Part shown: positions 1-64,000 of the stretch, one piece after another
How the letters are laid out: every line of letters starts with the position of its first letter
Position numbering within the stretch: the first letter of the stretch is position 1
Assembly (NCBI GenBank): GCA_951406725.2
Contig: OX597815.1
Location: forward strand, 119,226,001 to 119,290,000
DNA: 64,000 bases
Direction: 5' to 3'
Source of the DNA: Octopus vulgaris
Taxonomy: Eukaryota
Made by a program: the position numbers and the translations under genes
The notes under the pieces: model-generated
The model's database searches: none
Seen by the model: only the letters and a program-made list of their open reading frames with translations
Told to the model about the DNA's origin: nothing

Positions 1-1250
1 AAGTCACCACATGGTTTAAAACCATCGCTAACAGAAGTAGATCAAGGTTTACCTAATTCAGTATAAAGGACTCTTACCTATCTGCATCTTAGTTATATAG
101 AGGGTTGAATTCCACTTGGGTCTACATCAAAATTAGTGATGAGGATGTAGACATCATTTTGAACACCAAAGAAACCGTATGTTTTGATAAGAGGCTGGAC
201 TGACCCTGAAAGCTCCCTCAGTGTTGCACTTGAGGCATTCAACTTTACTGATATATATAATCTCATAGGCATTTTTATTTGAGATATGTTTAATTATGAC
301 ATTCCCCCACAACTAGTTTTTGCCTCTACATGGACAATGCTTTGGCACTGTCAAAAGGGATGGGGCTCAAAGTCATCAACGAAACCAGTCTGTAGGTGGT
401 TGATTTTCCAAATGTAATGTTAAACTTAGACACTGGTGCCTATGAACACTTTCATAAACTGAATGAGAAACTGGCAATTATTAATACAGGTTCCTGCCAT
501 CCAGCCTTAGTGTTCAGGAACCTGGTCAAAGAGTTTAGCAAACGAATCTCCAACCAATCTTCAAATAAGGGGAGTTTCAATGTCACAGCCCTATATTACA
601 ACAAGGTCCTAACTGCAAGTGGTTTTAATAAGGTTTGGTATATGTGTGATTCTAACTCCACCATGTGAAAATGCCACTATAAAGTCATATAGTTCACCCT
701 CCTCCATTTTCCCTGAACATTAAACCTTGTCCAGGCAGAATTTTCTTTAGTTCAGTCAATAAGCATTTCCCCCAAACACATAGATACAGAAAAATATTTA
801 ATAGACATATCTTGAGGATCTCTTTTAGCTGTGCTTCTAACATTAAGAAAACATCACTAAGTAGGCCCAAGCCTAAAACAGAGGCAGACTGCTCATATGG
901 AGATAACACTGCACACCCATTTGACTGCCATTGCAGTATGAGGTAGAGTATGTGGGCATATCAGAATTTCTCTTCAGTATCACAAGCACAAGTTCTTGTT
1001 TAACATTCAAGAGAGGTGAATTGATACATCTCTAGCGAGACATAGAGGATATTGAGAGAAAATTCTATATATTATGACATTAAAGAGAGGATGCTAAAAG
1101 AGTGTAAACCTTATTTTAATAGTAAAAGGAGGTGCATGCTCTGTCAGGCTGAGAAAAGAATGATATCAAAGGACTCTCTCCGTGCATGTACCTACCTTAA
1201 CTGTAAGGTGACGTTTTTACCTCATCCAGTAGAACAAAAATGTGGTTAGT
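1..1250 (+). mobile_element. Degenerate Penelope-like retroelement (RT, thumb and GIY-YIG C-terminus), cut by the window edge
   Basis: Frameshifted peptides VDFPNVMLNLDTGAYEHFHKLNEKLAIINTGSCHP..KRISNQSSN (PLE thumb, cf. FLDVTLNL..G.YKPY.KPN..P.YI...SNHP), a 'FPQTHRYRKIFNRHILRISFSC' segment near 770-835, and KECKPY...RRCMLCQAEK (1052-1249), typical of PLE C-termini; many stops. Confidence 0.75.
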
Positions 1251-1304
1251 CATATTTCATAACATTTTTTCATTAAGCATAATATCATGCATTTATAGGT
1301 ATAA

Positions 1305-1852
1305 TATGACTATATGGTTAAGAAGTTAGGTAAATAATCATGTAGTTTGAGGTTCATTCTCACTACATGGCACCCTCGGCAAGTGTCTTCTGCTGTAGCC
1401 TCTAGTCGCCCAGTGATTTGGTAAACAGTAATTGAATGGAAATTCATATATATGTATATGTATGTACCTGTATATTTAATTCAGAATAAATTTTGGTTGG
1501 CCCCCCACTTTGTAGCAAGGTTTTGAAGGAAAGCATCAGAGCAAGTGTCTTTGACTATATCCCCAAACCAACCAAAGCCTTATAAAAGGATTGGGTGGAT
1601 GGAAATTGAAAGAAGCCTATTATACACACACATTCACACACGTGTGTGTGTGTGTGTGTTTGTGTATACCGTTGTCCTGGTATGGTTGTAAATATGAATC
1701 ACCGTCATACAAGTGAGGTTGTTCATTTCCAGACTGTCATGGAAAGCACATCTGGCTATGAGAAAACATTACCTTAGATGGAAAATTTGCTTCAATAAAT
1801 TCCATCTGGCCTATTGCAAGCATAGAAAAGTGGATCTTAAATGATGATGATA
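1305..1852 (+). mobile_element. Diverged tRNA-headed SINE(s) with internal (CA/TG)n and (GAT)n tail
   Basis: TGGTTAAGAAG head, GGCAAGTGTCTTC core, GGAAATTGAAAGAAGCC, microsatellite, then body and ATGATGATG tail; the same family recurs on - at ~19030-19390, ~31090-31470 and ~33790-34110. Confidence 0.65.
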
Positions 1853-2714
1853 AAGCTATTCAAACCAGCCTTGTATACTCAGCTTAGTTTTTTCTTGATG
1901 CCTTAACTCACAGTTTCAGCTAAATCTCTATTATTTCTGTTTGCCTTCCATGTTAGATTTACTATAACATGGCCAACAATATAATTTTTACCACTACCCT
2001 ACATGACAGCAACTACTACTATCACTCCAAAAGCAAGTACACATCTCCAAAACACTTCACCTTCATTCTTTTACTCGCATAATTTAGGTAGAGCACTTCA
2101 CTATCTTCTTTAATTAAGTATGAAGACACCTCAGTTTTATAGAAGCAGGGGATTGAGAAATATTGCCTTTTACAATGACATGGATAATTTAACTGAAGTT
2201 TTGTGATGAATTTGGCCATTTTAAATCTAGTCATTTACTTGGCTGTAGTTAAAAAATATATACACAAATTACTGTATGTTTAATGGAAGAAATAAGGAAA
2301 TCAGATTCAGTATGTTGGATTTCACAAATAAGATGAAAATATATATGTGCTTGTAAAAAATATGCCATGCTAGTATGGGAAAACAGCAGTGGTGGTAGGG
2401 GTGATGGTGGTGAAGGTGGCGGTGGTGGTGGTGGTGGTGGTTATAGTTTTAAACGTAATGATGATAATGATTGTTGTGGATGACCCCTAACCCTAACCCA
2501 AACTAAACAAGTACCTCTTCTCAGCACCCTACCTTACTGCAAGTGGGTGATGCTACACAAAACCGCCTGTAATGCTACATTGAACCATTCCAGCCATTCT
2601 TGTAGCCAATATTACAATCAAATTAAGGCTTAATTCTTTTGTCTGTCCTTGTTTATCCCCTCTGTGTTTAGCCCCTTGTGAGCAATAAAGAAATGAATAT
2701 TACAATCACATCAA

Positions 2715-2946
2715 GGTGGCGAGCTGGCAGAAACATTAGCACACCAGCCGAAATGCTTAGTGGTATTTTGTCTGTCTTTATGTTCTGAGTTCAAATTCCG
2801 CTGAGGTCGACTTTGCCTTTCATCCTTTCGGGGTCGATTAAATAAGTACCAGTTATGCACTGGGGTCGATGTAATCAACATAATCCTTTTGTCTGTCCCT
2901 GTTTGTCCCCTCTGTATTTAGCCCCCTGTGGGCAATAAAGAAATAA
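2715..2946 (+). mobile_element. tRNA-derived SINE with CGACTTTGCCTTTCATCCTTTCGGGGTCGAT central domain (Meta-domain-like)
   Basis: GGTGGCGAGCTGGCAG head, B-box GAGTTCAAATTCC, central domain, flanking direct repeat AATATTACAATCA; relatives at ~8828-8976 (+), ~47810-48010 (-) and ~63205-63520 (+). Confidence 0.75.
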
Positions 2947-3203
2947 ATATTACAATCACATTTTCTCCTCTCTCCATGTCCGTCTCCAAATACAAACTAC
3001 TACAGCAACCAAAACCTACCACTCATTTTAATTCCTTCCTATTTCATGTACCGTTACCATGTTTACCGCCTTGCTATTTATCTTTTATCTTTAACTTGTT
3101 TCAGTCATTTGACTGTGGCCATGCCAGGTCACTGCCTTGAAGAATTGTTACTCGAATGAATCGACCCCAAAACTTTTTTTTTAAAGCCTGGTACTTATTC
3201 TGT

Positions 3204-3586
3204 GATACAGTTCTATATTTAAGAGATGAGTTATTTACATTATTTACATTTGATGGATACTTGTCCTCATCTTTTTTGTTAACACAACGTTTCAGCTGAT
3301 ATACCCTCCAGCCTTCATTGGGTGTCTTGGGGAAATTTCAAACCTAGGTTCTCATTCCTAAGCTATTTTTCGATGTTATTATTATCATTCAGGTCACTGC
3401 TTGGAATCAAACTTAGAATCTTGGGGTTAGTAGCCTGCACTCTTAACCACTACGCCGTATGCCTGTGGGCATACGACATAGTGCCATGCTGGGACTGAAC
3501 CTGATGAAGGCTGGAGGGTATATCAGCGGAAACGTTGTGTTAACAACGAACAAGTTGAGGACAAATATCCATCAAATGTAAATAAT
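3204..3586. mobile_element. Palindromic non-autonomous element: tRNA-like head plus PLE-type hammerhead tail, head-to-head
   Basis: Inverted repeats ~3237-3318 and ~3504-3588; candidate TSD GTACTT(A/G)TTCTGT at 3191-3203 and 3587-3599; tRNA-like A/B boxes on the - strand at ~3390-3463. Confidence 0.75.
3499..3541 (+). ncRNA. Minimal type I hammerhead ribozyme motif
   Basis: CTGATGA-A-GGCTG[GAGGGTATAT]CAGC(G)-GAAA-CG-TT-GTGT; the inverted copy (~3278-3328) supplies stem I GACAC/GTGTT. Confidence 0.7.
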
Positions 3587-4227
3587 GTACTTGTTCTGTT
3601 GTCTCTTTTGCTGAACTGCTATGTTACAGAGATGTAAACATACCAATGCCAGTTGTCAAGCAGTGATGGGGACAAATACACACACACACACGACGTTAAG
3701 AAGGGCATCCTGCAGTAGAAACCATGCCAAAACCATTGCAGCTCCTTTCAAACCGCCCAACCCATACCAGCATGAAAAACAGACATTAAATGATGATGAT
3801 GATAATGATGACAATGGGCTTCTTTCAGTTTCCATCTACCAAATCCACTTACAAGGCTTTAGTTAGCTCAGGGCTGTACTAGAAGACATTTGCCCAAAGT
3901 GCCATGCCGGGGAACTGAACCTGGAACCATGTGGTTGGGAAGCAGAGTCGACTGGGTGCTTTTTACATGGCACCAGCACAGGCGAGGTCAATTTTGGTGT
4001 GGTTTTTACAGCTGGGTGCCCTTCCAAATGCCAACCACTTCACAGTGTGGACTGGATACTTTTTATATGACACCAGCCCTGGCAGCGTCACCAAGTAACT
4101 TGCAAGACAAGGAATTTTTGAGATGGGAGGGGGGCATTGGAGGAGGTGATCTTGTTAGAGTGTGATAGAGAGAGAAAGAGAGGTAGAAACAGGTGTCTTG
4201 CTATAGACACACACGTATGTATATGTA

Positions 4228-5018
4228 TATGCTGATGACCTGGCCCTCATAGCAGAATCATTACTGGAACTAGAAAAGAAATTTAGGATGTGGAAGCTAG
4301 GTTTAGAATCAAAAGGCCTTAGAGTCAATGTAGCGAAGACTAAAGTTCTAGTAAGTAGGAAGGCAAACTCATCACACACTCCCTCAGGTAGGTGGCCTTG
4401 CTCAATCTGTAGAAAAGGTGTCGGTAGAAACTCTAGACAATGTATCCAGTGTAAGCTATGGACACATAAGAGGTGCAGCAACATCAAAGGAAAATTAAAG
4501 CTTTCGTATGCAGCAGATGCACAGGGGCAATAGACACCACAGACACTCAGAAAATAGATTCCATCACACTCCAGGGGGAGAAATTAGAAGTAGTTGATAG
4601 CTTCCACTACCTAGGTGACCAAGTTAGTAGTGGGCGTGGATGCTCACAGGATGGCCAGCTGTGATTACCTTGGATCGTTGGGTGACTTGCTGTGCTTGAG
4701 GAGACCTATGAAGTCAAGTACATCAACATCAAAATAAAAATCAAATGGAAATTGTGGCTGTGATACTCGTGCCGGTGGCACGTAAAAAGCACCAACCATT
4801 TGTGGCCGTTACCAGCCTCTTCTGGCCCCTGTGCCAGTGGCATGTTAAAAGCACCCACAACACTCATGGAGTGATTGGCGTTAGGAAGGGCATCCAGCTG
4901 TAGAAACACTGCCAGATCAGACTGGAGCCTGGTGCAGCCTCCTGGCTTCCCAGACCCCGGTCGACCCATCCAGTCCATGCTAGCATGGAAAGCGGATGTT
5001 AAACAATGATGATGATGA
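4228..5018 (+). mobile_element. 5'-truncated, internally deleted RTE-clade LINE with 3' UTR and (GAT)n tail
   Basis: Begins TATGCTGATGACCTG (YADDL), then WKLGLESKGLRVNVAKTKVLV, WPCSICRKGVGRNS.QCIQCKLWTHKRCS, EVVDSFHYLGD; ends GGATGTTAAACAATGATGATG. Confidence 0.85.
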
Positions 5019-5900
5019 TATATATATATATATATATACACATACATATATTATTGGCTTCTCCACAGTTTACTAAATTTCTACCAAATTCACTCACAGG
5101 ACATTGGTCAGTCTGAGGCTATTGCAGAAACATTTAGCCAAAGTACTATACAGTGAGACTGAACCTGAAACCACATGGTTGTTAAGCAAGCTTCTTAACC
5201 ACTCAGCCATGCCTGAGCCAAACCATAAAGCCATGCATGACAAATTTTCACATTTTCCATATTACATCACCATATCTCTGCCACCATCAGCAATTCACCT
5301 CCTACTATCACACCCTTCTGGTGTGGTTACCTCTACTTTTGTTTTTTACTTATTATTTTCTACCACTTTATAACACCACCGTTACCACCATATCTAATTT
5401 CTTTTATATCACACTCTATCTTTCTCTAGATTCACCTCCCTGTTCACCCTGCTATCATTCTTTTTATCTCCAGGCTCCTAGCTTTTCTCCTTTCACCTTT
5501 TATTTCCTGTCTATTGTTCTCAAAGTCCACCGATTTTCCCATCATGCCCCTGTTCAGATAACACCAGAGTGAGCATGCAGTGAAGCTGTTTGTGTGTGTG
5601 TGTTTATACACAGAAAGAAGCAGCTACTGGTCTATTTTATAATTTTTATGCACATGGGTGGATATATATACAAGCACACACATTTACACCTACACATGTG
5701 CGTGTGCTTACACGTGATAAAATACTCATTTATGTCTAAAACAAACTGTATACAGAACTGCACATATACATACCAGTGTATATGTCTGTGTATGTATATG
5801 AATATATCTGTGTGTGTGTGTGTGTGTGTGTGTAAAATTTCTGTATGCATACACAAATTTATGTATTCACTCTTGTGTGCACATGTTTATACATACACAC

Positions 5901-7348
5901 TATCTCTCTCTCTACAAAATTTAACCTTAGGCGAGGCTACCTCAAGCCGTAATCCCATCTCTTCCCATCTCTTCCCATCTTTCAGCCATCTTTCAGCCAT
6001 CTTTCAGCCATTGGCGGTCTTTTTTCCTCCTCTTACCATTACGATTCTACAATTTAAATTCCCAATTCAACTAACTTACTTCTTAAATTTCAACTCCCGA
6101 TCGATGTCCGCAGCAAGTTCTTTAAAAATTTATCTTAATATTTCCATTCGTTGTTACTACGTTTATTCATACATTGTTACGAAAATTTAACCTTTTAAGG
6201 CTACTTTCAAGCCTTCGCCATAACTTGATTTATCTTTCTATCTCTCTCTCTACAAAATTTAACCTTAGGCGAGGCTACCTCAAGCCGTAATCCCATCTCT
6301 TCCCATCTCTTCCCATCTTTCAGCCATCTTTCAGCCATCTTTCAGCCATTGGCGGTCTTTTTTCCTCCTCTTACCATTACGATTCTACAATTTAAATTCC
6401 CAATTCAACTAACTTACTTCTTAAATTTCAACTCCCGATCGATGTCCGCAGCAAGTTCTTTAAAAATTTATCTTAATATTTCCATTCGTTGTTACTACGT
6501 TTATTCATACATTGTTACGAAAATTTAACCTTTTAAGGCTACTTTCAAGCCTTCGCCATAACTTGATTTATCTTTCTATCTCTCTCTCTACAAAATTTAA
6601 CCTTAGGCGAGGCTACCTCAAGCCGTAATCCCATCTCTTCCCATCTCTTCCCATCTTTCAGCCATCTTTCAGCCATTGGCGGTCTTTTTTCCTCCTCTTA
6701 CCATTACGATTCTACAATTTAAATTCCCAATTCAACTAACTTACTTCTTAAATTTCAACTCCCGATCGATGTCCGCAGCAAGTTCTTTAAAAATTTATCT
6801 TAATATTTCCATTCGTTGTTACTACGTTTATTCATACATTGTTACGAAAATTTAACCTTTTAAGGCTACTTTCAAGCCTTCGCCATAACTTGATTTATCT
6901 TTCTATCTCTCTCTCTACAAAATTTAACCTTAGGCGAGGCTACCTCAAGCCGTAATCCCATCTCTTCCCATCTCTTCCCATCTTTCAGCCATCTTTCAGC
7001 CATTGGCGGTCTTTTTTCCTCCTCTTACCATTACGATTCTACAATTTAAATTCCCAATTCAACTAACTTACTTCTTAAATTTCAACTCCCGATCGATGTC
7101 CGCAGCAAGTTCTTTAAAAATTTATCTTAATATTTCCATTCGTTGTTACTACGTTTATTCATACATTGTTACGAAAATTTAACCTTTTAAGGCTACTTTC
7201 AAGCCTTCGCCATAACTTGATTTATCTTTCTATCTCTCTCTCTACAAAATTTAACCTTAGGCGAGGCTACCTCAAGCCGTAATCCCATCTCTTCCCATCT
7301 CTTCCCATCTTTCAGCCATCTTTCAGCCATCTTTCAGCCATTGGCGGT
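5901..7348 (+). repeat. Tandem array of ~4.4 near-identical 327-338 bp monomers
   Basis: Unit starts TATCTCTCTCTCTACAAAATTTAACC at 5901, 6239, 6577, 6904 and 7231; the length difference is one 11-nt CCATCTTTCAG subunit. Confidence 0.95.
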
Positions 7349-7360
7349 GCGCCCGCCCCC

Positions 7361-7522
7361 CACCCCCACCACCAATACCGATGAACACTGTTCTCACCCC
7401 CACCACCAATACCGATGAACACTGTTCTCACCCCCACCACCAATACCGGTGAACACTGTTCTCACCGCCAACACCACCAATACTGGTGAACACTGTTCCT
7501 CACCCCCCACCACCAATACCAG
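7361..7522 (+). repeat. 34-bp minisatellite, ~4.6 copies
   Basis: CACCCCCACCACCAATACCGATGAACACTGTTCT at 7361, 7395 and 7429, diverged copies at ~7463 and ~7501. Confidence 0.9.
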
Positions 7523-8479
7523 TATACCCTGTCCTCACCATCTACACCGGATACGCCTTACTCATCTACACCGGGTAAGCCCTACTCCCTCCTCCTCCCC
7601 CACTACCCCTTCTCCTCATATGCTTTCACTGTGAAAAGACAAGCTGCTAGCGCCATAGCTCATCAACTGCCCACCGATCTTACGCTTCCTCCGGACACTG
7701 CTTCATTCCGACTATCCCCCTTTAGCACCCTCCCGCCTCGTAATATCCTACGTTTTTATTTCTTAGGAACCTACACCAACCCTTCCTGCCATCGTTCCTC
7801 CTTACCCCAACCTTCCCCACTGGTTGCTCCCCTATATTACCCACCTCAACTGGACCCCCCTCCCCAACTCAACTCTAGAATATCTGTATTCTTTCCTCTA
7901 CCTAATAACGTTACTCAGTGACGATAACGAATGTCTTTATTTCTTAGGAACCTACACCAACCCTTCCTTACTCAGTGACGATAAATGCTGTGACTACAAA
8001 GACCCGGGCTGCTTTCTGCAGCAATTCCACATACCCCCTACTCATTCTAAGTACCCCAGATCCCCAAAGTACCCTGGATCCCCAAAGTACCCCGGACCTC
8101 GTTGCCCCCGTGCCGCTGACACGTTAAAATGCTCGAACCGATCGTGACGATGCCGGACCCTCCGGCCCCTGTGCAGGTGGCACGTAAAAAGCACCCAATC
8201 CACTCACGGAGTGGTTGGCGTTAGGAAGGGCATCCAGCCGTAGAAACTCTGCCAGATTCAGACTGGAGCCTGGTGCGGCCCCTGGCTTCCCAGACCCGGT
8301 CAAACCGTCCAACCCGTGCTAGCGCGGAAAGCGGACGTTAAACGATGATGATGATGATGATGATGACACCACACATATATATGTGTGTGTGTATACGTAT
8401 ATACATGTGTGTATATATGTATATATGTATGCTCTTTTTTAATTATTTTAAATCTTTCTCTGTGGAAGGAACTGGTTTC

Positions 8480-9570
8480 TGGCAAACATATAAAACTCCA
8501 ATGTTGAAATGTTCATAACAAAAACAAATTCACATTTTGAACTCGCAAAAAGTTTTGCATATCTTTACTGTTCCACTTACTGATTGTATTCTTAATGTGT
8601 GAGTTAGTTGGTTGATTTTCTTTTCTGAAAACCGTGGCTAATCCAGATTGTCACTTAGGCATTTACTCACAAAGCCAAGTGCACCAATAATTATTGGCAT
8701 CAATGTGAATTCATAAGCTGGAGATTTTGAAGCTCTTGTCCATATTTATCCTCTTTCTTTTTGCTTTTTAAAGAGATACCCACATCAACAGAGTAGCTGA
8801 CTTTTGTGACAATACATACTTGTCTGTTACATTCTGAGTTCAAATCCCACCGAAGTTGACTTTGCCTTTCACCCTTTCGGGGTCAATAAATTAAGTACCA
8901 TTTGTGTACTGGGGTTGATCTAATCAACTGGCCCTCTTCCCCCCAAATTTCAGGCCTTGTGCCTTGAGTAGAAAAGAATACATACTTGTCTGTCCCCAAA
9001 AACAGTATCTGGCCTGTAATGTTTATTATACTTGACAGAAGTTTTGATGGGAATGTTCTACTAGTATTTGTTGTGTTGAATGTTTGTGCATGTATTCAGT
9101 AACAGGGTGATTCTCTATATTTTTTCTAGGGCATCCTTTTTACTGAAACATTGTGTTGCATGGGTATGCGTTGTGTACCTTGACATTTTTGGGCAGCTAC
9201 TAATCATGTGTGATGTCTTCTACAGAAATGTGATATTATCTATTTTTGGCTGCATATTGGGGCTCCAATGGTTTCACTGTTTCTTTTACTGAGTGCTTCA
9301 CAGAAGTCTCCTGTTTTTGGATTGCAAATGTACAGTGTTCAAAGTGTGATATGTTGTAGTGGTCACAAATCCAAGAGATGCTGAACTACATATGAATGTT
9401 ACTGTCCCCTTCAGGTCTTTGGGAAACATACCTTTATTATGGTGTGGTGAGCGTTTCACAACTAGGCTTTCTTTGAGATATGTTAGTCCGACAGTTTTGG
9501 AATTGTATGGGAAGTTGTCAGGAAGAGTGTGCTTCCTGAGGACCTCACTACAACACATATGATGTTGTTT
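8480..9570 (-). mobile_element. Degenerate R4/Dong-type (restriction-like endonuclease) non-LTR retrotransposon, 3' part
   Basis: Minus-strand remnants TFAIQKQE, EDITHMISSCPKMS (CCHC knuckle), RPDTVF, KKEDKY, PIIIGALG, SVSGTVKICK, matching the R2/R4-group C-terminus. Confidence 0.7.
8828..8976 (+). mobile_element. Truncated Meta-domain-like SINE inserted in the R4-like element
   Basis: 17-bp TSD AATACATACTTGTCTGT at 8811-8827 and 8977-8993. Confidence 0.85.
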
Positions 9571-9869
9571 TCTTTGCTTTCTAGCTCTAAGTTTATGTGT
9601 GTACATATGTTTGGATGTATGCATATATATGTATGTGAGTGTGTGTGTGTGTATGTATGTATCATTATTGTTTAATGCCTATCTTCTATGCTGTAATGAG
9701 TTGGACAGTTTGACAGGATCTAATGGGTCAGATTACTACATCAAGTTCCAATGTCTACTTTGGCTCAGTGCCCTTCCAACCATTTTACAGAGTTTGCTGA
9801 GTTCTGTATAAATACCAGTACTTTTCCAAGTACTCAATTTTTACCAAGTAACCCTTTTACTCAGTTTTT

Positions 9870-10065
9870 CTCAACACATTTGCACTTTGTCAGAAATGCA
9901 CACTGCCATTGTAAATCCAACAGAGCTGGCTAACTTCATTTCTTTCTCGTCTTCCCGTGTCTTCTACACTCACAGTCCACATTTCACTACCATGCAGCAT
10001 TGCTGTTTATACACCTGTATCATATAATCTTTCACTCTGAGAGCTGTCTTTTAGATAAACAAATT
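9870..10065 (-). mobile_element. RTE LINE RT fragment
   Basis: Similar to 12200-12300 and 55400-55540 (minus-strand KGRLYD....AMLHGSE.W motif). Confidence 0.55.
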
Positions 10066-10639
10066 TGGTAGAAAATGGGGGCAGGGGACGGGTGGAAGTA
10101 TTTCCGCATATTGATATTTGTTCTTATATGTATTCATATATGTCTGAGTTTGTTTGTGTATTGTCCTCATTACCAATTGTGTATCGTCCTCATCACCAAT
10201 ATCACTTTCACATCTACTTACCATGCTGATCAGCGTTGAGCAAGTTGTCATGATTTGAACTAGTTGTTATTTGGTGTTAGTGCCCTCTTGAATGAATCAG
10301 ATGGTCTCATCCCGCTCAAACGTTTTAATTTGGCAGGGTTTTGATGCCCTTCCTAACACCAACCTCTATATAGAGTGCATCATATTGTGGCACCAGCACT
10401 GGAGAGACAGTCATGTCTTCAGATATACAAAAGTGTCCTCTCAACCTGGCATTATCTCTTCTTGGTTGTTTATCATTTTACAGAGTGCACTAGCTACATT
10501 TTATCAAGACACCAGCATTACTGAATTTAATTGTGTTGCTTGGACGTTTGTTGGACGTGTGAGTGGCTGAGTTGATGAATAAAAGTATGTTGCTTAAAGA
10601 AATAACTGACCAGCATCCGCAAACATTTAGCAGATTTTA

Positions 10640-10930
10640 TTATCGCACATAAAGTCAAACTGCATTGGCCTTTTACAGATAACAACAGCAATAATTACAT
10701 ACTGGGAGTGAGATACTGCTTGGAGTTTATGACAAACTGTTGATACGGTAACATGTGGCTTGGCCGACATAACTGGAAACAATTGTGCTATATTCATGGC
10801 TACATAGGTTCTTGGTAATCTGCCTGATCCATCTTTGTGGATCGTCTGATGTGGCATTGAGACACATCTTGCTCAGCTGCCTCAACATTCTGCAGTTGAT
10901 TACTGCCAAAAGTGGCCTTTTATAGGGTGC
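10640..10930 (-). mobile_element. Possible Tc1-like transposase N-terminal (HTH) remnant
   Basis: RMLRQLSK.. and HVTVSTVCHKLQA resemble the Tc1 VS.STV.R.L helix; very degraded. Confidence 0.3.
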
Positions 10931-11533
10931 AAAAAGAAAATTCTAGACGATTAAATTATGTGATGGCTTAACGCTGACTGCTTAATAGACCAATCATATG
11001 AAACTGTTGTGGTTTGCTTGTGATGTCTAGCTGCATATCCCTGGATTCAGTTTTGAATCCCTGCTACACTTGAAATCCACAAGAATAAAGAGTTGTCACT
11101 ACTTTGTGGTTTTTCCATTCATTCAAAGCAGCTTGATCAAGAATAGACAAGAGAGTAAGGAGTGAGAGTATGATGGGGCTAGGAAATAATGGATAGGAGA
11201 AATAGTGAATTGAGTGAGAGTGAGAGGGTGAGTGTGATAGAGGTTAGTGAATAGAGGGATAAGAGGGTATCAGAGAGCATGATGGGAGAAAGGGAGTGAA
11301 GATTCTGTGGATAAGAAAGAAGGCAGGTGAGGTAGCAGGGAGAAGGAGAGAGTGGGTGGCAGAGAGATTAGTTATAAAGATGAGTTAGCACAGTGCTGAT
11401 GGAGGTTTAACAAGAGTAGGTTAAACATTGGCTTAAATGAAGGCAAGGAGCAACTGATGGCAGATTTACAAGGACATATTGGGTAACCAAGCCTCCATTA
11501 CTACTATCATTTAAATGTTTACTGCATCATATA

Positions 11534-11908
11534 GGCGCAGGAGTGGCTGTGTGGTAAGTAGCTTGCTAACCAACCACATGGTTCCGGGTTCAGTCCCACT
11601 GCGTGGCATCCGGGCCGACCAATGCCTTGTGAGTGGATTTGGTAGACGGAAACTGAAAGAAGCCCGTCGTATATATGTATATATATATATGAGTGTGTGT
11701 GTGTGTCTGTGTTTGTCCCCCTAGCATTGCTTGACAACCGATGCTGGTGTGTTTACGTCCCCGTCACTTAGCGGTTCAGCAAAAGAGACCGATAGAATAA
11801 GTACTGGGCTTACAAAGAATAAGTCCCAGGGTCGATTTGCTCGACTAAAGGTGGTGCTCCAGCATGGCCGCAGTCAAATGACTGAAACAAGTAAAAGAGT
11901 AAAGAGAG
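11534..11908 (+). mobile_element. Near-complete tRNA-headed SINE with internal (TA)n(TG)n
   Basis: A-box TGGCTGTGTGG, B-box GGTTCAGTCCC, microsatellite, body, tail ACTGAAACAAGTAAAAGAGTAAAG; another copy at 41618-42003 (-). Confidence 0.85.
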
Positions 11909-11909
11909 T

Positions 11910-13145
11910 ATACTCAGGTAGCTGGTTCTTCCCCAGCATTGTTTGTCGCAAACTGTCACACTCCTTTGTCATCTTCACATGGCACAGCATTCTGAGTGCC
12001 CTGCACTGCTTTACTCCATTATCATTTTGTTTGCATATAATATATCCATAGTCTTCTCTCTCAGACACTACAACCAATTCTATAATATTCAGTATTTCTC
12101 TCTATTTGTGCTTCATTATTCATTTACAATAACATTATACATTTAGCAGAACAGGCTTGCTTCATTTCTTTCTTGTCCTTGCAAACCCACCAGGTTCAAG
12201 ACTCACATTTCACTACCATGCAGCACTACAGTTTATACATAAGTGTCTTACACTCTGCTCTTCATTCTGAGAAACAAACCTGTTGTTACGAGCAGAGGTA
12301 GTTTCCACTGTTAATTAGATCACTTAAAGTAACAAAAACTACAAACTAACTACTTCTGGGGAGCTGCCCAGGCATTTGAGAGAATCTGTTTCCTGTGTGC
12401 TCTTAGTGCCTTCTGCACCTGTGCATCTACAGTATATGTAGTCTGCCATCTTTGTTTGCCTGCCTGCTTCTTGTGTATCCATAGTTTAGACTGAACACAT
12501 CACATGAAGTTTCTACCTACCCACCTTCAGGATATCAAGCAGACCATTTCCCTGATGGCTTCAGGGTCTTATCTTTCATATTTGCTAAAACTCTAGACTT
12601 TGATAAGCTTAATTTGAGGCCTATTAGTTCCAGGTTTAGCTGCTAAGTCTGGAATTTCTCTTCAAAATCTACTACAGATTCAGCTGATTACTACAAAGGT
12701 CATCAGCTTATAAGTGTTTCCACAGACAGACAGTCTTAAGCACTCCTGTTATAGCCTGAAGAACTGTAACAAGCAGAAAGGATGAAGAACTGCTCCTTGA
12801 TGGACATCCCACCTTCACACAGAATTCATCGCTGCACTCATTGCTAACTTGCACTTGGCTAACTACATGTCTATATGTAGCTTGGTTGGCCTCCACAAGC
12901 CATTTGGTTGCCCCTAGTTTTCTTAGTGACAACCAGATTACAAAGTGTTAAACCTTATTAGAAGCCTTCACCAGGTCAACAAATGCTAGATACTGTAGCT
13001 TATAGCTAAATACTTCTTTTGCAGCTGTCTCACTAAGAAGATGCCATCAGTATTATCTCTCATTGGCACAAAGCCAAACTGCATCTCATCTAGGCTAATT
13101 CTCTTAGAGATCAGTTGTGCTACAACTCTTTCTGTAGTAACTTCA
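11910..13145 (-). mobile_element. Degenerate RTE LINE RT region
   Basis: Minus-strand DEMQFGFVP, IFLVRQL, AFVDL.KA, EFCVKVG..QGS-like motifs; homologous to 55100-56185. Confidence 0.75.
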
Positions 13146-13388
13146 TTTCAATAAAACATACACACCACACACACTCACACACACATACACACACATGCGT
13201 GCTATTTAGTTTGTTTTAGCAATCATAGTTAAGACCATGTTTGAGCGCCAGCTTCATATAGTAATATATGCATGCATATATGAGTATGTGTGTGTGTGTG
13301 TGTGTGTATGTGTGTGTGTGTAATAAAATTCAGTGCAGGGGAAAAACAGAAAAAGAGGAAAGAAAAATAAATGGACAACATATATACA

Positions 13389-13450
<62 letters not shown>

Positions 13451-13454
13451 TATA

Positions 13455-13587
13455 AGGGCATCCAGCCGTAGAAACTCTGCCAGATCAGACTGGAGCCCGG
13501 AGCAGCCCCTGGCTTCCCAGACCTCGGTCGAACTGTCCAACCCGTGCTAGCACGGAAAACGGACGTTAATGATGATGATGATGATGA
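13455..13587 (+). mobile_element. RTE-tail SINE fragment in (TA)n, tail-to-tail with the next element
   Basis: AAGGGCATCCAGCCGTAGAAAC...CGGACGTTAATGATGATG. Confidence 0.85.
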
Positions 13588-13599
13588 TATATATATATA

Positions 13600-14798
13600 C
13601 ATCATCATCATCATCATCATCATCGTTTAACGTCCGTTTTCCGCGCTAGCACGGGTTGGACGGTTTCGACCGGGGTCTGGGGAGCTCAGGACTGCCCCAG
13701 GCTCCAGTCTAGTCTGGCAGTGTTTCTACAGCTGGATGCCCTTCCTAACGCCAACCACTCCGCGAGTGTAGTGGGTGCTTTTTACGTGCCACCTGCACAG
13801 GTGCCAGAGGGGTCTGGCATCGGCCACGTTCGGATGGTGCTTTTTTTTTTTTTTTTTTTGGGGGGGGTGCAGAAATATAGGGGAGCACCAGTGGGAGGGG
13901 TGGTTCAGGACAGGTTCTAGGCAAGTAGAACGTAGGATATCGAGAGAGGGGTAATGCATGGTGAAATAGCGTATTGAAGAGGGGGTTCAAAGAGTAGACA
14001 CCTATAATGGTGGTGGGAGAAACGACATCCGGTATAGTTGGAGCAAAATAGAGATATCCGGTATTGGTGGTGGGGGTGGGTAGGGCGGGCGCGCCACGAA
14101 GAATCGGCAGCCAATTTCTAATCAGCCCTGTAAGGGAGATAGATCTTAAATATCTATAACGATAACTAGTGAATTATACAGAATATGCAAAAACGAGGCG
14201 AGGCTGAAATAGTAAACAGAGTGGCGACTAGGGGGATCAGAATAATAATAATTAATAAATAATAATAATAAATAGAGATACGGATGAATTAAAGTTCAAA
14301 GATTTCTTATCTTGGGATCACTTCGTTTACGGACAGACTTGGCAAAAGGAATTCGGAATCAAGAATGAAGCAGGTTACTAGCTTAAGTATGCATAGCCAT
14401 GGCGAGGAGTAGGAAGAGAAGGAGTCCAGACAGACAATGTAAAAAAGAGGGGAGAGAAACCCCGCGAAGAATCGGCAGCCAATTTCTAATCAGCCCTGTA
14501 AGGGAGATAGATCTTAAATATCTATAACGATAACTAGTGAATTATACAGAATATGCAAAAACGAGGCGAGGCTGAAATAGTAAACAGAGTGGCGACTAGG
14601 GGGATCAGAATAATAATAATTAATAAATAATAATAATAAATAGAGATACGGATGAATTAAAGTTCAAAGATTTCTTATCTTGGGATCACTTCGTTTACGG
14701 ACAGACTTGGCAAAAGGAATTCGGAATCAAGAATGAAGCAGGTTACTAGCTTAAGTATGCATAGCCATGGCGAGGAGTAGGAAGAGAAGGAGTCCAGA
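13600..14798 (-). mobile_element. Composite non-autonomous retroposon, copy 2 (368-bp monomer array, GC motif, body, RTE tail)
   Basis: Monomer repeat at 14097 and 14465 (period 368); minus-strand motif GCGCGCCCGCCCTACCCACCCCCACCACCAATACCG; (AT)nACA on both flanks. Confidence 0.75.
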
Positions 14799-14850
14799 TA
14801 TATATATATATACACATATACATGTTTTGCTCCTTGTTTTTTCTGTATCC

Positions 14851-14886
14851 CTTTCTGTAGAAGAGCGTAGGCCCGAAACGTAAAAG
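14851..14886 (+). ncRNA. Hammerhead-like motif (variant core CUGUAGA) in a PLE terminal-repeat remnant (~14826-14955)
   Basis: CTTT-CTGTAGA-A-GAGC[GTAG]GCCC-GAAA-CG-TA-AAAG; stem I CTTT/AAAG. Confidence 0.55.
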
Positions 14887-14954
14887 ACTTTTTCTATTCC
14901 TGAGCGTTATACTAATACATCTGTTTGTTTTGTACACCACCTGTCTTCGTCTTT

Positions 14955-14993
<39 letters not shown>

Positions 14994-15210
14994 ATATGTA
15001 TATATATATATTTATTTGGGTGATGTGGGAGTCGGTTTCTTGCTATTCTGTGTTCTCAGTGTCATCAAGCAAGTTATGTCATAACAGTCAAAAACTCAGA
15101 GAAATAAGCAAGTGATTCAACTAAAATATAAATATAATTAATCTCAACTATAGCTGTGAGTACTTTTGCTTCTGACAGTCAATCTAAATGTATATATGCA
15201 TAATATATTA

Positions 15211-15246
<36 letters not shown>

Positions 15247-15689
15247 GATGCCTGCAGTCTTTCAATCCTATACAGAACAACATTAAGTAACTTCCATTAT
15301 CCTTCATCTAAAATACTTCCCTCTAATCAATAAAATCTAGGAGGTTTTAATCACCCAATATTTCGTAACTGAAGATTAAGGTTTTGATTCTTGTTTGGAT
15401 TGGATATGTGTGTGTGTCTGTGGCTACTCATGTATGTAATGTCCTTTAGTTCTTCAGTATGTTACAGTTATCTCACCTAAGACCATACTGGAACATCACC
15501 TTTAGCGGGTTTTTTATCGTCTCTGCATAGGAATCTTGTGTGTGTGTGTGTTTGTGTGTATGAGTTTGTGTGTGTTTGTGTGGGTTTTTCTCTAGTTGTT
15601 TGATCAACAAACTGCTGGCAGGTCCAGGGCTTTGGTTGTTGTCTTTTGCAGATATCTGATCTGGTATTTTAGAGAACAATGTATGTAGG

Positions 15690-15900
15690 TATCATCATCA
15701 TCATCATCATCATCATTGCATAGCATCTGTTTTCTATGTTGATATGGTTTGGATGGTTTGAAAGGAACTTGCAAGCCAGAGAGCTGTACCAGGCTCCATT
15801 TGTCTGTTTTGATATGGTTTCTACAGCTAGATGCCTTTCCTAATGCCAACCATTTTACAGAGTGCATTGGGTGCTTTATACATGGCACCAGTACCAGTGC
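15690..15900 (-). mobile_element. RTE-tail SINE
   Basis: (CAT)n then TTTCTACAGCTAGATGCCTTTCCTAATGCCAACC; further copies at ~22715-22900, 34505-34730, 36083-36540, 40160-40350, 61385-61795 (-) and 24945-25320, 29230-29733, 31900-32303, 32600-32933, 37940-38170, 57790-58245 (+). Confidence 0.8.
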
Positions 15901-16115
15901 TTCACATGCAGTGCCAGAAGACTTTTGTCATGTTTTCTAATCCTTTTGGGAGAAATTTTATAAAGTTGAAGTCCTTTAAACACAGAAGTGTTACTGTATA
16001 GATACCTGATGTAAGTGTTTAAGCAAAAGAATATTCAGATCTGACAGTGACTTTCATTACTTTTCTTATCTTGTATGCTAAAGTTTGGCATGCAATTTTC
16101 ATAAATCTGTCTTCC

Positions 16116-16169
<54 letters not shown>

Positions 16170-16389
16170 TATGGCATATAGTTCTTACTGGCATTCCAAA
16201 AAGTAGAGACATAATGCACAAATACTTTCTCAATAGTTAAAGTCTATGACTTTTCTGATTTCCTTTGTGAATGCTTTCTCTAATTTCTCTATATGGTGGC
16301 TAAATGAAGAAGTTACAGAGTATATATTTTCAACTATGTTAAGGGCAGTGGATGAAAAGCCTTGTATTTGTTCTGAAAGAGGTTGACAT

Positions 16390-16580
16390 TGGTCTTTTTA
16401 TGGGTATGCATAGCTCGGACCATCTTCCACCATCTCCTTGTGATGCTCTTCTGCAAGTTACTCATGCTGGCCCTCTCTGTAACTTTTTCATTTGTGACGT
16501 GGTCACTCATAGAAATTCTTAGTACAGTCCTAAGAAGGAACATAAAGGGGAACAGTATCCATCCCTGATGTACCCCTAAT
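16390..16580 (-). mobile_element. RTE/BovB-like LINE C-terminal fragment
   Basis: LRTVLRISMSDHVTNEKVTERASMSNLQKSITRRWWK resembles LR.IL.I.W.D.V.N.EV..RA......I..RR..W. Confidence 0.6.
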
Positions 16581-17139
16581 GTAGTCAGCTATTTTTCTTT
16601 TCCTTTTCTGCCTTTCTCTTTCCATTATTCAAAAGAAAACACATGACTGTAGATTTTTAAAATCTTTGCTTTAACTTCCTATTAGTCATGCTTATGTATT
16701 ATTTCCATGCCATAATGAGGTTTGGTTTTTACAATGGTAACACCTCCTTCAGAAATTATGGCATTTGCATTGTAGTATTTATTTAATGTGCATGCATTGG
16801 TGTTTCTTCATGAACATTCTGCAGTTTTATTAGTGGTTGTGTGATAGGTTTTTCATATTGTTGGCATAACTGTAGCTTAATTTAAGGTTGTCCATGTTAA
16901 AAAAACTTTCTATATTTATAGTTGGCAGATGACTTATCTTTTTTCTAGGCAAAAATATTTATAAGAAAAGTAGGGGCTTCCTAACATGCTATGGTCTTTA
17001 TTATGCTATTATTTGTATTATTGTAGTTCTTGACAAATTCTAGGCTATAGGTATCAGTCATGTGAAATTGAGTAAAACTAGAGATTTACTTATTTTTGAT
17101 GCTCAGTAATATTACACAAAACCGCATGAAAACAAACAC

Positions 17140-17177
<38 letters not shown>

Positions 17178-17180
<3 letters not shown>

Positions 17181-17600
17181 TAAACAGTAAAAATAATTAC
17201 AGACATGGACAAGAACATGAAACGCCACAGAGACGACACAAGAACCACAGGACGGGACATTCGAAGCCCTCAGTCATCAGTCAAGAACCAGATCATCTTA
17301 GCAATTTCGGCTGATTAAAGAAAGAGCAAAGTGAAAAAATAATAGCAAAAACTCAGGAATGAGACAGCAGACTAGAAGTCTTAAGTAAGTGCCAAGTATT
17401 TATCACAGTTAAGAGCCATAAAGATAATTTCACAACTAGCTCTAAATGTAGGCTGATTAACCCAGCTAAGTCTGAAATAGGATTAGCAAGATTTTAAATA
17501 ACTTTAATATTAAGAAAACCACTACCCTGCAATAATAGAATAATAGTATTGTTGTCATTAAGCTTGTTCAGTAATATCTAGACATTTAAGGGAGAATATC
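17178..17600 (+). mobile_element. PLE RT fragment preceded by a probable inverted terminal-repeat piece next to (TA)n
   Basis: ~17395-17490 reads VFITVKSHKDNFTTSSKCRLINPAKSEIG (cf. PLE FITLKDHK.NF...KCRLINPAKSEIG); the minus strand at ~17295-17318 has CAGCCGAAATTGCTA, like a hammerhead 3' half. Confidence 0.65.
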
Positions 17601-17869
17601 TTATCTCAGCCACCTTAAAGTTATAAACCTAAATGGCTGCAGAAACAGAAACATATAATTTATTTCAACATATTTCAAAACATGGTTGAAATATGAGGAC
17701 TGATGAAGTGCTTTTATGGAACTAATGATATTAATAGATAGCCTGTAATTCATATTACATTATCTCTATCTGTTTGTGGGCATGGGTATTGGTTTGATTT
17801 GGCTACTTATGCCTTAAAATTCCATAGGCTTCTCACAGAAATCTTGCTCATCTAGGCTAAGTAATCGAT

Positions 17870-18174
17870 TGTTGTTTGTTCCTTCTCAAGTCATGCCTGG
17901 CTCAAAAGTGCTGGTTTTTTGGTTTCATTGGGGTGTAGGTTTCCCATCTGGATAGGACACCAGTCTATTGCAGATGAGCTGCTAGATGCAGGAGGAAAGA
18001 GTAAGAGAAAGTTGTGGCAAGTGAGTCAGCAGAATTTCGCAATTACCTTCTGCCAGAGGTATATGAAGATTAGGGGTTTCACTGATAAACATACTCATCT
18101 CTTGTTCTGAGATTCAAACCTGCAATCTCTCAACTATGAGCCCACTGCTCTAACCACTAGGCCATATGCCTCCA
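17870..18174 (-). mobile_element. tRNA-headed SINE (distinct family)
   Basis: Minus-strand head GGAGGCATATGGCCTAGTGGTTAGAGC..GGTTTGAATCTC; flanking repeat CTA(A/G)GTAATCGATT at ~17857 and ~18175. Confidence 0.7.
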
Positions 18175-18274
18175 CTAGGTAATCGATTACTGAGCCTAAA
18201 TGAGCTGGGTTTCTATAAGAAGCCTGCAAAATTTTAAGTCACATGGAGCTGATTCAAACTGTTTTAAATAATAA

Positions 18275-18750
18275 GAATGTGCTGGTTTAGTCATGTGATG
18301 CATATGGATGAGAACAGCTGCATAAAGAAGTTCTGAGCTCTAATTGTGGTAGGTACCTGTGGAAGGGGTAGATCTTAGAAGACATGAGACAAAGTGGTGA
18401 GAAAGGATCTTTGGATGCTAGGCCTCACTGAGGAAATGACAAGGGACCGGGAGGTGTGGCAATTTGCTGTACTGGATAAGACATGTCAAGCTCTGTAAAA
18501 TCACTGTCTTCCACACATACAGGCTTGTCCTTTCAGGTGCTGGTGCCACTTAAAAAGTACCCGTGCTGATTAACGCACCTGTGCCGGTGTTGCATAAATG
18601 CACTCAATCCTGTGGCATGTAAAAAGCACCCAGCACACTCTGTTAAGTGGTTGGCATTAGGAAGGGTACCCAGCTGTTGAAACCATGCCACAACTGACAG
18701 TTGAAGTCTGGACAGCTCCCTGTTAGCCAACTCCATCTCAAACCGTCCAA
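18275..18750 (+). mobile_element. RTE LINE 3' end and tail
   Basis: W.SHVMHMDENSCIKK, GTCGRGRS.KT..KVVRKDL, then the RTE tail. Confidence 0.7.
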
Positions 18751-18865
18751 TCTCACCACTTTATTATCTCCCCTTCTCCCTAGCCCTCCTGTATGACCCT
18801 TCTGTCTGGCATTCGCCATGATAGATCGTTAGCCACTGCACATTCTTTATTTTCTCTACTTGTTT

Positions 18866-18903
18866 CTTTTCTGTAGAAGAGCGTAGGCTCGAAACGTTAA
18901 AGA
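18866..18903 (+). ncRNA. Hammerhead-like motif (CUGUAGA core) in a PLE terminal-repeat remnant (~18800-18986)
   Basis: TTTT-CTGTAGA-A-GAGC[GTAG]GCTC-GAAA-CG-TT-AAAG; the element ends at (TA)n. Confidence 0.55.
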
Positions 18904-18983
18904 CTTTTTCACTTTCTGAGCATTATACTAATACATCTGCTTGTTTACCCCACCTGTCTTCATCTTTTTTTTTGTGAATTCTC

Positions 18984-19031
<48 letters not shown>

Positions 19032-19656
19032 CATTTTAATGGTCCACTTTTCTGTGTTTGCACAAACCAGATGGAATTTCTATGTGTGGACATCTTTCTA
19101 ATGCTTACCCTCTCCTATTTCCAAATAAGGTAATATTCCCCCATGTTTTCAAGAAAGATTAGAAATGAACAACACTACTTGTATGATGGTGAAACTTAGA
19201 ATTATCTCATGATATCAATACAAGAAAAACACATACACATTCAATGGCCCTCCTTTGGTTTTTGTCTACCAAATTCACTCACAAGGCTTTGGTCAGCCCA
19301 GTTCTGTAGTATAAGATTTGCCCAAGGTGCCACTTAATGGAATAAAACCAAAATCATATTAGAAAAAAAAACTGCTTAACTTCACAGCCATACATACATA
19401 CATATATATGAATGTGTGTATGTGTGTGTGTGCACTTTTATTTTTTTACTTGTTTCAATCATTGGAGTGCAGCCATGCTGAAACACTACCATGAAGGAAT
19501 AAGTGAATCAATATTGAATTAAAGTTTGGTATATGTTTTATTGATCTGTTTTTGCCAAACAGTAATGATAATGCAAACAAACCAGCACTAGTGACTATGA
19601 CACACACACACATCACAGACTATATGTATATCCCAGGAGTCTGAGTAACCCTAACT

Positions 19657-20070
19657 TTGTGTGTTTCATTTTTGGTTTGGATTCTATGACTGGATGCATT
19701 TTGCGGAGTGTACTGGGTACTTTTTGTGGCACCAGCACTAGAAGGGTTGACATGTCTTTGGCATCACTAAAGGGTTCTCACAAACTCACATTTAACAGAA
19801 TGTACTGGGTACACTTTTGTGTCACCTGTACTGGAGAGGTAGGCACCTCTTTATTTGACTAACAGAATCCCCATGTGTCTTGTCTCTTGTCAACCTTTTT
19901 ACAGAGCAAGATGCATGAAAGGGAAATGTCACAAAGTGCACTCAGTATATTCTGAAAATGTGAGTTTGTGAGGACCTTTTAGTGTTACCATATCAACTCC
20001 TCTAATGCTGGTATTAGATGCTTGGAGTGCATCCAATCATAGGAACCAAGCCGAAACTGAAACACACAAA
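19657..20070. repeat. Degenerate inverted repeat with ~140-170 bp arms
   Basis: CTCACAAACTCACATTT..CAGAATGTACTGGGTACACTT vs AAGTGCACTCAGTATATTCTGAAAATGTGAGTTTGTGAG; outer TTCTATGACTGGATGCA vs TGCATCCAATCATAGGA. Confidence 0.75.
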
Positions 20071-20385
20071 CAATATGTGGCCCTCCAATAATCCATCTCA
20101 GTGAACAATACCCACAAATATGGGGTGGCCCTGACTATGGTAACCATCATGGAAAATTGTTGTAAGACAACAACAATGATGAGGATTATGATACTTACAC
20201 ACAGATTGGGCTTCCATACAGTTTTCATCTACTAAATTCACTAGCAAGGCATTAGTTGTCCAGGAGCTATAGGAGACATGCCTAAGGGACCTTTCAGTGG
20301 GACTGAACTCAAAACCACATGATTTGGAAGCAAACTTCTTTACCACTCAGCCATATGGATGTATTTTGTATATATGATTGTGTGC

Positions 20386-20420
<35 letters not shown>

Positions 20421-20552
20421 CATACACATATGTATATGTATGTACATGTGTGTATATATATAGTTGAAATTTACAGAAAAACAAAAGACAAAGACAGATA
20501 CATGAACAACAAGCAGGCGTATTAGTTTGACACTCAGGAAAATGAAAAAGGT

Positions 20553-20588
20553 CTTTTACATTTCAAGCCTACGCTCTTCAACAGAAAG
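20553..20588 (-). ncRNA. Hammerhead-like motif (CUGUUGA core), third copy of the family (~20461-20655)
   Basis: Minus strand CTTT-CTGTTGA-A-GAGC[GTAG]GCTT-GAAA-TG-TA-AAAG. Confidence 0.5.
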
Positions 20589-20899
20589 TAATAAGAGGAA
20601 ACAAAAAGAGAAAATGAAAAAAATGTGTAGAGTTCAACAGTCCAGCATGGTGAATGTTTGGAAAAAAAAGAGGTTGAAAGAAGAGGAGATAATAATTTTT
20701 AAAAAAGGGGTTGAATAAAAGGGAGATAATAATAGTGCTAGTGATCCCAACAGGAGAAGGTGCACATGTATGTGAGTGTGAAATATATACGTATGTGTGT
20801 GTGTGTGCACAAAAATGTTAAAATGTTATTAATTTAATCATTAAATATTTATTTGGAATTATTGAAAGATTCTATTATGAAAAATGCACAGCAAAAATT

Positions 20900-21450
20900 G
20901 GAAATAATTTAGGATATGGCAAGTAAGATGTCTGAAATGTATTGGCAAAGTAAGACCAGTAATATAATTTAGGTAAAACTTTATCTATATCTTTGAGCAT
21001 ACAATATTCATGAAATGAATGCGCTGTAATGATTGAGATGGAAGATCTTTTAGCTGTTTGGCTAGATTATTATCAGGAATGGATTCCAAATGATATAAAT
21101 AATAATCATGCATAAAGCTCTTAGCTTGTTTTCCCATCTTAAAGAAGTGTAATCAAAGAGGACAATGTAATGTTCACAGCAAACAAAAGAAGTGGGTGGT
21201 TTGAAAACTCTAAATCTAGATTTGGATCGAAAAATGTCAAAATAACAGTAGATATTGCAAACACAGATAAAGACACCTCTTTTAAATTTCCTGTTGAATT
21301 TCAAAAATAATTGAAGAAAATTATGATGATTATTGTTATATTTTCAGTGTGCATGACACTGGCCTTTACTAGAAGAAAATTTCCATCCAGAAATTTTTTG
21401 ACAAAGCATGAAACATCATATCCTGGATATATGATATATGAAAAGATTGC
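20900..21450 (+). mobile_element. pogo/Tigger transposase remnant
   Basis: EMEDLLAVWLD, IIMHKALSLFSHLK, GWFENSKSR (CENP-B-type HTH) and FPSRNFLTKHETSYPGY (cf. MPSRTFI.K.E...PG.K). Confidence 0.7.
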
Positions 21451-24379
21451 TTTACAATTATACTTCAAGGCAATGCTGAAGGAAATTTTAAATTAAATCC
21501 TTTACTCGTATATTGAGCTCAAAATCGTAAGGCATTAAAAGGCTACAATAAACAAACAGTTCTCATTATTATGCTTTGAGAGCTTAGCTGGCAAAAATGA
21601 GTAATACCTGTATTTCAAAGGACTAGCCTTGTCATGTTCTGCATCTTACTACATCTCCCTGAGAACTACATTAAGGGTACATATGTCTGTGAATTGCTTT
21701 ACTACTTGCACGTTATCTTTATGAGCGGGCTGCTCCATTGATCAGATCAACTGGAATCCTCCTCATCGTAACTTTTGGGCAATACCGCTGGGACATACAA
21801 ACTCACTATGACTTACCTGCTAGGGCATGTCATTGATAAGATCACTAATGGTGATGAAAGAACTTTGACCGACCTAACAGATCAATTGATTGGCTGAATG
21901 ATTAACCAAACAATCAATTAGTTAATCAGTTAAATGATTAACCAGTTGACAAATAAAAATAAAGAAGTGAAATACAAGCAATGTGTGTTTTAGTGACATA
22001 ACAATCCTCCCAAAATACAACAAAGTATGTTTCACCACACAAGTTCACATCTAGAATCTTTCAAAGCAAATAAAAAAAATGAAAGACAAAAACCAAAAAT
22101 AAATGATTTTCTTAGAAACAAATATAAATACATTGTTATAGCTTTATTTGGCCAAAGTGTCATTTCTTCTTTCAAGGCATATTTAAAACTTTCACAAATG
22201 CAGTTGAAGTTTACAACTTGAGAATGAGCTATTACACTTCAGGAAAATTTGGAAGAATTTCACTATTAAGCACACAATTGAAACCATTCATTATTCATTG
22301 AAATCAATCACTATTCATTAGAATAAGTAACAAGTAGTTGTAAGAGGAGTATTTTGGGGGGTAGGAAACTTTTGCTTCAAAGTACTGAGTTTTTATGTTT
22401 TGAGATTCCTGCAAATGATGTAAATAAAGAGGTAACTGTTATTGGAATTTACTTAAGATTTTGATAGAGCAAATATTTGCAAGTTATTAGAGTCACATTT
22501 TAAAGACTTAGTGATGATGAACTCATGGAAAGAGAATGATAAAGAGGTATTTTACTGGGGGCTTCAAACCTTTTTTTGAATAATTAAATGTATTTGTGGA
22601 CTGTTGATCAATTAACAACTTTTGAATAGTCTTTTGTGTCGTATTTTGTCTACTTTTGCATATACAAGCTTTACCTGGGATGAAAATGGAGGGGTAATCA
22701 TGATCACCATCATCATCATCATCTAACATCCTTTTTCCATGCTGGCAAGAGCTGGCAAGCTAAAGAGCCACACCTCACTCCATTTGTTGATTTGGGCATG
22801 GTTTCTGTCGCTGGATGCCATTCCTAATGCCAACCTCTTTACAGAGTGTACTGGGTGCTTTTTACGTGGCACCAGTTGGGTTGCCAAGTAATCTGCAAGA
22901 CAAAGACCTCTCAGCTGAGGGTGAGAGTGAAACCAAAGGAAATGACTGTAAGCCAGGTGAGAGATATTTGTATATCTCTTCTCACCTTACCATTTATAAA
23001 ATTCACAGCCGATGAATAACCAATCGCACATAACACCCTCAATTACTCTACTTCCTTTAACCTTTTGTATGTCTATATATGAGAGACTGTTTTGGTCTGT
23101 CCTCATCATTCTACCTAAACCCATCTTCCCTCTTCCATCCACTTCCATCCACTCATCTTATCCCCTGTAATGATCACTCACTCACTGCCATCTGTCACTG
23201 TCTCTTCCCCAACAGTTTCTCCCACACCTCAATATCTTCTCATCTCTCTCCCTCTCGACTCTTCCTCTCCCATGACCTACACACTTCTCTCTCTTTTAAT
23301 GACTCCCTTTACATCCTTGCTGGACCCCCCTCTTCATGCCCATCCTCATTACCCTTACCACTCTGTGCTTCCCTTTCTCACTAACCATAGAGACTAAACC
23401 TTTCCCTTTTTCCTTCCCTTCAATACTCTCCTCTCCAATAGTGATTACCCTGTAATTCTCTCCTCAACAACACTCTCACAACTATAAATCTGTTTGTCTC
23501 ATCATAGTTAACCCTTACCTAAAATCTCTCTCTCTCTCCCCTGTTTCTGTTATAGATGTCCTTTAGGCTCTTTACCTTTACAAGTTGCAAAGCAACCTCT
23601 CTGTTTCTGGTGTCGCAAAAGAAGCATTCAGTAGGCTTTTCAAAGTGGTTGTATTGGGAAGGGCATCCAGCTGTAGAAACTATGCCGAAAGAGATATTAG
23701 AGCATTACATAATCTTTTATCTTTTACTTGTTTCAATTATTAGACTGTGGCCATGCTGGAGCACTACTTTGAAGGGCTCAGTCTAACATATCAACTCTCG
23801 TACTTATTATTTTCAAGTCTTGCACTTATTCTATCTGTCATTTTTGCCAAACTGCTAAGTTACAAATACTTAAACCAATTGTCAAGCAGTTGTGGAGGAA
23901 AAGTACAAACTCAGGCACACAAGCATATATACATACATACATACATACATACATACGTATCTATAATACATTAAAAGTCAGTTTGAATCTTGCTTGCTTG
24001 CAATGTTACCCAGCCAAACTGGTGCATAATGGATAAATACTATGGATTAAGTTTACTCTGAAATGTTAATACGAATGGAATGAAACAAGTTTCATGTAAA
24101 TCGGAGCAGTAGTTATGGAGATATTTGGGGTTTGGGGGTATAAATACTCAAGACGATGTATAATGGGAAAATGTTCCAAATATAACTTCATCCTGAAAGG
24201 GAAGAAACTCTAACCTTTCGATTATACAGTGATTTCACAATGAAAATATATGATTTGTTTTTTTTACATTAAATGTTTCTATTATAACTTTTGTTAAACA
24301 CAATATTTTAATCATTTAGAAATATTTTTAAGTGAATGTGATTTCAAAATTGTGAGTTGTTTGTACAGTAGGTATTTAT

Positions 24380-24885
24380 ATTTTACGTTTATATATTTGT
24401 TTTGCAAGATTCTTGATGTGAAATCATGTGTTGAAACAGATATTGTTGTATTTAGGGATGGTCATGTTGCCAGTTTAGCCAATAAAAACACACGCTACCC
24501 TATATTTTACATTTATGTTTTTAGCAAATTTTAGAAGATTAGTTCGACATTTATTCATTTACTGCCGACTGAAACAGCGCTTGTGCTGTGAATTTGAAAA
24601 ATTATAATGTATAAAGATGAGACACGTATTATTTGTCTCTTAATTGTATATTAGTGTTATGGCATGGTCACTGATGAGAATTTCAGCTAGCAAATTATTT
24701 TATTTGCTAAAAAAATTTGAAACCTAGGTTTGAACGGGATAAAATAACAAGGTAAAAGTTTTTATTTTTCATTCCCTTTAAAAATTGATTTTAAATGTGG
24801 TTTTGTTCGTTTTGACTACTTCTTCTAGCGTGTAAAACTGCCTGTCAAAGGCAGTTTCTCTTGTGTTTAAATGTACACTATTTTA
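24380..24885. mobile_element. PLE terminal-repeat remnants in inverted arrangement
   Basis: 24380-24495 is a diverged reverse complement of 28620-28730; followed by a + strand hammerhead and ending at (TA)n. Confidence 0.6.
24666..24735 (+). ncRNA. Type I hammerhead ribozyme motif with long stem II and palindromic stem III
   Basis: GGTCA-CTGATGA-GAATTT..TAGCAAAT[TATTTT]ATTTGCTA..AAATTT-GAAA-CCTAGG-TT-TGA; AAACCTAGGTTT is a 12-nt palindrome. Confidence 0.7.
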
Positions 24886-24894
24886 TATATATAG

Positions 24895-24940
<46 letters not shown>

Positions 24941-26169
24941 CAGAGCAGCTGACTGGCTTCTGTGCCGGTGGCATATAAAAAGCACCATTCAAGTGTGATC
25001 GTTACCAGCATCGGCTTACTGGCACTTGTGCCGGTGTCATGTGAAAAAGTATTCAAGTGAGGTCGTTGCCAGTGCCACTCGACTGGCTCTTGTGCAGGTG
25101 GCACATAAAAAACACCATTTGAGCGTGGTGGTTGCCAGTACTGCCTAACTGGCCCCGTGCCGGTGGCACGTAAAAGCACCCATTACACTCTCTGAGTGGT
25201 TGGCATTAGGAAGGGCATCCAGCTGTAGAAACTCCTGGTGCAGCCATCTGGCTCACCAGTCCCCGGTCAAATCGTCCAACCCATGCCTGCATGGAAAGTG
25301 GATGTTAAACGATGATGATGCACTACAGACTTCTTTTAGTTTCCATCTACCAAATTTACCCACAAGGCTATGGTCAGCTCTTGGCTATAGAAGAAAAGAT
25401 TTGCTCAAGGTACCATACAGTAGAACTAAACACAGAACTGTATGGTTGGGAAGCAAATTTCTTACCACACAGCCATGCCTGTGTCTGTATAAAATCAAAT
25501 TAGACTGCAAGGCTGGGATACAGTTATATTATATTGTTATATTTCGGAATGGTCATTTTGCCAGTTTAGCCAATAAAATCACATGCACTATATATTTGGT
25601 GTTACTTTGCTTCAGTGTTATTTATTTTTTACATTAATCTTAATCTTATTTCGGCCAGAGTTCTTTCGTCACACTCCTGTGACCGCATCAGTGGTCCTTT
25701 GTTTTCTTCTTTCTTATTTGTGTCTCCCCTTACTAACCGTCAGCCATTTTGTATTTTTATTGTATGTCTTCATTTGTGCATGCTTATATCTCTATGTGCG
25801 TCTATGTTTATTTAGTGATGGGAACAGTAACGACAGAAATAGTAACGATAATGAAGATAACCCTAGAAAGGCCATTAATATTTATACCCACCCCTTTGAC
25901 ACTCAATTCTTCAACGTATGACAGAGACATAATAAGACAGAGGCCCAACAACTCGGGATTAAACCTGCATGTGGCCTACATAAGCTTATTCAGCACACGA
26001 GGAACAGAGAAGTGGTATGCCTTCCCAAAAATAAGTCCGGCAGGATGTCAATAGACAGCTTACCGAACTACATCCAGGCAATACAACTGCATATCGCCAA
26101 AAAAAACAAAACAAAAAAAAAACAACTTTACAGGCGCATGAGGAGAGAGAAAAGGTCCTCAACGCCCAC

Positions 26170-28140
26170 ATGATGATGTGGACAATTGTTCTGGGACCCC
26201 AGAAACGTACAGTAAATAATTTCCAAGCCTGGAACAATGATATCCCGGCACTGTATGGACTTCGCAAGGACCATAAAGTAACCACTGACCCTATAGCAGG
26301 ACCACCAACAAGACCAGTCTGTGGAGCGAATATCGCTAGCAATTACAGAATCTCCTACTTCCTCTCAATGATCATACGCCCTATAATCCAGATGTCACCT
26401 GATGTTTGTGACAGCACAGAAGATCTCCTCAGCAGGATCAATGACTGTAACAATACTTGTGACCTGACAGGATGTATGGTGGGTAGCATGGATGTGGTAT
26501 CCCTATACCCATCGATCAACGTAGATTTTGCGGTGGAGAAGTGTGTGGAGATGATCAATGAGAGCCAGATGGAGTTCCGTAATGTCAACACAGAGGAACT
26601 GGGCCTCCTACTCAGACTGACATGTAACAATGAATACCTAGATAAACATAATCTTAGTAGTTTCTGCCCCAGTAGATGTTTAAGAGGTAGACCGCCCACA
26701 ATTACTTCTATGGCTAGGAAGACCCATATAGAAAGATGGCGCAGATGGACCAGAGCCATACGGAGCCCTGCAAATGTCCATCAGGTAAAGAAAATGATCG
26801 CACATGCACTAGGAGATAGTATAAGAGTTACCCTAAAAGGCCACACGTTTAAGTTTAACAATAAAATATATGCTCAGGACGAGGGGGCAGCCATCAGCGT
26901 TAGTATCGCTGGTGATGTGGCCAACCTTTTCATGGTATGGTGGGACAGAAGGCTTAAAGAATGCCTAACACAGAACTCCATACTCGTAAACATGTACTCT
27001 CGCTATGTTGATGATTTCAACATAGTGGTAAAGGCACCCCCACAAGAGAGTACTGTTGATATAGTAATAGAAACTAATACTATGGAGAGCATCCAGCAAA
27101 TAGCTAACTCCATCCACCAGAGTATTAAGGTCACAATAGACTACCCCACTAAATACCCCAACCATAGACTACCAGTACTAGACACTGAACTCTAGCTAGA
27201 AATTGTGAATAATAAAACCTAAATCCTTCATTCATACTAAGCCAAACCTATGGCCTCAAAATACTTGATCCACCGGAACTCAGCCATTGCGGACAATGCC
27301 AAATTCAATATTTTGATGGCAGACCTCGTCAGAATAATGAGAAATGTGTCACGCATGTGCGAGCCTACATAGTTAAAGAGACACATACAATATTTCATTT
27401 ACCGCATGCAGTTCTCAGGTTACAGCCATAAAGAAAGGATCAGCGTATACAAAGGAGCCATGAAGAAATTTGATAATATATTATGTAATGATAGGAATGG
27501 GATTTGCCCACTCTATAGGAACAAGTCATGGAACACTATAGAAAGGACAAAAAAGAAAATAGGGAAGGCCAACTCTTGGTATGATAGCCATAGATACCAG
27601 AGTGTCATGTTCGTTGACACCACCCCTGGAGGTGAACTGACGTACCGCTTTAGAAGGACCCTAGACAAACTTAAGCTAAGGATTAAGGTTGTTGAAAAGC
27701 CAGGCAACCCTATCAAATCTATAATTGGTAGAACCTATCCTTCTAGTAGAACCCCCTGTACTGATAAGTACTGTACTGTATGTAGATTTAGCCCACAAAC
27801 AAACTGTAAAGCCAGAAATGTAGTCTATAGTATAAGATGTATAGAGGGACGATGCAGTAACAAGACAGCGACATACGTAGGGGAAACGGCAAGAAGCATA
27901 GGAGAGCGGGTAAATGAACATTGGAAACAACTCAAAGAAGGAAAAAGCTCATCGATTCTGTAGCAACACGTCGAACAGGAACACGGGGGATCAATCAACA
28001 ACATAGAAATTAAAATATTGTCCACACATAGAACAGATGCAACAATCAGACAAATTACAGAAGCTACACACATAATAGAAAATAAACCTAGCCTGAATAG
28101 AAAACTAGAATGGAACAATAGTACACACCACAACATATGA
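26170..28140 (+). pseudogene. PLE polyprotein (reverse transcriptase plus GIY-YIG endonuclease), disrupted
   Basis: ORF 26170-27195: LYGLRKDHK, RPVC, MDVVSLYPSI, GAAISVSIAGDVANLFM, RYVDD, LPVLD. ORF 27406-27963: C....C..C linker, NVVYSIRC...YVGETARSIGERVNEH. Ends LNRKLEW; several TAG/TAA stops. Confidence 0.92.
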
Positions 28141-28513
28141 TGGTAGAGGATCCCGAAAACATAATAAATACACAGATAAATAAACAAATAGAAATAAATA
28201 ACTATTTTTTAAAATTTATTATTATTATTACTAGTATTGTTGTTATACATACATACAAGCATATGTAATGATAATAATAAAGGGATGTAAACACATGAAC
28301 AAAATAAGAATAAACAAAAACAACAACAAAAACAAATTACATGAACGTATATAAACAGAAGATACAAATATTACAGGCATCCCCCCACACACACACTAAA
28401 TAAACATAGACGCACATAGAGATATAAGCATGCGCAAATGAAGACATACAATAGAAATACAAAATGGCTGACGGTTAGTAAGGAGAGACACAAATAAGAA
28501 AGAAGAAAACAAA

Positions 28514-28558
28514 GGACCACTGATGCGGTCACAGGAGTGTGACGAAAGAACTCTGGCC
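28514..28558 (+). ncRNA. Hammerhead-like motif in the PLE terminal repeat (variant core CUGAUGC); inverted copy at ~25653-25697
   Basis: GGACCA-CTGATGC-G-GTCAC[AGGAGT]GTGAC-GAAA-GAAC-TC-TGGCC. Confidence 0.6.
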
Positions 28559-30029
28559 GAAATAAGATTAAGATTAATGTAAAAAATAAATAACACTGAA
28601 GCAAATTAACACCAAATATATAGTGCGTGTGATTTTATTGGCTAAACTGGCAAAATGACCATTCCGAAATATAACAATATCTGTTTCAACACACGACTTC
28701 ACATAAAAAATCTTGCACAACAAATATATAAAAGTTATATTATAGTTATATTAAAAGAAACACTCAAACCTTAGGTATAGTGATATAAAAAAAGAAAATC
28801 ATTCTATTTTTAGCAGAGTCTCACTTTTACTTTATTTTAACAAGGTAAACTTTGACAGTGATTTCAGCACAATTGCTTATAACTAGGCTGACAAAGTCAG
28901 CTGAGCTCAAACTTTGAAGTCCCTGTCAAATTTTTCCTTGTTAAGATAATTATAATTATATATTAGCTTGTTTATGTATGTCTATGCATTTTGGTGGGTA
29001 TGACAAAACTGGTGTGCCAAATAAAACTAAAACCCTTCAAGGTGTTGCTCCAGCATGGCTAGAGTCCAGTGATTGAAACTAGTTAAAACAAAGCATGATG
29101 TATGTCCCTTTAAGCTTGTTTGACTGTCTTGATCAAAAAATACGTACAAGACAAAGTACTAGTTTCATCATAAATGACAAAGTTTTCAGCATGGCTAATA
29201 TATATTTCCCTAACATTTTTCTTGAGACCTCTGGAAGTATGCTGTGACTGAGAAGACCCGGCAAATAAAGTGAGTCCACAGCTGTAACCTACACCAGTGT
29301 TGCATAACCAGCCCACTCAAAAGTATCTTGGATCATAGTGCAACATGCCGAATTTGAGGAGACCTACTGAGTCAAGTACATCAACATCAAATCAAATGGA
29401 AATTGTAGTTGTGTGCCCCATGCTGGTTGCATGTAAAAAGCACCATCTGAACATGGCCAATGCCAGTGCCCACTTTGACTGGCTTCCGGTGGCACATAAA
29501 AAACATCATCCAATCATGGTTGATGCCAGCTATTCTGGCCCCTGTGCTGGTGGCACATAAAAAGCACACACTACATTCACGGAGTGGTTGGCTTTAGGAA
29601 GGGCATCCAGCTGTAGAAACACTACCAGATCAGATTGGGGCCTGGTGCAGCCTCCTGATTTCCCAGACCCCTGTCGAACCGTCCAACCCATGCCAGCAAG
29701 GAAAACAGACGTTAAACGATGATGATGATGATGAAAAGAACAAGATCTATATAAGTACTTCATTAGCTTAAAGCTGTTTCTGCTATAAGAAGCAGTGCAT
29801 TCAGAGCTGAGTGGCTGTGTAAGCTAATGAAGGTAACTCCTGTTCTTTGCCATTCATTAACTGATATTACACTCTGTACTCACCTAGTGCAGCACTCTAA
29901 ATCATATGTATATTGAGTTCTAACTAATAAATAGTATCACTATGTCTAAGCAAAATCATAATGGATATAAACATGCACACACATGGAAATATATACATAT
30001 ATTTATATGCAAATTTGTTTCTATACATG

Positions 30030-30061
<32 letters not shown>

Positions 30062-30169
30062 ACTTTTGCATGTAATTTGTGAAATACTCTAAGTTCAAAA
30101 TGTATGCCTTGTGTTCTTTAAAACGTTACCTTTAACAGAATCTTATCTAAAAATTGTAAATTTTGAGCC

Positions 30170-30960
30170 ACCTCCATTGTCTGTTCAAGTAAGAACATAT
30201 CCAGGTGTGATTGATGTGTCAGGTATTGTTTTGTAGACATTTCCTTCCTCTACAGTTTGAAGGTGTTGATAGCTTCTCTGTTTTTTGTTCTCCTTTTTCT
30301 ATTTGATGTTTTGGGGAAGGACATTGAATAAAACAGGACCATTTAAGGTGTAAAATATATAGTGTAAAGCATGTGTGAATGTGACTTGCCTGGAGAAGGG
30401 TAGCTCTTGAACTGTACGCTAACATCATTTGGATAATATTGATGGAATATTTTCTCTTTTCTGAAAACAATGTTGAAATTATGGCGTCGTTGAATCTACA
30501 TGCTTTGAGGCAATCCAAGTTATCGACATTTGCCATGTTATGTATTATATTGTGTTAATCATTCTCTATAGTACTTTGATACTTAGAATTTTTGTTTTAG
30601 GGAGAACACAGGTAACAGCAGCAGCAATAGTGTAGATGTGACTGTGAAAAAAAAAAATAAAGTGGAGAATAGTATAGTGACGATAACATATGGGTTTCTG
30701 AATAGAAAGTTCTTAAAGCCCTAGAGCTCAACTTCTACTTTAATGCTAATGTCCTTTTAGCTAAATTAATTGTCAACAACAACACCTTAATCCCTAATGG
30801 TATTTGTTGTTGAGAAGTGGTTTCTTTAGAGAAAGAACTTATTTGTTCTTTATTTTGCTTTGGAAGAAAAAAAAATAATGAATTAAAGTATATCTTGGTA
30901 TCTTGGTTCAGTATCATGTGAGTCTTGACTATGATAAACTAGTGTTGGGCTGCTGTACCA
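30170..30960 (-). mobile_element. Possible Academ-type (XPG/Cys-rich) DNA transposon C-terminal remnant
   Basis: CRF......, YSSRATLLQASHI, CPSP, NCRGRKCLQNN resemble the H..RA.LQA..W/P.P/Cys-rich C-terminus; very degraded. Confidence 0.33.
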
Positions 30961-30993
30961 CTGCAATCTAACAGTATTCTCCCTCTCTCTGTC

Positions 30994-31053
<60 letters not shown>

Positions 31054-32300
31054 ACCATCATCATCATCATTATTATTATTATTATTATTTTAAAATCCCA
31101 CTTTTCCATGCTTGCATAGGTCAGGTAGAATTCTTTGGGGCAGATTTTCGGTCACTGGATGCCTTTCCTATCAGCAACCTCTTCCTCAGTTTCCAAGCAA
31201 GGTAATATTTCCCCAAGGCCAATCAGACATAATTTTGCAGGATATAGGAAACGAATTACACTGCTGTGTGTGATGATGATGATGATGTTCATTTACAACT
31301 GTTGCTTGATGGCAGGATGAAGCACGTGCACATACACACACAAGCATACTTAAAGTGATCATCTTTCAGTTTGTCAGCTAAATCCACTCACAAGGCTTTG
31401 GTGAGCCCAGTGCTATAGAAGATACTTGCTGATGCTGTGGGACTAAACCTGAAACTATATTGTGTTTGAGAAGTAAACATAGTTATGCATGCACATTATA
31501 CTGTTATATATAAAAATGATAACAATGACTATTATATACAGATATATGTGTGTAAATTTATTTCATTGAAAACATAGTTATTCACTGTGGTGTCACTATT
31601 TGCAGTTCAACTACAATTAATGATGCTACCATTTCAGGTTTAGCTGCAATTGGTGATTTTTGTTGACATTACATATATGTATATATATGTGTGTGTGTGT
31701 ATGTGTGTATCACTGTCATCGTATTTGCTCATGTATATATTCATCTGTATATGTATATGCACACTGTCGTTAACCTTGATTTCGGATGGGATTGTATGAA
31801 GAAATATATATGCTATAATAAATATATATGTATATATAGTGATGTTCCTGGCTTGAATATGTGTTGGTTTTGACCAGGAATAACTTGATACCTGAATCTG
31901 TCTTCAAAGACTTGACAAATAAAGTGAGTTCACTGCATATCCTACACCAGCTTCACATAACCAGCCCCAGCCCATTCAAAGTATCTTGGATCGTAGGATG
32001 ACCTGCTGTGCCTACTTTGGATCGTAGGGTAACCTGCTGTGCTTGAGCAAACCTATTGAGTCAAGTACATCAACATCAAAATAAAAATCAAATGGAAATT
32101 GTAGTTGTGATACCCGTGCCGGTGGCACGTAAAAAGCACCCACTACACTCACGGAATGGTTGACATTAGGAAGGGCATCCAGCTGTAGAAACCCTTCCAG
32201 ATCAGGCTGGAGCCTGGTGCAGCCTACTGGCTTCCCAGACCCTAGTTGAACCGTCCAACCCATGCTAGCATGGAAAACAGACGTTAAACAATGAGGATGA

Positions 32301-32370
<70 letters not shown>

Positions 32371-32598
32371 CAGAGTTGGCCAAAAGTCACCTGACAGTAC
32401 ATCAAAAAACCATTTAATTCCAAATTTTATTTATGTTTAACAACTGAATGAATTTAATAAAAGCATTTAAATATGAAACATCATGAAAATTGTTCAAACT
32501 GAAGTCCTTGAGTGACACATTTTTCCGTTCGAGTCAATACAGAATTACAGAGAGTATTTATGGAATTTTAATTTACTGTCAGGTGACTTTTGGCCAAC
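32371..32598. mobile_element. Tc1/mariner-type MITE
   Basis: TIRs (CAGA)GTTGGCCAAAAGTCACCTGACAGTA and TACTGTCAGGTGACTTTTGGCCAAC; inserted after TA; right end clipped by a SINE. Confidence 0.85.
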
Positions 32599-34151
32599 AA
32601 GTCATGGCTGATGCCAGTGCTGGTGGTACGTAAAAAGCACCGTTCAAGCATCGGGCCTCATAGAGAGAGTGACAGGTGACCAGTACCCTTGGCGGTATAC
32701 CGTGCTTATACCAAGTGAGACCGTAATGATGGCTGATGCTGGTGTCAGGTCTGTGGCACATAAAAAAATACCCACTACACTCTTGGAGTGGTTGGCATTA
32801 GGAAGGGCATCCAGCTGTAGAAACACTGCCAGATCAGATTGGAACCTGGTGTAGTCCTGCCAGCTTACCAGTTTTCAGACAAACCATCCAACCCATGCCA
32901 GCATGGAAAGCCGGCGTTAAACAATGATGATGAATACATATAAATTACATGATCTGTATCAAAAATTATTTTGAAATGAATTACCTCAGCTTTGTAAAAT
33001 ATCAATACTTTTGTTCAATAATACTGTAATATATTTATTTGCCCTTTTGTCAATCTCTCTCTCTCTCTCCTTTTCCTTGTTTATAGTCTCACACTTATTG
33101 TATGTATTCTTCCCTGTTATATCTTTGACCATGATTGTTCATTTATATTTCCTAACTAGAATATACTTATCAATCATAGAAGCACTAATGTTCAGAATCC
33201 GAGAGTCTTAACTCAGAGTCTTTGCCAATTAACCATGCTCTCTACAGACATATGTGCATGTCTACATTATGTGAGTGTTTATGGCTAATGCTTCAATTAA
33301 TTGTACACCAAACTCTTAAGTTTGGCAGTCCAAAATAAATTCTGTATTAAAACCAACTTAATAGTTTATACATTTAGAATTAATGAAGTACCAATCCTGC
33401 TTCTGTCTGGCTTGAGGCTTTTAACATATCTGTTTTCACACACCTGAAGTCTTGGCAGCCTGATCATCTTTCATCTTTTTAATTGCTTGTTATGTCAGTA
33501 CTACATGATTCTCTGTGGTTGGCTTTCCAATTTGGTTGCTTTCATTTTCTCTTTCCATTCATATTCGTTCTTTAGTAATTTTCAAGCATTGATTACTTAT
33601 TGGCCAAATAGTAACCAAGTGCAAAAGTGGTCTACATTGAGGTGCACAGAATTTTCCCTAATTACATTGTTGAAATATCTCCTATAATTTTCGTCTCTCT
33701 ATCATATACATTTAACAACTGTTCATTTAACAACACAAATACTCTATTTCTCTATGTATCACTAAGCATCATCATCAGCATCATAATATTCTCTTTTCCA
33801 TGCTTGCATGGGTCAGATGGTTTTCATTGAGACAGATTTTCTATTACCAGATGCCCTTCCTATCACCAACCTTCACCTGTTTTTAAGCTAGGTAATATTT
33901 TCCTAAGACCAGGTATCTTTTCAAGGAAGATTAAAAATGAACGACACTGCTTGTATGACAGTTAAACTCATTTAGAACCATCACATGAAGTCAAGACAAG
34001 GAGACACATACACACACATGACAAGCTTCTTTCAGTTTCCATCTACCAGATTCACTTGCAAGGCTTTAGTCAACCCAAGGCTGAAGTAGAAGACACTTAC
34101 CCTAGTTGCCATCAGTTATAAGACACTTGATTAAAATTTTTTGCATCTAAA

Positions 34152-34192
34152 ATTTTAGTCTATTAAATTCACTGAATTTAATAGACTAAAAT
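34152..34192. repeat. Perfect 41-bp palindrome
   Basis: ATTTTAGTCTATTAAATTCA-C-TGAATTTAATAGACTAAAAT. Confidence 0.95.
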
Positions 34193-36596
34193 CATAGAGG
34201 GGAATATTGAGAGAGAAAAAATACATGTAAGTTGTAACTGAAATTTCAAATTAGTTTAAAACTTCAACTTTTTATTTAAGTTTCAGTTTCATATTTTTCC
34301 TATATACAATTTTTGATTTGCAGAAACATTTCAATTTTATGAAATATAAACTTTAAACCTGAAAATAACTACAAAAAGGAGATTTAGTCTGAATCTCCAG
34401 CCTAGGTTAAATATTTCTTCAATTGTAGATTGGCAGTTTCCCACTTTCTTCGAATAAGCAATTTTTGTCTCTTCTTCTTAATCAAGTTACATCAACAAAT
34501 ACTTTCATCATCATCATTTAACATCCCTTTTTCCATGTTGGTATGAGTTGAACTGTTCAACAAGAACAGATGAGCCAGAGGGCTCTGCCTTGTTCTCTGT
34601 CTGCTTTTACTTGGTTTCTACAGCTGGATGCCTTTTCTAATGCCAACCACTTCACAGTGTGTACTGGATGCTTTTTACTTGGCATCAGCATCAATAAGGT
34701 TGTCAAGTACCCAGAAAATAAGACTCCTCAAGTGAGTGGAATATAGACTGGAGAAAGAAACTATTATAGAGGGAAAGGAGCCAGGTGTTTTGCTGATGAG
34801 GTAACTACATGGCTTGCCCATCTGGAAGTGAGAGAAAAAAACAGTAAGAGAGAGAGAAGAAAGAAAGAAACATAATCTAGACACAACTTTCTTATTTGAA
34901 ATTATGACAGTGGACAGAGAGTTAAGCTGAAAGTCATGTATGATGTATTATAATTCTTATAAAAGTACCGAACTACTCAATAACTCTACTTCAAGAATTT
35001 AGAACATTTAAACGATATAGAAAGGTCAAAAACGAAGAGCTTATTTTAGGTTGTTTTTATCCAATGCAAAGCAAGGATTAAGATTGGAGTTATGCTAAAA
35101 GTTACCAGAAGTGTTTAGTAATCCATAAAAGGATTCTTTCTCCATTTGTAATTATGCTCTGCATAGTGTACAAGTATATGTGAAATACAAATGCTGATAT
35201 GAGTGAAAGTGATAGATCATGCTAATAAATGGACATCAGATTGTAAAAACACTGAGCACAATATGAGAGGTTTCTTTTGATAGTATTAGCATTGATAATA
35301 AAGAAGTGTTGTGATCCGATGGTTGATCATAACTGGGAAAGGGTTGACCTAGGAATATATAAAATAAATAGATGCAAATGAAGGGACCTATTCAAATAAC
35401 TGAAGGAAATATAATACTGAAAATCCATTTAACTGAAGCCAATATAAAGGACAGACATAAAACCTAGCAATAAGGCTTGTATCACCAATGAAGTATTTCT
35501 TATTTCACATGTTAGTTTCTTAGTTTCTTGAGAATATTTCCATCTCTTAGAGACTCAAAGTCGACCAAGTGGCACATTTTCAGAACTTGATGTTTCTCCT
35601 TCTTCTGCCTACTGAGCTGGTTACAAGTGTTTATGGAATTTTTGCTGCAAGCTGTAAAATCTACATACCATATTGGAAGCATTTGTTTACTTTCAAGTAA
35701 ACAAATATGTATGTGTAAATCTAAACTATGGCTCTGCCAGAATTTTAAACAACCAATTACTACTTCAACTTAAATGACAAAGCTTTATTTACACACACAC
35801 GCAGACACACACACACACACTCACTCACACATATACAAACACACAAACATGTATTTATACTTATGCATGTATATAATTATTATTATTAATTACTTAATTA
35901 AATTTTGACACAATTTTGTACTAAAAGTTCGATTACAATGCATGTATAGAACAAAAAAAAACAAAAAAATTACAGAAATATTCACTACATTGAAAATGTT
36001 ATAATAAATCAATTTGTCATAAGATATTTGGAGAAAATATGTTTTAATTTGTTTTAAAATAGCACATAAGAGTTGGTGCTCTTTCCATGTTGGCATGGGT
36101 TGGACGGTTTGACTGAGGACTGGTGAACCAGAGGCTGCACCAGGCTCAATCTGATCTGGCAAAGTTTCTACAGCTGGATGCCCTTCCTAATGCCAACCAC
36201 TCCAAGAGTCTAGTGGTGACACCGGCACGAGGGCCAGTCAGGCAGATCTGGCAATGACCATGCTCCAAAGGTGTTTTTTATGTGCTACCTACACAGGAGC
36301 CAGTCCAGCGGCACTGACAACAACCATGCTCGAATGTTGTTTTTCACATGCCACCGGCACATGTGCAGGTAAGGCAATGCTGGCAACTATCACGCTCAAG
36401 TGGTGCTTTTCATGTGCCACCAGCATGGGAGCCAATCCATGGCCCTGGCAATGATCAACATCAGATGTGCTATTAATGTTCCACTGGCATGAGTGCCAAT
36501 CAGGCAGTACTGTCATCGGCTGCGTCAGTGATTTTGATTTGTTATATATATATATATCTATGCATACACACACACATGCACAAACATGTATACATG

Positions 36597-36895
36597 ATTT
36601 AGTGGTTAGGATATTTGATTCATAATTGTAAGATCATGAGTTCAATACCCAATGGTGTGTTGTTTCCCTCAGCAAGACACTTCATTTCATGTTGCTCCAG
36701 TCCACTCTGCTAGCAAAAATTATTAGTGCCTATATTTCAAAAGGCCAGGCTTGTCACATTCTATGTCACACTAGATCTCCTCGAGAACTACATTAAGTAT
36801 ACATGTGTCTGTGTAGTGCTCAGCCAGTTGCATGTTAATTCCATGAACTGGCTATTCCTTTGATTGGATCAACTGGAACCCTAGTCATTGTAACC
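36597..36895 (+). mobile_element. tRNA-headed SINE with CORE/Nin-like central domain
   Basis: TAGTGGTTAGG..GAGTTCAATACC head, CAAGACACTT..GTTGCTCCAGTCCACTC; copies at ~21585-21770 (+), ~39665-40090 (-) and ~42240-42545 (-). Confidence 0.75.
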
Positions 36896-37160
36896 AGGTA
36901 GCTGTAGTGGATGGTTATCACTTGTCAGCAATATAGACCTGAGTGCTTTTATGCACCACAAGCACATATGAGAGCTCCATTCGTGGTAAATAATTCAGTA
37001 TTCCTCTTTTAGGGGAAGATAAATATTACCTTTTGGTATTGATACTGCTTCTGTTGCTATTTATTATATATTTAGATTTCTGAGAGGAAGTACTTCATGA
37101 ATGATAAATGTTCACACACTTTACAGATGTTAAGTTTGTTATGCATAATATATATGTATT

Positions 37161-37203
<43 letters not shown>

Positions 37204-38199
37204 ATGCATGCATGTATTTGTGTATACTTGTATATCTATTAATTTATATATATATATATCTGTTAAACACAATCCTGATGTCCGTATAGAAAATTTGATG
37301 CTTACTATAATTATCTTTCATTCAATTCATTGTTTTGCCTTTCTAAAACTATAATTAATGATGAAAATTATATTTAAATTAAGTAATCTATTTGATCCAA
37401 ATATTTTTAACTGAAATAATTGTACTCTATTAATATATTAATATATAAACACATTACATATAATATCACACTATAATTCAGATTTTAAAATATATTTTTC
37501 CTAATTTAATATTAAAGTGTAATAAACTCTATATACTGTTAATATAGATACATGCATACTTATATATGAATATGTAGATATACATATATATACATACACA
37601 TATATCTATACACAAATATAAATGCATACATACATGCATACATATATTTACACACACACACACAAATATATATATAGATAGATAGATAGATAGATAGACA
37701 AATTGTGCTTAACAGATGCATACAATTAGTCTATACACAATTATGCATATATATATATATTTATGCTTATGCATGTGTGTGTGTGTATCTATCTATCTAT
37801 CTGTCTATCTATATGTGTGTGTGTGTGTGTGTGTGAGTGTGTAAACACACATGTATAAATATGTATATAAACACACATATATATAGATACATAGAAATGC
37901 ATAAATGTATTTGGATGTAAGTATATATGTGCATGCATAAGCACCATTTGAGCGTGGCCATTGCCAGTGCCACCTGACTGGCCCTCGTGCCGGTGGCATG
38001 TAGAAGCACCCACTACACTCTCAGAGTGGTTGGCATTAGGAAGGGCATCCAGCTGTAGAAACTTTGCCAGATCAGACTGGAGCCTGGTGCAGCCATCTGG
38101 TTCGCCAGACCTCAGTCAAATCGTCCAACCCATGCTAGCATGGAAAGCGGACATTAAACGATGATGATGTGTGTATATGTATAGTTATATGTATGTATG

Positions 38200-38245
<46 letters not shown>

Positions 38246-38600
38246 CATATACATACGCACATATGTATACACACACATATATGTATGTGTGTGTGTGTAT
38301 GTGTTTCTATAATTTTCAAGATTGAATAGAATATATATATATATATATTTATAGAGCTTAGTCATGATTTCTCAGTATCTGTACATTTGGTTCTAGCATT
38401 CAGATTTCATAATTTATTAGAAATATTTAGTTCAGTATCTTTGAAACAATCTTCGCAACTCTTGTGAAAATAAATCATGACTCAAATCTATGGGAAAAAG
38501 TAATATTTGCGAATTATTGATCTTTTAAGAAAAATTTAACTGAATCTAACCATTTGTCATTTTACACAAACTGAACGTTAACTGAGCTTACGCATCCATA

Positions 38601-38614
38601 ATATCCATGGCAAC
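38601..38614. promoter_or_regulatory. Imperfect RFX X-box in a repeat-free stretch; possible promoter
   Basis: ATATCCATGGCAAC (perfect ATGGCAAC half-site) in unique, relatively CpG-containing DNA; weak donor AAG|GTAGTT near 39147. Confidence 0.25.
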
Positions 38615-39201
38615 CAACACGGTACAATTTAACTAGCTGAACTATACCTAGCATTTATAATGCATTAGTTGTGTACGCAGAATGTTCACCTACTCTCAGT
38701 AGTTTGTAACGCACTACCAACCCACCTGAATGCTTGAAATCCTGAGTTCAAACCGTCTTAACATTAATTTAGAAGCTTTGTATTTTGTAGACAAAACATA
38801 AAGATATTTTTGTTAGTTAATTATGGAATGTATTTTGTTTTTTCATTGCAAAGCGACATTTTCTGTAATGTTTTCTGATTAAGCTATTTAGATAATAACT
38901 AAAACTTTTTGGTTTATTATTGAAGTGATTAGTTTATTAAAATAAAAAAAAACCTGTCCATTCAATCACTAAGTAGTTTAGATAATAACAAAAACAACAA
39001 TCATCATCATCATCAACATCGTTATTATTAAACTGTTAGATTTATTACCAAACTTTACACTTCATTTAACTTTTATTTCATAATTAATCTGTTCACCTTA
39101 CTGATAATCTACTCTGTTAGTATGCTGTTTGTTGAGTTTTCGTAAAGGTAGTTTGGGTACTCATGTGTTCTGAGATTATCTGTTTATGTATTGCTCTTCC
39201 T

Positions 39202-39268
<67 letters not shown>

Positions 39269-40395
39269 CCTCTCTCATTCTTAAAATATACACATTGGTA
39301 ATTAAGCAAAAAGTGAATTATAAAACTATTCTAATTAATATACGAGTGTATTAGAAGGCAAAAAATTAACTGCAAATTAAGCTGTCATGTTTATATACAT
39401 CATCATCATCATCATCATCATTTAATGTCCGTTTTCCATGCTAATATATATATATATATCTATATATATATTAGCATGGAAAACGGACACAATACATGCA
39501 CAGTAATTCACCTACACACACATACATATATGTATATTTATTCTTTACTTTTTGTATTGGGTTCTGTATTTGTATTACATAATTTTAAATCCCCCCTTTA
39601 AAATATACCCTTACATGTTAAACATTGGCAAGTTTACTATGTATGCATTGGTCTGCTCACCTAAGCCAGTGGGGTGGCATCATTCATTAAAAAAACTACA
39701 GCACTGCAAAGCACATTGTGACTAGCAATGTATAACAACTTCTGATAGTCTGGTTGATCATTCATATGGCCTGGCTTTCCATCGGTTACAATGATGAGTG
39801 TTCAAGTTGATTTGATCAACAGGACAACTTATTTGTGAAATTAGCGTGCAAGGGGTTGAGCATACTGCAGACATGTACTCTTAGTTTAGATCTCAGTGAG
39901 ATTCATCATGACACAGAGTGTGACAAGGCTGGTCCTTTGAAATACAAGTACTAATCATATTTGCCAGCTGAGTGGACTGGGGCAACGTGAAATAAAGCGT
40001 CTTGTTTAAGGACACAATGCGTTGCCAAGAAATGAACTCATGATCTTACAATTGTGAATGGAACAACCTAACCACTAAGTTACATGCCTTCGTATGCATA
40101 TATGTACATACATACAAATGTACATATGTACATGCGTACATACATACACAAATATGTATGCATCATCATCATTAACATTTAACATGTTTTCCTTCCTGGT
40201 ATGGGTTGGATGGCTTGACAAGAACTGGCAAGGCCAGGGGCCATATCAGGTTCCATAGTCTGTTTTGGCTTGGGTTTTACAGCTGGATACCCTTCTTTAT
40301 GCCAACCACTTTACAAAGTGTTCTGGGTGCTTTTTACATGACACCATCACCATATGTATGTTATCAGTTAGTTGTCCTTAAGTGAGAAAAAAGTA

Positions 40396-41234
40396 CCGTA
40401 AATCCTCGAGTATAATCTGCATTTCTCCCCAAAATTTAAAGGTCAAAATCCCTAGTGCGTACTATATACAAGTTTAAAAATGAAAAATATTTTCTAAGCA
40501 ATGTCCGAGTCTCTATTTGCTGTCCGGTAATGTTTATTCAGATGCATTTTGTGATGTCGGGTGTGGAAATACCTTAAGCTAAGCCTGAAAGCAATGAAGT
40601 AATAAAGGGATCATCCATAACTTGCAGTAAGCAACATTTATTAAAATAAAAGTATTCAGAACACAGAAAAACATGTAACAAAAACAATTTGCAAGCATAT
40701 TTACATTCCCATATAACAGTTAAGAACATCACCATTATTGTATTACACATGCATGGAAGTGTTTGTTCGACTAGGCGCTGCTGGCTTAATTACGCACAAT
40801 GATGGAGATCTACACTACAATGATGATGACATGTTTACTGAGCAACCAATGGAACAGTTATTTGATGCTGAAAGTGACGTTGAATTTGAAGGATTTGAAT
40901 AAATGTTTTTGCTTTTGCAACTGATAGTGATAAATATGTAAAGGCAATTTACTTAATATTTATTTTTCACTGGCGTTATTACTGTTATTTCTTTATTTTC
41001 TGAAAACAAAATGCACAAAAAAGCTACATGTTTGCATTATGTTATATATACAATAATAATAAAGGACGTTACCATATACATTTTTACAAACCAAGGATGT
41101 TATATAGACTTCCTTGACTCAAGTTAGAGAAGGAGTGCGTATTATACACAAGACTTAGGTTTTTCAGATGTATAGCCCCCTAAAAATCGCCTGCGTATTA
41201 TATTCAAGGGTGGACTATATTGGAGGATTTACGG
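40396..41234 (+). mobile_element. Tc2/pogo-type non-autonomous DNA transposon
   Basis: TA|CCGTAAATCCTCGAGTATA ... TATATTGGAGGATTTACGG|TA; retains the transposase C-terminus MEQLFDAESDVEFEGFE* (~40849-40902). Confidence 0.88.
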
Positions 41235-41617
41235 TATACTCATAAGAAATAGAAATATAGTGCTTATATCTTTATATCATTGAGAAATATATTACTGGTT
41301 ATGGTATATGACTGATTAGTATGTTACCATTGATTTCATGCTGACTATTGCAATTAGCAGAATCAGCAATTGTTAGATATGCTGGCCATCAATATTGCCA
41401 AGCGCAATAGTTGGCACAGAACCAATGATTGCATATGATTGCAACCCATATATTTTACCCATTTTTCATTCACACTGGCCAGATTTGGCTTCTCACACCC
41501 ATGCTACAATGTCATTTTAAATGTGATTGCATTCCAACAAGTTATACGTCAGAACCAGTAATATACTGTACAACAGTATAAATGTGTGTGTTGTGTGTGT
41601 GGAATATATATATATCT

Positions 41618-42003
41618 TTTTCTCTTTTTACTTGTTTCAGTCATTTGACTGCGGCCATGCTGCAGCACCGCCTTTAGTCGAGCAAATCAACCCCGAGACT
41701 TATTCTTTGTAAGCCTAGTACTTATTCTATCGGTCTCTTTTGCCGAGCTGCTAAGTGACAGGGACCTAAACACACCAGCATCGGTTGTCAAGCAATGCTA
41801 GAGGGACAAACACAGACACACAAACATATACACACACATACATATATATATACATATATACGACAGGCTCCTTTCAGTTTCCGTCTACCAAATCCACTCA
41901 CAAGGCTTTGGTCGGCCCGAGGCTATAGCAGAAGACACTTGCCCAAGATGCCACACAGTGAGACTGAACCCGGAACCATGTGGTTGGTTAGCAAGCTACT
42001 TAC
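41618..42003 (-). mobile_element. tRNA-headed SINE (family of 11534-11908), followed by an inverted tail fragment to ~42051
   Basis: Reverse complement of the full body; 42010-42051 is the + strand tail AAATGACTGAAACAAGTAAAAGAATAAAAG. Confidence 0.85.
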
Positions 42004-43294
42004 TTAGCAAGCTGCAGTTAAATGACTGAAACAAGTAAAAGAATAAAAGAATATAGAACTTTTTTTTTAAGTTATGTCTTCTAGAATCCCCAACTTTTGA
42101 TTTGCAAAACTGATGAAATCAGTTGGTTAAATGATATTCCATTAGGTAGCCTACCTGATGATCCATATAACTCAATGTAAATGCAAGAAGACTTGTTCCA
42201 TACACTTTAACATTGGTTAAGTTTTGTTGTATACTATATTGGCACTCTGTTGGTTATAATGATTCAGGTTCCAGTTTATCTGATCAATGGAACAGCCAGC
42301 TTGTGAAATTAATGTACAGGTGGATGAGACGTGTACTCTTAACATAGTTCTCAGAGAGATTCGGCGTAACACAGGATGTGACAAAGCTAGCTTTTTGAAG
42401 TACAGGTATAAACTCATGTTTCCCAGCTGATTGAACTGGAGTGACATGAAATAAAGTGTCTTGCTCAAGGACACAACACCATTGGGAATTGAACTCATGA
42501 CCTTATGATCGTTAGCTGAATACCCTTAGTCACTAAGCCATGTGCTTTCTGTTGTATACTTCTCCTATAAATAAAACTAGCATGAAGAATCTCGATCCAG
42601 TTTAATCACTTTCGCTTTTAGATCAGATGTTGTTTCTTAAACTGGAACCTCAGCATATTATTTCAGTAATTTAAAACTTCTCAATATGTATAGCAGTAAA
42701 ATTATCTCAAACCAAACACCAATCTCTGATTAACAGATGAACCCAAACCATGACTGATAACTTTGATAATGTTCATTTTTTTTTTTTCTTTTGTAATATT
42801 TTCAATATATCACATTTTGGAATATCATAAGAACAAACAGAGCTGAACCAAATACTTCACATTGTTTATACACAGCCTTCAGTCCTTTAATAAGTATTAT
42901 ATTTTTAGTTTCTAACTTAGTAACCTCTGACACAGCATGTATGCATGCATACATGCATTCATACAAATAAAGATAGAACCTTGTATCTTGGTTGGAAACC
43001 GGCTTCCTCCTCAGTGGAAAATTTATAATGATTAAAAAATAGAAGTGATACATGCATGCATGCATCCATCCATCCATCCATCCATACATCCATACATATA
43101 TACATACATTCATTCGTTCATTCATTCATTCATTCATTCATTCATTCCGAATGTGAATTTGTCTGTGTTAAGTACATCCCAAAGATGGAGCCTTGTATCT
43201 TTATTGGAAACTGGCTCCCTCCTCAGTGGAAGATTTATAATAATTAAAAAACAGAAGAGACAAGCATACAAACATACATACATACATGCATACA

Positions 43295-43325
<31 letters not shown>

Positions 43326-43450
43326 GCGTATATGTGTGTGTATGATTAAATCAGGAGATCAATGTTAAATATATTAATATCAGATGTAGAATAGTAAGTT
43401 TTTAAAAATAGAAATATTAATATTTCTAAGTCTCTCTAAAGGTACTGGAT

Positions 43451-43793
43451 ATTAATAGTTATCGCCAAGCTAATATGGCAGTCCAGAAATATAGGATGAA
43501 TGCTGCCGTCAATTAGCTCCAAGATGCCATCACCTCTAGCTAGCTATGTGACACACAAACCTGTGTCCATTATAACCTTTAAACAGGGGAGGTCAACCGC
43601 TTCCCCTGAAACTAGTCTGCAGATGCCTGACCAGCAAGGGGAAGCAGCTGACCTCCCCTGTTCGAAGGTTATGATGGACACAGGTTCATGTGTCACATAG
43701 CTAGCTAGAGGTGATGGCCTCTTGGAGCTAATCGATGGCAGCATTTGTCCTATATTTCTGGACTGCCGTATTAGCTTGGCAATAACTATTAAT
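43451..43793. mobile_element. Foldback/palindromic MITE (~157-bp arms, ~29-bp spacer)
   Basis: ATTAATAGTTATCGCCAAGC... and ...GCTTGGCAATAACTATTAAT; the near-identical ORFs 43500..43700 (+) and 43544..43744 (-) reflect the palindrome. Confidence 0.9.
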
Positions 43794-44043
43794 TGTAAGT
43801 TTTTATTTTATATTAAATATTTTATGAACATTACTATGATGTCAGAATGGTACCTTACTATAATAACAAAATGTGTATCTGGCTTTTCTGAATAGTCAAT
43901 TGTTTAAATTATAATTCTGTGTTAGTTGTAAAGATTTCCTGTACTTTGTAGATATTTTCATTCTCACATGTTCAGTTGCATCTTTTCTAGTTCAGTTGTG
44001 TGTGTGTGTGTCCTTAAAAGTGATTTTGGTTTGACCAGTTTAA

Positions 44044-45100
44044 CCCTTTCGTTACTATATTTCTGACCAAAATACACCCCTTATGTGTTTCAATTAATTT
44101 CTAACATAATCATAAATTTAGTCTGGTTTCATTAAACTTTTTTATTTATCAATATATTAACGTGAATTTTGGAAGATAATTTAATGAAATGTTCTCAACC
44201 AATTCTATATTATAATTTTTGTCACAAAGTGACTCTAATTGCAGGTAGATACAGGTAAATTCAACAAAATATAAAATTATTAAAATTTTGTTCAAACATC
44301 GCTATAGAAAATGGGTTATTAGCTAATATTTAATTGGGTATACAACAAAATTTTACGATAGAATTTGTTATTTTGGGTAACTTTCTGATACCCATAATAA
44401 TATTTATGGCAAAATAGTCTTAATTTCATTTAAGGTTATGGGAAACCACTAAATATCCTTTCTTTCGCTTTGTTTACGTTTAGCGTAATGGTTCGTTTCC
44501 GCCGTAATGATTTCAAATAAGCTCATTCGAAAAAGTAAAAAGAAATAGTCTAAGGCTTTACTCTTCTGGGAAAGTCTGTGGCTTGGTCCAGTTTCTTCAG
44601 AAAAATCACCGAAAGAAACAGTTTTTAAATTTTCACTCCATTCAGGTGCCAATTCATTTTCTTTATCGCTATCAGAGCTCTCGGATTCACTGTTTTCACT
44701 TTCAGAAAATGAAACATCAGATTCATTATCAAATACCACATGCTTTTTTTTTTCAGTCATAGAGTTAGATTTATGAAGGTCTTCAGTAGAAAATCCTTCA
44801 AATTCTGACTCGCTGCTTGATATAATGAAATTCGTATCCATTTTTTGTCAGAATTACAAATTTTGAAAACACAATAGGAACAAATTTCGGAAAAAAATCT
44901 CCCAAAATTCACAGAATTAAAATTACACTTCGATTTTTGTACAAAACTGTAGTTGAACTCTTTACGAAGTATAATACGTATTTTCACGAATGTACTAAAG
45001 AGATTTGCTCTGATATTCTCATTTAAATATGAATAGGTAAATTCGGGTGGTTTGGTCACATTAACCAAAATTTTTTTCGGGCGGTTTGGTAACGAAAGGG
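44044..45100 (-). mobile_element. Internally deleted piggyBac transposon
   Basis: TTAA|CCCTTTCGTTAC ... GTAACGAAAGGG|TTAA; ORF 44449-44841 is a transposase N-terminus (FSEETGPS..ALDYFFLLF...FEIITAETNHYA). Confidence 0.92.
44449..44841 (-). pseudogene. Truncated piggyBac (PGBD4-like) transposase N-terminus, 130 aa
   Basis: Acidic/Ser-rich N-terminus plus the start of the conserved piggyBac domain; no catalytic core. Confidence 0.85.
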
Positions 45101-45263
45101 TTAAGATGAATTATCCCTTGGGGAGATCTTGATTGATTTAGTTAAGTTTAGCTGTACTCTAGTAGACATATGGAATTTTTAATATATAATACTTGTACTT
45201 TATACTGTGTTGTTCTGTTTTAAATTTGTGCCATCGACTTAAACAAGAACTCTGATAGTTTAA

Positions 45264-45440
45264 CCCTTTAGCATTTAAACTAGCCATAACCAGCCCATAT
45301 ATTTGACCCATTTTTCATTTAAACTGGCCAGATTTGGTCTCTCACACCATCAAAATCTTGAAGCTATGAGATAGTGCATGATAAATTCAAAACAATGTGA
45401 ATAAATAATTAATACATATGATAATCTGAACACTAAATGT
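45264..45440 (+). mobile_element. piggyBac-like MITE (TTAA/CCCTTT family)
   Basis: TTAA|CCCTTTAGCATTTAAAC; homologous to 58477-58695 and 60602-60812. Confidence 0.7.
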
Positions 45441-45446
45441 TTCAAT

Positions 45447-45886
45447 CAGTAGTTCTCGATGTTTTGTAGGTCAGTGACCCTTTCATTATACAAAAACCCT
45501 GTCCACATGATTTGTTAACTAGGAAAAAACAAACAGCAAATTATTTTCATGAAACAGAAGCTAATTTTGTTTAAGGGTTTATTATTCATATTTCCTTCTA
45601 TTATCCCATCCCAATATGTGCCTCTTTGTTTGGACTAGTGCCTTCTATGTTAAATTCTTATAAAAATTACTAAAGAAATTATATTGGATCTTAGAGCATC
45701 ATCAGTCATGTTTCTTACAACAATGATTTTTTGAAAATGTGTTAAAAATATATGCATTGTACTTTCAGTATTTTAGAAAAATCTTGACCTTATTCTAAAC
45801 ACCTATCACTCCCTTGACATTTACCAAACCCTTGTGAATTCACAATACCTCTAAGGGAGTAGTACTGCTCAGGTTAAAAACAACTG
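45447..45886. mobile_element. hAT (Charlie-like) MITE
   Basis: Ends CAGTAGTTCTC and TAAAAACAACTG; imperfect 8-bp TSD GTTTCAAT/GTTTAGAT. Confidence 0.5.
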
Positions 45887-46645
45887 GTTTAGATAAATAC
45901 ACTAAATGCCTATTTATACTACAAAATAAAGTCATTGTAGATCTGTTCCTTTGTTTTATTCTAAATGAATAATGCAAAAATGTATGTCAATATTTCAGTT
46001 TATATCTTGAACATTATTGCAGCTTTGTGTCAGAGATGAGGGAATAGCATTCAAATGTTCAAAATTAAAATTATAAATATTCTGATAGTTTTGTATTTTG
46101 AATGTTGCAATATAGTCCTCTGATATTTAACTCTTTTTTGTTGATTACAAAACCCTCTTATAATGATATATATCTTATACCAAGAGGTTAATGCAATCGT
46201 TGTAAAAACTAGTTTTGCATTTAATATCAAATATGAAATGTAATTTAGTAGTTTCATATGATACATTTTACACAATTCTATTTCTTAAAATTAAGCTCTT
46301 GTATAATTTGAACCAAATGAAACATTTATGGAAGTACAGTATATATCTAATATTGACTATAAGATAGCCCTCTAGCTAACCCTTTCGTTACCGTATTTTT
46401 GTTCAAATACAGTCTTTGTTTCCATTAATGTTTTAAAACAATGAAGAATTTAATGAAATATTATCGTCATTAAGCTAACATGAAATTTTTATGGAATATT
46501 TTAATTTAGATTATTTTAGAACCAGAGATTTATAGCATAGAATTAAGAGTGGTCTGGGACAAGTTAGAATGTTTATATTACTTTTCCAGAGTGGGCAAGA
46601 GTTCAATCCCAGCATTAAACAAATATATTTTGTAGTTCAAGCAAA

Positions 46646-46665
46646 ATGAGCAAGCTACATCGCAG
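46646..46665 (+). CDS. Candidate first coding exon (exon 46590-46665) of an unknown host gene: MSKLHR(R)
   Basis: Acceptor TTACTTTTCCAG, AAAATGA start context, strong donor CAG|GTAAGA; in frame with the two downstream candidate exons. Confidence 0.35.
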
Positions 46666-48249
46666 GTAAGAGAATAAGTAAAGGAGAATATCTCTGATTT
46701 GGGTAATGGAATTAGAACAATATGTCTTCATAGATTTAAGAGTTGTTTTAGAAATCCTAAGAACATTACTGAATATGATAGGCATCTAAAGAAAACCACA
46801 GAACTTGATGATCAAAACATTGTAACTAAAACAACCAAATGAAAACACTAGTCTAAACATGTCTGTGGATAATAAAATATCCTTCATTCAAGACTGTTTT
46901 GACTGGTTTATATATTCTAACATCTGGCCATGTGGTTAAGAAGCCTGCTTCCTAACCATGTTCAATACCCCGTGCAAGAACTGGGTTTCTGCTACAGCCC
47001 TGGAATGACCAAAGCTTTGTGAGTGGATTTGGAGGACAGAAACTGAAAAAAGTTTGTCAATACATGTGTGTGTGGATCTGTGTGCTTTAATTCATCATAG
47101 ATTGAGCCAGTATTGTGTGAGTGTCCTATTTCTTAACAGCATACACAATAAACGCAACTCACCACATTTCACATCAATTACTGACCACACAGATGACCTT
47201 CATGATAAAACAAACACTGTTCAAAATGAAAGACCACCTGGACATGCAAGGTGGAAACCCATGGCTTTGTGGTTAGGATATTGGACTCATGATCATAAAG
47301 TTGTGGTTTCGATTCCTGGGCTGAGCAATGCATTGCTTCTTGATCAAAACATTGCTATGGCATATGCACTTGTCCAAGATACCTTGCTGTTGCAAAACAA
47401 ACTTCTTAACCACACAGTTATACCACTATATGCATATACACGACTGTACACATTTATGATACCCTAATTCCACTATCCCTCCTATTCAGTTGAGATAAAG
47501 AAAAATAAACACACAAAAACAGCAGTTTGCAAAAGCAATGTTCTTGGATTTCTACACTGCATGTCAGAAAGTATACTTTCTCCTACAATATAGAAACTTG
47601 GAATATCTTGGACAGTAGACCCACACACCACAGATATTCTAGATTTGGTCTTACTTAGGCTGAACACCAACCCATCACAACCTATCACCCAATTCCACTC
47701 TCCTAGGAAATAATTTACTTAGAACTCACAAAAAAGATAGCAATGATAAAAATATTAGGAATCTATTTTAAAATCTCATATACTTTCTGATTAATGATAA
47801 TTATTATCAATAATCTCTTCTACTATAGGCACAAGGCCTGAAATTTTGAGGAAGGACCAAAGTCGATTGACCTTAGAACTTATTTTATCAACCCTGAAAG
47901 GATGAAAGACAAAGTCAACTACAATGTAATTTGAACTTAGAACGTAAAGACAGACAAAATGCCATTAAATATTTTGTCTGGCATGCTAACAATTCTGCCA
48001 GCTCACCACATTATTTATCACTAATAATAATATTAATTTTATACTTTATTACTGGAACATTGTCAGCAAAATTCATTTTTCAGCTTCAAAATCATCTCAT
48101 TATAACTTTACTTTCTATATTCTTTTCCTGTATATATCCTAATCATTTTCAGTTGCTTCTGTTAGTGACTCAGTCTTTAGTCTCTTTAGTAGAAAATTCT
48201 GAAATAATCACATGAACTTTCTTCTCAAACCAAGCTAGCTAACTTCTGC

Positions 48250-50100
48250 TGCCACCCAAATGACCCACTAATTCTAAGCTATAAAGGAGAGACACTACTT
48301 ATTATAATTTTATGGTTAAATCTACAGCCTTCTTCAGCAGAATCTTCCTCATGTTAGCTGAATTTTAATACAGCTTACGATTGTCTTTCAATATATCATA
48401 ACAAAGGTATCCTCCAAAGCCACAAAAGACAGAATCATCTGATAAACTTAAAAGAAAGATAACTGAGTTAAATTATTGAATTCCTTCTTGAGTGGCTGGT
48501 AGTGTTACATATATATATATACATACAAACACATACATATACATAATTACACACATGCACACATACATTTTTCAATTCTCCAAGTATTTGTTTCTGTTTA
48601 TTTTTATCTTTCGATAACATCAACGTATAAAGTATACTATCTCAATAACAATCTCTTTTACCTGCAAGCATTGGCAGTAGTTGTATTATTATTGATATAT
48701 CAAGACTAAGTTATCTGCCTCTAACATCTACTACTACTACTACTGCAACTATCACTGACAGTAAACTGTACTGTAGCTGATGTACCAACACTGACTTTTC
48801 AGCTTGTAACTGCTTCTATTCTCCTGATAACCTGTTTTGTAGTTGGTATACCTCAACTATAGCCGCTATATTAACAGAGATCTACTGTATTTTATAGTTG
48901 GTGTATTATCAAGTAAATATCTTTACCTCTACTACCAGTATTAGTATTATAGTTAAAATACTGAGTCTTACCTACTAAACAATAGCTAGCATTTAAGATA
49001 CTACTATTTCTGATACTGTGGCTTATCTAGCTTCTAATACTTTACATTATATCTGAAAGTTTTGTAGCTTTTTAGAACATTTTACAATAACCTAGTGCAT
49101 AACTTTTTTCTCTCAAAAGAATTTGATATCTGTCATTGAACATAACTGTCTCTAATTATATTCCAGAAGTCTAGAATTCTGATTTTTTTTTTGTCCCATT
49201 TTAAGTTTCTCTGCAATATGAACAATATGGAATATGTTATCATTTTCTTCATTTAGATTTTTCTTTTTTGGTAAATTAACATCTAGAGGCAAAACTTATT
49301 GGTAATGTTTAAGTATATCACTTGCTTAGCACCAAGTTTAGTATTAAACTAATTTACACATGCAGATACCAATTTACACACACAGTTACTAATTTTATTA
49401 TAGTATCATAGATACTACTTTACATAGAACATGCTTGAATTGTGAAATCCTAGCATGTTACCATCTGAGTACTGAAATATGAAAAGTTTTAAAAAACTAA
49501 CTTTTCTGTACTATAGATGCTCCTATGGTGCTTTTCAAACTGTTCTCTAACTATGCTTTACTATGTAAATTAAGTTTTTACTATGATGCAATACTTTGGA
49601 AATGCCTGTCCTTAAAGCAGGTTTTTGTACAAGAAATCTTTAAAAGTCCTAATGAGAGTTTTCAATCAGCTGTAAAAAAAGATCTGTTGAAAGCTAATAG
49701 TATTTATTGCATAAAGTTGTTTAACTTTTCCATTAACTTAAGTTATTGGGTTCTAAAAGGAAAATTATGAGGCTTATTTACAATACCTTGAAGTTACAAA
49801 TTATTTATTATGTTGTTATCTTGATGTGTAAATAAATAGATCTGGATATGAAGCAAAATGAAATTATAATTAAATTAGCACTTTAACTTATAGACCAATC
49901 TTTGTAAACAGTTATAACATCAACTAAAAAAATCCTTGGAGAGGTGAATTTGAAACCAGAGGCCTACCTTTCCAGCCTCATAATTAAAATAACTTCTTAT
50001 ACTATTCTTTTAATCTAATTTTTAAAAGCAAAAGAAGACCTTGTTCATTTCCTGTTGAGATAAATATCCTGAATTTCAACTCAAAGTGATTATCTTGCCA
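48250..50100 (-). mobile_element. Possible highly degraded CR1/L2-type LINE
   Basis: The minus strand at ~48810-48850 reads KQVIRRIEAV (cf. I..IE.VQR of CR1-group C-termini); boundaries uncertain. Confidence 0.3.
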
Positions 50101-50553
50101 TAGCATGTAGTATACTATATTACATACTATCATTACTTTTAGGTAATAGTTATACTTGTTCTTTGCAAGCATTGAGTGCACATAAGGTGTTGCTGAAACA
50201 GGGATTCCAAACTTTCAGTTATTCAATTGTATCATTTGCCCTGGAATATTCAACAGTGAATGCTATGAAGAAATGGAATGGTCTGCTCTGATGCTTAATT
50301 GTGGAGTTGGTGTGTTTGGTTACTTAGTTCTGAGGTTTGAACTAGTATCAGTCTGGTACTTTTGGTACAAAGTAGTTGTAAAAATCTTAGAAGAGTCTAT
50401 ATCCAGCAAAAGTTTCTTTATTTATTTAAAACATTGATTCTCCACCATTTTTCACCTATGGACTCCTTTGATTCCTGTTTTATTTCACTGGACTTCCTTA
50501 GTCATTCACTGTATGTAAAAAAAAAAAAATCATGCTGTATCTTTATAATTAAA

Positions 50554-51192
50554 CTAGCAGTATCGCCCGGCGTTGCTCGGGTTTGTAAGGGAAATAACTA
50601 TATAAGCATTTTTAGAGAGTTATAGCCAAAAAATAGCAAAAAATGCATTAAAAATGGAAAAAATATGATGGTAAATTTTTTTTTAAATCGTTGACTCATC
50701 GTAGACATTTTTAGAGAGTTACTTCCCTTATATAATAGCGAAAAAATGCATTAAAATGGAAAAAAAACGATGGTAAATTTTTTTTTCAATCGTAGACTCA
50801 TGTAGACGCTTTCTTAGCCATTTCTGTTTTGGTGTCTTCAAGCCATGAAGTCGTTGTTCTAAAAGAACACTGGTCTCCTTGACAACGCATTACGACGTTG
50901 ATTTCCTTACACTCCCTTCCCCACAGGTGCAGGTGTGAGCGTCGACGCCAACTCCGCCGCCATCGACACACGAAAAATTATGCATTAAAATGGAATAAAA
51001 AATGATGTTAAATTATTTTTAAAATCGTAGACTCATCGTAGACGCGCGCTAATATTCAGACGGGCTCGATATGAATCACGACTATAAGCTACCCGAATTT
51101 GGTTAAACTGTACCGCAAAATGTGGGAGTAGTTAGGAATCTAAATCGAAGGGGACAGACACTCACACAACTACAGTTTTATATATATATAGA
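50554..51192 (-). mobile_element. Non-autonomous Helitron
   Basis: Minus strand: A|TCTATATATATAAAA 5' end; CCCGAGCAACGCCGGG hairpin then CTAG|T 3' end; three internal direct repeats of AAATGCATTAAAATGG...ATCGTAGACTCATCGTAGAC. Confidence 0.85.
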
Positions 51193-51327
51193 TATACATA
51201 GCGCAGTAGTGGTGAGATATGACAGCAAAGAAAAGCATACATTCACTCTCTGCATGCAATTAGACTCGGAAAGTTCGTGAGGAACCCATTGACCCAATTT
51301 GCTGACTTTTCCGATAGCACACAGGTG

Positions 51328-51565
51328 TCAATGAATGGTTGAATGACCAAATCCAAGCTTCTCTGCTAGTTCCTCAACAGTTACGATGATATTTTGTTCC
51401 ACCAGGGTTTTCAGGATGTCCTTGTCGAGTTCTACAGATCTTTCAGGATGAGGCTCGTCTTCTAGGCTGTAGTTTATGGCTCGGGATTTCTGGAACCACC
51501 ATTGACACTGCCTTACGCTTATTGTCCAATCCCCATATACTGCATTAATATTTCTTGTACTTTGC
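51328..51565 (-). mobile_element. mariner transposase N-terminal fragment
   Basis: RNINAVYGD.TISVRQCQWWFQK.R..NYSLEDEPHPERS...TVEELAEKLGFGHSTIH (mariner HTH domains). Confidence 0.85.
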
Positions 51566-51890
51566 ACACATTTATATTCTGTTATTCTTTTATATGTTTC
51601 AGCCTTGAGGTTGTGGCCATGCTGGATCATGTGTGTGTGTGTGTGTGTGTCTATCTGTCTGTCTGTCTGTATGTATATATGTATATGTATGTGTGTGAAC
51701 AATAATATTTTCAACAGATGTGTTGCAAATGTATCTGATTGTTCTCAAGCTTCAATACTGTGTGTGTGTGTATGTGTGTGTGTGTGTATGTATGTATGTA
51801 TATGTATGTATGTATGTATATGTATGTATGTATATGTATGTATGTATGTGTGTATGTATGTATGTGTGTGTGTATGTATGTGTGTGTGTA

Positions 51891-51921
<31 letters not shown>

Positions 51922-51949
51922 ATGTATGAGTGTATGTTTACTTTATTAC

Positions 51950-52352
51950 TAATTACTCTCTTCCAAGAACATTTTCACTCACTCTTAGCTCTTAGCTTCC
52001 CATACATTTTACTCATGTATCTATCAGCGTCATAGACAGAATACTTTCACTTTAGTCTTCCTCAAATCACTCTGTCGCTATTTACTTTCATTTTATTCGT
52101 TGCCCACTGTGTGTGTGCATTTGCGTGTGGTGTAAACCAGACTAAGAAAAGCATTTGACACACACACCAGAATGTGAGTTTTCTGTAAATTTTGCTTAAT
52201 TGGAGTTTAAATTTTAAAAACTGGACCTGGCATGACGCGATGCATTGTACTCTTAAAAATGCCAGGTAAATTGTAATTGAAGAAATCCTATATTGTAGAT
52301 TTGTATAACTCCCAAAGGGAGGCAGATAAAATCTGCCTTTTATAATAAGAGA
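51950..52352 (-). mobile_element. Helitron 5' segment
   Basis: Minus strand A|TCTCTTATTATAAAAGGCAGATTTTATCTGCC start; its 3' partner is not identified. Confidence 0.5.
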
Positions 52353-53997
52353 TATAATTAAATATTATTGGGAATTGTATAAAAAGACAAAGTAGTTTGT
52401 GCATTGTAGAAGTATAACCAATTTATTGCAGACTAGCAATGCATCCCGTCGTTGCCCAGGTGTTATGACCTACAGCTACATTGTCTTATTTGTTCCTTTC
52501 TTATGGGCAGAATCGGCACAGCTGATATATAGTGAACTGGATTACTGATGTAATGGAAGTTATTGTTTGTTTAAAAGTGAAGGTGGGATAGGTTTACATG
52601 AAAGTGCTTTCTGTTCTTAAGAAGGATCACAAACTATAAATTTGTTTCATCATATAAAAGGAGGTTAATATGATTTTGCCCAGAAATCACATTTTCATAA
52701 TTTTGATTTTCTCCCATCTCCACCACAATTTCTTGATTTGTGACTTTTTTCGAATTTTTTATTATCCACATAGAACAATATTACGAATCTGGGAAATATA
52801 TGTATTTTTTAAAGGTTAATTTTTCTTCAAGAAACTCTCAATGCTCCTTCCCCCACCTTGCCAACACACTTCCAAAAAGCTAAAACTTCTTAATGTTGCA
52901 GTTTCATCTGATGTTTCATGCCTGCATAGAATTATACTGAAATAGTAGACATAAAAAAATACCTGACTATCACCAGAAAACCAGCATGCTAGAAATAACA
53001 GGTAAACAACATCATTTCTGAAGAAACTTACCCACTTTCCAAAAAGTTAGAAGTGATACATTGGGAGTTTGTAGCTTTTTGAGTGAGGTGATGGGTAGAT
53101 GTTTGGGAAAGAGATTTTAGTGTTTCTTTAAGAAAAAAGAAGAAAATTCTTAAAGATTTGTACCGTCTGTTTTTTTCTCCATGGATTACCAAGAAAAAAT
53201 TTGGAAAAAAGCAAAAATGAAGAAATTGGATTGGGGAGGGAGAAAATTAAAAAATTGTGAACGTGTTTTGGGGGGCAAAATCCTAATCTCCTGTATCAAA
53301 AGCATAGGAATCGGAAAAAAATTTAGGAAAAAAAATAAGGTAAAGGACAAGATTTCTGGGAAAACTTCCTTTTAAGTTTATATCAAAGTTTTTAAATACG
53401 CTCATCACAAACAGAAATTACAGAATACATAAAGGTCATTTCAATAGGACTTGAGCTGTTATTTTGTGCATGCACACAGTAAGAAATAACATAATTCATA
53501 CAGAAGCTTTACCTAGAGTGTGCATGTGCCAAAGGAAGTTATGTTATGCATTCTTTCGTTTGAAGTAGCAAAGTTGTCAACTCAATCATATGGTCGATCA
53601 TTTGGATCATATTATTGTTTGTTAATATCCCTAAAATTTTTTTATTTCTTTATGCTTTGAAGAGAGCAGAAATTGAAAGAGAGAAGAAAGTGAAAAGGCG
53701 ACATTTGATTTGAAGTGAGAGCAGAAAGTGAAAGATGTATGTACGTGTATTTGAAATGGATGTGTGTGTATATGAGTGCATGAGAGAGAGAGAGTGAGTC
53801 AGTCAGTGGGTGAAGGTGTGTGTTGTGTATGCATTTTTTGCATGTATGTGTAAGTGGCACTCTCTCTCACACACACACACATTATCTTTCATATACATGT
53901 ACGTAAATACATATGCATACATCTTTTTTGTATATATGTGTACATGTGCGTGTGCATGTGAGAGAGAGATTCTTCATAACATAGAGAAATGGATGTT

Positions 53998-56185
53998 ATC
54001 ATCATCATTTAACATCTGCCTTCCATGCTGGCATGTGTGGGATGGTTTGACAAGAGCTGGCCAGGCAGAGGTCTGCACCAGACTTCTGCAAGTGCTTTGA
54101 CAGCTGGATGCCCTTCCGAACACCAACCACTCTATAGTGTGGACTGTGTTCTTTTAAGTGACACCTGCACTGACAGGGACAGCAAGACAAAAAAAAATCT
54201 CTTTTGAGATGGGAGGGGCCATTGGAGGAGGTGCTCTTGTGTCGGATGATGAAAGGTTATAGTGAGACACAGACAGGTGTCTTGCTGTAGAGAGAGAGAG
54301 AGATCAGGAATGAAGACAGAAACAGGTGTGCTACTGCAAAGGAAATACTTAGTTATCCAACCTGAGAGAAGTGTAGGAGAAGGAGAGAGAGAGAGAGGGA
54401 GACAGCAGGATAGAGATGGTGGGAAAGTGCCGGGCATACTCAAAAGGGACGGGGATCCGAATATAAATGGGATGGTTGAGTAAAGGAAGAGAGAGATATA
54501 CATGGTGACAGGTGCCAGGGCATACCCTAGAGGTTCAATCTCCATAATATAAATGGCAAGACATTGTGAAGGAAGCGTGATTAAAGAGTGTGGAGGGGGA
54601 GTGAGTGGTGAAAACCCGGGGTATATTTAGAGTCAGTATATTTAGATAGCAAAGATACAGAGGAACAGGGCTGTAAGGACAGGATTGGAGAGTGAGGGCT
54701 AGGTATAGAAGGAGGAAATGTGAGGAAGAGAAAAGGTGTAGATTGGTTTATTGGGTGAAGGATGTGTGAAACATTTTCTTGTTATGTGTGGGTGGAACAC
54801 ACAGATCAAGGACTAGCAGAGAGCAATGATACAGTAAGACATGGTGTGGGTGGTACACAGGCTGGAAGCCAGCGGAGAGCAATGATACAGTGGCACAGGG
54901 CCAAGGGGACAGGATTGGGGAGTGGGAGGTAAGCCTAATGCATGAAGTAGAAATGTGACAAGAGAAGAGATGTAGTTTGGTTTGTTGTGGTAGAGTGCGT
55001 GAGAAGTTTTCTTGTTAAGTGTAGGTGGGACACACAGCGCTTCTAGAACTCAATTTCGCTGACGTGGTTGAGAACTTCATATCGCCAGACATGTGAATTT
55101 ATTGTCATTTCCTCTGTGAGGCCCAACTAAGATCAGTCCTTACCACTTCATCCCATGTCTTCCTAGATCTCCCACTTCCTTGGGTACTGTCCACTTTCAG
55201 TGATTGGCACTTCTTTATGCAGCTATCCTCATTCATACACATTACATGTCCAAAGCAATGTAGGCTTCTCTCTTGCATGCTACATCTAATTCCTCTTATG
55301 CTGAACTTTTATCTCAATAAATTTGCACTTTACCTTACATGTGCACTGATGTTGCACATCCAACAGAGCATACTACCTTCATTTCTCTCCGGTCTATGCT
55401 TGTCTTCTGCATTCAGAGCCCATGTCTCACTACCATGGAGTATAGCCATTTGCATACAAGTATCATATAGTCTACCTTTTACACTCTGAGAAGGAGTCCT
55501 TTTGTTGCCAACAGAGGTAATAACTCTCTGAACTTCCTCCACCCAATTCTTATTCTGGAAACAATACTTTCAGAACATCCTCAACCATTGCTAATTTGGT
55601 TGCCTAGGTAACAGAAACTATCTACAACCTTAAGAGAGCCTCCTGGGCATTTGAGAGAAACTAAGTCCTGTTTGCTCTTAGCGCTTATTGTTCCTGCACA
55701 TCTGCCATACACAAAGATGACTTTATCTATCAATCTACCTGTGATTCCACTTGTGTCTATCCTACATATTGAGCAGGGCCATTTATTTGACGGAAAGGGA
55801 GTATTATCTTCTTTCTTACTAACAACTGTGGTCTTTGCTAGGTTAACTTTAAGGCCCTTTGATTCCAGGTTTTGTTTCCATACCTGGAATTTCTTCTCCA
55901 ATTCTGCTAAAGATTCTGCAATAAGAACAAGGTCATCAGCATATAGCAGTTCCCAAGAGCACCCAGTTTAGAATTCCTTTGTTATGGCCTGAAGGACTAT
56001 AATAAATAGAGTGAGCTGAGAACCCAGCCCTGGTGAACCCCTATTTGTACACTAAATTCATCACTGTATTCATGGCCGACCCTCACCTTACTGGCAGCAC
56101 CACTGTAATTGTTTGTACAGCTCTAACAAGCAACTCCTCTACTCCTAACTTTTTTAGAGACCACCATACAACAGAGCGAGGAACT
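53998..56185 (-). mobile_element. 5'-truncated RTE LINE with ~1.1-kb 3' UTR and (GAT)n tail
   Basis: WELLYADDLVL, WKQNLESKGLKVNLAKT, WPCSIC, VVDSFCYLG, KGRLYD...LHGSETW; tail at 53998-54200. Confidence 0.88.
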
Positions 56186-56435
56186 GTTGAAAGCTGAAAT
56201 TGTTTTGGTTGTGGCTTATTTTAATACAATATTTATGTGTACGTTTTCATAAATGTTTGTCTGAGTAGAATTCTACACATGTGTAAAACATTGGACAAAA
56301 GTGAAACATGAGAAACAAATAAAAAAAATTGCCTGAAAATTACCTCAAAATTGTGCAACCCCACCTTGTTTCTGGGGTTATTTTAGTAGTAAAAAAGAGT
56401 TGTATCAAATTATAGTTTATTTGGTAGCTTTTATA

Positions 56436-57063
56436 TTGGGTCATCCCATAAATAACGTGGTTTTTTCACACTTCTTTTATTTTTCAAAATCAAGATAAAC
56501 AAAGTTCTTTTTTAATCTAAAATATACACTCCATTTTCTTCTATCTGGCAAACTTGCAAGCCCCTCTTCCAAAATTCACTTGTCTGTGACGAAAAATACT
56601 TCTCCACTACTGACTGTTCTGACCTCGTCTTCAGAATTCGTGTTTTTTCTATCCAAATGATTTTGAAGACTGCAGAATAAATGATAATCAGATGGGACAA
56701 TGTCTGGCGAATATGGTGTGTGGGGCATCATTTCCCATTCAAACTGCTCCAGCCTTTGGAATGTCATCTTTGCTGTATGTGGTTGAGCATTATCCTGATG
56801 AAAGAACACCTTTCATCTTGAAACCAAATATGGTTGTTTTTCTTCTAGCACTGACTTTAATGACTTGCCATAAAGCAAAATATGATAAATATGCCTTTTT
56901 GTCACTTCCATTATAACTTTGAAAAAATAACTGTTAAAATTGAACTGTATCCTTCAAAACTTGTCCTAAGAATAAGGGCAGAGTAAAATTAGTTTATCCT
57001 GTTCCCCTCCAACTTTTAGTTCATGTAACTGAAAAAAACCACATTACTGATAGGATGACCCAA
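56436..57063 (-). mobile_element. Internally deleted mariner (DD34D) element
   Basis: TA|TTGGGTCATCC ... GGATGACCCAA|TA TIRs; FHQDNAQPH...HTPYSPDIVPSDYHLF. Confidence 0.92.
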
Positions 57064-57392
57064 TATATATAGATAGATGATAAGCAGTTTTCTTTATTAT
57101 AGTACAGATGTGACTAATTCAGAGAAACATTGCTTTCATTATTCAAACATCATCATTCTCATAATGTAACAGTTTGTAATTTTGGTTCAAATTGAAAGTG
57201 TGAAACTATTTTCACTTTCTAATGAAACCTGGTCATTGTTGATCAGTGTCTTTCAAATAACTAAAGCTGGTTGTTGAAATAACGTAGAAAATATGTAAAT
57301 GAAAATAAAGTTTATTTGGTAACTGGAAAATTACTGAATCCTTTGATACCCCATGCATCAAAATCGGCAACTCAGTTTTAGAATGCATAAAG

Positions 57393-57428
<36 letters not shown>

Positions 57429-57459
57429 CATGCACACACACATGCACATATACAAACTT

Positions 57460-57492
<33 letters not shown>

Positions 57493-58476
57493 GATAAATT
57501 TTAACAATAAAATCTAACATCGGCCCCCAATGACCATATGGATCTTGGCTGTAAACTACTGGTTGTGAACCATAGCTATAGCTGTCTGATTTATACCAAA
57601 CTTTGATGTTTTATGGCAATGAAATTTGAAAAGTAAAAGTGGTGGGCAAAAAGTAAGGAGTTAGAAAAACTGGATATGATTCATTGGAGTTATAGTGAAA
57701 ATCTGAGAGGCTAATTAACTGAATATATGATAAAAACATGACAATATGTCAGAAGTGTAGGCTACTATATGATTCTGTGATATCGCAGCCATGACCAATG
57801 CTAGTGTTGCATGTCCAGCCCATTTAAAAGTACCTTTGATGCATCGGATGATATGATATGCTTGAGACCTGTTGAGTCAAGTAAAACCAAAATCGTAGCT
57901 GTGGCCAATACCTCCTGACTGACTCTCATTCTGGTAGCACATAAAAAGCACCATCTGAACGTGGTCAATGCCAGTGTCCCCTGACTGGCTCCTGTGTCAG
58001 TGGCACGTAAAATGCACTATCCAAACATGGTCAATGCTAGTGCCCTCTGACTGGCTCCAATGACGGTGGCATGTAAAAAGCACCCACTACACTCTCAGAA
58101 TGGTTGGCATCAGGAAGAGCATCAAGCTGTAGAAACATTGCTAGATCAGACTGGAGCGTGGTGCAGCCGCTGGCTTTCCAGATCTTTGTCAAACCGTCCA
58201 ACCCATGCGAGCATGGAAAGTGAACATTAAACAATGACGATGATACTGATACTATGTAACAATCAGATCTTAGAAAGTTAGGTCTTTCAGAAATACTTGG
58301 GGCAAAAAATGTATGGTTCATGTGCAAAACCATTCAGTTGATTGGAGCATACAAAATCACCCACATTAATGATTGCCATCACAATGGCAGTTTGATGATG
58401 ACAAAGGTTGCAATGTTATTATTGTTGTTCTTCTTGTAGCTTTGGCTCCATTGTTTTACATTAATCAGTGTGTTGA

Positions 58477-58695
58477 CCCTTTAGTATTTAAACCGGCCAA
58501 ATCCGGCCAAAATATTTAATCTGTTTTATGTTCAAACTGACCAGATCCAGGCTCTCACACCTACCCTACAAAGTTATTCTACATTAGGTAATTACACCAT
58601 CAAGATCTTGTAGATATAAGATAATGCATGATTAATTCAAATCAATGTGAATCAATAAGCATTATATTTGATAGAATAATCAGAACATTAAAGGG
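58477..58695 (+). mobile_element. piggyBac-like MITE
   Basis: TTGA|CCCTTTAG ... TAAAGGG|TTAA. Confidence 0.8.
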
Positions 58696-58880
58696 TTAAG
58701 AGGAAATTTTCTGTCAGTTGTGGAATCAAAAAATTGGATCCAGGAAACGTCTTACCAATCCTAGTGAACTAAGATTGTAAAACAAACTTTATTTTGTGTG
58801 TTATTCTCTAAGTTTATATTGCTTCTAACAACAACAACAACAATAATAATAATAATAATCCTTTTTTCTTTATTTTACAG

Positions 58881-58937
58881 AAAACAGTCTGTCTTTGCTG
58901 CTACATCTTCCTGTATTCTTATCTTACAACCAACCAA
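58881..58937 (+). CDS. Candidate coding exon: KQSVFAATSSCILILQPT
   Basis: Strong polypyrimidine acceptor CTTTTTTCTTTATTTTACAG; donor AA|GTAATC; 57 nt, phase 2-2. Confidence 0.35.
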
Positions 58938-59002
58938 GTAATCATTCACTGACCAAACGTAGCTTGCAGTGTGCAGAAAACGAAACAAATAAATAAAACG
59001 TT

Positions 59003-59049
<47 letters not shown>

Positions 59050-59769
59050 AAGGAGAAAAATAAATGAGAGAGATAATGTGTTTTTTTTCTATTTTCTACT
59101 TTTTTTTTATTTTTTAATTTAGAAAGCAGAAAATTTCTTTGTAAATTTTAAGCTGTTTAGTTAAATGTCTACAGATATCAAATCTAAGTGCTTGACCTCA
59201 AGAAGAGAGGTTAAGATTTTTGGATAATGGTAACTTTTTGTTGTAGACAAGTCAAAAGGACAACACACTCGCGCACACACACACACACACATGTATATGT
59301 AAATTTCAATGCTTGTAGCTGTTTGTTTTCTATTGTAATAAATTACAAAGTGTACTGTGTATTTTTCCCCTCTTTGTTGTCTTTGTAAAAATATATCCAA
59401 ACATAGTTTAACTAATGGAAACCTTTTTGCTCAGTGAATTAATCATTTTGACCCAACTCATTATCATCATCAAGTTGAGGTTGATGTGAGCAACTTGGGT
59501 CATCTTGTTGATCTTTCTTTAGTGGAAACTAAAGCAGTAGCAGCTGATTGTTGCACTTTTCCTTGGAGATCTCCCTTGAATGAACACAATACTCATTTTC
59601 AGGGGAGTTAACTAGAGCAACAAGAACTGAAGTCTCTTGCTTAACAACACAATGTGTTGCCCAGTTCATGAATCAAGCCAACACTTCTATGGTTGTGATC
59701 ACAGCACTCTAACCATTGGGCCACAGTAGCTCACTGATAATTGTTCTATGTGTTTCTTTGATGCTTTAG

Positions 59770-59936
59770 GTTTCTTAACTCTTTCATCTTCAAAATCATC
59801 ACCACCTTTATAATAATATCACTGATGATAAAAATCATCATCACCCTCCTCCTCCTCCTCATCATCATCATCATCGTTGTTTTTGTTATGTCGGATGATG
59901 GTAGACTACAGCAGATAACAGTAAATAGCAGAACCA
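59770..59936 (+). CDS. Candidate coding exon: hydrophobic segment plus MSDDGRLQQITVNSRT
   Basis: Acceptor TTTCTTTGATGCTTTAG; strong donor CA|GTGAGT; only one frame is open, and it is the one predicted from the upstream exons. Confidence 0.4.
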
Positions 59937-60601
59937 GTGAGTTCTTTAATCTGTTTTATGTATATATGAAAAAAAGAAAAAAATTAAATTAAGCAATAGT
60001 CTCAAAGACCAGGAAGGTTACCAGACAAATAACAACTAGAAGGAGAATGTGAAAGTTGAAAGATTTTCTATCAAGTACTATTTCTAATTGTTACTAGACG
60101 ATGCTTGCTTAGATAAAGAATAGGCGGTAGAAGGAATAACAACTGCTTGTTCATATTGAAATATGCTGCTACAAACTACTGACCATTTCTGTACTTGGAA
60201 CAGAATCCCAATCAAGTAATAGATTTTAAGGGATTAAAGACATGTTTAATGAGAATGGAAAAAAAAAAACGAGTGAGAATGGAGTCGGTATCGTGAAGTT
60301 ATGTAGGAATCAAGATGGCAAGTTTACTTAGCTAGAAGAGGGTAAAAAATAGAGGAGGTTTGCTAATGTTCTGTGCTGTGAGGACACATGAAGTATTCTG
60401 AATTACTAACACCATGTTTATGAGAATCGGGCAGAGAGATATGTTTTAAATGACATTAGGATACAGGCTGTCAGGGGCAACAAAAGTTTAAAGGTTTAGC
60501 AATGCTTTGATGAGAGATTAATTCTGAAGGTAAATACACTGGGTTGCCAAAAGCCAGGTATAATTATCAGAGATGCCATTTTTAGGTTGCCATATGTTTA
60601 A

Positions 60602-60812
60602 CCCTTTAGCATTCAGATTTCTTTGTTTAATGTAATACTTATTTATTCACATTGTTTTGAATTAACCATACCTTATCTTGTAGCTTCAAGATTTCATTTT
60701 ATTGTTTGTATATTTTTAGAATGACATTTTAGGGTAGAGGTGAGAGTTTGGATCTGGTCAGTTTTAACATAAAATGGAGAATATTTTGGGCCAGATAAAA
60801 AAAAATTAAAGG
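60602..60812 (-). mobile_element. piggyBac-like MITE, opposite orientation
   Basis: TTAA|CCCTTTAGCATTCAG ... TAAAGG|TTAA; reverse complement of the 58477-58695 body. Confidence 0.75.
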
Positions 60813-61989
60813 TTAAATAGAAAATTATACACATGAATGCAGTGAAAGTTGGAGATCTGTCATGAGTAATTTTGAGGTTATTAAAAGAATCTGGATAAGT
60901 CATGAACCAGAGCTACATGAATTTCCTGTAAATTAAGCTTGCTCAGATTAGCATGAGATTGATCCTCCAACCATTTTTATCTTCCATGGCATGTGACAGT
61001 TCTTGGTGGCATCTGCTGATATCTGTTAAGTGATTGATGTACCAGGTACAACATATATATTCACTCATTATTCATTTTATCATACAATAAAAAATGTTTA
61101 AGGTCTTGATTAATGAAAGTTTACAAGATGATTCTTATATTTATTAACAATATATTACACATATATTTACAATTCAGAGTAACCATCTTTTCTTTCACCA
61201 TAGCCCTTAATCATCATTTTATAGTTTTATCACCTTGCAGTTCTTTATATCAGCTATTTTCAATGTTACAATTTGTTTGTATCTTGTTTGAGCCACTGTA
61301 AAAAGAATGTTAGAAAGCATACATTTGCAACTATTTTTGCAAATAAGAATGTTTTAATTTATGGTTGAAAAATGGGTGAATTCATCATCATCATCATAAT
61401 CATCGTCATCACCATCATCGTTTAACATCTGCTTGCCATACTGGCATGGGCTGGATGGTTTAACTGAGGACTGGCAAGCCAGGAGGCTGCACCAGCCTCC
61501 AATCTGATCTGACAAGATTTCTACAGCTGGATGCCCTTCCTAATACCAACCATTCTGAGAGTATAGTGAGTGCTTTTTTATGTGCCACAGGCATGGGGGC
61601 CAGTCAGGCAGTACTGGCATTGACCACACTTGAATGGTGCTTTTTACATGCTACCGGCATGGGAGCCAGCCAGGTGGCGCTAGCAATGACCATGCTCAAA
61701 TGGTGCTTTTTACGTGCCACAAGCATGGGACCAGTCAGGCTGCACTGTCATCGACCATGTTCATATGGTGCTTTTTACGTGCCACTGGCATGTTTAAATA
61801 ATAGATAAATCTATATGCCACACCCAATGTCTTCACAGAGCTACAAAGATGATTATGGCTATGCTGAGGTGCCCAAAGTTGGGTGTAAGCCTCACTAAAT
61901 AGTTGTTTCTTGCATTACCAACAGGGTACAGTAAATATGAATTCTTCATTCACTAAATGTGTCTGAAACTTTAGGAAGTTTATTCCATA

Positions 61990-62240
61990 ATCTTCTATTA
62001 GTGAGGTGTTCTGTCCAGGACCCATTCAAAATGGTAGGAAGTGTGCACATGTAGCATAGTTTCAGGTTTTATGGTTAGTATCCTGATGGAAGAGTCATAA
62101 AGCAGCACAAATCCAACAGTGTGAAGATGACGTTTCTTTTCAGATTCTTCGAGACCTTAGATTTCCATATTGTGTTGAAACTTTGAAGTGCTACCCAAGC
62201 TTTGCTGATCTGTAAATTAATATCTGACTCACTTAGCCTT
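61990..62240 (-). mobile_element. RTE-clade LINE fragment
   Basis: SESDINLQISKAWVALQSFNTIWKSKVSKNLKRN (cf. EKDI..R..KAW.A...L..IWKS.L...K). Confidence 0.7.
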
Positions 62241-64000
62241 CTTCTATGTCTCATCTTTGGCTTCCATTTGTGAGAGGCTATCCCTAATCTTTTTAAAGCT
62301 GTGACTTCACTAAGTCCCTTCACCACATCACTTTCCAAGTTTAACATATGTAGCAATGTTAGTGCACAGGTAAATAAGCAAATCAATGCTCTCTAGAGTC
62401 TGATCTTCCAGCCAGACTTGTTGCTGTTTGCCTCACCAATAATCATAAATTTTTCCTCTTTTCATTGTTGATCAAAAACCAACCTTTCTTTGATAGCATT
62501 TTCTTTCCAAGACATTCAAAATGGGATGGCCATAGCTGAAGTGTTTTAATACTGTGTTTAATACATTAAATATCTTAATACATTAAATACTTAATACTTG
62601 CTACATTAAACATATATATATACTTATGTGTTTAATATCATAATACATTAAATACTTAATACATTAAATGTCAGTAATTAGTACAAATGCAATACAATGT
62701 AATCTCTACCTGAGTGATAAATCCAAAATTTTAGATGCATAATCTGTACAGGAGTACTTATCAACAGAAGCACCCATCATATAACTCCCATAAACTTCTC
62801 TGGTTAGTAGAAGATATTGAAAATTTCTAAATAATTAATTGATGTATTTAATATTGGACATAGTAGTAGTAAAATTATAGTTATGAAGATAAGAAAAAGC
62901 TGAGAGAATTCAGAGTTTTGTTAGATCTTAGGAACAATGTATTTCTGTACAAAAGACAGTCTGTATTATATTACAGTCATTCCCTTGAGAATTGAATGAA
63001 TACTACAACATCCCATTTCCTCTCTAAAACGAATATGTAGTATTTGTAGTATTATTCCTAGAACTGAAACAACAGAGGGTTGTTAACTCTTTGTTTCCTC
63101 CATTGAGATGTCATAAAATATGAATCAGTAATGAACAAAAATCACAAATTGACCATACTTAAGACCTTGTGCTTAAGTAAAATAAACCATCCTTATTTTG
63201 AAATCAGTAAAGTTCAAATCTCACTGAGGTCAACTTTATCTTCTAGTCTTCCAGTGTTGATAAAAGTACCATTCGAGTACTGGAGTCACTGTCATTGACT
63301 AATCCCCTCCCATCAAATTTGTAACTTTGTACCTAAGTTAGAAACAATTATTTTGAGAGCAATGGCATGGCAGCAATAGAGTAATTTAGAGTATTATGTT
63401 CTGAGTGAAATTCCCCACCACCACCCCACTGTAGTAGATTAAATAAGTTCCAGTGACATGCTGTTATAGGTTTAGTTATCTCCCCTAGGAATTTGTGGCT
63501 TTGTGCTAATTTGGGAAATTCTTATAATTAACGTTTTCAATATTGGGAGGTGCCATGGTGTAGCAGTAATTGTTGTTATAGCTTATCCCCAGGCCAGCAC
63601 TGTCTTAGATATATCGCCTATGACCTCAATTTTATTTATTTATTTTTGTTTATCAGACAATGTATCTACGACTATACTATTGAGCATGTTTTTGAAGGGT
63701 TGGATTTGAGGAATATTTACATGTTAGCTGTAGCCAGTTGAGAGAATGTGTTGAAGCTCCCTTGGTGGTGAGGATGTAAATCCAATACAAAATTCCTGGT
63801 TCAATTTTGATTCTTAGTTTAAATTACTTTTGCTTATGGAAAGTATGAAAATCATAATCTCTCAATTCTTTTCTTATGTGCCTTTTGGTATTGTGTGCTT
63901 GAGCTTACATGGACCAATAAACTGCAAATATCTAGATACATCAATACTATTTGAACAATACTATAACACCATTTTAAAGGCCTATGTCTTCCACTGGAAC

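Follow-up and report, generated by a model that had tools for sequence, protein, structure and literature searches.

The 64 kb window (the whole stretch of DNA analysed here) contains two copies of a composite retroposon that belongs to a dispersed, multi-copy family. The family is very probably a young and non-autonomous one that owes its mobility to RTE machinery. Copy 1 spans 5900-8366 on the forward strand and copy 2 spans 13600-14798 on the reverse strand; each begins with a tandem array of monomers, continues through a common junction motif into a body, and ends in an RTE-derived tail and a (GAT)n run. A preceding inspection of the letters by themselves (the sequence-only reading) had proposed a young, non-autonomous family with a 5' array and an RTE-type 3' end, and that proposal is borne out by CpG content, by variants present in sequencing runs and by matches to the tail. 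The parts of the two copies are as follows (X1, X2, X6 and X7 are public sequencing runs; L002 is a locus from a protein-based scan).

Copy 1
5900..7348, +, monomer type 1 array; 37% GC, CpG observed/expected 1.3; joints head-to-tail in X1, X6 and X7
7349..7380, +, junction motif common to copies 1 and 2; GC-box-like CCGCCC, CACCC tract, CCAAT
7361..7539, +, 34-bp minisatellite, 4.6 copies (TRF), derived from the terminal part of the junction motif
7540..7935, +, C-rich non-coding body, 'tether'-like; blocks at about 7700-7838 also in copy 2
7933..7984, +, rearranged fusion point; 7933-7968 repeats 7752-7787 (35/36) and 7968-7984 repeats 7912-7928
7985..8108, +, probable last RTE ORF codons and ensuing 3' UTR, with an 18-bp repeat; loose ends before 7985 in six contigs of X7 and one of X2
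8109..8212, +, 66-bp units, one degenerate and one partial, like the 2-4 copy arrays that precede other tails in the window
8213..8254, +, RTE 5'-UTR domain within the tail; 39/42 identical to L002:3996-4037
8304..8343, +, RTE 3' terminus; 77% over 61 columns (microsatellite included) to the 3' end of the full-length RTE of L002
8344..8366, +, (GAT)7 tail; CA/TA-rich flank beyond

Copy 2
14097..14798, -, monomer type 2 array; 368 bp, 1.9 copies, 334 overlapping bases identical
13864..14096, -, junction motif and short body, without ORF-end remnant
13600..13845, -, bipartite RTE tail and (GAT)8; 87.5% to the tail of copy 1 over 224 columns

Structure of the two copies

The array of copy 1 has a period of 327 bp and contains 4.4 copies (5900-7348, TRF), with monomers measuring, in order, 338, 338, 327, 327 and 118 bp. 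An 11-bp unit is present in them 3, 3, 2, 2 and 3 times; once this unit is removed there are zero substitutions. The near-identical array of 4.4 monomers that had been described 5' of a C-rich body is therefore real in the assembly, its differences being confined to that one 11-bp unit. Sub-repeats of 10 and 11 bp are found inside each type 1 monomer, the 11-bp unit forming GCCATCTT, and an imperfect internal repeat of approximately 37 bp occupies 7150-7265. Identity among the monomers stops at 7348, and the junction motif comes next. The exit of the monomers at TTGGCGG, also reported from the sequence, is present but specific to copy 1. Neither copy has a clear target duplication: in copy 1 it would be at most 4 bp, in a CA tract; copy 2 is flanked by (TA)6 on either side, which a microsatellite target would yield anyway.

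Copy 2 repeats the order monomers, junction, body blocks and tail, in keeping with the second element of matching order that had been noted. To judge similarity between the copies, alignment scores were compared to those of 300 dinucleotide shuffles. The 37-bp match at the junction scores 58 (shuffle maximum 36) and the CCCACTGG block of the body scores 40 (shuffle maximum 33); both lie above all 300 shuffles, which upholds the junction and body matches claimed previously. A longer gapped alignment of the bodies is weaker and is reached by 3 of the 300 shuffles; a global MAFFT alignment misplaces the short body and was left out of the comparison. The monomers had been called "largely different". 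That they differ is correct, but the qualifier can be dropped: the score of monomer 1 against monomer 2 was equalled or beaten by 197, 66 and 56 of 300 shuffles in three tests, and at this sensitivity the two are unrelated. Neither monomer occurs outside the two elements in the 64 kb window.

Conservation between the copies is highest in the tail, then in the junction and body blocks, and is nil in the monomer. Such a gradient fits replacement of the head, and fits equally an old divergence of heads accompanied by a refreshed tail. Two non-homologous monomer types sit on related bodies (n = 2 copies), a finding that does not give the order of events. Since there are just two copies, and since their bodies have also strongly diverged, a swap of monomers is an uncertain conclusion; rapid divergence or tail exchange would look the same.

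The family in public sequencing runs

Words sampled from 7022-8120 are present, in whole or in part, in 20 of the 24 runs listed, and 12 of the 24 contain at least half of them; run X20 contains a fraction of 0.06. All but one of the 20 holder runs share one organism label, across six studies, and the best-matching run may be the source sample itself. Four of these runs, all of them consisting of contigs, were mapped on 7022-8160 (3900, 774, 50 and 165 records); the 'RNA' labels attached to runs are guesses.

The end of a monomer is joined to the start of a monomer in three runs, at 7348 to 7022 in X6 and X7 and at 7323 to 7022 in X1, and head-to-tail arrays thus exist in the run data. A shorter cycle, in which 7319 is rejoined to 7153, is present in X1 and X7 and shows that monomer length variants exist. 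At eight monomer positions an alternative base accounts for 10-78% of the depth in X1 and X7; the array in the window is uniform. The length of the 34-bp minisatellite also differs between family members (contig joints 7397-7503, 7457-7504, 7457-7534 and 7464-7529), and contigs that lack part of the body (deletions 7802-8101, 7812-8048, 7812-8067 and 7877-8126) come close to the short body seen in copy 2. The ratio of summed contig depth over monomer to that over body, which is not a copy number, is 6.0 in X1, 5.2 in X7, 5.0 in X2 and 39 in X6; the value of 5-6 in three of the four runs is in rough agreement with 4.4 monomers per element.

The two entry points recorded for monomer 1 differ. 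One X2 contig enters monomer 1 at 7192 from AT-rich sequence, and copy 1 enters it at 5900 (equivalent to 7230), 38 bases apart in phase. Both elements in the window that possess the junction motif (2/2) start inside a monomer adjoining microsatellite-type flank. At the other end of the array, none of the 32 pieces listed (from 4934) bridges 7348 with 31 bases on each side, the best being record 10 of X2, with 22 matched and 8 loose bases on the left. Monomer 2 was not seen entering the junction among the 24 of 201 loose ends listed, from contigs mapped on copy 1 as reference.

An RTE-derived 3' part

The core of the tail occurs 19 times in the window; only copies 1 and 2 have junction and array. 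These two tails keep 13 CpG each, compared to 0-6 in the other 17, as befits the CpG-intact RTE tail ending in (GAT)n of the initial description. What that description missed is that the tail, judged by its matches, is a bipartite RTE module. The match of 8213-8254 to L002:3996-4037 (E 7e-12) stops, in L002, 10 bases short of the first ATG in the second RTE frame, and the same segment is 84% identical to L002:186-221, ahead of the first RTE frame. Positions 8304-8361 of the window are 77% identical to the 3' end of the first L002 element. An RTE 5'-UTR domain and an RTE 3' end are thus both present in the tail, which makes the tail itself bipartite.

L002 was obtained from a locus scan with a related RT protein, which returned seven loci. 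It is a contig filed in a bacterial MAG, and its positions 1-4593 contain an RTE in full length plus the 5' end of another. L003-L005 resemble it, as does protein P0001, and all are probably animal DNA in MAGs. The tail motif has one locus in metagenome contigs (L001, without ORF context) and none in prokaryote genomes or viral contigs, the junction motif has no match in metagenome contigs, and a protein scan of viral contigs yielded none either. At the protein level, RTE leaders compared to the element stay close to noise (z reaches 4 for no more than 2 of 64, whichever the region), and so do RTE C-termini compared to 8265-8345 (5 of 72). The proteins returned include no full-length octopus RTE, and the termini expected of the partner were found in 0 of 208 proteins screened.

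The window itself contains LINE fragments that we take to be of the RTE clade, an assignment made from RTE motifs and from their single-ORF endonuclease-RT relatives rather than from a tree. Pfam RVT_1 is matched by two broken reverse-transcriptase frames, 55581-55967 and 4207-4533; an Octopus bimaculoides protein is among the best matches of the former (54%), and identity is 58-76% in the main tblastn segments of both fragments, which points to an octopus as the source. Behind the RT motif lies a PHD-like finger. RTE ORF ends in the window continue into the same tail module as the retroposon, at 18271-18750 (+) and 56190-54005 (-). From their sequence, RTE LINEs here would carry a 5'-UTR-like domain in the 3' UTR, as if a bipartite derivative had been adopted as a 3' end. 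In older tails, arrays of 64-66 bp units (2-3.5 per array) lie immediately 5' of the shared tail at 24952-25180, 57937-58084 and 61570-61792. At 13454-13743 two RTE tails meet tail to tail, separated by a short stretch of TA, and make up an inverted repeat of some 290 bp (86%).

Between body and tail, copy 1 carries what is probably a short remnant of an RTE ORF end, at 7985-8010. When the loose-end sequence that precedes 7985 is translated in one frame with the window bases 3' of it, a D-R-x-x-W-R type motif results, which 151 of 208 related proteins have among their final 60 residues. The segment 7985-8007 is identical to 29239-29261 at 20 of 23 positions, the best non-self match among 1020 tiles; the frame at 29239-29261 ends in a similar peptide and a stop, and so does the ORF end at 18410-18500, which was found by a C-terminal profile (E 4e-16). 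Taken alone the ORF-end DNA match at 7985 is weak (nhmmer E 0.67), and the C-terminal RTE profile has no match there. On the combined evidence we read 7985-8345 as the final 360 bases of an RTE from the same genome. The earlier statement that the element has no convincing ORF thus holds as regards a functional ORF, and needs amending for the probable remnant.

The joint at 7935 is also carried by contigs of three runs, and one contig runs beyond it into 157 different, C-rich bases. Both halves of the fusion occur in longer contexts, as expected for an internal deletion or a chimera. We make no claim that the ATG at 7931 opens the parent ORF.

Nature and origin of the head

ARAGORN detects no tRNA in the element, the Pol III box A/B pattern is absent from monomers and junctions, and Rfam has no match in monomers or junction and one, at chance level, in the body. 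The absence of a tRNA head, previously remarked upon, is confirmed by these searches of the head, and a Pol III SINE with a tRNA, 5S or 7SL head is ruled out: there is no small-RNA head and there are no A/B boxes. The body holds a stop-free frame of 143 aa, without a Pfam match and without a longer homologue.

Non-LTR retrozymes are tandem retroelements whose monomers each contain a self-cleaving ribozyme such as the hammerhead. In the element no ribozyme family is found at Rfam E up to 5, the hammerhead core word is absent, and the folding z of the monomers is -0.31 and +1.40; lacking a ribozyme and a compact fold, the element is not a retrozyme of this kind. An HDV-ribozyme descriptor gave no match either, a result of little weight as it had no positive control. 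Membership of the L1 clade is likewise ruled out by the lack of an ORF, by the (GAT)n tail and by the RTE-derived 3' end.

The head (monomers, junction and body) has no match in loci L001-L008, in other window sequence or in proteins, and the RTE 5'-UTR domain is absent from it before the fusion point. No autonomous element bearing the head of copy 1 was found; the RTEs in the window are all 5'-truncated. The head may derive from the 5' end of an autonomous RTE by internal deletion, as opposed to capture of a foreign head, but we put this forward tentatively.

Possible function of the monomer array

The reading towards which we lean, by analogy with mouse L1 monomers, is that the array is a Pol II promoter that is rebuilt by duplication. 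RNA polymerase II would start inside an upstream monomer, each monomer being a promoter unit as in mouse L1, and a new copy would retain the monomers 3' of the start and so begin inside a monomer. RTE proteins perform target-primed reverse transcription from the 3' end of the element. An RTE-type LINE protein would accordingly recognise the 3' end of the retroposon and copy its RNA in trans from the (GAT)n end, and insertion would take place by target-primed reverse transcription into CA/TA microsatellite tracts. The monomers lost in each round would be restored by stepwise duplication, giving an array that is uniform in each element and monomers that vary across the family. The 3, 3, 2, 2, 3 pattern of the 11-bp unit fits stepwise duplication.

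The hints that the array is a promoter are of modest weight. CpG observed/expected is 1.29 in type 1 and 0.97 in type 2 monomers, compared to 0.34 for the window; however, it is also intact in body and tail (0.74-0.96), and the CpG richness of the monomers may therefore signal youth only. Eight of the 11 GCCATCTT sites of the window fall in monomer 1, and monomer 2 has none; the eight YY1-like sites are copies of one unit. PMC6454616 gives GCCATCTT as the YY1 motif of mouse L1 monomers. The conserved junction contains GC-box-like and CCAAT words, but in copy 2 their counts (by consensus patterns) do not exceed those of shuffles. In X6 the contig depth over the monomer (7212-7325) is 39 times that over the body and peaks at 7250-7287, a hint that some assay enriches the monomer.

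The strongest rival explanation, which we nevertheless regard as unlikely, is that the array is a by-product: an RTE reverse transcriptase prone to slippage or jumping would re-copy the 5' end of the RNA or cDNA at insertion, the promoter would be the junction or the flank, and the monomer would be whatever lay upstream, hence its difference between subfamilies. Duplications of 10, 11, 18, 24, 34 and 66 bp, together with a spaced duplication of about 240 bp in an RTE 3' UTR, are found across the superfamily, including unrelated copies that bear the tail, and since they occur at so many scales arrays may be by-products too. The shorter cycle from 7319 to 7153 in X1 and X7 points the same way, as does the conservation, 5' of the body, of nothing between copies 1 and 2 save the junction motif with its GC-box-like and CCAAT elements. 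Against this, many copies in four runs share the same exit point and the same monomer type, which indicates that the monomer is a heritable unit, and the counts of those elements at the junction of copy 2 do not exceed shuffles. Were the array merely a product of slippage, its value would hardly go beyond that of a marker for young insertions.

A second rival, that monomers and body belong to an autonomous RTE's long 3' UTR, the copies being ordinary 5'-truncated LINEs that end in an array, strikes us as quite improbable. The RTE at 56190-54005 (-) does carry, ahead of the same tail, about 900 bp of C-rich 3' UTR that contains an internal duplication, and one contig does continue past 7935 into other C-rich sequence. 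In copy 1, however, the probable ORF end lies 3' of monomers and body, which would place neither of them in a 3' UTR. Furthermore, none of the four loose ends that enter monomer 1 (among 24 of 201 listed) is ORF-end-like, body and monomers have no similarity to the 3' UTRs of in-window RTEs at nhmmer E up to 1, and depth is greater over the monomer than over the body, the reverse of what truncation would give except where arrays are long.

Least probable of all is that the monomers are independent satellites, or another element beside the junction, or that the assembly has inflated the array: the monomers are perfectly identical and 80 satellite families are annotated in O. vulgaris (PMC13282606), but two unrelated monomers both give way to one motif, to within a few bases, neither recurs elsewhere in 64 kb, head-to-tail joints are present in three runs, and the depth ratio agrees with the length of the array.

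Returning to a promoter rebuilt by duplication, a broader proposition is that an octopus RTE lineage, comprising autonomous and deleted members, independently evolved the strategy of rodent L1, with promoter monomers rebuilt in each round and unrelated monomers replacing one another between subfamilies while junction and tail are kept. We consider this proposition doubtful. If true, it would mean that promoters turn over, in the manner of an arms race, in a lineage that is neither mammalian nor L1; from a comparison of vertebrate L1s, such turnover was held to be specific to mammals (PMC5381506). Even in mouse it is debated how LINEs hold on to a promoter when they are copied from an RNA that begins 3' of it, and how the monomer array regrows (PMC6454616 puts forward two models). 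A second, independent system, with arrays uniform in each element and polymorphic across the family, would allow the models to be tested against each other. It would also single out the octopus repeats that are currently active and might supply promoters near genes.

Relation to known elements

The closest known relatives in design are bipartite non-autonomous RTE derivatives and RTE-mobilised SINEs (RTE-N2_Lch, RTESINE2, WALLSI3 and Bov-A). According to PMC5786205 and PMC7245038, these likewise lack an ORF, have an RTE 3' part with a piece of RTE 5' UTR joined to the 3' end, terminate in a microsatellite and exchange heads and tails. The retroposon described here has an RTE 3' end, a microsatellite tail, a piece of RTE 5' UTR (in the tail module only), no ORF and multiple copies, and its bipartite tail and ORF-end remnant tie it to these derivatives. 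The derivatives in the available listing of PMC5786205 measure 0.2-0.6 kb, with no tandem monomer head mentioned there, whereas the copies in the window measure 1.2-2.5 kb and have an array and a long body 5' of the RTE part. For bipartite elements without a head, Pol II transcription is expected (Kojima 2018, PMC5786205). The tail motif was not found in the supplement text of that paper, in which alignments may be pictures, and identity with its Ceph-domain part is not claimed.

The 5' UTRs of mouse and rat L1 offer the nearest parallel to the array. As described in PMC5381506 and PMC6454616, they resemble the copies here in having tandem 5' monomers in variable number, 5' ends truncated within a monomer, a linker that is not repeated, and monomer types that lack homology although their bodies are related; with monomer 1 they also share GCCATCTT. 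On the same sources L1 differs in being autonomous, of another clade and poly(A)-tailed, with monomers shown to be promoters; the element here is non-coding and RTE-tailed, with AT-rich monomers (37-38% GC), and is known from sequence. At best, therefore, it may work in the manner of L1 monomers; it is not a member.

Other comparisons are more distant. LP-SINEs, known from gastropods and bivalves (PMC4758252), and bird SINEs whose GC-rich heads sit on bipartite RTE tails (cited in PMC7245038) are molluscan or RTE-tailed, with a head that is not a small RNA and a proposed Pol II promoter. The heads of LP-SINEs, however, are a single domain of about 70 bp common to the 5' ends of LINEs, and the accessible part of PMC4758252 describes no array. 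RTE-2_OV of Octopus vulgaris is intact and transcribed, with UTRs of about 600 nt, and so attests to active RTE machinery in the genus (PMC9115989). As described there, its finger is of the C2H2 type and microsatellite makes up most of its 3' UTR; the RTE fragments in the window have a PHD-like finger.

Bipartite RTE derivatives and L1 monomers are thus each known, and their combination was not found described. The accessible literature, which omits most subscription journals and has Repbase and Dfam outside its scope, reports no 5' monomer array on an octopus or RTE element. The O. vulgaris repeat library places 893 unclassified SINE families in its recently active set (PMC13282606). The element may exist as an unannotated consensus in Repbase, in Dfam, in that library or in the transcriptomes of PMC9115989.

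Other features of the window

The DNA of the window is animal-like and rich in microsatellites. Two reading frames at 26035-27963, presumably Penelope-like, are flanked by a 287-bp inverted repeat (98%; 25531-25817 and 28394-28680), and the second has a weak match to GIY-YIG (E 0.00076, below the cut-off). A near-palindrome of 343 bp (87%) lies at 43451-43793, and 51331-51744 (-) contains a fragment of the HTH of a Mos1-type transposase.

What the first reader, a model, noticed from the sequence alone, without database searches (positions are those of the whole stretch)
13600..14798. Second composite copy: different 368-bp monomer, same grammar
Seen (- strand): a 5'-truncated monomer, a full monomer, then CGCGCCCGCCCTACCCACCCCCACCACCAATACCG, a short body, a C-run plus A-run, and an RTE tail with (GAT)n. 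The two monomer types do not align overall but share short cues. Both end in G(C/T)GG; both restart with a pyrimidine run then TTAC(C)ATT; and both carry CTA(C)TTTCA(A)GCCT(T)CGCC about 120-155 nt before the monomer end. Inference: conserved core-promoter motifs in rapidly diverging monomers. Both arrays are incomplete at the distal end, as expected if transcription starts inside a monomer or insertion is 5'-truncated.
Basis: partly seen in the sequence, partly recalled or inferred. Interest (0 to 1): 0.8.

Follow-up and report, generated by a model that had tools for sequence, protein, structure and literature searches.

The report
Octopus retroposon with swappable monomer heads
This is one young copy of an abundant, non-coding repeat in an octopus-like genome that ends in a LINE tail and begins with tandem 368-base units; a second copy nearby has the same middle and tail but unrelated units, so the units likely act as an exchangeable promoter, as in mouse L1, which is untested.

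Summary
The anatomy is confirmed on the minus strand: a 337-bp partial plus a 368-bp full monomer (1 mismatch), a 35-bp linker, a C-rich body, C8-A19, and an RTE-type tail with (GAT)8 inside (TA)n. The shared monomer 'cues' mostly fail testing. A and B monomers align no better than shuffles, and the 19-mer motif is matched in 17 of 60 shuffles. Only the monomer boundary (GCGG + pyrimidine tract) is modestly above chance. The real conservation lies downstream: linker, degenerate 34-bp repeat, body (P=0.0005) and tail (91%). Contigs of four public runs cover monomer and body deeply and at similar depth, with head-to-tail monomer joints in two organisms, so this is a dispersed family, not a satellite or a one-off. 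No protein homologue, tRNA head or ribozyme was found. Best reading: a non-autonomous retroposon mobilised by an APE-RT-PHD LINE, whose monomer array likely serves as a Pol II promoter that has been replaced on a shared tether. That architecture is known from rodent L1; I found no report of it for RTE-tailed or mollusc elements. Promoter function, start sites and origin (deleted LINE or true composite) are untested.

The parts
14462..14798 (-). Element B: distal, 5'-incomplete monomer (337 bp, starts at nt 32 of the unit), abutting (TA)n
14094..14461 (-). Element B: full 368-bp monomer; pyrimidine tract at start, internal (ATT)n stretch, ATTGG near end; CpG o/e 0.90 vs 0.34 for the window
   Evidence: deep cover and head-to-tail joints
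14059..14093 (-). Element B: conserved linker (GC-box-, CACCC- and CCAAT-like words), 92% to A over 37 nt
13868..14058 (-). Element B: C-rich non-coding body with about three degenerate copies of A's 34-bp repeat; homologous to A body
   Evidence: P=0.0005; no protein hit
13841..13867 (-). Element B: C8 + A19 join between body and tail; the last five A belong to the tail's AAAAAGCACC
   Evidence: reads skipped this stretch
13600..13845 (-). Element B: LINE 3' tail with terminal double stem-loop (13662-13631) and (GAT)8; 91% to A tail
5900..7347 (+). Element A: array of 118+338+327+327+338-bp monomers, unrelated to B monomers; GCCATCTT words near each end
7348..7984 (+). Element A: linker, 34-bp tandem repeat (7361-7520, 4.6 copies), body, rearranged join
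7985..8007 (+). Element A: likely remnant of the ORF2 end (20 of 23 nt match to 29239-29261, E 0.06)
8008..8366 (+). Element A: 3' region and LINE tail with (GAT)n
13454..13588 (+). Neighbouring 5'-truncated young tail, tail-to-tail with B in the same (TA)n; 94% to A tail; not part of B

Best explanation
B is a young copy of a dispersed, non-coding repeat family built as monomer array + linker/repeat + C-rich body + LINE tail, which is likely copied in trans by the genome's RTE-type LINE, with the monomer array likely acting as an RNA polymerase II promoter that has been swapped between subfamilies. Shown: the anatomy; homology of linker, body and tail between A and B; no detectable homology of the monomers; many copies; a LINE-derived 3' stem-loop. 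Inferred steps: (1) transcription would start in or at a monomer, using signals near the boundary and in the linker; (2) the LINE's reverse transcriptase would bind the 3' stem-loop and (GAT)n and prime in (TA)n-rich DNA; (3) each new copy loses whatever lies upstream of the start, or is truncated, leaving a partial distal monomer; (4) the array would be refilled by local duplication of the element's own monomer, keeping units near-identical; (5) now and then a new unrelated unit would replace the old one in front of the same linker.
For: Tail: 19 tail-core loci in 64 kb. At 18268-18531 an RT ORF end runs into a tail. The B end reads NRPTRASAENGR, like C-termini of APE-RT-PHD proteins P0016, P0019 and P0088, and folds as a double stem-loop. 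A, B and the 13454 tails group together (FastTree 0.84, 11 tails) and keep CpG (o/e 0.8 vs 0.09-0.48). Chance of a same-strand tail this close to both bodies is about 1e-4. One contig each in X1 and X4 joins the linker to a tail core with other, unread sequence between (13794/14060; 21 nt on the short side), which points to a third locus. Family: 20 of 24 listed runs, 11 studies, hold the stretch. Median summed depth, monomer/body, is 1.09 (X1) and 0.67 (X4), about 1/75 of the tail core. Single variant contigs reach depth 14,000-17,000 in X4, against 10-100 for its listed pieces. Head-to-tail monomer joints occur in X1, X4 and X9. The window's base at 14369 is nearly absent from the runs (X1: 599,179 of 599,198 read otherwise) yet is in both B monomers, as local duplication predicts. 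No tRNA, no Rfam family at its cut-off, no hammerhead core, so Pol III heads or ribozymes do not explain transcription. Precedent: rodent L1 monomers + tether, with non-homologous 5'UTRs and conserved tethers (PMC5381506, PMC9022269, passages).
Against: No promoter or start-site data. The two 5' ends do not coincide with one motif. GCCATCTT (the mouse YY1 word) is in A only; no TATA in either. Internal monomer motifs are at chance level. No target-site duplication can be told from the flanking TA/CA repeats. The body-tail join of B was skipped by the read tool, and no listed contig spans the element. Summed contig depth is not a copy number. The shared private base could be a polishing artefact of the assembly. 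The hairpin form shared by A and B also occurs in distant elements, so it may be ancestral rather than derived. The clade name RTE rests on recalled sequence features and domain order, not on a tree with references.
Confidence: 0.5

Rival explanations
1. A and B are internal-deletion products of autonomous LINEs whose own 5'UTR is monomers + tether. The promoter reading holds, but the architecture belongs to the LINE and the short copies are ordinary bipartite derivatives.
For: A keeps a likely ORF2-end remnant before its 3' region, and B joins further downstream. RTE is one of four clades known to give bipartite non-autonomous LINEs (PMC5786205, parts 2-3 of 5 read).
Against: No RT or endonuclease fragment follows a body in this window (111 proteins by tblastn). 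No body-containing longer protein was found (weak evidence). No loose end at the body's 3' side was among the 24 shown of 643, so this is largely untested.
Confidence: 0.25
2. The monomers are passengers (captured host DNA or 3' ends of another element, as with the GilM 3' repeats). Transcription comes from the linker or from read-through.
For: Monomers are unrelated and have no shared factor site above chance. The conserved GC-box/CACCC/CCAAT-like words are in the linker. The B monomer has an internal (ATT)n stretch that could be an old tail.
Against: Both subfamilies independently carry arrays ending at the same linker base with a similar boundary. Units are of fixed length with no tail at the boundary. 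CpG is retained. Monomer depth tracks body depth, so there is no large free satellite.
Confidence: 0.17
3. Chance adjacency of a monomer+body element (possibly with its own poly(A), the A19) and an abundant LINE tail, or an assembly artefact.
For: Tails are dense (19 in 64 kb); B has an A-run exactly at the join; the join was not seen in reads.
Against: Two loci plus a contig-level third show the same order and strand; joint chance about 1e-4. A has no A-run at its join. No upstream part of a tail flanks either array. Both tails are of the young group.
Confidence: 0.05
4. Retrozyme-like or TRIM-like tandem element read on the other strand (purine tract before each unit).
For: Unit size 327-368 bp; the complement of the pyrimidine tract resembles a polypurine tract (recalled features).
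Against: No CUGANGA core on either strand; no ribozyme family; monomers fold no better than shuffles (z -0.2 to +2.4); no TG..CA ends or flanking duplication.
Confidence: 0.03

Closest known systems
Rodent L1 5'UTR (monomer array + tether; A, F, Tf, Gf types)
   Same: Tandem CpG-rich monomers with a partial distal unit; non-homologous monomer types in front of a conserved tether; GCCATCTT in the A-type monomer (PMC5381506, PMC9022269, passages).
   Different: No ORFs follow; tail is RTE-type with (GAT)n, not poly(A); monomers are AT-rich (GC about 36-38%); YY1 word absent from B; promoter activity untested; mollusc host.
Bipartite non-autonomous RTE elements and RTE-tailed SINEs (RTESINE, WALLSI1/1A with swapped 5' regions, Ceph-SINEs; PMC5786205)
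   Same: Non-coding, LINE 3' end, microsatellite tail; WALLSI1/1A have 5' regions of unknown origin.
   Different: 1.2-2.5 kb, tandem head, central repeat, no tRNA/5S head; the tail core word was not found in that paper's supplement.
SVA/LAVA VNTR composite retrotransposons (PMC4432496, PMC3287187; abstract starts only)
   Same: Non-autonomous composite with 5' repeats, a central variable tandem repeat and exchangeable modules.
   Different: No sequence relationship tested or expected; no Alu-like or SINE-R part; SVA uses L1 and poly(A), this uses a LINE-specific stem-loop; hominoid-specific.
RTE-2_OV of Octopus vulgaris (PMC9115989)
   Same: An RTE LINE of an octopus with a microsatellite-rich 3' end.
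   Different: Zinc-finger rather than PHD; no monomers mentioned (0 occurrences); two of its primers do not match this window at 3 mismatches.

Membership tests
RTE-type LINE-mobilised non-autonomous element | 3' end shared with a LINE of the same genome | tested here: met
   tail follows an RT ORF end at 18268-18690; 19 loci; matches C-termini of APE-RT-PHD proteins
RTE-type LINE-mobilised non-autonomous element | 3' stem-loop and microsatellite tail | tested here: met
   double stem-loop, (GAT)8
RTE-type LINE-mobilised non-autonomous element | Target-site duplication, T-stretch signature (PMC6007223, abstract) | tested here: inconclusive
   B sits in (TA)n with G(TA)6-7 on both sides; low complexity; none clear for A
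RTE-type LINE-mobilised non-autonomous element | Partner RT falls in the RTE clade | not tested
   no reference tree; domain order APE-RT-PHD and recalled motifs only; RTE-BovB is reported expanded in cephalopods (PMC10294476, passage)
RTE-type LINE-mobilised non-autonomous element | No coding capacity; many dispersed copies | tested here: met
   (no hits)
Bipartite non-autonomous LINE | [quoted passage not shown] | not testable with these tools
   no genome held; no full-length copy in the window
SINE (tRNA/5S/7SL head, Pol III) | Small-RNA-derived head with A/B boxes | tested here: not met
Rodent-L1-type monomer promoter | Tandem monomers with partial distal unit and conserved tether | tested here: met
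Rodent-L1-type monomer promoter | YY1 word GCCATCTT with 5' ends clustered at it | tested here: not met
   word in A only; the two 5' ends are not at it
Rodent-L1-type monomer promoter | Promoter activity and start sites within monomers | not testable with these tools
   only contigs available
Rodent L1 itself | ORF1/ORF2 and poly(A) tail | tested here: not met
SVA/LAVA | Alu-like + VNTR + SINE-R/LA, poly(A), L1-mobilised | tested here: not met
   tail is the local LINE 3' end with (GAT)n; only the central tandem repeat is analogous
Retrozyme / Penelope pseudo-LTR | Hammerhead core in each monomer | tested here: not met

The most novel reading that the evidence does not exclude
Octopus has evolved, independently of rodents, a self-refilling monomer promoter on a non-coding LINE parasite, and several unrelated monomer types have replaced one another in front of one conserved linker: an SVA-like composite family showing a promoter arms race outside mammals, still mobile today.
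Probability: 0.35. Interest if true: 0.72.

Novelty: new variant of a known kind. Interest (0 to 1): 0.5.

Why it matters
Frequent replacement of 5' promoters was argued to be specific to mammalian L1 among the vertebrates compared (PMC5381506, passage). A mollusc element with unrelated monomer heads on a shared tether would extend that to an invertebrate and to a non-autonomous element. It would give an independent system for asking how monomer arrays are refilled and why promoters are swapped. The latest octopus repeat annotation lists 893 recently active SINE families as unclassified (PMC13282606, Table 1); a defined young family with a probable Pol II promoter would also be a candidate source of octopus lncRNAs and insertion polymorphisms.

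Tried and rejected
No own genome was held. The linker 21-mer in viral (3 loci) and metagenome (10 loci) contigs gave only chance microbial matches; 0 of 13 loci had a BLAST hit to the window. A tail 27-mer gave 0 hits in viral and genome contigs. Protein searches with the A body frame, the B body frame and A's post-join peptide found nothing. Rfam gave 41 weak matches, none at its cut-off, nearly all on flanking microsatellites or the tail-to-tail hairpin. Older pyrimidine-rich bodies upstream of four other tails: 16 comparisons, four with P 0.005-0.035, no consistent homology. TCT-, E2F- and CGCCAT-like words at or in both monomers were noticed by eye; TCT words are common in these strands and k-mer tests do not single them out; motif names are recalled. 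In run X9 (RNA is a guess) the monomer/body depth ratio is 0.30 against 0.67-1.09 in DNA runs; contigs cannot show RNA level, so this is not used. The O. vulgaris transcriptome in the supplement of PMC9115989 is not held as text, and the repeat library of PMC13282606 is not in its supplement, so a deposited consensus could exist unseen. Look-ups in earlier findings gave no look-alike sequence.

Full report
Setting. The window is microsatellite-rich animal DNA. An RT fragment at 4225-4479 has its best named hits in Octopus bimaculoides (72-75%) and one in O. vulgaris, so the host is very likely an Octopus; the species was not determined. No genome was held, so evidence from outside the window comes from one run search, one laying of 4 of the 24 listed runs on 13640-14461, protein searches and papers.

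Observation. On the minus strand B consists of a 337-bp partial monomer (14798-14462), a 368-bp monomer (14461-14094), a 35-bp linker, a C-rich body, C8-A19, and a tail ending in (GAT)8 at 13600. The two monomers differ at one base. Element A (5900-8366, +) has 118+338+327+327+338-bp units identical except for an 11-bp repeat count, then the linker, a 34-bp repeat, a longer body and the same kind of tail.

The shared cues. Whole monomers align no better than dinucleotide shuffles (P 0.63 local, 0.2 global; 0.39-0.81 under six scorings). The internal 19-mer is 3 edits apart; 17 of 60 shuffles do as well. TTAC(C)ATT has 31 sites in the window. Shared k-mers are not enriched; CpG-containing ones on either strand are borderline (P 0.05-0.10). 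Only the boundary stands out: the window -8..+30 ranks in the top 0.47% of 4884 pairs, with five other windows at 0.03-0.34, and the choice was post hoc. So there is a weak case for one shared boundary signal and none for a conserved internal motif.

What is conserved. The linker is 92% identical over 37 nt and occurs nowhere else in the window. Beyond it the bodies are homologous (score 251 vs 175 +/- 16; 1 of 2000 shuffles); B carries about three decayed copies of A's 34-bp repeat. The tails are 91% identical, group with the neighbouring tail at 13454 (support 0.84 among 11 tails) and keep their CpGs. Conserved downstream parts with unrelated heads point to head replacement.

The tail. There are 19 tail-core loci in the window. 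One follows an RT ORF end (18268-18531). The last 45 nt of B translate to NRPTRASAENGR, matching the C-termini of APE-RT-PHD proteins from other organisms (P0016, P0019, P0088; 13 of 111 proteins passed a loose pattern), and fold into a double stem-loop. A keeps a likely ORF2-end remnant (20 of 23 nt, E 0.06; P0007 ends YAVLEKTRQAK); B joins further downstream at the A-run. The chance that both bodies have a same-strand tail so close is about 1e-4. RTE as clade name is inferred, not tested on a tree. Flanks are (TA)n or CA/TA repeats, so target-site duplications cannot be judged.

It is a family. Twenty of 24 listed runs from 11 studies and three organism labels plus a marine sample hold the stretch. 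In X1 (about 80% read) and X4, monomer and body are covered at summed depths of a few 1e5, ratio 1.09 and 0.67, about 75-80-fold below the tail core (medians of 8 monomer and 7 body bins, repeat-masked and edge bins left out). Summed depth is not a copy number, but single variant contigs at 14,000-17,000 against 10-100 for X4's listed pieces suggest at least hundreds of units. Head-to-tail joints with variable letters at the start of the unit occur in X1, X4 and X9; one variant start resembles the start of the linker. One contig each in X1 and X4 joins linker and tail core across other sequence, with only 21 nt on the short side. The tool skipped 13831-13873, showed 24 of 643 loose ends, and lists no piece spanning the element, so B's own join and what follows the body in other copies remain unseen. 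The window's base at 14369 is almost absent from the runs yet present in both B monomers: local duplication or conversion, or a polishing artefact.

What it is not. No tRNA, no Rfam family at cut-off, no hammerhead core, no unusual folding, no protein relative of either body. Not a large satellite, by the depth ratio.

Mechanism. Most likely (0.5) a non-autonomous retroposon copied by the local LINE through the 3' stem-loop, transcribed by Pol II from a monomer array that loses its distal part at each round, is refilled by local duplication, and has been exchanged for an unrelated unit at least once. Anatomy, homology pattern and abundance are shown; promoter function, mobilisation in trans and refilling are inferred. 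The main rival (0.25) keeps the promoter reading but makes the head the 5'UTR of an autonomous LINE. A passenger role for the monomers has 0.17.

Comparison with what is known. Rodent L1 has monomer arrays, a tether more conserved than the monomers, and 5' ends clustered within the distal monomer, near GCCATCTT in Tf (PMC5381506 and PMC9022269, passages). Here that word is in A only. RTE gives bipartite derivatives and SINEs with swapped heads (PMC5786205, parts 2-3 of 5 and a supplement search). SVA/LAVA are the known VNTR composites (search listings only). The octopus papers seen do not describe this element: PMC13282606 (part 1 of 3, passages, supplement search), PMC9115989 (passages, section 8), PMC10294476 (passages); PMC6007223 abstract only. 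Nine searches found no report of monomer-headed RTE-tailed elements in molluscs. Repbase, Dfam, subscription papers (the original octopus SINE and Ceph-SINE papers, recalled only) and two oversize supplements were not seen.

Verdict. Real, multi-copy, young and architecturally unusual; a new variant of LINE-tailed non-autonomous retroposons that looks convergent with the rodent L1 promoter. Interest 0.5, rising to about 0.7 if promoter activity and multiple monomer types are confirmed.

Noticed in passing
window 25531-28680: RT-like ORF (26035-27195; no Pfam hit) and GIY-YIG-like ORF (27373-27963; Pfam E 8e-4, below cut-off) between 287-bp inverted arms 98% alike: likely a Penelope-like element.
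   Followed up: partly
window 13454-13624: Two young LINE tails lie tail-to-tail in one (TA)n site and form a long inverted repeat that draws spurious miRNA matches.
   Followed up: partly
window 24952-25180, 57937-58084, 61570-61792: 64-66-bp tandem units in variable number just upstream of the tail core; B keeps about one unit.
   Followed up: no
window 4077, 22873, 34690, 54170 (minus strand, upstream of the tail core): An older tail type preceded by a shared TTGTCTTGC-containing, partly pyrimidine-rich stretch; possibly another non-coding tailed family. No firm homology to A or B bodies.
   Followed up: partly
window 13625-13665 (minus): The non-coding terminal stem-loop corresponds to the last codons of ORF2 in related LINEs of other organisms, so the recognition hairpin is coding there and has become 3'UTR here.
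   Followed up: partly
window 43451-43793: 157-bp inverted arms, 91% complementary, 29 nt apart.
   Followed up: no
proteins P0006, P0044, P0092, P0097: LINE RT/PHD proteins filed under bacterial names (Herbaspirillum, Salmonella) on 1-1.5 kb contigs: probably animal DNA contamination in those assemblies.
   Followed up: no
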